From positions 1 through 34,574 of the IMG/VR virus record IMGVR_UViG_3300044647_001529: 34,574 bases of DNA. One strand, written 5' to 3'. Below are positions 1 to 34,574 of the stretch, one piece after another; position 1 is the stretch's first letter, and each line of letters begins with the position of its first letter. Source of the DNA: a virus (Duplodnaviria; Caudoviricetes). The notes beneath the pieces were generated by a model, which ran no database searches, had not been told where the DNA came from, and worked only from the letters and a program-made list of their open reading frames with translations. A program made the translations under genes and the position numbers.

Positions 1-153
1 GCTCGCTCTTTGTAGATTTGCCTGACCCGCTCGCTCCGTTGAACTCTTAAGACAAGCCCTGTCCTTTGAGTTAGCTCCGATAGCCGTGCAGATAGGGCGG
101 CTCTTGTGTATGGGCGGTTTGTGTTTGGGTTAAGGTAGCGTTTGGCAATGCTC
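1..153. repeat. Terminal direct repeat, left copy (assembly circularity overlap)
   Basis: 1-153 matches 34422-34574 except G12/A34433 and C27/T34448. Confidence 0.97.
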
Positions 154-440
154 GTTAGGCTGTCTGGGCTTCGGTTAGTTGCTAGGGCTAGGAGGGCTTC
201 GTCCAAAGTGTCGTCCCTTTTTGTGCGTAGCATTGGGCTATCGCCCTCCGTCTTGATCGTCTCCTCTATGATTTGAGCCGTTGCCCTTGCCAGTTCATCC
301 AAATTCATGGCTGGGTTTTGGGCTTTGAGGTGCGCCAGCCTTTCCCTAACCACATCCTCCAGCTTGTCCACTTGGTCGGCCATGTCGACCGTGTAGCTTG
401 CGGCGATGCTGTCCGCTGGGTCTTGGCCGTCAGTTCTCAT
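1..440 (-). CDS. Hypothetical protein spanning the circular junction (440->1, then 34421->34328; 177 aa), possibly DNA-binding
   Basis: Not in the ORF track. Manual translation MRTDGQDPADSIAASYTVDMADQVDKLED...SLTSIAKRYLNPNTNRPYTRAALSARL...RRGKKR* is open across the junction and overlaps the end of the upstream gene. Confidence 0.8.
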   Translation of the reverse strand, partial: MRTDGQDPADSIAASYTVDMADQVDKLEDVVRERLAHLKAQNPAMNLDELARATAQIIEETIKTEGDSPMLRTKRDDTLDEALLALATNRSPDSLTSIAKRYLNPNTNRPYTRAALSARLSELTQRTGLVLRVQRSERVRQIYKER

Positions 441-738
441 CGGCTCCTTTTGCCCAAATCCAATGGCTGTGTTTGCTTGGCCTGATGATTTTGCCCTGCT
501 TTTCTAGCCATCTGGCGTGGTATTGGATCACAGGCTGTTCCATCTTGATAGCCTTTGCGATCACCGCCGTTGGGATGGCGTTCAGCAAGAGCCTTTCGAT
601 TACTTGCCTTAGCATTTTGATCCGTTCCTGTGACCGCCCTCCCTTCGTGATCTTGCGAAGCTCGGAGTTGTCCGGGCATAGCTCAATCAAAAGCCTCTCT
701 GCTCTTAACTGATCGGACTCGATTGGGGCGGTCTCCAT
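430..738 (-). CDS. Small HTH DNA-binding protein
   Basis: 102 aa; HTH-like TAVIAKAIKMEQPVIQYHARWLEKQGKI; motif-containing leader. Confidence 0.6.
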   Translation of the reverse strand: METAPIESDQLRAERLLIELCPDNSELRKITKGGRSQERIKMLRQVIERLLLNAIPTAVIAKAIKMEQPVIQYHARWLEKQGKIIRPSKHSHWIWAKGADEN

Positions 739-764
739 TAGGATTTCTTTAGGCTGTGTTTATT

Positions 765-773
765 TTATGTCAA
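765..773 (-). promoter_or_regulatory. TTGACATAA motif, 26 nt upstream of ATG 738
   Basis: Exact copy of the recurrent 9-mer; this copy has spacing compatible with a sigma70 -35 box for a leaderless transcript. Confidence 0.6.
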
Positions 774-791
774 AGGCTGGTCGAATCTTGT

Positions 792-1064
792 TCAAAGATA
801 GTATTGGGCAACCTTCTTGCCGTTCTCCGTCTGGATGTCCCGGCTTTGGATGGTCATCCCCGCCTTTTTCAAGTCATGGATGCGAGAGGCAAGCCGGAAG
901 ATTCCGTAAAGCCTCAACGCTTCCAATGCCGTGATCGGTTTCCCGCTTTGTAAATGCAACAAAACTTGTTGGCATTGTTTGGAACCGATGGGCTTATTTG
1001 GGTGGTGAGTTCCAGATGGCTCCACGAAGTCCATGGTTAGTTGGGATGCAAAATGGAAGCTCAT
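792..1064 (-). CDS. Winged-helix protein (HTH_39-like)
   Basis: HLQSGKPITALEALRLYGIFRLASRIHDLKKAG pattern typical of this phage HTH family; ATGA overlap with upstream gene. Confidence 0.8.
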   Translation of the reverse strand: MSFHFASQLTMDFVEPSGTHHPNKPIGSKQCQQVLLHLQSGKPITALEALRLYGIFRLASRIHDLKKAGMTIQSRDIQTENGKKVAQYYL

Positions 1065-1624
1065 ATTTTGCGGCTCTTTCTTTTGGTTGGGTAGTTATGC
1101 CGTGCCTGTTTGCTTGGCTCCCATCCCTGCTTTTTGGCGTGGCAGATTGAGGCATGGTCGCAACCCCAAGCCCTAGCGATAACCGTCATTGGGATTCCGG
1201 CCTCGTATTGAGCCTTCCACAATGCCCAACGCTTCTGGACGACTTCAACCTTGCGATTCTTGCACTTTCCAAATTTGCCCCTTAAAACCCTTAATTCGTG
1301 CGGAACGATGATTTGCGGCAAGTCTATCGGTTCGGCGGTCTTAGCCCTTTCTAGGCCCAAATGCGCTTCAATTTGGCCTATTCTGGAGCAAAGCGGTGCA
1401 AGGTAGGCTTTCACCGGGTCGGCTTCCTTGGCGTTCCGCATGATTTGAAGGCTCAATTCAATGCTATTGATCCGTTCCTCAAGCTCTTGGATTCTCTTTG
1501 GCAGAGTGACCGCCTTTTCAAATTCCATTGCTTGATCGGCCAGCGATTTGTATTCGGGTTGGATTTTGCGATATGGCACAAAACCACGATCCACAGTTCT
1601 TTCAAATGATTTAAGTAGGCTCAC
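1061..1624 (-). CDS. Coiled-coil protein with C-terminal DnaA domain IV-like HTH
   Basis: Start moved to the GTG at 1624 (GTGA overlap with initiator stop); C-terminal MTVIARAWGCDHASICHA resembles the DnaA-C IG..F.RDH.TV.HA pattern. Confidence 0.6.
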   Translation of the reverse strand: MSLLKSFERTVDRGFVPYRKIQPEYKSLADQAMEFEKAVTLPKRIQELEERINSIELSLQIMRNAKEADPVKAYLAPLCSRIGQIEAHLGLERAKTAEPIDLPQIIVPHELRVLRGKFGKCKNRKVEVVQKRWALWKAQYEAGIPMTVIARAWGCDHASICHAKKQGWEPSKQARHNYPTKRKSRKI

Positions 1625-2379
1625 GATGGGAACCCTGCTTTCTGCCAATCGTAGTATGAGGCAAAGCCCATCCGCCGATAGAGCGGAGCAGACTCGCACG
1701 ATGATTTTGGTTGCGGTTTTGGTTGCATTGTGTGGTTCCCTTTCTGGTTTGTGGTTTGGTTCCTTCTGAAACAATTCCTTGCGGCGGCTTGCCAGTCCTT
1801 AACAGGCGCACGGCCTCCGACCTTCCATCCGTTGCTTTCATAGTGGTCGAAGGCTCCTTGAACATCTTTGCCAATCCATCCGATGCTCTTTGCGTAATCC
1901 GACCATTGCGAAAGCGTGGGGCGCACTTGCGCCCTCTCTCTATTATTCTGGCCTCTAGCTTCTGTAGCTTCTAGCTTCTGCGGCGTTACATTGCCGTTAC
2001 AAGAGCGTTTCATTTGCGTTACAGGAGGCGTTACATCGGCGTTACGCCAACGCAAAATCCTTTCCCTATTAGACTTACGGCCACGCTCATCTTTCACCAT
2101 TCTGCGTGAAAATATGCAATCTTCCTCAACTGAATAGACCCCAGCTTGTGCCAACTCAACAAGCAAGCCGCTGGTCGTTTCAAGACTTTCTCCGAAGATT
2201 CTAGCTATATGCTCTGCCCCCATTGGGCTATCTCCAGCCATAAGATAGCCATGTCTTTTGGACTTTGCCATGAGGCAAATCATATCGACCCAAAGCCCTC
2301 TTGCCGCCGGGGAGCAACCCCGAAGGGCTTCATCCGAAAGCCAATCAGCCGGATAAAATTTAAGCCAAGGCAACTTCAC
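1621..2379 (-). CDS. Phage replication initiator (YdaU/DUF1376-like N-terminus)
   Basis: N-terminal WLKFYPADWLSD...CSPAARGLW.D.IC.M, mid IFSRRMVKD, C-terminal F.HYESNGWKVG..PVKDWQAAARN; contains iterons. Confidence 0.8.
   Translation of the reverse strand: MKLPWLKFYPADWLSDEALRGCSPAARGLWVDMICLMAKSKRHGYLMAGDSPMGAEHIARIFGESLETTSGLLVELAQAGVYSVEEDCIFSRRMVKDERGRKSNRERILRWRNADVTPPVTQMKRSCNGNVTPQKLEATEARGQNNRERAQVRPTLSQWSDYAKSIGWIGKDVQGAFDHYESNGWKVGGRAPVKDWQAAARNCFRRNQTTNQKGNHTMQPKPQPKSSCESAPLYRRMGFASYYDWQKAGFPS
1984..2046. repeat. Putative replication origin iterons (six CGTTACA-type 7-mers)
   Basis: Copies start at 1984, 1995, 2006 (CGTTTCA), 2017, 2029 and 2040 (CGTTACG); spacing 11-12 bp; three adjacent TAGCTTC repeats at about 1956-1980. 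Confidence 0.75.
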
Positions 2380-2585
2380 TTTTTACCGCTCTCCAAGTCA
2401 CGCTTCTGGTATTTCTTAGCTCGATCCAAAAGCTCCTTTGCCATCACCTCTGCCAAGTCTGCATGAGCCAAGATGTCCTTGTAGTTTTTTTCCTGTGCAT
2501 GGCTCCAATCTTTTCTCATATCCTTAAGCCTTGCTGTGGTGTATCGAAGCAGTTGCTTTAAGTATGTAAGCCTTTTAACGCTCAT
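2376..2585 (-). CDS. Hypothetical protein
   Basis: 69 aa; ATGA overlaps at both ends. Confidence 0.7.
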   Translation of the reverse strand: MSVKRLTYLKQLLRYTTARLKDMRKDWSHAQEKNYKDILAHADLAEVMAKELLDRAKKYQKRDLESGKK

Positions 2586-2722
2586 TTATTTAGCATCCTT
2601 TCCAACTTGTCCCACGCCCAGCCAGCGAGAAGCGCCAAGCCTACCAACCCTGCGAATATAAATCCCACAGCTAGGCCAATGAGAACCATCAATTTCCCAA
2701 GTTCTAGTAATGTTTCTTGCAT
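2582..2722 (-). CDS. Small membrane protein
   Basis: Likely start MQETLLELGK; one long hydrophobic segment. Confidence 0.55.
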   Translation of the reverse strand: MQETLLELGKLMVLIGLAVGFIFAGLVGLALLAGWAWDKLERMLNK

Positions 2723-2730
2723 AAATCTCC

Positions 2731-2949
2731 CTATGAGATAGGAGCCTTCGGCCACGGCGACCAACAACGAACCGAACCAGCTCTTGTCCAGTTGTCCATA
2801 TAAAATTGCCCGCGGTGGAAGCGAGCCACCATAACGCTGATTCCAATAACAACAAGGCATCTATCATTTTCCTGCGGCTTATCATCTGTGTCCCTCCATT
2901 CAATTAGTCCGAATTTTGTTTTCGGAACTTCTATGTTAATATTTTGCAT
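2731..2949 (-). CDS. DUF551-like small phage protein
   Basis: IEW...KP...CLV...RCWSPWPKAP pattern; start likely MQNINIE. Confidence 0.55.
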   Translation of the reverse strand: MQNINIEVPKTKFGLIEWRDTDDKPQENDRCLVVIGISVMVARFHRGQFYMDNWTRAGSVRCWSPWPKAPIS

Positions 2950-3136
2950 TTGGCATTCTACGAATGGCAGTTGCCACATCGTTCAGTAGGTCTTTGCGAA
3001 CTTGATCCTCCTCGGAGTCGGCCATCTGCTGAACCAACTCCGCACAGGCTTCTCGCTCTTTCTTCGCCACGGTATTTGCCAGCGAAGCCAAAGACCTATC
3101 AATTTGGGTTAGGGCAGATTCAGAAGGGGATGTCAT
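2936..3136 (-). CDS. Hypothetical protein
   Basis: KEREACAELV motif common in small phage proteins; tiles between neighbours. Confidence 0.6.
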   Translation of the reverse strand: MTSPSESALTQIDRSLASLANTVAKKEREACAELVQQMADSEEDQVRKDLLNDVATAIRRMPNAKY

Positions 3137-3890
3137 CTTTTTTATCCTCATCAATTACTGCCTTAATAACCGCCCGAAGCTGGACATCCTTTTTGTAGGG
3201 CTGTCCGTCTGGGGCGTTCTTCATTGGCTGTTCCATCAACCACATTAACCAACCGAAACCTTCGGATGATCTGGCGATCTGGCGCACGGTCTGGCCCTTG
3301 TATTTGCCAAACCCAACGACCATATCCTTAATCTCGGAGTCCTTGGTTTTCTTTTCCTCAACCAGCTTTGCCGTTATCTCTTTGATCTCTGCCTTCGAAG
3401 GCTCTTCGTATTTCTCGGTATTGAGTTGCTTGGCATCTTCAAAGCCACCGAAGGGAACTTCTTCCGCTGGGGTGGTTGAGAGGTTGCGGTCGATCAATAC
3501 AACGACATGGGCGAAGGCCGAGCGGCAAGCCCGACTGATCGCCCTTGTCTGGCACATTGCCCGCTGTGCATAGGTCGGACGCTTTGCCCACATATCCTCA
3601 TCGAAGCCAAGGAATCCCTCGGCGGTTGCGATTGTTTGGCCGTTGTCCATTCGGCGAACTTCGCCAATGCACTTCCAGCCTTCATCGGTGCGCTCGACAT
3701 CCCTTGCCGAAGCTACGCATCCATGGGCAACTGCGATGGATTGCCAGCCCTCTACCCGAACATAGTCACGATTGCCAATCCGTTGTGCCGTGGCCTTGAC
3801 GATTTCTCGGCAAGCCCCCGCAACATCAGTCGCCTGTCGGATATGTTGGGCAACTCCGTTGTTAATTGTTGCTAATTGTGTTTCGCTCAT
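3120..3890 (-). CDS. Putative ssDNA-annealing/recombination protein with C-terminal FGKYKG (DUF3820-like) domain and acidic DDIPF tail
   Basis: AMCQTRAISRACRSAF...TPAEEV; FGKYKGQTVRQI..GWLMWL; SSB-like DDIPF C-terminus; strong RBS AGAAAGGAACCACACA-ATG. Confidence 0.65.
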   Translation of the reverse strand: MSETQLATINNGVAQHIRQATDVAGACREIVKATAQRIGNRDYVRVEGWQSIAVAHGCVASARDVERTDEGWKCIGEVRRMDNGQTIATAEGFLGFDEDMWAKRPTYAQRAMCQTRAISRACRSAFAHVVVLIDRNLSTTPAEEVPFGGFEDAKQLNTEKYEEPSKAEIKEITAKLVEEKKTKDSEIKDMVVGFGKYKGQTVRQIARSSEGFGWLMWLMEQPMKNAPDGQPYKKDVQLRAVIKAVIDEDKKDDIPF

Positions 3891-3914
3891 TGTGTGGTTC
3901 CTTTCTTTTTTGGT

Positions 3915-4280
3915 TTACTCGTTAGGAAGTCTTTGGCGGTTGTTATGGAAGGCGATCTCCAAATTTTCTTTGCGGTATTCCCAATAGCCGGGAAGCCCGC
4001 CGATGAATGATGGCTCATAAGGAACCTTGTTCATTATGCAAAAATATTCCCGATCTAGTTCCTTCTTTAATCTTTTAAAGTGGCCTTGCGGATTCTCGTG
4101 TGCCCAGCCGTTGTAGGTCTTGAGCCATTCCACATTCTCGGACTGTTCCTGTTCGGCATCGGTAGCCTTGCGACCATCCGACATATCCTCGACCCTTAAG
4201 ACCCTTTCCCTCCAATCCACGAAGGATTGATGGCGCATATCGTCTGCCTCTTTCTGGTATTCCTCAAAGAAGCTAGCCAT
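3915..4280 (-). CDS. Hypothetical protein
   Basis: 121 aa; RBS GGAGG upstream; tiles the operon. Confidence 0.7.
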   Translation of the reverse strand: MASFFEEYQKEADDMRHQSFVDWRERVLRVEDMSDGRKATDAEQEQSENVEWLKTYNGWAHENPQGHFKRLKKELDREYFCIMNKVPYEPSFIGGLPGYWEYRKENLEIAFHNNRQRLPNE

Positions 4281-4614
4281 TTTGAGCCTCCCTCTTTAGG
4301 CGCAAATAAGAATCCGATCCACCCCTATAAATTGTTTCGATGATAGGGGTAAGCCATTTGGCCGTGACTTGGTGGGCTGGGATTCTAAAAAGCAAGATGC
4401 CACGCTCCGAAAGGGCATTATATTTTTCCATATCGGCCATAAAGCCGGAGCCTCTTGTATGTCTGCCCTTTGTCCATACCGAACCCTCCACTTCGATTGC
4501 AACGCCAGAGTCATGCCAATAATCAATCCTCCAGCGGCGAGTGGGGTGGAATTTGTATTCCGCTGTGAGCTTCGGGCCGTTCAATGCCCGCCAGACAATT
4601 TCAAACTTACTCAA
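4273..4614 (-). CDS. PD-(D/E)XK-type endonuclease (DUF559/Vsr-like phage family)
   Basis: EYKFHPTRRWRIDY...AIEVEG..W..GRHTRG.GF..DMEKYN; start probably the TTG at 4614 (TTGA overlap). Confidence 0.75.
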   Translation of the reverse strand: MSKFEIVWRALNGPKLTAEYKFHPTRRWRIDYWHDSGVAIEVEGSVWTKGRHTRGSGFMADMEKYNALSERGILLFRIPAHQVTAKWLTPIIETIYRGGSDSYLRLKREAQNG

Positions 4615-4820
4615 TTTCGCATCTCCCAAATTGAAGGGTTGCGGCTTCTGGATTCGGCTTGCTTGGTTTCATCGGTCGCCTTCTCCAGACGATCAAGCTC
4701 TTCTGCCACCATCAAATAGAATCTGCGCCGCTCATAATCCCTTTGCTCTAAATATTTGCAAAGCTCTTTGGCTCCGAAATAGGCGAACAGGCAAAGGAAA
4801 ATTAAAATGGCTTCGATCAT
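4611..4820 (-). CDS. Small protein with N-terminal TM helix
   Basis: MIEAILIFLCLFAYFGAK...; ATGA overlap with ligase-like gene. Confidence 0.6.
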   Translation of the reverse strand: MIEAILIFLCLFAYFGAKELCKYLEQRDYERRRFYLMVAEELDRLEKATDETKQAESRSRNPSIWEMRN

Positions 4821-5365
4821 AGAATCCTCCACTTGTGCCAATCGAGGGAGCAGTAAGAAGGATTGCTGACAAAGGGATAGCGGTCGTCCTTCTTCATCAC
4901 AAACCCTTCCCAAACCAGCCCGCCACGATTCTGGAAATTCATCTCCTCCCAAATCGCTTTAAGCTTTTTGTGATTAAGGCGGGGCATCCGTAGCAGGGCG
5001 TTTTGTTTTAGTTCAAAGGATGCGGGTTCGACCTCCTCAAACTCCTTGACCCTCTGAGCATAGGGCTTGGGGTTGTCGGGATCAAAAGCGTCAATAACGA
5101 TGATGGTTCCAATGCCCCTCTTCTCCCGCATGCCCATTATCTCACAGTCGATAAAGCGTGACTTAATCCCGGCAGTTGCCAAACGCTCCAACATCAGCGG
5201 AGCGTTGGATGCGATCTTGCCGTGTCGGTTGTAGGCCAAGCCTTCTTTTTGATCAAACCAACCTCTCCATCCATTCGCCTTTGGTTCGATTGCCCATCCC
5301 TCATAAGCCTCCGACCAAGGGGCATCAGCGGCTCCGACTGGTCTTGCGGGGTAATAGGATTTCAT
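4817..5365 (-). CDS. ATP-dependent ligase-like nucleotidyltransferase domain (no OB domain)
   Basis: Motif I EPKANGWR, III IDCEI, IIIa IDAFD, IV EGFVMK, V WHKWR at the extreme C-terminus. Confidence 0.75.
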   Translation of the reverse strand: MKSYYPARPVGAADAPWSEAYEGWAIEPKANGWRGWFDQKEGLAYNRHGKIASNAPLMLERLATAGIKSRFIDCEIMGMREKRGIGTIIVIDAFDPDNPKPYAQRVKEFEEVEPASFELKQNALLRMPRLNHKKLKAIWEEMNFQNRGGLVWEGFVMKKDDRYPFVSNPSYCSLDWHKWRIL

Positions 5366-5372
5366 TAGTTGG

Positions 5373-5401
5373 GTTGTAGGATTTCTGGGTATTGCTGTAA
5401 A
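5373..5401 (-). promoter_or_regulatory. Putative sigma70 promoter for a near-leaderless transcript
   Basis: TTTACA-17 nt-TACAAC-7 nt-ATG(5365). Confidence 0.5.
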
Positions 5402-5404
5402 GTT

Positions 5405-5500
5405 TTATTTGGTCAGTAAAAGCTCCAGCCAATCCCCAAGAGATAGGCCAACGAGGATTCCGACCATTACGGCTATGTAGATTTTGAATGCTTGGTTCAT
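5405..5500 (-). CDS. 31-aa membrane peptide
   Basis: Manual translation MNQAFKIYIAVMVGILVGLSLGDWLELLLTK*; leader resembles that of the upstream gene. Confidence 0.6.
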   Translation of the reverse strand: MNQAFKIYIAVMVGILVGLSLGDWLELLLTK

Positions 5501-5521
5501 ATTGGGATTTTATTTCTTGGG

Positions 5522-5707
5522 TTAGGATTTGTAATAGGTTGAAGGAACAAGAACCTCGGAGCTACCGTCACTATGACAAACTCGAAGCTCAAATTCTGCT
5601 CCATCAAGATTAAGTTCTGCCTCCCTGAGAGTGGAATAGGATTGGCTTTGGCAGTTCTTATGGTTAATAACTACGAAGGCTGTCTTAGGGTTGTCTAGGA
5701 TTTGCAT
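5522..5707 (-). CDS. Hypothetical early protein
   Basis: 61 aa; RBS AGAAAGGA. Confidence 0.65.
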   Translation of the reverse strand: MQILDNPKTAFVVINHKNCQSQSYSTLREAELNLDGAEFELRVCHSDGSSEVLVPSTYYKS

Positions 5708-5731
5708 ATTAGGATTTCCTTTCTTGGTTGG

Positions 5732-5986
5732 TTAGACGGAAATTGCGTTAATAGCTTTGGCTAATTCAATCCGAACAATATTTTTTCCTTTGCCATAAGG
5801 GGGGAAAGGCATCGCCATAATTTTTGAGGGAATCCTTGCCCTAACAATTCCCTCTTCAACTGAAATAATTTTAAGGTTGCATTTAACCGTCTGAAAAAGA
5901 TGGTTAAATTGAAACCTAATATATTTGCCCACCAGATTGCCCGCTTGAACCGGGGCTTGTTCGGTTGTGGTTCCGTTGTTCATCAT
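5732..5986 (-). CDS. Hypothetical early protein (probably leaderless)
   Basis: 84 aa, AT-rich; ATG 6 nt after a -10-like box. Confidence 0.6.
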   Translation of the reverse strand: MMNNGTTTEQAPVQAGNLVGKYIRFQFNHLFQTVKCNLKIISVEEGIVRARIPSKIMAMPFPPYGKGKNIVRIELAKAINAISV

Positions 5987-5992
5987 GGAGCC

Positions 5993-6025
5993 AGCTTAAG
6001 GTATCTTAAACCTTTGTAAAGGTTT
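5993..6025 (-). promoter_or_regulatory. Putative early promoter with overlapping operator palindrome
   Basis: TTTACA-16 nt-TAAGCT-6 nt-ATG; perfect inverted repeat AAACCTTT-GT-AAAGGTTT (6008-6025) covers the -35. Confidence 0.55.
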
Positions 6026-6048
6026 TTCTTCAGTTATTTCTCTTTGAC

Positions 6049-6061
6049 TATCAACGACTTA
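6049..6061 (+). promoter_or_regulatory. IHF-consensus site
   Basis: TATCAACGACTTA fits WATCAANNNNTTR; near-identical inverted copy at 33447-33463. Confidence 0.5.
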
Positions 6062-6355
6062 CGCCTTCCCGCTGATTTTGTAATGGGTGATTGCGGATAT
6101 TCTGCGACCAGAAAGATCGAAAATTCGGAAGTCTTTTTTGAGCAGAAAACCAGCCTCGACCATTTGGTTAATCAGCTTATTGCAACTGCCGCCTGTATGC
6201 TTGGCATTAAATCCCATGGCCTTCAAAGCCGCATCGGTGCGAAGCCATCCACTAGGAACTTCTTCCTGTTGCCTCTCCAGATATTTTTTTAGGGTCTGTG
6301 CCCACTCGCCTTTGAAGCCTATCTTGTTCCAGCTTTTATTGTAATGCGGCTTCAT
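6059..6355 (-). CDS. Hypothetical, possible winged-helix protein
   Basis: Start MKPHYNKSW at ATGA overlap; LINQMVEAGFLLKKDF. Confidence 0.6.
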   Translation of the reverse strand: MKPHYNKSWNKIGFKGEWAQTLKKYLERQQEEVPSGWLRTDAALKAMGFNAKHTGGSCNKLINQMVEAGFLLKKDFRIFDLSGRRISAITHYKISGKA

Positions 6356-7083
6356 ACAGGGAACCTCCACTCTCCATCGCTGGTCGGGGATAGAACATTC
6401 ACGATGCAGTTCTTTTCGTTGTATTCTCCCCACGCAATGCCGTGTTGCCATCTGGTAATCGAACGATTGCGTCTTGCGTAGTGCATCGAATCCACATTTG
6501 CCAAGCATCCAATCGTCCAACCTACAGGCGCACCCACCGATCTTCCGGCGGCTCGATCCACCCGGTGAAGATGCCCGATGACGATTGGCTTCTTCATCAT
6601 TTCGCAATGGTCGCGCACGGCGTTCTCATTGAACATCCAGCCATGGCCGAACATTGTTCCGCCAAACTCCCTCCAGCCTTTCACAATATCATATTGGACG
6701 ATCTCTGCCTTGATGTCTTTGCAAAGCTGATGAATGTCCGCAAGGCAAGAGGTGGCGCAGTGGGCTAGAATTGCATTGGGAGAATACTGGTGTTCGTAAG
6801 CTCGATGCTCGTGGTTGCCTATGAAAAAAACATTTGGCTCTAAAAGCTGTAAAAAGTTTATGCCCGCGCGGAAGTCCTCGGTGATGCTTGCGGCCCTATC
6901 CGCAGAATCGGGAGAGCGCATCGCTCCAGCCCGAAAAGCGGCCAAGTCGATTGCGTCCCCAAGATGGAGGATAAGGTCGGGCTTCCAGCGTTTCTTAAAT
7001 TCTAAAGCCGCCTTGGTTGCCTTCGCATCGGCCAAGTGGCCGTGAGAGCAGGAGACAGCCATAAACTTTTTCCACTTGGTCAT
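6352..7083 (-). CDS. Calcineurin-like metallophosphoesterase
   Basis: SCSHG, HLGDAID, GNHE, FGHG, GHLHR motifs. Confidence 0.85.
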   Translation of the reverse strand: MTKWKKFMAVSCSHGHLADAKATKAALEFKKRWKPDLILHLGDAIDLAAFRAGAMRSPDSADRAASITEDFRAGINFLQLLEPNVFFIGNHEHRAYEHQYSPNAILAHCATSCLADIHQLCKDIKAEIVQYDIVKGWREFGGTMFGHGWMFNENAVRDHCEMMKKPIVIGHLHRVDRAAGRSVGAPVGWTIGCLANVDSMHYARRNRSITRWQHGIAWGEYNEKNCIVNVLSPTSDGEWRFPV

Positions 7084-7427
7084 TTTTCATGGCCAGTAAT
7101 TGTGAACCAAATGGCTCTACAATTTTCTCTGGCAGTAGTGGCACAAACAGAATCGTCATTCATGCCCTCGTGGGCAAGCTCCATTATGATTCTCATGCTT
7201 TGCCTCAACGATAAAAGGTAGGTGATTTGGTCTGTGGCTTCCTCAATGCCATTCTCAACCTGTCTGGCCGCAGGCATTGACCAGAGGCTACCTCCATGAT
7301 TTTTCTGCCCTGCCCTATATTTTCGATCCAGCAAATCACAAGTGGCTAATTTTATCTGCTCAAGGTGGGCTTCGTGCGCCGCAGTCATTTCGTTGTTGGA
7401 CTTGAGCACAACCTTGTTCGCTGTCAT
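7080..7427 (-). CDS. Putative all-alpha NTP pyrophosphohydrolase-like protein
   Basis: KYRAGQKNHGGSL...IEEATDQITYL acidic helix; start uncertain (track gives 7466). Confidence 0.45.
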   Translation of the reverse strand: MTANKVVLKSNNEMTAAHEAHLEQIKLATCDLLDRKYRAGQKNHGGSLWSMPAARQVENGIEEATDQITYLLSLRQSMRIIMELAHEGMNDDSVCATTARENCRAIWFTITGHEK

Positions 7428-7431
7428 TTGA

Positions 7432-7947
7432 TTAACGACTAGACCACGAATTCTTTTTTGAAACAATTTTCTTAGCGGGTTTTGGGTTATTCACTTGTTC
7501 TTTTTGCGGTGACACAAGCTCCCGCCATCCCGAGACGCTGGCATCTTCTAGGTGAGGCTCCTCCCAATCGAGCCTTCGCAAACCCCCCACGCTCTCGGCA
7601 ATTTTGTGGGCGATGGCATAAGTCTCGTTATCATCCCAACCAGCGATGAAGGAGCCTGTCGCAGTCTCGACCAGCGGAACAAAATCAATTGCCCTTTTAT
7701 AGCAATGCATGGACTGGCATTCTGGGTAGCCTCTTGCATTTGTCACTTTTGGCCCCAGATGTCCCGGCACTCTCCCCTTTTTGTATAGCTCCTCTTGCTC
7801 CTCTGCCGTCCGTGTAGAGCAATAGACTAGAACATAAACCTTCTTAGCCCAGCACTCGGAAAACCACTTGGCTACCTTCTTCTGGAACTTCGGCTCAAGG
7901 CTCTTTATGTGGCCTTCAGAGCGTTCTAAAGCCTGTTTAAGCGTCAT
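7432..7947 (-). CDS. Endolysin, M15 family (L-Ala-D-Glu peptidase-like)
   Basis: RTAEEQEELYKKGR, VTNAR, SMH...AIDF, DWEEPHLE zinc-peptidase motifs. Confidence 0.88.
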   Translation of the reverse strand: MTLKQALERSEGHIKSLEPKFQKKVAKWFSECWAKKVYVLVYCSTRTAEEQEELYKKGRVPGHLGPKVTNARGYPECQSMHCYKRAIDFVPLVETATGSFIAGWDDNETYAIAHKIAESVGGLRRLDWEEPHLEDASVSGWRELVSPQKEQVNNPKPAKKIVSKKNSWSSR

Positions 7948-8228
7948 TTGTTTTCCGCCCTAGCCCTCCACCTTTCCCCTTCGGCGATGGCGTTGGAAAG
8001 CTCTACAAGGGCTTTTGAATACTGCTCCCGCAGTTTGTTATTGAATATCTTGGTCTCTTGTTCCACCCTATCCCACTCCATCATTAGGTGCAGAATGTCG
8101 GAGGAGGTGGGGTAAGAGTAGGTAATTTCTTGGGTGGTAGTGGCGCAACCACTAATCCCGATCAACCCACCAGCTAGTCCCGCCCACGCCACGAACCCAA
8201 CCATCAATCGCTTTTTTGCGTTTATCAT
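7944..8228 (-). CDS. Lipoprotein, putative o-spanin
   Basis: Hydrophobic signal ending in lipobox ISG-C; helical C-terminus; overlaps upstream TM gene. Confidence 0.6.
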   Translation of the reverse strand: MINAKKRLMVGFVAWAGLAGGLIGISGCATTTQEITYSYPTSSDILHLMMEWDRVEQETKIFNNKLREQYSKALVELSNAIAEGERWRARAENK

Positions 8229-8343
8229 TCCTTGCCTCTATCTCCTCATCGCCCTTTTGCAAGCGCGTCTTTGCCCTGTTCTTTAACCACCATACCCAAC
8301 CGCCCAACAATGCCCCTGCGACTGCAAGGACTCCCTCGATCAT
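8152..8343 (-). CDS. Membrane protein, putative i-spanin
   Basis: N-terminal TM helix followed by a charged coil; lysis cassette position. Confidence 0.5.
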   Translation of the reverse strand: MIEGVLAVAGALLGGWVWWLKNRAKTRLQKGDEEIEARNDKRKKAIDGWVRGVGGTSWWVDRD

Positions 8344-8510
8344 TTTCTGCTAAACTTGCTGAGAAAATCAACCACGGCCTGTAAGCTTTTCTCGGGCTGT
8401 TCGCCGGGGACTAACTGAGCAATGGCGATGACCGCCCCAAGAAGGGCCGTGATTGCTCCAAGCCAAGCGAAAATATCCGTCCCCTGAAACAGATTGATAA
8501 TGGTTTCCAT
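8340..8510 (-). CDS. Putative holin (56 aa)
   Basis: Manual translation METIINLFQGTDIFAWLGAITALLGAVIAIAQLVPGEQPEKSLQAVVDFLSKFSRK*; ATGA overlap with next gene. Confidence 0.65.
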   Translation of the reverse strand: METIINLFQGTDIFAWLGAITALLGAVIAIAQLVPGEQPEKSLQAVVDFLSKFSRK

Positions 8511-8520
8511 GTAATTTTGT

Positions 8521-8529
8521 TTATGTCAA
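8521..8529 (-). promoter_or_regulatory. TTGACATAA motif, 10 nt upstream of holin ATG
   Basis: Exact 9-mer containing the upstream gene's TGA stop. Confidence 0.7.
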
Positions 8530-9170
8530 GAGTTTTGACGGTTGGTTAAAATGCTAATTGCCATGCTTCCGGAAACTTGGGAGTCTGGAATTTGAGAAAC
8601 ATTCGTTCCAATTCCCTCAATTTTTGATCCGTCAAGAAATTGAAATTCGACAGTTCCTGAGCCCCCTATATTTGGTTCTGTATATGGGAAGCCCCCCGCA
8701 CTCATAACCCCGATTCTGGCTACGACTAGGGGATAGTATAAATCTTTATACTTTCTTATTCTATAAAGAGTGCCTGCCAAGGTTCTGTGGGTAACAATGC
8801 CAAGAGAAAGCTCATTTTGCGAAACCCGTGCTCCATTATCATCAGTAACGATACCCTCCCTTGTTTGACCTGTCCCGCTGTTGGTACACAAAATCTCACT
8901 CATTTTATCTTTAAGCCCCCATGTGTTTTGATTGATTTGGTTATCCCCGGTGTGTTGTGTTGTTGTATTAAGCACCGACCAGAAAGAAGTTCCTTCAAGA
9001 TTATAAACTTGCCCGATCCAGTATAATTCCATTGCCTGTTTTAAGGAACAAGCAAAATTATATGGCTTTACAGGAGCAAATATTGGGTCGTGAATTATTG
9101 TCAGGGGATCAACATCAGAATCCTCCCAGCAGAAAGTCCCGGGGAACAGGCTTGGGGTTAAAAATGCCAT
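8526..9170 (-). CDS. Hypothetical tail-associated protein
   Basis: 214 aa, last gene of tail block. Confidence 0.6.
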   Translation of the reverse strand: MAFLTPSLFPGTFCWEDSDVDPLTIIHDPIFAPVKPYNFACSLKQAMELYWIGQVYNLEGTSFWSVLNTTTQHTGDNQINQNTWGLKDKMSEILCTNSGTGQTREGIVTDDNGARVSQNELSLGIVTHRTLAGTLYRIRKYKDLYYPLVVARIGVMSAGGFPYTEPNIGGSGTVEFQFLDGSKIEGIGTNVSQIPDSQVSGSMAISILTNRQNS

Positions 9171-9211
9171 TTGATGAGGCCAGCCGCCTGCAAAAGGATT
9201 TCTTTGGGGGC

Positions 9212-10987
9212 TTAATAGCCTATGACGGTGATTCGATAGGTGGCCGTGGCTGGAGTTTTGCCACTATTTGTTGCATTGATGCAATCAACCTCTAACCCAT
9301 TTGCAGTTGTAACGTGGCCGTTGAATGAAAGACCATCGGGATTGCTGGCTGGCAAACCAAGCAAAACTATATCATTGATTTGGCATCCAGTAACAACAAC
9401 GCTCACAGAGTTTGTGTTGTTTGCCCCGACTGTCCCAAAATAAATAGATGCGGTTGTGGTTAATGTTTTTATTGATCCCGGTAAAATTCCATAAGTTACA
9501 GAAGAGGGGATAAGGCCAAGGGAAATAACATTTGAAACCACATTGGCTTGGGTTGGTTGCGTGAACGAGATAATGCCGCTTTTTGTTATGGAGTTGGCTA
9601 TATTTATCCCAGAGCCTTGTGCTGTTGGGGAGGTTCCGAAGAATCCCAAATTCCCAGAGACGGCCATCCCGCCCCCAAAACTAACAGCCCCGCCAACGGT
9701 CAATGTTGAATTAACATAAAGCGGGTATGAAGAAATTGTGACCCCGGAGCCAGAAAGATCAAGAGCACCATTGCCGAACAACGACTGCTCGTAATCAACA
9801 ACGATTGTTCCGCTTGAGTTTTTTAGCCTTCTATTTGTGGCATCTACATTCGCCGTGGAGTCTTCAACATATTGAGCCGCAATTTCAGTTGCCGTTAGGT
9901 AAGCCGCTTGGTTGGCCGGAACCGCAGAGCCAGTAACAATAAGGTCGTTTTGATTAAATGTTACTGCGGTTGAGAGGACTGTTTGAGGCTTTCCTCCATC
10001 CGATATTTCAATCTCTAAACTTAACCCGGTAACTCCAGAGTTTAGAAAGTTCTCAATCTGTGCCGTATTGAAAGTTACCGTAGCTGTTTTATACGGCGGG
10101 CGGAACAGTGCAGAGTCATTTACAAGAAATGCCGTGGCAATGTTTGTCTGTGATAGGTTTCCAACAAAGGCAATACCAAATTTCCCATTTGCGCCAGAAA
10201 CCCTAACATTGGGCTGGCTGACCCCGCTTACATCTAAGTATTCGCCGATAGATGTTAGCTTGGCAAGCTCTGTCTGTATTTGTTCGGCGGTGGCATTGTA
10301 GGCAATTCCAGCGGTCTGATTGCCGAAAAGAAGGTTGTATTGCCCTGCATAAACATTGTCGTCAATTTCTAGGGAATATGTCTCACTTTGTGTCGCTGAT
10401 CCCTGCTGTGCAAGTGAAAGAGTTGCGCCGCCTGTGGTTTGAGAGTTTGCCCAAACATCTTGAAATACTGCGGGGCTTTGAATAAGGCGGACAATTTGCC
10501 TTAAAGCAACCCCGGCTGTTGCGCTCCTTGTCGTGTTGATGATAACAGAAGATGCCGGATATAGGGAAAAGGAGTCCCCCCCAAGGCCAGCCGTTGTCCC
10601 CGCAAAAACCCCTAGCGTTGTTGCTGTAATTTGATAGGCAGAATTGACCCCTGCAACCGTTGTGACTGATGCCGAAATTGCGTTGGCAATCGCTGTTTGG
10701 ATAGAGGCCGCAGAAGCATTATAGCTGATGGCTGATGATGTTACTCCATTAAAGGTTAGCTTAAATTCTCCATCTGTGGGAGTGGCCGCATTAACCCCAA
10801 TTCCAAACTTTATTGCTGAGTTTTGAAAGTTTAGATAATCATATTCAATGCCATTGTATTTAAGAAAGCCTATTTCAAAATTAGGCGCATCGCCTCGGTC
10901 TAATCTTGGAAGAGTTGAGGTTCCGCCAAAGCGATTTGCTAAAAGCTGTTTAGCATCAACATCAATTAGAAGTGTAAAAACATTCAT
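9212..10987 (-). CDS. Tail tip/fibre (receptor-binding) protein
   Basis: 591 aa, S/T/G/A-rich; two G.F.L.F...T..I.YNA.A..IQT repeats; C-terminal FGTVGAN...VTG..DIVLLGLP beta domain. Confidence 0.7.
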   Translation of the reverse strand: MNVFTLLIDVDAKQLLANRFGGTSTLPRLDRGDAPNFEIGFLKYNGIEYDYLNFQNSAIKFGIGVNAATPTDGEFKLTFNGVTSSAISYNASAASIQTAIANAISASVTTVAGVNSAYQITATTLGVFAGTTAGLGGDSFSLYPASSVIINTTRSATAGVALRQIVRLIQSPAVFQDVWANSQTTGGATLSLAQQGSATQSETYSLEIDDNVYAGQYNLLFGNQTAGIAYNATAEQIQTELAKLTSIGEYLDVSGVSQPNVRVSGANGKFGIAFVGNLSQTNIATAFLVNDSALFRPPYKTATVTFNTAQIENFLNSGVTGLSLEIEISDGGKPQTVLSTAVTFNQNDLIVTGSAVPANQAAYLTATEIAAQYVEDSTANVDATNRRLKNSSGTIVVDYEQSLFGNGALDLSGSGVTISSYPLYVNSTLTVGGAVSFGGGMAVSGNLGFFGTSPTAQGSGINIANSITKSGIISFTQPTQANVVSNVISLGLIPSSVTYGILPGSIKTLTTTASIYFGTVGANNTNSVSVVVTGCQINDIVLLGLPASNPDGLSFNGHVTTANGLEVDCINATNSGKTPATATYRITVIGY

Positions 10988-10995
10988 CCTATGAT

Positions 10996-11379
10996 CTATC
11001 TTCTTGTTGTGTCAATCTGAAGATATGACAATGGTTGATTTTTATCATAAAACCCAAGAGGCCTGGTTGTAACGGCAATAAACATTACTTGCCCGGTATA
11101 TGTATTAAGCGGATCATTTTTTAATACAGTAATCTCATCGGGTTCTCCGTTTGAGCATACATTTAGTGTTACAGAAGAATATAAAAGATATTGGCAAGTT
11201 ACCCCATTAACCATTCCAATTTTTGCGCCCTCGTCTGTTCGAGTGATTGAAATTCCTCTTCCCGCAAGCGGGGTTCTTGTCTTTACAGAATCTTCCAATT
11301 CGTGCAAATACTTAATAGTTAGAACAGAGCCATCATCAAAACTAGGAACAGCCCCTTTTATTTTTTCACCTTCTCTCAT
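10996..11379 (-). CDS. Minor tail protein (hypothetical)
   Basis: 127 aa; position; ATGA overlap. Confidence 0.55.
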   Translation of the reverse strand: MREGEKIKGAVPSFDDGSVLTIKYLHELEDSVKTRTPLAGRGISITRTDEGAKIGMVNGVTCQYLLYSSVTLNVCSNGEPDEITVLKNDPLNTYTGQVMFIAVTTRPLGFYDKNQPLSYLQIDTTRR

Positions 11380-11981
11380 AGAGGCAAGAATCCTTTTGTT
11401 GCTGTGGCTCTAACACGCCAAAGCCCCCCTGCCTTTTCTATTGAAGACCCGGTAATCTTAACATCGCTTATGTTAATTTGCTTCCCACCATTAACATTTG
11501 ATGGCCTATTTTGTAGAATTTCAACACTCATCGAGCTTACAATTTGAATTGCTATTCCCCTTGCTGACCCATCGCTTGCAGAGCCGGAATTTGTGGTAAC
11601 GGTTACAGAAGGGGAAAGCCATTGTAGTTTATACTGAACTTGGACTTGTGCCAATGGCAAGGTTATAAGACCGGGTTCAACACTTTCGTTATATGAATAT
11701 GATGCCTCACTATAATAAATAGAGGACGGCGTGCCACCTTCTGCTGAAATTTTTAATCTCTGTAATCCATCAACAATGTTTTCAACATTTCTTCTAACAA
11801 CCCTAAACGATCCAGATGGCTGACCCGGAACGCCGCTTATAGACGAATCTAATAAATAAAGTCCAGAAACAGAGCGTCCCACCACACTAAACTGAAAAGC
11901 CGTGATTCCATCTCTCCCATTATCGGAAATAATTTCTGGCTCAAACTCCGCACTATTTCCGCCTATGATTGTTGCGCTCAT
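11376..11981 (-). CDS. Putative distal tail protein
   Basis: Directly after tape measure; beta-rich; N-terminus MSATIIG resembles the tube-like genes. Confidence 0.5.
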   Translation of the reverse strand: MSATIIGGNSAEFEPEIISDNGRDGITAFQFSVVGRSVSGLYLLDSSISGVPGQPSGSFRVVRRNVENIVDGLQRLKISAEGGTPSSIYYSEASYSYNESVEPGLITLPLAQVQVQYKLQWLSPSVTVTTNSGSASDGSARGIAIQIVSSMSVEILQNRPSNVNGGKQINISDVKITGSSIEKAGGLWRVRATATKGFLPL

Positions 11982-11984
11982 AAA

Positions 11985-13322
11985 TTATTGTGGAACTGCG
12001 GACGGGATTTTCTTTGAAAGATCATCAATGGATTTTTTTAAGGACTCAAAAACTCCACCAAATGATTCCTTTGGCCCCATCCCCCTAGTTCCTTTCTGCG
12101 CCCTACCACCAGCCGCAACCATCTCTGGGCTTATCCCGGCCTCTTGCGCCATAACCTTTTGCGCCATTGACGGCATTTCTGCCGCCGCTTGCTGGGCCGC
12201 AAGTCTTTTTCTAATATCTTGCTTCGTTAGCGTAATCCCTTCTTCTGCGCTCGCCTTTTTTGCGAGATCGGCAAGAGTGGCCTCACGCAATCTAAAATTC
12301 TCCCTAGTTGTTTCGATTTGTTGCCTTTTTCTGGCCGCCGCCAATGCCGATTCTCCCGGCCTTCCCTGCAATAAGAACTGCGCTCCTTCGCTCCCTCTCT
12401 GGAATCTTTCTTGCTGTGTCTTCGAGGCTTCTGATGCCGCTCTTTTTTCCTCTGCGGTTTGGAGTTTTAATAGTGCAAGTCTTTTTTGCTGAACATCAAG
12501 ATTGGCTTGTGCCAAATCGTTCCTTAACTTTTCAATCAATGCCCCGCTTTGAAGGGCTTGGTTTGATCTAAAAATTGCCTCTATTTGATATTGAATTTCC
12601 CTTGTAGTTAAAATTGCAACCGCCAAGTCCTCCTTGGCATTGGCAACTCCGGCCTGCCTTCCTTCCCTAACCTCATCTGTTGAGTTGGAAATTTTTCTTA
12701 ATGCGGAGGCTGTTTTTTCTGAATTTAACCTGTCTTGGCTCGCTCTTGTTATTTCAGCTTCTTTTTGCCTTGCCCTTAATAATTGTTCTTGCGCGCCAAG
12801 GTTTTGTCTTGCCGCCTCAATTGCTTTTCTTGTGTCCTCAACCCCAAAAACATTAAGCCCGGTAAGCTTTTCAAAGCCGCCAAGGATTCCAGCCAGCGGC
12901 CCAAGTTGTGTTATTTTCCCCCTTAGCCCATCAATAATATCTTTTGTTTGCTCAAGTCCCTTTTGAGCTTCCTCTACGCTTTTACTTTTAAAGCTTACCT
13001 CAAAAGCATCTGATAGGGATTTCTGGGCCTGAAAATAATCCGTGGCATTTCTTTTAACGGCCTCCCCAAATCTGTTCAAAGCGGTTGCCGCCCCTGCCCC
13101 AAGGATTCCAGCCCCCCCAAATCTGCTTAAGGCTCTTAGGCTTGTGCCAAAAACAGAAGCGGCGGAATTGGCTTTAAGGAAAGATGATACTAGGCTTGCC
13201 GTAGATTTCCCAGCCTGATCGAAGCTTCTTGAAGTTGCCTTAGCCTCTCTCTGGATGCCTTTAAGAACGGCAGTCCCCTTCCGTCCATCAATCTCAATCT
13301 CTCCTCTTAATACAAAGGCCAT
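11985..13322 (-). CDS. Tape measure protein (short, 445 aa)
   Basis: N-terminal LRGEIEIDG; Ala/Gln/Lys-rich helical composition; position in tail block. Confidence 0.7.
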   Translation of the reverse strand: MAFVLRGEIEIDGRKGTAVLKGIQREAKATSRSFDQAGKSTASLVSSFLKANSAASVFGTSLRALSRFGGAGILGAGAATALNRFGEAVKRNATDYFQAQKSLSDAFEVSFKSKSVEEAQKGLEQTKDIIDGLRGKITQLGPLAGILGGFEKLTGLNVFGVEDTRKAIEAARQNLGAQEQLLRARQKEAEITRASQDRLNSEKTASALRKISNSTDEVREGRQAGVANAKEDLAVAILTTREIQYQIEAIFRSNQALQSGALIEKLRNDLAQANLDVQQKRLALLKLQTAEEKRAASEASKTQQERFQRGSEGAQFLLQGRPGESALAAARKRQQIETTRENFRLREATLADLAKKASAEEGITLTKQDIRKRLAAQQAAAEMPSMAQKVMAQEAGISPEMVAAGGRAQKGTRGMGPKESFGGVFESLKKSIDDLSKKIPSAVPQ

Positions 13323-13323
13323 G

Positions 13324-14091
13324 CTATCTATTCACCTTGTTAAGAGCCTCTTGTTCCTTGCGCTCTATATATGGGATCATATCTAATTGTTCTTGCTTCA
13401 AGGCATCTTGCAAAGCCCTTTGGCCTATTTTCCCGGCCCCCTTTGCGGCGTTTACAAATATGGCTTTTACCTTATCCCCTGCTTGAATTGCCTCAATTCC
13501 AAAGCCTTGCCCAGCGCTTCCCTTTAATGTCTTAAAGAACTTATCTAATCCTCCCGCAATCTTTATTGTCTGGCCTTTGGCAAGCTGAGAAAAATGCCGA
13601 AAGGCTGGCAACCATCCGGCGGCTATATAACCAGAGGACGATCTGGCCCTTTTTACAAATCTTTGGTAAAATGCGCTGGCAGTTCCTCCACTATTGCCCC
13701 TGCCCGGCCCTGCAAAATTCTTTGGAAACTTGGAATAGAATCCCATTCTCTTACCCCTTTGAAGCCTAAAGTTTGCGATGGCAAAGGCTTCTGCCTTGCC
13801 CATATACCCAACCGTTGATTTGCCTTGCGTGGTTCTTCCCCCTTTGCCAAGGGCAACTGATTCGCCCTTTCTTTTCGTCACCTTCACATAAGAGGCCATC
13901 ACGGTTTCAATAGCCTTCATATCCCTAACGATTTGATCTGGGCTTGCCCTAGGAGTAAGATTTGCCGCCCTAGCACAAATATTTGCCGCTCTTCGGTTTA
14001 ATTCATTTACTCTGTCCCTGCGGGAAAGCTCTAGATATTTGTCTATTGTCTGATTGAACTCGGTTGCGTCTAATTTAAATAAGGTTGCCAT
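13324..14091 (-). CDS. Basic neck/tail-completion protein (HK97 gp10-like)
   Basis: DATEFNQTIDKY...LTP...GYIAAGW pattern; strongly basic. Confidence 0.5.
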   Translation of the reverse strand: MATLFKLDATEFNQTIDKYLELSRRDRVNELNRRAANICARAANLTPRASPDQIVRDMKAIETVMASYVKVTKRKGESVALGKGGRTTQGKSTVGYMGKAEAFAIANFRLQRGKRMGFYSKFPKNFAGPGRGNSGGTASAFYQRFVKRARSSSGYIAAGWLPAFRHFSQLAKGQTIKIAGGLDKFFKTLKGSAGQGFGIEAIQAGDKVKAIFVNAAKGAGKIGQRALQDALKQEQLDMIPYIERKEQEALNKVNR

Positions 14092-14093
14092 AT

Positions 14094-14671
14094 TTAGCCT
14101 AAAAGATTGTCTATGATTTTATCTGCGTTCTTGGTCGGCCTTCTAACATCTATTCCCTTGTTAATTAAGATGGCGTGTTCTAGCTGAAATAATTCCGACT
14201 CGCCCATCTCCCATAGAACATAATCCTTGCCCCATCCAAATTCCTTGGCAAAGAGCCAGATGGTTGCCGCCACCCCACCGGGCTGTTCTATTTTGGGTCG
14301 CCCCCTCCCCCATCCGAGACAACCTTGGATTGGTTGATTTCCTTGAAAACATCCTCCACGATCTTGACCGCCTCAATAAAATCCTCCTCCGCAAACTTGT
14401 CTGCCCAGTCTAGGACGGCTCCCCTAAACTTGTTCTTATCCCATCCCAACTCAACAAGTTTTGTTCTTGGCGTAACAAGGCAATACAAGGTTGACCAAAT
14501 AAAGAACTCGGTGGAATCGCTTTCCTCCCTAATCTGATTAAGGATGATGCGATGTCCCAAGGTAAACTTGTTTAGCTTGTCGCCCTTAAACTGCCTTTCG
14601 CCCAAAGCAAAAGCCTTATCCAATCTTTTGCCTAATGCCTCATCATCTTTTACAAAATCTAAGTCGCTCAT
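14094..14671 (-). CDS. Tail assembly chaperone, long form made by -1 frameshift (gpGT-like)
   Basis: Slippery C-CCA-AAA at 14297-14291 just before TAG; -1 frame open to TAA at 14094: IEQPGGVAATIWLFAKEFGWGKDYVLWEMGESELFQLEHAILINKG... Confidence 0.75.
14288..14671 (-). CDS. Tail assembly chaperone, short form (gpG-like, 127 aa)
   Basis: Start MSDLDFVKD at ATGA overlap; ends GGGGDPK*. Confidence 0.75.
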   Translation of the reverse strand: MSDLDFVKDDEALGKRLDKAFALGERQFKGDKLNKFTLGHRIILNQIREESDSTEFFIWSTLYCLVTPRTKLVELGWDKNKFRGAVLDWADKFAEEDFIEAVKIVEDVFKEINQSKVVSDGGGGDPK

Positions 14672-15057
14672 AGGTATTTGCTGATTCTCCTTTTTAGGTC
14701 TGGGCTGGCGTTCTTGCTGATTAAAAGGGTTGCCTTGCCGAAGCTCTTTTTGACCAAGGGCGTTGCGTTGTTCATTGCATCTAAAAGCCTTTCCCTGTTT
14801 TCCAGAACGGCTCGCATATAAGCCAATGGATCTTCTGGGTCTTTGATGGCTTCCCAGCCCCTCTCCCAAACATTAACAATTTTTCCTCCAAGACCATCTG
14901 CCGTATCACTAAAGAAAAAGGTTACGCTCCTTTGATTGTTTTTGTCTGCATCTTCAACAACGGAAAAAGGACGCTCTTTTCTAAACGGAATACCAAGAGT
15001 GGCTAGGACTGAAGCAAGTTTTAGATTTTTAGTAAAAAGGATTTTTTCTTGGCTCAT
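14668..15057 (-). CDS. Hypothetical protein
   Basis: 129 aa; TKNLKLASVLATLGIPF N-terminus. Confidence 0.65.
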   Translation of the reverse strand: MSQEKILFTKNLKLASVLATLGIPFRKERPFSVVEDADKNNQRSVTFFFSDTADGLGGKIVNVWERGWEAIKDPEDPLAYMRAVLENRERLLDAMNNATPLVKKSFGKATLLISKNASPDLKRRISKYL

Positions 15058-15076
15058 AGGGATTTCAGAAAAGCCG

Positions 15077-15430
15077 TTAGGCTATTCCATCGTAGATGAC
15101 TGCGCTGTAACTGACCTGCTCAAAATTGTCTGCACTTCTTGTTCGGGTGATTTCAGTCACATAAGCCGCCCCCGAAAGGCCAAATGTCTCGCCTCCGGCA
15201 ACGGTAATGTCTGTTCCTACGGAATCAGAAAAAGTGGTATAAGCCCCTTCAACGGTATAGGTCACACGCTTGTTGCGAAACACCACAGAAGTTGTGTCGC
15301 CAGACCTGTTCTTTAGCTCAACAGCATCGGAGGAGTTTGCGTGGGTGATAGACTGAACGACCATCCCTGTTTGTGCGTCTCCAACGCCAAAGGCTAGGTC
15401 AGCCGAATTTCCAATAATTGTTGCTGGCAT
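15077..15430 (-). CDS. Tail tube-like protein, paralog 2
   Basis: Beta-rich 117 aa; aligns by eye with 15435-15785; upstream of chaperone. Confidence 0.6.
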   Translation of the reverse strand: MPATIIGNSADLAFGVGDAQTGMVVQSITHANSSDAVELKNRSGDTTSVVFRNKRVTYTVEGAYTTFSDSVGTDITVAGGETFGLSGAAYVTEITRTRSADNFEQVSYSAVIYDGIA

Positions 15431-15434
15431 AAAA

Positions 15435-15785
15435 TTAGGAGCTTAGAAAGGGGAACTTGGTTGCAGAAATATCAAACGAATTAAATCCATCCGATGTTTC
15501 CGTATAACTCGTGTCTGTTACATGGTAGGTTCCAGAGCAAACGGCAGTTGCGTTGGCCGCAAGAGTAAGGGATGCCCCAACGCTCCCTATTGAATCATTA
15601 CAATTTCCAGATAGGCTCACATTTATCTTTTTATTAGAAAACGCAACTGCTGAAAAGGTTCCGTCATGCTTCGAAATTTCAGTTGTTTCAGCAGTTTCAG
15701 TTGAGGTAAAATTCTGAACAACAACGCCAGTTTCAACGGAAAGCCCAAAGACTACCGTGGAAAGACCAATAGAAGTTGCGGCCAT
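15435..15785 (-). CDS. Tail tube-like protein, paralog 1
   Basis: Beta-rich 116 aa, S/T-rich; RBS AAGGA. Confidence 0.6.
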   Translation of the reverse strand: MAATSIGLSTVVFGLSVETGVVVQNFTSTETAETTEISKHDGTFSAVAFSNKKINVSLSGNCNDSIGSVGASLTLAANATAVCSGTYHVTDTSYTETSDGFNSFDISATKFPFLSS

Positions 15786-15800
15786 AAGATATTCCTTGTT

Positions 15801-15809
15801 TTATGTCAA
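15801..15809 (-). promoter_or_regulatory. TTGACATAA motif, 15 nt upstream of ATG 15785
   Basis: Exact 9-mer, intergenic. Confidence 0.7.
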
Positions 15810-15812
15810 ATT

Positions 15813-16046
15813 TTAGGGATGCCCAAGAAGTCTGCTTTTGATAATTTCCCAAGCCGCCGCCAAGACCCCAAAGACAATAGTGGATACAAGCCAAACCCTG
15901 CCCTTAACGCTGTGGGCTTCCTGTTCAATCCTATCCATCTTTGTCTTATGGTCTGTTAGAAGCTCAAGAATATAGGCTTGCCGTGTTTCCATTCTAGCAA
16001 CTTTTTCTCTGATTTCTATTAGAACGCTGTGGTCGTCTGCACTCAC
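15813..16046 (-). CDS. Coiled-coil plus C-terminal TM protein (XhlA/holin-like)
   Basis: EKVARMETRQ coil; VWLVSTIVFGVLAAAW helix; GTGA overlap. Confidence 0.6.
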   Translation of the reverse strand: MSADDHSVLIEIREKVARMETRQAYILELLTDHKTKMDRIEQEAHSVKGRVWLVSTIVFGVLAAAWEIIKSRLLGHP

Positions 16047-16177
16047 ACTTCACAATCCTCTGCGCCCTCACAGATTCTAACGCATTCAGAGCCGTCCTTA
16101 TCTATAAATCTCTCTATGTAGCCCTCTAATTCCAAATAAGACAACGCCGCCATAAAATCCTCGTAGGTATATTTCAT
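16043..16177 (-). CDS. 44-aa acidic protein
   Basis: Manual translation MKYTYEDFMAALSYLELEGYIERFIDKDGSECVRICEGAEDCEV*; coupled overlaps at both ends. Confidence 0.55.
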   Translation of the reverse strand: MKYTYEDFMAALSYLELEGYIERFIDKDGSECVRICEGAEDCEV

Positions 16178-16220
16178 AAGCCCTTCGGCACAGGCGGGGC
16201 GACAAACTGGATGGCATCAC

Positions 16221-16400
16221 TCATGCACTATACTGCTTGGAATAGCTCTCTGCCGCCGAGGCCATGACGAACTGCACATATTCTGCATCCGTGGCGAGCC
16301 TGTCGGCTGAATCTTCTGGCAAGGATGCGTTCCTTGCCTCACGGGCGGCGGTGATTCCAGAAAGATGAGAAGGGTCTGTGATTTCGATGGTAAATGTCAT
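16221..16400 (-). CDS. 59-aa protein (possible fibre-associated chaperone)
   Basis: Manual translation MTFTIEITDPSHLSGITAAREARNA...YVQFVMASAAESYSKQYSA*; ATGA overlap. Confidence 0.65.
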   Translation of the reverse strand: MTFTIEITDPSHLSGITAAREARNASLPEDSADRLATDAEYVQFVMASAAESYSKQYSA

Positions 16401-16549
16401 TTCGATTCCTCTTTCGTTAACTGTTCCTCAATCGCCTGTGCAATCGGCAAGGCCAAGACGGAGGCGTTCAGCCCTCCCGCTTTCACGGCTAGGTCGAGCA
16501 GTTGCATGGTGTTTTTGGCTTGTTCTTCGGTGAGGTGGATTTGTTTCAT
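16397..16549 (-). CDS. 50-aa protein
   Basis: Manual translation MKQIHLTEEQAKNTMQLLDLAVKAGGLNASVLALPIAQAIEEQLTKEESK*. Confidence 0.65.
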   Translation of the reverse strand: MKQIHLTEEQAKNTMQLLDLAVKAGGLNASVLALPIAQAIEEQLTKEESK

Positions 16550-16552
16550 AAA

Positions 16553-17746
16553 TTAGGCGAGAGCCACGGATTTCATCGTGCCTCCGTCATTTGCCCAGAG
16601 CTTGATCGTGCCTGTGCCGGAGTTTTTCCAGACGGAAAAGCAACCAGAGGTAATGTCGGTGGATGTAGGGTCAGAGGCCGATGTATAAAAAGAAACTTCT
16701 AAAGACCTAGCCGAACCAGTTCCAGCGTTTTGTACTAATATCCCAAACCTAGTTGTTCCTGTCGCAGTAATGGCAAGACGCTCATAGTTTGATGCGTCTG
16801 TAAATGTACGATACAGACGGAGGGTTTGATTGCTGGTTCCGTTCCGCATGGCAAGCGTGTTGCCAGTTCCGTCTCTGCGTATAAATGTGTCTGCCTGAAA
16901 TGCTAAACCAGAAGAAAATGAAATTCCAAAGTTTGCATCATTTTGCAATGCCAAAAGACTTGCAGAAACTGAAAAACGCTCAGAGGAGCTTACAACGATA
17001 GCAGGAGTACCATCTCCATTTACGCCAAAACCAGCAGTAGACGTATTTCCAAGAGCAACGGAGTTGTTTGTTGCGTTGCATAAAACCCTTGTTTGCCTCT
17101 GCGTCCCCGTCCCAGCCGCCTCCGCCCCAATCTCTAGGACGTTAGTATTCCAACGAAAGAATCCCCGCTCATAGTTGCTTGCGTCCGTGAAGGTATTGTA
17201 GAGGCGGAAGGTTTGGGCGTTGGTGGAGTTGCGTTGGGCTAATGTTCCAGCGGCTCCATCACGGAGTAAAAACAAATCATGCGATGCCTGCCAATTTGAG
17301 GTTGATGACCATCTGATTCCAGATGTGCTGGATATTGATGCAAAACCATTCTGTATTCCAAAAATATTACTTCCAGATGATTGATACATTCCAGCATTGA
17401 ATTCAGTTGCACCCCCGCCAAAAAATGCCTCACCATTTGCCCTGACGTAAAATCTGCTCGATCCACCAGCCTGCAAATCAATTAGCCTTGAATCAAAATT
17501 ACTTGCTGTGTTAGTTATATTTATTAACAGTGCTTTCGGTGTTCCTGTCGTATTCCATGTTCCTGATAAACTTACAAGATTAGTTGAGTTTGTTCCAGTA
17601 ACAGAATATGATGTCGATGTAAGTCCCGATGTATTTGCAGGTGGAGCAAAAGACAGCGTAGTAAACGCCCCCGTGTTCGGCGTGGTGGAACCGATGGCCG
17701 GAGGACTGGCCAGATCCACGCTCCCGCCACCGCCGAAGAAGCCCAT
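16553..17746 (-). CDS. Fibre/spike-like virion protein with internal repeat
   Basis: PPAIGSTTPNTGAFTTL fibre motif; twice RDG..TLA.RN.T..QT.RLY.TFTDASNYER. Confidence 0.7.
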   Translation of the reverse strand: MGFFGGGGSVDLASPPAIGSTTPNTGAFTTLSFAPPANTSGLTSTSYSVTGTNSTNLVSLSGTWNTTGTPKALLINITNTASNFDSRLIDLQAGGSSRFYVRANGEAFFGGGATEFNAGMYQSSGSNIFGIQNGFASISSTSGIRWSSTSNWQASHDLFLLRDGAAGTLAQRNSTNAQTFRLYNTFTDASNYERGFFRWNTNVLEIGAEAAGTGTQRQTRVLCNATNNSVALGNTSTAGFGVNGDGTPAIVVSSSERFSVSASLLALQNDANFGISFSSGLAFQADTFIRRDGTGNTLAMRNGTSNQTLRLYRTFTDASNYERLAITATGTTRFGILVQNAGTGSARSLEVSFYTSASDPTSTDITSGCFSVWKNSGTGTIKLWANDGGTMKSVALA

Positions 17747-17749
17747 GGC

Positions 17750-18559
17750 CTACCCTTCTAGGATCGAGAAGTTCGATCCTGTGGTGGACGACAGCCACCA
17801 TACCCCGCCGGTCGGGCAAAACGCATCGAAGGTCAGTCCGGCCCCTGCGGTCAGCTGGATGCCTTGGGTGGTAGTGGGGGCAAAGCCAATCCCGATCGTC
17901 ACGGTGCTGGTGGCGATGTTTTGGACAAGGAGGAATTTGCGGGAAGTGTTAGTGACCGCACTGGTCAAGGTGGCCAGATTGGCAGTGACTACTGAGCCGA
18001 AGCGGGTGGTTAGTGCGCCGGACGGCATGGCTCCCACGGTGACGGTTCCCGAAACTGGCAAAGCGTTGCTTGTGCTAATTTCATTGTAATTTGCAAATCC
18101 GTTTTGAGAGAAAAAGGGAAGGACTCTAATTGCATCCGTTGACGCGCTATTTCCTTTAAATACAGATCCGCCAATCGGCCCGACAATCGCCCCAACCGTG
18201 ACAGAGTTAGTTACATTCGCCGTGACCGTGCCGGAGATTGGCAAAGTGCCACCAACCGATGCGGCTCCGTTAATTGTTACATTGGGAGCTGTATCATCCA
18301 GAACTGCAAAAAGGTTAGGGTATCCGCCTCCGATAATGTCTGAAGGATTTCCCAAATTTGCCGTGACCGTTCCAGCCACGGTCTGGCTGGCCGGGAAGTT
18401 GGAGATGGATACAACGCTTCCACTTACTGCACCACGCATATCTGTAATGGCTTGAGAGCCTAAAGATACAACCGTATGGGCTGGGATATGTTGCCCCCCT
18501 GTCAGAATGGTTGAAAGGGTAGTTGCTGACTGGTTGCCGTCTAAAATTGGAAGAGCCAT
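17750..18559 (-). CDS. Virion structural protein (fibre-like)
   Basis: Three (S/A)GTVT(AN/VG) repeats; C-terminal RKFLLVQN...IGIG...GIQL.AG domain. Confidence 0.65.
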   Translation of the reverse strand: MALPILDGNQSATTLSTILTGGQHIPAHTVVSLGSQAITDMRGAVSGSVVSISNFPASQTVAGTVTANLGNPSDIIGGGYPNLFAVLDDTAPNVTINGAASVGGTLPISGTVTANVTNSVTVGAIVGPIGGSVFKGNSASTDAIRVLPFFSQNGFANYNEISTSNALPVSGTVTVGAMPSGALTTRFGSVVTANLATLTSAVTNTSRKFLLVQNIATSTVTIGIGFAPTTTQGIQLTAGAGLTFDAFCPTGGVWWLSSTTGSNFSILEG

Positions 18560-18575
18560 TTTCTAGGTTCCTTTG

Positions 18576-19067
18576 TTAAATTGTGGCAATGTAAAAACTA
18601 TTAAGCTGGTCGCTAAAGTCATAGTTTCTCAGGCCATCTTCGTCCTCTTGCGGGGTTGCAAAGATATTGAGAGTCAATCCCCTCTGCCAAGCCCTTTTGT
18701 CTGTTCTTATGGTTGGGGCTTGGCTCGTTATCCTAGCCATATACACCTTTGTGTTGATGATTCTGTTTTGAATCTTGGCGGCTAGGGTTGGGGTTTCCTC
18801 GTATAGAGACTCAAAGATTTGGCAGTATTCAGAATCAAAATTTTCTTGGGTGGTCTTGGAGGCCGTATCGCTATAATTGACTGCCACAGTTAGGTCATAT
18901 AGCCCTGTATAGTTTCCCAAAAGCTGTCCATTGATAGTTGCCGAAATAGTCACATAAGGGAATAGCCTTTTGCCTGTCCTATTCGTTGTATAGGCATTGA
19001 GGCCAGAATAGTCCGCAATAAGCCTTGCCAACGCATCTTCAACCTCAAATGGGGTGGATTGATTCAT
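18576..19067 (-). CDS. Neck/tail terminator-like protein, paralog 2
   Basis: Aligns by eye with 19064-19480; ATGA overlap. Confidence 0.55.
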   Translation of the reverse strand: MNQSTPFEVEDALARLIADYSGLNAYTTNRTGKRLFPYVTISATINGQLLGNYTGLYDLTVAVNYSDTASKTTQENFDSEYCQIFESLYEETPTLAAKIQNRIINTKVYMARITSQAPTIRTDKRAWQRGLTLNIFATPQEDEDGLRNYDFSDQLNSFYIATI

Positions 19068-19480
19068 TGCTTATAGGTGGCGTTTATGTCTAGCGTAATG
19101 GTTTTGGCCCAAGTCCTATTTGTTGCTATCACTTGGGGGCTTTCCCCGGTGACTTTGGCAACAAAGATTTTGCAACTGGTCACATTGGTCATGTAGGAAG
19201 CTAAGTCTGGGTCTCTGTAAAGCTCTGCCATTATGCTTTGGAATTTTTGATCGAATAGTTGCTTTGTGTTGCCATCAGCCCTCGCCGTGTAGGTAATGGT
19301 CGCAGGGACGCTAAAAACCCCTGTAAATGGCCCCAGAAGCTCCGCACCTATCTGGGCTTGGGCAACTAGGCTTGGGAGCGTTCTTGGCGATCCTCGTTCG
19401 CTTGTGTAGGGATTAACGCCAGTTATGCCAGAAACGGCATTAAGAAGCCCATTTTCGACCTCTCTCTCGATTGAGGCCAT
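19064..19480 (-). CDS. Neck/tail terminator-like protein, paralog 1
   Basis: 138 aa alpha/beta; position after head-closure gene. Confidence 0.55.
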   Translation of the reverse strand: MASIEREVENGLLNAVSGITGVNPYTSERGSPRTLPSLVAQAQIGAELLGPFTGVFSVPATITYTARADGNTKQLFDQKFQSIMAELYRDPDLASYMTNVTSCKIFVAKVTGESPQVIATNRTWAKTITLDINATYKQ

Positions 19481-19484
19481 CGCT

Positions 19485-19802
19485 TTAGGTGGTTATGTCG
19501 GCAAGGTCGATTGTGTAGGAAATGCCATCTGGAGACAGGCTAAAGCCCGCAATCATCCTCTCATTGCCACCTAGAGTGACCAAGCCGCCGATTGATGGGG
19601 CTGAAATTACTCCGGCGCAAACCACTAGACTTTGTGTGATCCTAAAAACCTCGCCTCCTACATCCAACTCCGATGAAGTCGCCAAGTCTGTGACAGAGGC
19701 AGATACAGCGTTTGTGGCAAGCCCTGTCACGCTTGTCCAAAGGTCGTTAATGACATAAGACAAGTCGTTGCCAAAATAGGAAGTAGAAATAGCCCCGCCC
19801 AC
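19485..19802 (-). CDS. Putative head-tail joining (head closure) protein
   Basis: 105 aa; beta-barrel-like P.IGGLVTLGG..R.I.....SPDG. Confidence 0.5.
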   Translation of the reverse strand: MGGAISTSYFGNDLSYVINDLWTSVTGLATNAVSASVTDLATSSELDVGGEVFRITQSLVVCAGVISAPSIGGLVTLGGNERMIAGFSLSPDGISYTIDLADITT

Positions 19803-19813
19803 AAAACCACCTC

Positions 19814-19822
19814 TTATGTCAA
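19814..19822 (-). promoter_or_regulatory. TTGACATAA motif, 11 nt upstream of GTG 19802
   Basis: Exact 9-mer containing upstream TGA stop. Confidence 0.7.
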
Positions 19823-20505
19823 TCCATCCTTATAAGCCCCTCAAACAATGGAACATTGTCTGATTCAAACTCTCCTTTTTGCCCCCAAAATTTGCTTTCC
19901 TTTCCCCGCCTTACCGTAGAGGCCAAAATGATAGGAGATGAGTTAATCGCCCAGAATTGGTCTGCGTCCCTTATAGCCTTAGCCATTTGCTCAACGCTTG
20001 GAGCCGTATAGGTAGCAAGCCCCTCAATGCGGATATCTCTTGGACAAAGAACAATGATATTATCTTTACCCAATTCCTTTGCCGCCTCTTGAATGATTTT
20101 AAGTGGGCTATGCTGTGTGTTTTGAGAAATTCCAAAAGGGGCAATCAGATGATACTTTTCTGGAAGTCCTTCCGCTTTTTCTTCCCCAAGCCTGTCCAGA
20201 ATAATGTTTGTTTTGTCTGCGTCTTTGATCCTTGGGTCTGAATAAACAAAATCAGTCCAAGTCTTTCTGCTCTTTCTGTAATCAATATATTTATTAGGCC
20301 ATACCTCAAGATCAATAATATCTGCATTGAATGGGATTGCGCCCATTGGCTTCGCATAGGATACCAAATCAAACACGCCATGATATTGTTCGAGGCAATC
20401 AAATAAAACCTCATGCCCTTGGTCGGCTAGATATTTACAGGCGGGGAGGCATCGGAGAACATCCCCAAGCCTTTGTTGGTATTTTATAACTTTAGGTTGC
20501 ATCAT
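19819..20505 (-). CDS. Glycosyltransferase, GT-B/GT9-like
   Basis: RLGDVLRCLP, IAPFGIS, AINSSPIILAS motifs resemble heptosyltransferase family; start likely MMQPK. Confidence 0.6.
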   Translation of the reverse strand: MMQPKVIKYQQRLGDVLRCLPACKYLADQGHEVLFDCLEQYHGVFDLVSYAKPMGAIPFNADIIDLEVWPNKYIDYRKSRKTWTDFVYSDPRIKDADKTNIILDRLGEEKAEGLPEKYHLIAPFGISQNTQHSPLKIIQEAAKELGKDNIIVLCPRDIRIEGLATYTAPSVEQMAKAIRDADQFWAINSSPIILASTVRRGKESKFWGQKGEFESDNVPLFEGLIRMD

Positions 20506-21259
20506 CAACAACGCTCCTGTCTTGGACATGGGCAAAATATCTATTGATCCTAACAGGGCCATGGGTCTTTTGTAATTCCTCCCAAGATTTTAAAAGCCCT
20601 GCATAGCCATAAAAATCTTCTTTAAATTGAACTTGGCTTTTTGTCGAATAGGCAAAGTGGTCAAACACTAGCCCCATCTCCTCTGTGATTCCCCTTGGGA
20701 TTCTGATTGGCTGATGATTTAAAATGGGCGGCTCATGGCTGGTAAACTCAATGCCTTCCCCCCATTTCCATGCCCTATACCATTCGTAAGGATAAGCCCC
20801 AAGGCCAGAGCGTGAAACCACAACCTTTTTTCCTATATGATAGTGGCAAAAAAATTGTGCCGTGGTTCCGGGTGTTCGGTCAATCAAAAGCCTGTAAACA
20901 TCTTCCATCTGTTTTTCTGTCCAAAATTCATCAGCGTCTTGCTCCATCACTACACCGCAATCCACGCCCTCAAGAGCCTTGTTTACCATCTCGATCTTCC
21001 CATTGAAGGGCTTATTTTGAGAATATATTTTGACCTTATCATGCTTTAAATTTTGCAAATATTCGTGCGTTCCATCTGTGGATCGAAATTCTTTATGCCA
21101 TTTGTCTGGAACTTGCTTGCACCATCTAGTGCAGTTGATCGGGTTGCTTACTCCCTCCACAATCCTCCATTGCCAAGGGATAGTTAGCTTTTGATAAATT
21201 TCTAGCTTTTTGCTTATGAATGGCTCGCCATTTAAGACGATGGTGAAGATGGTCAACAT
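20492..21259 (-). CDS. Glycosyltransferase, GT-A/GT2-like
   Basis: TIVLNGEPFI, STDGTHEYL, QDADEFW (DxD). Confidence 0.75.
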   Translation of the reverse strand: MLTIFTIVLNGEPFISKKLEIYQKLTIPWQWRIVEGVSNPINCTRWCKQVPDKWHKEFRSTDGTHEYLQNLKHDKVKIYSQNKPFNGKIEMVNKALEGVDCGVVMEQDADEFWTEKQMEDVYRLLIDRTPGTTAQFFCHYHIGKKVVVSRSGLGAYPYEWYRAWKWGEGIEFTSHEPPILNHQPIRIPRGITEEMGLVFDHFAYSTKSQVQFKEDFYGYAGLLKSWEELQKTHGPVRINRYFAHVQDRSVVDDAT

Positions 21260-21798
21260 ACTTTTATCCAGCATTGGCCATAAAGCCCAAACCCATGCAA
21301 AAGCTCATTCACAGCTTTCATTACCTCTTGGAATGTTGAGTTATAATCATGCCCAGCCAATATCCCGCCAACCCTAATTTTGGGTAGCCAGTTTTGAATG
21401 TCTTGCTTTACTGCCTCATAAGAATGATCGGCATCTATAAAAACACCATCCAAGGAGCCATCTTCAAACAATTTTGATGCCTCGTTGGTTGTCATTCTGT
21501 GGGCATGATAAAGGCCATTGAGGGGAGCCATGTTTGAAATAAACTTTTCATACAAGCCATGCGTTATGCTTTCCGTATGCTCTTGTGATCCTTTCCAAGT
21601 GTCCACAATATGAACTTGGATGTCTTTGCTTTTGTTTTTTGCCTCGACAACTAGGAAGGCTGAACTTCTACCTTTCCAAGCCCCAAGCTCAACGATGGCT
21701 CCATTGTCCCTGCAATTTTGAACCATGGTCTTATAGACATAGGGGTCGGTAAACCAATTTTCTTCGAAGCATTCCCTTTCATAAATATGCTCGATCAT
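21253..21798 (-). CDS. Class I SAM-dependent methyltransferase (Methyltransf_24-like)
   Basis: VELGAWKGRS, VDTW, FIDADHSYEAVKQDI..W.PK...GGILAGHDY. Confidence 0.88.
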   Translation of the reverse strand: MIEHIYERECFEENWFTDPYVYKTMVQNCRDNGAIVELGAWKGRSSAFLVVEAKNKSKDIQVHIVDTWKGSQEHTESITHGLYEKFISNMAPLNGLYHAHRMTTNEASKLFEDGSLDGVFIDADHSYEAVKQDIQNWLPKIRVGGILAGHDYNSTFQEVMKAVNELLHGFGLYGQCWIKVC

Positions 21799-22394
21799 TT
21801 TCTAAAGATGGCACTTCCATTCCTCCAAGATTGCTCCTCCCATAAAAGATCATGCCCCGATGTTTTGAGCCATTGATAATTACCATAGTTCTTGATGTCG
21901 TTTGTATCGTCTAGGGCGATGATTCCGCCTTCTCTAACCTTGGGAAACCAAACCATAAAATCAGCACGACCAGAAAATGCCCCTCCATCTAATAACAGAA
22001 AGTCGGCCTCATCTTTAATAGTTGGATGCCCCCAAGTATAATTTTTAGAAACCCTGAAATCTTCTTTGTGCCATTCAATAATCTGCTCAAGGGGATATTG
22101 GTTTAAGTTGGTTCTTGTCGTTCTATAAAAATCTTCGACATCTTTTAGGATCATCCAAAGCATCGGATTACTTGAAAGCCAATTAACCGCAATTCCTCCC
22201 TGCCTTGAGTCTAGGTTATATTTATGCCTTGCTATTCTGTCTGGGTGAATCTCAAAACTAAATAGCTCCCTTGTTTTAATACATTGGGTGGAGCCATCCC
22301 CTGTTCCGCCACCTATCTCGACCCCAAGGGAAAGCCTCTCGCTGTATTTTGCTAGGGCTTGGCCGAATGGGTCTTGAAGGGTTATTTCTTGCAT
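21795..22394 (-). CDS. Putative SAM-dependent methyltransferase
   Basis: VEIGGGTGDGST, LLDGG, GGIIALDD. Confidence 0.7.
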   Translation of the reverse strand: MQEITLQDPFGQALAKYSERLSLGVEIGGGTGDGSTQCIKTRELFSFEIHPDRIARHKYNLDSRQGGIAVNWLSSNPMLWMILKDVEDFYRTTRTNLNQYPLEQIIEWHKEDFRVSKNYTWGHPTIKDEADFLLLDGGAFSGRADFMVWFPKVREGGIIALDDTNDIKNYGNYQWLKTSGHDLLWEEQSWRNGSAIFRK

Positions 22395-22642
22395 TTTGAT
22401 TTTACTGAATTTTTGATGGCCTCAACAATCACATAATTGATGACTGCCTCTTTGTCTTTGGCAAGCAATTCCATTCCAATTTCATAGAGCTCTTTCCCCG
22501 CCTTTTCATCATACTCAATATCAACAAGCACATATTTTGTTTTGTCTGGGCGGGATTTGCCAAACTTAATTATACCAAGACCCTTGGTATCCTCGCCTTT
22601 TTTGGCTGGCCTAATTCCAATTTGCGGCTTTTCTTTTCTCAT
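22382..22642 (-). CDS. Hypothetical protein
   Basis: Fills gap between GT and MTase; start uncertain. Confidence 0.5.
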   Translation of the reverse strand: MRKEKPQIGIRPAKKGEDTKGLGIIKFGKSRPDKTKYVLVDIEYDEKAGKELYEIGMELLAKDKEAVINYVIVEAIKNSVKSKCKK

Positions 22643-24272
22643 AAATGGCTTTGCCCTTCTCATAAAATTCCGGCTTGTTGTGATGTTTGATTAGATCATC
22701 TGGCTTTCCGCCTGTAAATAGAGGATTTTCATGCTTGAATTGAATATGTTTGCCTTCAATCACAACTCTATCACCATAAGCTCTTTCTGTAAATTCGTTA
22801 TCGGAATAAATACCATCGCTTTCCTGATAATCGGGGTGAAACATATATCCGCCCTGCCTTTCGAGCCTCTTTTGCGTCATAATCGCCATACAAAGGAGTT
22901 TGTCGGTGCGAAGCCCATCAGATATTGCCAAGACTTTCTCCTCGTTTGTAGCCCCAATAGCGGTCGAAATTAGGGTATCCCAATGCCTCGGCGGGCTCCA
23001 GTCGTCCGACATTTGGATCAGAATGTCCCCTTTGGCTTGTTTTGCTCCATAGTTCCAAGCGTTCACGATTCCGCCGGGATTGCATCGGATGGCTTGATGG
23101 GGAGTGTAGTCTTGGGGATCATCGTGATCGACAACAAAAATCCACTCAATCTCAAGAGGGTTTTTTGCCAGCATCAGCCACTGTTGCCTCCTTTGCCAAG
23201 CGATCTGCGGCCTTCCTTTGGTTGCGTGAATGATTGAGATTTTAGGGGCTGGCCTTGACTTCTTGATTTTTTCGGCTTCCTCTTTTTTCCCAACACAAAC
23301 AGAGGCAGTTTCATAAATGTCCAAAGATTGCCATTGATAAATAGCTTCGACTAAATTCCAGTAATGGGCAGTTGGCCTTGGTAAACTCATCGCCGCCCTT
23401 GCCGCTCCCCAGACCTTTGCCCATTGTCCCCTTGCGGAATATTCAACCGCCATCCAATAGTGGGCTTCCCTTCGATCCGGCTGAATGGCGATAGCTTCCC
23501 CAAGATATTTTAGCTTCTCCTCGCCTGTCGGGGCGCATCTTCCCATGTTGCAAAGAACATCGTATCGAAGCGTGTCCTCTAGCTCTGAAAATTGAATTGC
23601 CAACTTGCCATACTTCAAACAATCTGCCCAATTTTGGGTTAGAAAATGTTCTTGCTGGGTATAATAAAGTGCGTTAGGGGTTGGCTCTAGGGTATCTTTG
23701 AGGATGGCGAAGTTTCTGTCGGCGGAGGTCTTTTTATAGCCCTTTGGCTTGTGAACCCTTACAACTTTATCTATCCCAAAAATCCTTGAATTGTCCTCGG
23801 CTACAAGCATTTCGTGAACCCGATTCTTCCACCTGCATTTCCCCTTTAGGCTAACCATCTCTCTTAGTGGGATAAGCCCAGCGTTCTCCACCCAATATCT
23901 AAAAGCTATAAGTTGCGCTCCCCTTTCCTCTGCGGTGCTTATTGCCTCATCAATAACTCCCCCCACCCCCGGTTGCATCTCATCATCGGCATCCACCCAC
24001 ATTGCCCACTTCTCGGAACAAGCATCCAAGGCTGTATTCCTTGCGGCGGCAAAGTCATCTATATGAGGCCAATCCGTTCTTTGATTCTTATAATGAACAA
24101 CTCTAGCACCGTGAGCCAGTGCAACTTTTTCCTCCTCGGCTGTCGGATTGCTCCCCCCAGCCAAGCAAACAACAAACTCCTTCGCAATGGGCTTGAAGGA
24201 GCTAAGGCATCTTTCGAGATATTCGGCTTCATTGCCGCCACAAATAAGGTAAACAGACAGAGGATTTCTCAT
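22611..24272 (-). CDS. Two-domain GT2 glycosyltransferase with central TPR region
   Basis: YLERCLSS, DFAAARN, WVDADD, RVHE; TPR-like EAIAIQPDRREAHY; second GT domain KISIIHAT...QMSDD; start MRNPLS. Confidence 0.85.
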   Translation of the reverse strand: MRNPLSVYLICGGNEAEYLERCLSSFKPIAKEFVVCLAGGSNPTAEEEKVALAHGARVVHYKNQRTDWPHIDDFAAARNTALDACSEKWAMWVDADDEMQPGVGGVIDEAISTAEERGAQLIAFRYWVENAGLIPLREMVSLKGKCRWKNRVHEMLVAEDNSRIFGIDKVVRVHKPKGYKKTSADRNFAILKDTLEPTPNALYYTQQEHFLTQNWADCLKYGKLAIQFSELEDTLRYDVLCNMGRCAPTGEEKLKYLGEAIAIQPDRREAHYWMAVEYSARGQWAKVWGAARAAMSLPRPTAHYWNLVEAIYQWQSLDIYETASVCVGKKEEAEKIKKSRPAPKISIIHATKGRPQIAWQRRQQWLMLAKNPLEIEWIFVVDHDDPQDYTPHQAIRCNPGGIVNAWNYGAKQAKGDILIQMSDDWSPPRHWDTLISTAIGATNEEKVLAISDGLRTDKLLCMAIMTQKRLERQGGYMFHPDYQESDGIYSDNEFTERAYGDRVVIEGKHIQFKHENPLFTGGKPDDLIKHHNKPEFYEKGKAIYEKRKAANWN

Positions 24273-24292
24273 AAAGGATTTCAAGAGGGGAT

Positions 24293-24301
24293 TTATGTCA
24301 A
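24293..24301 (-). promoter_or_regulatory. TTGACATAA motif, 20 nt upstream of GT ATG, just after the terminator
   Basis: Exact 9-mer. Confidence 0.7.
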
Positions 24302-24306
24302 TTCAT

Positions 24307-24348
24307 AAAAGAAAGAGGGGCTAGAGTTTTTTAGGCTCTAGCCCCTCC
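24307..24348 (-). terminator. Rho-independent terminator after major capsid gene
   Basis: 12-bp perfect stem GAGGGGCTAGAG/CTCTAGCCCCTC, 9-nt loop, followed by TTTCTTTT. Confidence 0.9.
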
Positions 24349-24370
24349 AAGGAACCACACAATCTATTCT
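24307..24370 (-). ncRNA. Candidate 3'UTR-derived antisense RNA (seed ATTGTGTGGTTCCTT plus terminator)
   Basis: 24349-24363 is the exact inverted copy of 3889-3903 and a 14/15 copy (G:U wobble) of 1727-1741; function is inferred. Confidence 0.45.
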
Positions 24371-25336
24371 TTAGGCGAAGCTGGTGGTGATACGCACACC
24401 CGCATTCGCATCAATCAGCTTCTCAGCCGTGTTCATGCGAACCCGAAGCACATTGCTCCGGCGAGCCTCATCACGATAGCTCTCGGAGACGAAGCCTCCG
24501 GGGGCATCAACCGACCAGACCAAGGTGCGCCCAATTCCACCAGCGGTGAACTGGCCGCTCTGCACATTGGCAACGGTGATGTAGCTGTTGGAGAACACAA
24601 ACCCACCAGAGTAGGCTTTGTTCTTGTTGGCCGAGTTGATCGCCGCGCGACCAACGAGAACCTTCTGAACGCCAAGAGCCGCCGCGATTTCAGCCTCGGA
24701 GAGCAAGCGACCGCCAGTATCGGAGATAACCCCGAAGAACTGATTCTGGAGCTTGGTAGTCCGGCGGATACGCTCGAACACAGGGGCGGACATGATAACC
24801 GTATTGGCCTCATACCCTAACTTGTTGAGTTCGGTGCGGGCATTCGCCACATCGCCAGCCACATCAATATTGCCAAGGTTCGCATTGGTATATGCGGAGA
24901 TGGCGGATTGGTCGGAGGTGGTGAAGGGGGTAGTGCCAGCATTAACGATGTCGTTCACACGCTTCTCATGGCCGAGCTTGATTTGGCGGAGGAGGAAGCG
25001 GGCAGACGAGGCTTCGAGATCAAAAAAGCGATCAGCATCAGCGCGGAAGCTGTCATCAATTAGCTCTTCGAGGCCAAACTCGACCGTGTCGTAGGTATCA
25101 GTCCCAAAAGCACGGATGGCACGAGCGTAGCCCGAACCAGCGTCACGCGCCTTGGAATCGTTGTTGAGGAGGTCGGCCTGTGCCAACTGAACCTTGAGAT
25201 ACTGACCGCTTTTGGCGGGAACAGGCAGAAGGGGGAAAATTTCCGCACCGATCAGCCCGGTATCGCCATTGGGGGCTTCCACCAACGCTTGGTTGATGTC
25301 TGCCCGAATCGTTGTTCCACCAGAGATATAGCTCAT
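24371..25336 (-). CDS. Major capsid protein (lambda gpE-like, HK97 fold)
   Basis: 321 aa; IGAEIFPLLPV, ANTVIMSAPVF..I, VLVGRA; follows protease/decoration genes and precedes a strong terminator. Confidence 0.88.
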   Translation of the reverse strand: MSYISGGTTIRADINQALVEAPNGDTGLIGAEIFPLLPVPAKSGQYLKVQLAQADLLNNDSKARDAGSGYARAIRAFGTDTYDTVEFGLEELIDDSFRADADRFFDLEASSARFLLRQIKLGHEKRVNDIVNAGTTPFTTSDQSAISAYTNANLGNIDVAGDVANARTELNKLGYEANTVIMSAPVFERIRRTTKLQNQFFGVISDTGGRLLSEAEIAAALGVQKVLVGRAAINSANKNKAYSGGFVFSNSYITVANVQSGQFTAGGIGRTLVWSVDAPGGFVSESYRDEARRSNVLRVRMNTAEKLIDANAGVRITTSFA

Positions 25337-25367
25337 TTTCTTATTCTTTCTTTGTTTGGGTTAATCC

Positions 25368-25730
25368 TTAGAACATCGGAACGGCGATTTCGATGACAGC
25401 CGAGGTGGCGGTGGCCGCTTCGAGAGCGACACCAGCCGTAACCAGATTAGCCGCCAGCGTGGTCACTTGACCAGCCGCATCAAATTTCACAACATCACCG
25501 ACCGCCGCCGTGCCGGACACGGTTGCGAAGAAGGTGGGGTGGAACAGCTTCACGGTCACATAACCGCCAGCCGCTCCGTCATCAATGGTGGCTCCGATGG
25601 CCTTGGTCGACCCAGTCACAGCCACATCAATCCCGCCAGCCGTCACCGTGGAGGGCTGAACAAGGCGATAAGCCGAGATAGCGGACGATGTGCTGAACGT
25701 CCGAAAATTATTATCAATATTGGTGCTCAT
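25368..25730 (-). CDS. Capsid decoration/cement protein (DUF2190-like)
   Basis: AISAYRLV, AVGDVVKFDAAGQV, GVALEAAT....IEI. Confidence 0.75.
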   Translation of the reverse strand: MSTNIDNNFRTFSTSSAISAYRLVQPSTVTAGGIDVAVTGSTKAIGATIDDGAAGGYVTVKLFHPTFFATVSGTAAVGDVVKFDAAGQVTTLAANLVTAGVALEAATATSAVIEIAVPMF

Positions 25731-25746
25731 TCTATTTTATCCTTTG

Positions 25747-26148
25747 TTAGATTTTGCTGATGCCACGGCCAAGAGCCTCGGCATATTCTTTGGGGTTGGA
25801 GAGCATGACGGCTTTCATGGCCTTCAGCTTTGAAGTTCCGTAGTCGGCATGAGCCGCCACAAGAGCCTCAAAATTTTTCGGCTCATCCTTCTTGGGAGCC
25901 TCTTCGATCACCGGGGAAGCGGGGACAGGCTTGATGCCGAACTCGGTGAGAACCTTTTTCACAACCTCGGACATCTCCTCGGTCTTGGGCTCTTCCTTTT
26001 TCGCCATTTCCTCTTTCGGCTCAACCTCGACTTCAATCTTGGGAACCGAATCCTCTTTTTTCTCTTCTTTGGGAGACATGGCCTCTTCCAGTTTGGCGAG
26101 GCGCACCTTGATATCTTCCACTTCCTTACCGTAATCTTTGTTTTCCAT
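25747..26148 (-). CDS. Nested in-frame scaffold protein (133 aa)
   Basis: Internal RBS AAGGAGAGAACACA-ATG at codon 240, preceded by TTGACAAAA; analogous to lambda Nu3 within C. Confidence 0.65.
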   Translation of the reverse strand: MENKDYGKEVEDIKVRLAKLEEAMSPKEEKKEDSVPKIEVEVEPKEEMAKKEEPKTEEMSEVVKKVLTEFGIKPVPASPVIEEAPKKDEPKNFEALVAAHADYGTSKLKAMKAVMLSNPKEYAEALGRGISKI

Positions 26149-26865
26149 TGTGTTCTCTCCTTTTGTCAAACCCTCGCCCTCAACTTGGGTTTCGGGCAGA
26201 TCGGTGGGAATCGGCTTGCCGCCAACCATATATCCCATTTTGATTGTTTCGCCAGAGCATTTGGTCTGGGTTTCGGCAAATTTCTGCATAAACTTAACCA
26301 TTTCCTCGAAAAGTCCATTGGTTGCCGCAGGGCTTGAAACTAGGTCGGCGGAAGCGATGGATTGGGGTCGGATATAGTCCTTGCCGTTGATGGTCTCGGA
26401 CTCATTCACAAAAGCCAAGGAAACGCCGAACTGGTCGGGAGCTTCTGCGGCCATCTCTTTGATGAGGCCGTAGTGCGGGGAGTTGCGAAGGAGGCGGAGG
26501 TCGGCAACCAGCTTATCGCCTTCGATGCGGGGATTCCTTGCGAAGCCTACAACGGCATCCAATCCGCTTCCATGATTTAACTTTGTTTTAACGCCATTCT
26601 TTGCGGCCTTCATAATGCCAAGAGCCATCTCTAGGCTTTTCTTATCTACGAATAGGTCATGCCCCTTGGCCTCTCCCACCTCTAGGATCGAGACCCCGCC
26701 CAACTCTAGCTCTGCCATTTCCTCATCCTCATCACGATATGTGCGATAGGCAACCGCCGCCCTCTGTGTTTCATCGGGAAAATCGCTGATGGCTTGGTCG
26801 TTGCCCATAAAGCGTGAAACAAAGTCCTGTTCCGATTCGTCTCCTCTAGGAGTGGGTAGGGGCAT
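25747..26865 (-). CDS. Prohead protease-scaffold fusion with small N-terminal accessory domain
   Basis: GEAKGH, KLNH, LVADL, FGVSL, ADLVSSPAA protease-like motifs; acidic coiled C-terminus. Confidence 0.8.
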   Translation of the reverse strand: MPLPTPRGDESEQDFVSRFMGNDQAISDFPDETQRAAVAYRTYRDEDEEMAELELGGVSILEVGEAKGHDLFVDKKSLEMALGIMKAAKNGVKTKLNHGSGLDAVVGFARNPRIEGDKLVADLRLLRNSPHYGLIKEMAAEAPDQFGVSLAFVNESETINGKDYIRPQSIASADLVSSPAATNGLFEEMVKFMQKFAETQTKCSGETIKMGYMVGGKPIPTDLPETQVEGEGLTKGENTMENKDYGKEVEDIKVRLAKLEEAMSPKEEKKEDSVPKIEVEVEPKEEMAKKEEPKTEEMSEVVKKVLTEFGIKPVPASPVIEEAPKKDEPKNFEALVAAHADYGTSKLKAMKAVMLSNPKEYAEALGRGISKI

Positions 26866-26876
26866 AGAATCTTTTT

Positions 26877-26885
26877 TTATGTCAA
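26877..26885 (-). promoter_or_regulatory. TTGACATAA motif, 11 nt upstream of protease ATG
   Basis: Exact 9-mer containing the portal TGA stop. Confidence 0.7.
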
Positions 26886-29677
26886 AGAAGATCGCCGTCT
26901 GCCTTGCGGTAGGACTCTTTTACCTCTCCACCGCCAGCCATCTTTAGAAACTTGTTCACCCTAGCCATCGCCCAAGCGTTGCGTGAGTTGGGCTTACCCC
27001 CGGTAATCGTTGGCCTAAAGCTAGTGGAGAACGCACCCGCCCCCCTGCGAAACACTTTCTTTAATGCTCCAAGGGTGGGGGCTTTCCTTGTGGGGTGCTT
27101 GTCCTTGAACTCGGCAATCTTGTTCTTCAATGCTTCCTCGTTCTCGGCTGAAATCTCTATGTCGCCAGCTTTGCTTCTGGTGGATGCTGTTCCTTCTGGG
27201 TTCTCCTTGGAGCCTTTGATTCGCTCCTTGGGAGGTGCGGGAGTTTGTGCCGCAGACTTGGGGCCGGGTCGGGCTAGTTCCTTTGCCTTCTCATCAGTCA
27301 TTGGGCCACCCACAATCCAAGCGTCACAAGTTCTTTTGGCCGCACATTTAAAATCAAAAATCTCGCAGTAACCTAGATTGCCACCAATAGCGACTTCATT
27401 TGCATCCTCGCCGATGCCCTTCTTAATACACCCAAGAACTTTAGTCCTTTGGTCGAAGGCCGCACAATTACCGCAAAGCATCTTTTTGGCCGTGGCTACA
27501 TCGCCTTGGAACTCGTCTGCCTTGGCTTTCCAATAATCCTCATTAGGTTCATTAGGGTTGGCTGGGCCGTAGTTCGCATCATCAACCGCTGTCTTCCTAT
27601 TGGCTAGATTGGTTTTGATGTCTTGAGTTGCGATTGGGCAAGAGGCTGGTTCTGCTAGTTCTTTCTTGTCCCTTGCCTCCATCTGCCCAACCACTTTCCT
27701 TGCCCAAGCATAACCAGCATCACCACCCCATCCATTCCACGCTTGCCATCCCTTGCCCTGTTCGTCCCAAGTTGCACCTTTCTTGTCGACTTCATGGCGA
27801 TCAAAGAAGGCTTTCATTCTGCGGACGGTATCTGGGGAGAGGTTCACACCATTCATTAAATCCCTTGCTCTGGAGATGCCGACCGGGGTCATTCCCCTTT
27901 GGCTTGCTGGCTTGCCTTCCCTCACATCCAAAGCTCTCTTAGCCGCATCCCTAGCTCCTTGTGGTGGTGTGAAGTCTATTCCGTCATATTTTCCCAACTC
28001 AATCCCGCCCATCATCCCTTGAATCAGCATCTTAATAGATGCGGGGTCTAGCTTTGCTAATACCTCTTCAGTATCTTTTTTTTTAACTTCTAAATTTTCC
28101 GAAGAAGGCTCAATCGGTTCATCTGGTTCTGGCGCATTGTCTGGTTCCTCGCCATCGTCTTGTTCGCCCTCATCGGGTTTCGGTGCTGGTTGTGGCTTTG
28201 GTGCTGGGGCGGCTGGGGCTGGTTTTTCTGGCGGAACGACATCGCTGATTGTCTCTGGGGGAACGCCATATTCTTTAGCCAAGTCTTGAATTGCCTTGGC
28301 CTCGATTGCCCTTTGACGCATCGAAGCCTCCCAATCGGCTCCACGCTCTGCGTAGATGTCGGAGCCTGTGCGAAGTCCGCTCTTAAACTCTGCAATTGCA
28401 CTTGCCGATTCCCGCCCAAGGTCGATTGAAACATTCGCCCCAAAATTAAAAATGCCTCTAGTGGTTTTCCCACCCTCGTTTGTTTGAATCATTCCCCTTG
28501 CAACTGCGTCCGCAATCACAATGTTTTTAATTGGGCGAAGCACCTTGTCGTTCAAAAGATTCTGGTAACGCTTGAAGGTGCGCCCCGCTTGTTGCATTTC
28601 TAGGCGGGCAGTTGGGCCGGACATGGCGGAAGGATCAACCGCAAAGGAATATGGGATTCCAAGTCCAAGACAGATATTCCGCATTAGAACTTTGTGAAAT
28701 TCGATAAACGCTCCGCTAGGACGACTTGGGCCGTTGGGGAAAATAATATCCTCGCCCGGCTCTAGGTAGGAAATTTTGCCCGACTCAATCGTTTCTAGCT
28801 TGATCTGATTCCCACTGATGTCCTCTTCGGTTGAAAGTGTGGAAAGGTCAGCGGCATTGTTGTTGTTGCGCTTTACGATCCCGCTCTGGGAGCTTGCAAC
28901 CTTGGCCGCCATCTTTTCAAAGCTGGTAAGTTCGTGAATGTCGGTTGCGTCATTGATAGCTGTGTGAAAGGCCGAAACGCCACGATATTGGTCGATGCGT
29001 AGCGGGTCGAAAAGGTGGAAGGCTTGGCTTGAGGGAATGGTGATTTGGTAGCTGTAAAAATCCCCGATGCTTCGGTTGTAAATATCGTAAGCCGTGGGTG
29101 CACCTGTGTTGCGATCGATATGGATTCCGCCGATAAGCTCTAGGCTTGTATAGACTTTGAATGGGTCGCCCAATCTGTCGGCCTCAATGCCTTGGATTTT
29201 TAGATCGCCATTGGAATCACGAACCAAAACAAAAAGGAAGTCACCATCCCGCAACATGGACATAACCGCCACTTGCATAAGGGTTGATCCTGTGTGCCTT
29301 GTGGAGATATCGCACTTGTCCCACCATTCGTTCCAATAGGCTTCGACATCGGTGTTTACTTGGGGATTCTGTGTTCTTGATTGGTAGCTGATTGTTCCCG
29401 CAACATGACCTGCAAACTTCAAAAGGATAGAGCGAACCAAGCCTACATTTTCGGCCAAGTCCCTTGCCCGCTTCATCAACTCTACACGATCATAGTTGGA
29501 GCGATAATCTTCAGCCCCAGAAAGTGAGCTTGGCCCCTTGCGTTCCCGGCTGTATTTTACGGCATCATATTCAAAGTTCTTGAGCTTCTGGCGGGCAAGA
29601 AGGCGATCCACCGCTCCCTGCGGATTGACGAAGGCAATAGCCTTGTCGATCAGATTCAATTCGGCCTTTTTCTTCAT
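26882..29677 (-). CDS. Lambda-family portal protein with about 450-aa C-terminal multi-domain extension
   Basis: RARDLAEN, LRDGD, IEADRL, HLFDPLRIDQYRGVS, YLEPGE, GLGIPY in the first ~480 aa; then Pro/acidic linker and three modules. Confidence 0.9.
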   Translation of the reverse strand: MKKKAELNLIDKAIAFVNPQGAVDRLLARQKLKNFEYDAVKYSRERKGPSSLSGAEDYRSNYDRVELMKRARDLAENVGLVRSILLKFAGHVAGTISYQSRTQNPQVNTDVEAYWNEWWDKCDISTRHTGSTLMQVAVMSMLRDGDFLFVLVRDSNGDLKIQGIEADRLGDPFKVYTSLELIGGIHIDRNTGAPTAYDIYNRSIGDFYSYQITIPSSQAFHLFDPLRIDQYRGVSAFHTAINDATDIHELTSFEKMAAKVASSQSGIVKRNNNNAADLSTLSTEEDISGNQIKLETIESGKISYLEPGEDIIFPNGPSRPSGAFIEFHKVLMRNICLGLGIPYSFAVDPSAMSGPTARLEMQQAGRTFKRYQNLLNDKVLRPIKNIVIADAVARGMIQTNEGGKTTRGIFNFGANVSIDLGRESASAIAEFKSGLRTGSDIYAERGADWEASMRQRAIEAKAIQDLAKEYGVPPETISDVVPPEKPAPAAPAPKPQPAPKPDEGEQDDGEEPDNAPEPDEPIEPSSENLEVKKKDTEEVLAKLDPASIKMLIQGMMGGIELGKYDGIDFTPPQGARDAAKRALDVREGKPASQRGMTPVGISRARDLMNGVNLSPDTVRRMKAFFDRHEVDKKGATWDEQGKGWQAWNGWGGDAGYAWARKVVGQMEARDKKELAEPASCPIATQDIKTNLANRKTAVDDANYGPANPNEPNEDYWKAKADEFQGDVATAKKMLCGNCAAFDQRTKVLGCIKKGIGEDANEVAIGGNLGYCEIFDFKCAAKRTCDAWIVGGPMTDEKAKELARPGPKSAAQTPAPPKERIKGSKENPEGTASTRSKAGDIEISAENEEALKNKIAEFKDKHPTRKAPTLGALKKVFRRGAGAFSTSFRPTITGGKPNSRNAWAMARVNKFLKMAGGGEVKESYRKADGDLL

Positions 29678-29910
29678 GGCCCGAATTTAGCGTAAGTCGT
29701 CAGCACCCTAGAACCATCTGCCAGCTTGATGGCATAAGTCAATTCTTCAATCGTGTCTCTGACTTCTCCAAGATTGGCTCGGCTAAAAGACCTTCCCCCG
29801 ATTGAATAAGACGCTCCGGCTACCGCAATCGCTTCTAGGCACTCAAGATACTTTGTGCGGAGACTCGTTAGGGTAGCTATGGGAAGCCCGACAAATGAAC
29901 CCCTAGCCAT
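29674..29910 (-). CDS. Head completion protein, gpW-like
   Basis: GASYSIGGRSFSRANLGEV; between TerL and portal. Confidence 0.75.
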   Translation of the reverse strand: MARGSFVGLPIATLTSLRTKYLECLEAIAVAGASYSIGGRSFSRANLGEVRDTIEELTYAIKLADGSRVLTTYAKFGP

Positions 29911-29922
29911 AAAAATCCCCAC

Positions 29923-29931
29923 TTATGTCAA
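29923..29931 (-). promoter_or_regulatory. TTGACATAA motif, 12 nt upstream of ATG 29910
   Basis: Exact 9-mer, intergenic. Confidence 0.7.
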
Positions 29932-29933
29932 AA

Positions 29934-31700
29934 TTACTCAACGATTTCCTCTTGGTTAAGATCACTAGCTGTGACTTTTAACTTGCCATGCAAGGCCGCC
30001 CCAACAATGTTCATGCACTCGGCATCCATTAAGTGATTGTTTTTGCCGACTTGCTTCCAAACCATGCGCTCCCTGCCTGTAAGTGGGTTCTTTACCCTTA
30101 CCTTGGCCTCTGCGTTGATATGCTCAAAATAGACTAGAGGGGTGTCCTCGGCTACCCATCCATCTGTTTTTAGGAAGTTTGCCAAGATGTCTTTGATGGC
30201 CGGGTTCGACCAACGCCACACAGGGCAAAGCTTCCATTTCCAGCCATCCTTGGACATGGTTTGCTTCCCGCTGAAGGGGTCTCCATTGGCTATTCTGGCG
30301 TATGGGCGTTGAACCTTGGCATTACCCACAATCTCGGAGAAGCTGGCTTTGTCGGAGCCAACAAGCGCAATCCAGCCGTTCTTACAACAATTCAAATAAA
30401 CATCCCTAGTTTGATCCCCAGAATCACAAAAGACGGCGGCGGCTTTAACTGAAAACTCCTCGGCCTTGGCTTGGATGTCGCCCCAAGTTTCAAGCCTCCC
30501 CGCCCATACAAGCCTAGATTTTCCTTCTGTATCCCAAGCCCTAATAATAGCCCAAGCGTGGAAGCCCCCTGCCTCTTGGATGTCGCAACTCATTACAGGG
30601 AACTCGCCCATGCGAATCTCGCCCATCTTGTAGGCTCCGGGCTTTATCTCTACACGCTCTGTTTCGTGTTCTAACCAAGGCTCGGCCAAGATGCGGTTTA
30701 CAAAATCCTGCAAGCCCAAGATTCCATTTTTATCTTGTAGCCATTTCACCGCCAGAGAGCCGAAAGTCACCCAAGGAGCGTATAGTCCATTAAGGTGGTA
30801 GCTCCTCCGCCCCGGCTCCCCTTTGGGGTTTGTGGCAATCCATTCCCCATCCCGAAGCATTTTTGTTTTTTGTCCGTCCCGAATTTGCCCATTGCACTCT
30901 ACGCACTCATAAAAGGCTGATGATTTTACCAGCCCAAAATCCCATTCTGTGTCGCTTAGTTTTGCGGCCTTGTCCCATTTCACCTGTTCCCAAAGTAGCT
31001 TCTGCTTGTGTCCGCAATGGGGGCAGGGAACAAAATAGAACCGCATATCCCCCTTGAGCCATTCCGCCCATATAATTGAGTCTGCGGTTGTGGGGGTGCT
31101 GGTTGAGATGATTAGGTGGTTTGGATAGGTCGCAACTCTGGCCTCTGCCAACTGCAATGCCCCGGCCTCTTTCGATGAGGAGCCATCGGAAAATTTATCA
31201 ACTTCGTCCAAGCAGAGAAGCGAAATACTGCGAGATGCAAGACTACTGGGCGAGTTCGACCCGGTGAACCACAAAGAGGATCGGCGAAAATGCTGTTCCA
31301 AAATCTTAATTTTATCCGTATCAATCGGCTTCTCTTTTGCTAGGGCGGGACAATCATCCACAAGGGGAAGCCATCGGGTTTCTGAAAAAGACCTTGCCAG
31401 CATTTCGCTAGGCATAACCCACAAGGCTGGGCATGGTTCTTCGGCTATTTTGTAAGCCAATCCCGCAAGGATCGTGGTTGTCTTGGATGTCTGCGCTCCC
31501 CAAACTAAAGTGACTCGCCGAATCGAATCATTTCCGAATGCCTCTAGCGGCTCTTTTACATAGGGAGTTAGAGTTGTTGAGTAAGGGCCGGGTATGTTTG
31601 TGACCCTAGCCGATAGGGTTAGATTGGCCTCACACCATTCTGGAATGGAAAGTTTTTTCCTTGGTATAAACAAGGATTTGATTCGTTCCTCTGTTTTCAT
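29934..31700 (-). CDS. terL: Terminase large subunit, lambda GpA family
   Basis: TPYVKEPL, GAQTSKT (Walker A), LDEVDKF (Walker B), STPT, VPCPHCG..C..C, CDIQ, DSG, NHLMDAE. Confidence 0.95.
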   Translation of the reverse strand: MKTEERIKSLFIPRKKLSIPEWCEANLTLSARVTNIPGPYSTTLTPYVKEPLEAFGNDSIRRVTLVWGAQTSKTTTILAGLAYKIAEEPCPALWVMPSEMLARSFSETRWLPLVDDCPALAKEKPIDTDKIKILEQHFRRSSLWFTGSNSPSSLASRSISLLCLDEVDKFSDGSSSKEAGALQLAEARVATYPNHLIISTSTPTTADSIIWAEWLKGDMRFYFVPCPHCGHKQKLLWEQVKWDKAAKLSDTEWDFGLVKSSAFYECVECNGQIRDGQKTKMLRDGEWIATNPKGEPGRRSYHLNGLYAPWVTFGSLAVKWLQDKNGILGLQDFVNRILAEPWLEHETERVEIKPGAYKMGEIRMGEFPVMSCDIQEAGGFHAWAIIRAWDTEGKSRLVWAGRLETWGDIQAKAEEFSVKAAAVFCDSGDQTRDVYLNCCKNGWIALVGSDKASFSEIVGNAKVQRPYARIANGDPFSGKQTMSKDGWKWKLCPVWRWSNPAIKDILANFLKTDGWVAEDTPLVYFEHINAEAKVRVKNPLTGRERMVWKQVGKNNHLMDAECMNIVGAALHGKLKVTASDLNQEEIVE

Positions 31701-32003
31701 TCATCTTAAAAGCATATAGCCCTTGGCATAGGCTTCCATTGGGTTTTTATGAATCCAATCATGGCAAGCCATACAGATTGCCATAAAATATTCCTTTTCA
31801 TTTAGCCTTGCCCCAAATCGCCCTCGCTTATGGTGAATCTGCGTTGCTTTCTTTCCGCAAATTTCGCAAGCTGGGTTCTGCTCCAAATACCATTCCCGAA
31901 GCCAAGTGTAGGCGCGGTTTTCCCTTGCTCTTTTCTTGGAGACTGGCCGAAGCCTTCCACCCCTTTTCAATGGGGTTTTTCTTTTAAGTGGGGAGCGTTT
32001 CAT
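31701..32003 (-). CDS. HNH endonuclease
   Basis: CEIC...IHHKRGR...N...ICMACHDWIH; start MKRSPLKRK at ATGA overlap. Confidence 0.85.
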   Translation of the reverse strand: MKRSPLKRKTPLKRGGRLRPVSKKRARENRAYTWLREWYLEQNPACEICGKKATQIHHKRGRFGARLNEKEYFMAICMACHDWIHKNPMEAYAKGYMLLR

Positions 32004-32071
32004 TCGCTTAAAGAAAGAATCACACAGCACAACGCAAAGAAGCCAAGAAAAATCACAAGGGGATCATTCAT
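32000..32071 (-). CDS. 23-aa hydrophobic peptide
   Basis: MNDPLVIFLGFFALCCVILSLSE*; ATGA overlaps at both ends. Confidence 0.5.
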   Translation of the reverse strand: MNDPLVIFLGFFALCCVILSLSE

Positions 32072-32247
32072 TTGAATTGAGACATATAAAGATTTTTGAT
32101 TTTTCTTTTTATGGTTCTAGGCAAGGTTATTTTTTTGTCGCTTTCGTGTCCATAAATTGCGCCAATGGCCTCTTTCAATCCTTCATATGCGGTCTTGCTT
32201 TCGAGAAGAATTAAAAGAATTCTGGCCTCCTTTGGCGTTAGATTCAT
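32068..32247 (-). CDS. Hypothetical protein (59 aa)
   Basis: Start MNLTPKEARIL at ATGA overlap with small terminase stop. Confidence 0.6.
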   Translation of the reverse strand: MNLTPKEARILLILLESKTAYEGLKEAIGAIYGHESDKKITLPRTIKRKIKNLYMSQFK

Positions 32248-32840
32248 TTGAAAGCCCCTTCTGCCTTTTGAATGGCTAAGAAGATTTGATTCACTCCGTC
32301 CTCGATAGCTTGCTTGGCGCACTCCGGGTCGCTTGGGTTTGCCCTTGAACAGATACTTGCTGGCATTGCATCCAATAATGCACGAATGCCCCCAAGGTAT
32401 TTCGTGAAAGTTTCTTGAACTTCGTCAGTCGAAAGTGTTTGTCGAAGGTGAGCTTGTTCTTCATTGTGATCTATCTCGGCTTGCCTAACAACTTTTTGCG
32501 CTCGCTCGTAAGCATGAATGGCGGCTCTTGTAGCAATCGGGTTTGATTCCTTCGCCGCTCGCACCATAAGCCTAAATGCCGCAACCTCCATCCGTTGCGC
32601 CCGAAGGAGCCGACCAAGCGTGTTAAGAGCGGACAAGTCCTCATCAGAAATACTTTGAGATTCTGGTTCTTCTGATTCTGGTTTTAGCGGGGGCGGGGTT
32701 CTTGCGATGGCTTGTTGGTTTTCCATCCTCCACCTCATCGCATCGGCCTCCGAGGTCAATGGCATCCCCCTCGCCACCATCTTTGAGATTTGGCCTTTCG
32801 ACATTCCCCACTTTTCCACAAGCTCTGTTTGTCTTATCAT
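32244..32840 (-). CDS. terS: Terminase small subunit (Nu1-like)
   Basis: N-terminal HTH RQTELVEKWGMSKGQISKMVARGMP; coiled coil; IRALLDAMP; upstream of TerL. Confidence 0.75.
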   Translation of the reverse strand: MIRQTELVEKWGMSKGQISKMVARGMPLTSEADAMRWRMENQQAIARTPPPLKPESEEPESQSISDEDLSALNTLGRLLRAQRMEVAAFRLMVRAAKESNPIATRAAIHAYERAQKVVRQAEIDHNEEQAHLRQTLSTDEVQETFTKYLGGIRALLDAMPASICSRANPSDPECAKQAIEDGVNQIFLAIQKAEGAFK

Positions 32841-32843
32841 TTA

Positions 32844-33317
32844 TCATAGCGGTCGCCCGCAAGCCTCACATTTTTCACCGCTGTCTCCAAGCTCTTTTTC
32901 GTCTGGTTTTGTCTGCTCCATGAGTTCGCCCAATTCATCAGCCCCAAAGCCTGTGATATCCAAGTCGATTTCGCCTGTATCGAGTTCTTCGATTAAGTCT
33001 TTGAGGGCTGGCAAGTCGAACTCTCCACTTAATTTGTTTAGGGCGATATTGGCCGCTTTTTCTTGTGTCTCATCCAGCCAAACTGCCCAAACCTCAACCT
33101 CCTCTTTTTGAAGTGCTGAATAGCACTTTAGCCTTTGATGGCCTCCAACAATGCTCCCGGTCTTTGCGTTCCAAGTGATCGGCTGAAGATTTCCAAGCTC
33201 GCTTAAACTTTTCGTGAGCCTTCCCAGCGCATCGGAAGAAATTTTTCTTGGATTGTATGAAGCTGGCTGAAGCTCGCTGATTTTTTTTGTTATGAGGCGA
33301 GGATATTTTTCGTTCAT
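32844..33317 (-). CDS. ParB/Srx-like N-terminal domain protein
   Basis: LQPASYNPRKI, IVGGHQRLK, ANIALNKLSGEFD, C-terminal CEACG. Confidence 0.85.
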   Translation of the reverse strand: MNEKYPRLITKKISELQPASYNPRKISSDALGRLTKSLSELGNLQPITWNAKTGSIVGGHQRLKCYSALQKEEVEVWAVWLDETQEKAANIALNKLSGEFDLPALKDLIEELDTGEIDLDITGFGADELGELMEQTKPDEKELGDSGEKCEACGRPL

Positions 33318-33512
33318 TGGATTTTTATTTTCTTGACTTCTCGTAACTTTGTTTCCCTGAGCATTTTACAGGAAACTCGCACAAAAAAATTGCGGTCGGA
33401 ACCTGTTTTGGGGCATTTTTACGCATAGAAGTCTTCTAGTCAGCTTGCGTAAGTCGTTAATAGCCTTTTCACGCTTTTCTTGTGTTTTCATGCCTAAGTC
33501 GCATACCCACTT
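33318..33512. other. Longest non-coding region; candidate packaging-initiation (cos) region
   Basis: Upstream of ParB/TerS; contains IHF-like 33447-33463 and A/T tracts; GpA-type terminase. Cut site not identifiable. Confidence 0.45.
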
Positions 33513-34016
33513 TTAGAGTTTGCCGCCTGCTTCAACCCAAGCCTCGACAATGGGCTTGGCCTCACGCACGAACTCAGAACGTTGTGCCTCGCTCCATTGT
33601 TGGGGGCTTTTGCGTGCGAGCCATTGCGCCGCTTTGATTGGGTAGGTAAGCCAATGGGCTTCGGGTCTTGGCTCGCTGGTGCTGGTGATGGGGTCGGGTA
33701 GGATGCCAGCCCATAATGCGAGTTGCTTAAGCTGGCCGGGTTCTGGGTTGGTCAGGGATGGCCTTGCTTTTGCTACCCGCTCAAGCCGCCTACCCTCCTC
33801 ACCGTTTAAGCCAGCCACCTCTAGAATGCCGTCCACATCCAATCCCTCTGTGCGTGCGGATAGGATGATGTCCCCAGCGTCAGCGGCTAGGCTGATGGTC
33901 TCGGCCATGCTCTTAACGGCCTCTTCCCGCTGTTCCTGTAAAAACCTCACCGTTTTCTTAAGCTCCATGCCGATGCTTTTTTCGTTGTTATCTAGGGTAG
34001 CTAGTGCCTTGCTCAT
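33513..34016 (-). CDS. Hypothetical protein
   Basis: 167 aa; RBS AAGGAG. Confidence 0.75.
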   Translation of the reverse strand: MSKALATLDNNEKSIGMELKKTVRFLQEQREEAVKSMAETISLAADAGDIILSARTEGLDVDGILEVAGLNGEEGRRLERVAKARPSLTNPEPGQLKQLALWAGILPDPITSTSEPRPEAHWLTYPIKAAQWLARKSPQQWSEAQRSEFVREAKPIVEAWVEAGGKL

Positions 34017-34034
34017 TTTGGGATTTCTCCTTGG

Positions 34035-34331
34035 TTATGCCTCGGCTTCGACAAGCTCCTCGGCCTGTTCGTGTTCCTCGGCGGGTGGTTCGATCTCTTG
34101 AAAACGCCATTCTGCGAAGCCTCTTTCCGGGTGAGGCGGAACGGATGAGCATGGGTTTTGCATCCCTTCTAAATAAACAACGATCTCGCCGTGTTCGCCT
34201 GTGCTTGAAAGCCCGACCCCCATGTCCCTTACCTTATAGACCCTATCTTTTATTGGTAGGCAGTTATAGAACAGGAGCAGTTCGGGCGGGAACCGATCAT
34301 CCACGCAGACAACTTTTGAGCCTGTTCTCAC
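34035..34331 (-). CDS. Hypothetical protein (SH3-like beta protein)
   Basis: Start moved to the GTG at 34331 (GTGA overlap with junction-spanning gene); GSKVVCVDD...F...RF. Confidence 0.65.
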   Translation of the reverse strand: MRTGSKVVCVDDRFPPELLLFYNCLPIKDRVYKVRDMGVGLSSTGEHGEIVVYLEGMQNPCSSVPPHPERGFAEWRFQEIEPPAEEHEQAEELVEAEA

Positions 34332-34421
34332 CGTTTTTTGCCTCGCCTTTTTAAGCCTTTTTGCCATGCGTCCTTGTTCCATTTCGGACATTCCTTCCGC
34401 CGCCTTTCATGCACCCTCAAG

Positions 34422-34574
34422 GCTCGCTCTTTATAGATTTGCCTGACTCGCTCGCTCCGTTGAACTCTTAAGACAAGCCCTGTCCTTTGAGTTAGCTCCG
34501 ATAGCCGTGCAGATAGGGCGGCTCTTGTGTATGGGCGGTTTGTGTTTGGGTTAAGGTAGCGTTTGGCAATGCTC
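34422..34574. repeat. Terminal direct repeat, right copy
   Basis: 151/153 identical to 1-153. Confidence 0.97.

What the first reader, a model, noticed from the sequence alone, without database searches (positions are those of the whole stretch)
24307..24370. Capsid mRNA 3' UTR carries a 15-nt antisense seed against RBSs of early replication/recombination genes
Seen: between the capsid stop and its terminator, the mRNA reads AUUGUGUGGUUCCUU (24363-24349). This is perfectly complementary to AAGGAACCACACAAU, the Shine-Dalgarno-to-AUG region of the ssDNA-annealing gene (3889-3903). It also pairs, with one G:U, to AGGGAACCACACAAU at an internal AUG in the initiator gene (1727-1741). A 9-nt match (TGTGGTTCC, 5966-5974) lies in the first codons of the first early gene. 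Statistics: a 15-mer inverted match somewhere in 34 kb is not rare (about 0.5 expected). From this 22-nt UTR alone the expectation is about 3e-4, and both main hits sit on start codons. Known: seed plus intrinsic terminator is the layout of bacterial 3'UTR-derived sRNAs. Inference: an abundant late transcript silences translation of early DNA-metabolism genes, an RNA-based early-to-late switch in a genome with no recognisable repressor.
Basis: partly seen in the sequence, partly recalled or inferred. Interest (0 to 1): 0.85.

Follow-up and report, generated by a model that had tools for sequence, protein, structure and literature searches.

The report
Capsid mRNA tail mirrors early-gene starts
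In a family of uncultured phages, the short untranslated tail of the capsid message is complementary to the translation start sites of the phage's own early DNA-replication and recombination genes, and tail and start sites differ together from lineage to lineage, so the tail likely acts as an antisense RNA brake on early genes late in infection, though the RNA itself has not been observed.

Summary
Observation confirmed. The 15-nt seed (24363-24349) pairs with the starts at 3890 and 1728 far better than with any other of 71 start regions. A U/G-rich seed plus terminator follows the capsid stop in 183 of 195 distinct close-relative contexts. In 41 near-complete relatives, helices of 10 bp or more fall at 51 early and 2 late starts; shuffled seeds give 6.5 and 11.2. 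The excess is on the coding strand only. A distant lineage (capsid about 46% identical) has a different, SD-free seed whose complement sits at 27 starts against 3.7 expected, including an unrelated ERF annealing gene. A fourth lineage mostly lacks seed and signal. Limits: 11 of 41 genomes have no such start-site helix, covariation inside the largest clade is not significant, the G:U test is inconclusive, the host is unknown and no RNA data were listed. Best reading: a 3'UTR-derived antisense RNA that represses early translation (0.65). It works like bacterial 3'UTR sRNAs, GcvB and P1 c4 but belongs to no Rfam family. This scan noted similar anti-RBS phage RNAs on other DNA; I found none in print for a capsid 3'UTR.

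The parts
24371..25336 (-). Major capsid gene, whose mRNA carries the element
   Evidence: phrog_1005 E 9e-32
24349..24363 (-). 15-nt U/G-rich single-stranded antisense seed, 7 nt after the capsid stop; an AG^AUU RNase E-like site lies at its 5' edge (inferred)
   Evidence: conserved position in relatives
24307..24348 (-). Intrinsic terminator: 13-bp hairpin (24348-24314) plus U-tract; strongest of 3 candidates on the coding strand
   Evidence: stem pairs change on both sides in relatives
3889..3903 (-). Target 1: SD-to-AUG region of gene 3120-3890, 15/15 complement
3120..3890 (-). Likely Rad52/Sak-type ssDNA-annealing protein (lead only)
   Evidence: VIA Z 7.0 to RAD52, tied with uS5/dsRBD folds; atlas 0.87-0.88; weak ExoX-like_C
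1727..1741 (-). Target 2: internal in-frame RBS/AUG (1728) in the initiator-like gene; yields a conserved 32-36 aa C-terminal peptide whose stop overlaps the next start
1621..2379 (-). Replication initiator-like gene
   Evidence: PF09681 E 0.0012, below the curated cut-off
792..1624 (-). Two genes coupled behind the internal start: 1061-1624 (DnaA_C-like HTH lead) and 792-1064 (winged HTH)
   Evidence: start/stop overlaps seen in the sequence
5966..5974 (-). Weak target 3: codons 5-7 of the first early gene
5987..6020 (-). Sigma70-like early promoter (-35 at 6020-6015, -10 at 5998-5993) ending 6 nt before the ATG, so the first early mRNA is likely leaderless
   Evidence: same layout found in 24 of 41 genomes with my pattern

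Best explanation
The U/G-rich stretch between the capsid stop codon and its terminator is complementary to the C/A-rich start regions of the phage's early genes and likely acts as an antisense seed that blocks their translation once capsid transcripts accumulate. Shown: the complementarity, its position on start regions, its bias to early genes and to the coding strand, and its lineage-specific co-change. Inferred: late transcription raises the level of the tail. It acts in trans, either as a roughly 57-64 nt fragment released by endonucleolytic decay (seed plus stabilising hairpin) or as the free end of intact capsid mRNA. Pairing over the SD-AUG region (or first codons of leaderless mRNAs) excludes 30S binding. 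In this genome that would lower the annealing protein and, through the internal AUG and translational coupling, the downstream HTH-type proteins, giving delayed negative feedback from the late to the early programme.
For: Two targets stand about 9 kcal/mol clear of 69 other start regions. A seed plus terminator follows the capsid in 183 of 195 contexts, 97 of 106 variants. Start-site helices: 51 early vs 2 late in 41 genomes; shuffles 6.5+-2.6 (max 17 of 300) and 11.2; with the anti-SD end held fixed 7.3; other-clade seeds 7.5; one genome per distinct seed: 23 vs 1, shuffles 2.5 and 4.1. Early region, 40 genomes: coding strand 119 vs 41 shuffled, template 12 vs 12.6. Own seed beats foreign seed at the initiator-internal site (27 unique pairs) and at the annealing gene (31 pairs), p 5e-5 each; within clade A p 0.010 and 0.003. 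Clade C, 8 genomes: 27 start sites vs 3.7+-2.2, template strand 1. Its targets include an ERF-family annealing gene, and seed and ERF leader change together between C subgroups. Perfect 10-mers per genome: A1 seeds 1.9 on own genomes vs at most 0.1 elsewhere; C1 seeds 3.6 vs at most 0.3 on A, B and D. G003 and G050 share seed and internal RBS although their capsids (96 vs 69% to the window) and initiator N-termini (39 vs 78%) differ. The capsid's own leader pairs poorly (-5.7 to -13.0, 40 genomes).
Against: 11 of 41 A/B genomes have no start-site helix of 10 bp or more; clade A4 has only 9-bp or bulged matches. Within clade B covariation is not significant (p 0.22 and 0.14). With G:U allowed, B seeds hit foreign genomes nearly as often as their own (2.3 vs 1.1-2.0; 117; also 116). 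A versus B follows the genome backbone, so it is about one event; permutation p-values ignore kinship, and I count only some 5-6 paired changes by inspection. The G:U test is inconclusive (26 G:U, 23 transversions, 10 other transitions). Two close variants lack a seed altogether (L021/L022, L448), as do most clade D loci, so the element is dispensable in related phages. The third target is weak and not clearly lineage-specific (top 5 in 12 of 24). RN^WUU is present in only 20 of 30 UTR variants.
Confidence: 0.65

Rival explanations
1. The same pairing acts in cis: one long transcript from the early promoter through the early and packaging genes to the capsid terminator (about 16 kb) folds its own 3' tail back on upstream start sites, icaR-like.
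For: Nearly all called genes lie on one strand (37). The post-capsid hairpin is the strongest of only 3 terminator candidates on that strand (120), so read-through from early genes to the capsid is plausible on the circular map.
Against: Distances of about 12-16 kb on a translated, decaying mRNA; one tail against 2-8 targets per genome; TTGACA-type elements before late genes suggest separate late transcripts.
Confidence: 0.1
2. The seed is aimed mainly at host mRNAs with C/A-rich translation enhancers (GcvB-like host shut-off), and early phage leaders match it because they use the host's strong-leader idiom.
For: ACA motifs are known translation enhancers silenced by GcvB (PMC3879156, abstract). 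B seeds are low-complexity and promiscuous once G:U is allowed.
Against: The leader idiom changes at fine scale among close phages together with the seed (A1/A2/A3, C subgroups). Late starts are spared, below the shuffle mean (2 vs 11.2).
Confidence: 0.1
3. A by-product with no RNA function: compositional bias, or repeated microhomology copying between inverted short repeats (the phages encode annealing proteins), keeps the sequences complementary.
For: C/A-rich leaders are simple sequence; few independent events; many B genomes match loosely.
Against: Composition-matched shuffles give about one-eighth of the signal. No second seed-plus-terminator unit turned up in the 5 genomes scanned. The same arrangement recurs with unrelated target genes in clade C.
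Confidence: 0.07
4. The direction is reversed: early mRNA leaders bind the capsid tail and alter its stability or termination, holding back capsid output early on.
For: The pairing is symmetric and sits right next to the terminator stem.
Against: The sites are held exactly on start regions of several genes, which a decoy would not need; the helix does not invade the stem.
Confidence: 0.05
5. An orientation-independent DNA-binding site for a phage HTH protein.
For: The genome encodes HTH-type proteins.
Against: All start-site copies are in sense orientation and only the post-capsid copy is antisense. Template-strand counts equal the shuffles (12 vs 12.6 in A/B, 100; 1 vs 1.0 at starts in C, 78). 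Several copies lie inside codons.
Confidence: 0.03

Closest known systems
3'UTR-derived trans-acting sRNAs of enterobacteria, e.g. NarS (PMC7038943, passages read)
   Same: Short single-stranded seed plus intrinsic terminator at an mRNA 3' end; about 14-15 bp duplex over the SD region of another mRNA; seed and target conserved together; an RN^WUU-like site at the 5' edge.
   Different: Encoded by a phage behind its capsid gene and aimed at the phage's own early genes. Processing, Hfq dependence and repression are shown for NarS and untested here. No sequence relation.
GcvB (PMC3879156, abstract read)
   Same: Pairing with ACA-rich translation-enhancer stretches near the start sites of several mRNAs (that GcvB's seed is G/U-rich is recalled).
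   Different: GcvB is a stand-alone, conserved host sRNA with a fixed seed (recalled). Here the seed is a variable mRNA tail that tracks a lineage-specific leader motif.
c4 antisense RNA of phages P1/P7 (review PMC12197685, section 7 read)
   Same: Phage RNA that blocks translation of phage mRNA by pairing around the RBS, with phage-specific (heteroimmune) sequence.
   Different: c4 is a structured RNA acting on the antirepressor mRNA in an immunity system, with pairing sequences likely in loops. Here a linear seed in a late mRNA tail matches several replication/recombination starts; no Rfam C4 match.
PAK_P3 ncRNA1/ncRNA2 and phiKZ UTR-derived ncRNA candidates (PMC10914365, PMC8545117, passages read)
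   Same: Lytic phages do make abundant processed UTR RNAs; the PAK_P3 ones are 3'UTR-derived and rise late in infection.
   Different: No targets or mechanism given in the passages read; not described as capsid 3'UTRs with covarying targets.
icaR 3'UTR/SD pairing in Staphylococcus aureus (PMC3868564, search listing only)
   Same: A 3'UTR stretch complementary to a translation initiation region.
   Different: icaR pairs with its own 5'UTR; here the capsid's own leader pairs poorly and the best sites are on other genes.

Membership tests
3'UTR-derived base-pairing sRNA | Lies in an mRNA 3'UTR and shares its intrinsic terminator | tested here: met
3'UTR-derived base-pairing sRNA | Conserved single-stranded seed complementary to conserved sites on other mRNAs | tested here: met
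   weak within clade B and A4
3'UTR-derived base-pairing sRNA | Accumulates as a discrete RNA (processing site or internal promoter) | tested here: inconclusive
   RN^WUU in 20 of 30 variants; no conserved TTGAC in the last 400 nt of the capsid gene (26 of 41 have none); no transcript data
3'UTR-derived base-pairing sRNA | Represses targets by pairing (compensatory rescue); chaperone dependence | not testable with these tools
   needs reporter and infection experiments; host unknown
c4 antisense RNA (Rfam C4 families) | Sequence/structure match to the family model | tested here: not met
   no match at gathering score in the window; none among 5 weak matches at E up to 10 in 24200-24500
c4 antisense RNA (Rfam C4 families) | Targets antirepressor mRNA within an immunity region | tested here: not met
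   best targets are annealing and initiator-internal starts; no antirepressor, CI or integrase family among the proteins scanned
icaR-type self 5'-3' UTR pairing | 3'UTR complementary to the same gene's RBS | tested here: not met
   capsid leader -5.7 to -13.0 kcal/mol in 40 genomes vs -23 for the main targets
Any Rfam 15 family | Score at or above the gathering threshold | tested here: not met
   (best BjrC68, 16.9 bits vs cut-off 39)

The most novel reading that the evidence does not exclude
An RNA-only early-to-late switch: the tail of the capsid mRNA silences a whole class of early genes marked by a private, lineage-specific leader code. Seed and code have been rewritten together several times and stay pointed at recombination/replication genes even when those genes are replaced by unrelated ones. 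With similar notes from this scan on other genomes, this could be a common, undescribed layer of lytic-cycle timing in environmental phages.
Probability: 0.45. Interest if true: 0.85.

Novelty: new variant of a known kind. Interest (0 to 1): 0.72.

Why it matters
How small phages without their own polymerase or sigma factor turn early genes down is largely open. A capsid-mRNA tail acting as the off-switch would couple shut-off of recombination and replication functions directly to the output of the late programme, at a cost of about 20 nucleotides. The covarying natural seed/leader pairs are ready-made compensatory mutants, so the idea can be tested directly with reporters, and they form a small set of naturally distinct antisense/RBS pairs.

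Tried and rejected
Rfam: no family. The built-in terminator scan missed the hairpin because its loop is 9 nt. Host: the genome scan gave one 1-kb Planctomycetales MAG fragment at 40%, cluster names were uninformative, and cultured phages match only at about 25%; the host stays unknown. An alignment of 27 distant capsids was too diverse to scan; one protein and a narrower alignment were used instead. A genome-wide unconstrained duplex scan was noisy for A2 and A4 seeds. My gene caller misplaces some starts, so counts used any in-frame ATG of a called gene. One search used a 50-codon cut-off that drops the 35-aa internal start and weakened A/B specificity; it was repeated with 30 codons and both are reported. 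G:U spectrum test inconclusive. RNAalifold on the variable-length UTRs recovered only 5 stem pairs, 3 with two-sided changes. Foldseek gave no match at E 0.001 for the annealing protein, and PDB sequence search gave none. Third codon positions near the capsid 3' end show no extra conservation. Clade D control: 7 of 8 genomes within shuffle range; G070 scored 7 vs 1.8, where the 24-nt window ran into the terminator stem. Rejected: pure anti-SD effect (holding the last 5 nt fixed leaves 7.3 of 51; clade C has no SD complement), capsid autoregulation, and an opposite-strand ORF start (the window's copy has no ATG). Ten paper searches listed no capsid-3'UTR antisense RNA against early genes. I saw listings of the top 4-25 rows only, the library lacks most subscription papers, and no supplements were opened. 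I recall, unverified, that comparative-genomics work may have described phage anti-SD sRNA candidates; searches did not find it.

Full report
OBSERVATION. The window is a near-complete, terminally overlapping phage genome with all 59 called genes on the minus strand. After the stop of the major capsid gene (24371-25336, phrog_1005) come 7 nt, the 15-nt seed (24363-24349), a 13-bp hairpin and a U-tract. The seed's complement occurs exactly at 3889-3903 and with one G:U at 1727-1741; five matches with up to 3 mismatches compare with 1.17 in shuffles. Two exact inverted 15-mers exist genome-wide, so position, not length, is the signal. With opening energies included, the two sites score -22.5 and -22.0 kcal/mol and the next of 71 start regions -13.7. 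No Rfam family matches.

TARGET GENES. 3120-3890 is probably a Rad52/Sak-type annealing protein, as a lead only: RAD52 at Z 7.0, tied with uS5/dsRBD folds; atlas neighbours at 0.87-0.88. 1621-2379 is initiator-like (PF09681, below cut-off). Its internal AUG at 1728 has its own SD and gives a 35-aa peptide. This internal start was identified in 35 of 41 genomes; the rest lack this C-terminus or are truncated. Its stop overlaps the start of 1061-1624 (DnaA_C-like lead, 0.85), followed by a winged-HTH gene (PF14090). Blocking this AUG would therefore mainly affect the coupled downstream genes (inference). The first early gene has a sigma70-like promoter ending 6 nt before its ATG and is likely leaderless, which would explain why its 9-nt match lies in codons 5-7. 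Across 24 genomes where my pattern found that gene, it ranks in the top 5 of first-codon regions in 12; own seeds average -11.7 vs -7.9 shuffled, with little lineage specificity.

CONSERVATION. Among 364 loci from viral and metagenome scans, 195 distinct capsid-end contexts gave 106 UTR variants. 97 variants (183 contexts) pass a U/G-seed pattern, 7 more have a shorter seed by eye, and 2 have none. The seed sequence varies by lineage, and its reverse complement reads like a start region.

TARGET BIAS. In 41 near-complete genomes (window, G001-G010, G023-G052), helices of at least 10 bp with at most one G:U fall at 51 early and 2 late start sites. Shuffled seeds give 6.5+-2.6 (max 17 of 300) and 11.2+-3.6; shuffles with the anti-SD end fixed give 7.3; seeds of the other clade give 7.5. 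One genome per distinct seed gives 23 vs 1, against 2.5 and 4.1. In the early region the excess is on the coding strand only: 119 vs 41 shuffled, template 12 vs 12.6 (G029 left out because it carries 7 minus-strand gene calls). Against this, 11 of 41 genomes have no such start-site helix: four of clade A4, which have 9-bp or bulged matches at 2-4 early starts, and seven of clade B, some of them incomplete.

COVARIATION. Own seeds pair better than foreign ones at the initiator-internal site (27 unique pairs) and at the annealing gene (31 pairs), p 5e-5 each; within clade A p 0.010 and 0.003; within clade B 0.22 and 0.14. These permutations ignore kinship. A versus B follows backbone markers and counts as about one event. 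Capsid and initiator N-terminus are mosaic, yet the internal RBS class matches the seed clade in 34 of 35 genomes (G031 is the exception). G003 and G050 share seed and RBS across different capsids and initiator N-termini.

INDEPENDENT LINEAGE. Clade C (capsids about 46% identical; no homolog of the window's annealing gene in 0 of 10 records) has a U/G seed and hairpin after the capsid in all 20 of the 22 loci that extend far enough. Its common seed has no anti-SD. The complement ACACAGAACA lies just before ATG or in codons 2-4 of 2-8 genes per genome. In 8 of 10 genomes (two left out as seed duplicates) there are 27 start sites vs 3.7+-2.2 shuffled, 6.8 with A/B seeds, and 1 on the template strand. 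Targets include an ERF-family annealing gene and a block of small genes, DUF932 among them, between terL and portal, whose early timing is an inference. G058 and G059 carry a changed seed, and their ERF leaders pair best with their own seed (-27.6 and -19.1 vs -13.9 and -9.9 with the common type). With perfect 10-mers the lineage matrix is largely diagonal: A1 1.9 vs at most 0.1; B 1.0 vs 0-0.6; C1 3.6 vs at most 0.3 outside C; A4 and C2 own scores are 0. With G:U allowed, B seeds lose specificity. Clade D (another distant capsid group, about 47% to A/B) keeps a hairpin but mostly no seed and shows no start-site excess in 7 of 8 genomes, which serves as a negative control.

MECHANISM. Shown: complementarity, start-site location, early and strand bias, co-change between lineages. 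Inferred: late accumulation of the tail, possible release at an RN^WUU-like site (consensus from PMC7038943; present in 20 of 30 variants), pairing in trans, and blockage of initiation. No conserved internal promoter was seen at the capsid end. The hairpin is the strongest of three terminator candidates on the coding strand, so a long early-to-capsid transcript, and hence cis pairing, is not excluded. The G:U test was inconclusive. The capsid's own leader is not a target. No CI, antirepressor or integrase family appeared among the proteins scanned, but HTH proteins are present.

COMPARISON. It works like enterobacterial 3'UTR-derived sRNAs (NarS; passages), like GcvB in pairing with ACA-rich enhancers (abstract), and like P1/P7 c4 as a phage RNA blocking phage RBSs (review section). 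It is not a member of the c4 or any other Rfam family. Late, processed 3'UTR RNAs are documented in PAK_P3 without targets in the passages read. Lambda PreS acts on host genes (passages). Ten searches listed nothing on a capsid 3'UTR aimed at early genes; I saw top listings only and opened no supplements, where candidate lists could hide such an element. This scan has noted anti-RBS phage RNAs on other genomes, none on this genome or its look-alikes. Those notes are unchecked and are not counted as evidence.

VERDICT. A real, conserved element with good comparative support for RNA-RNA pairing to early start sites; repression and timing are untested. New variant of a known kind; interest 0.72.

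Noticed in passing
window 29931, 26885, 26169, 24301, 19822, 15809, 11015, 8529, 773 (minus strand): TTGACA (often followed by TAA) occurs 9 times on the coding strand and never on the template strand; 431 vs 28 in 41 genomes. It lies mostly 13-16 nt before late starts (170 cases) and right after the capsid terminator. That is too close for a -35 box, so it is likely a late promoter or leader element.
   Followed up: partly
window 1621-1728 (minus strand): Internal in-frame start with its own SD gives a conserved 32-36 aa C-terminal peptide (S-C-E-S-A/P-P-x-Y...GF...W...AG-P) of the initiator; no Pfam or PHROG hit.
   Followed up: partly
window 26148 (minus strand): Probable internal start with a strong SD inside the 372-aa protease/scaffold-like gene (likely a scaffold protein); partial, bulged complement to the seed (net -12.3).
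   Followed up: partly
window 5987-6020: Canonical sigma70-like promoter directly before a likely leaderless, highly variable first early gene with Thr/Asn-rich first codons.
   Followed up: partly
G009, G010, G050 (L065, L068, L291): Capsid and the gene upstream of it are swapped (64-69% identity) while the post-capsid seed stays of type A; in G009 and G010 nearly all other markers are close to the window.
   Followed up: yes
G053 24276-27326 and equivalents in clade C: Block of small genes including DUF932 between terL and portal, most carrying the seed complement at their starts.
   Followed up: partly
L021:3961, L022:4208, L448:2461: Close capsid relatives with the terminator but no seed; their early regions are not on the fetched loci.
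   Followed up: no
window 19819-24284: Cluster of glycosyltransferase and methyltransferase genes directly downstream of the capsid.
   Followed up: no
window 1161-1175 and 5061-5075: The only other exact inverted 15-mer in the genome; both copies lie inside coding regions, likely chance.
   Followed up: no
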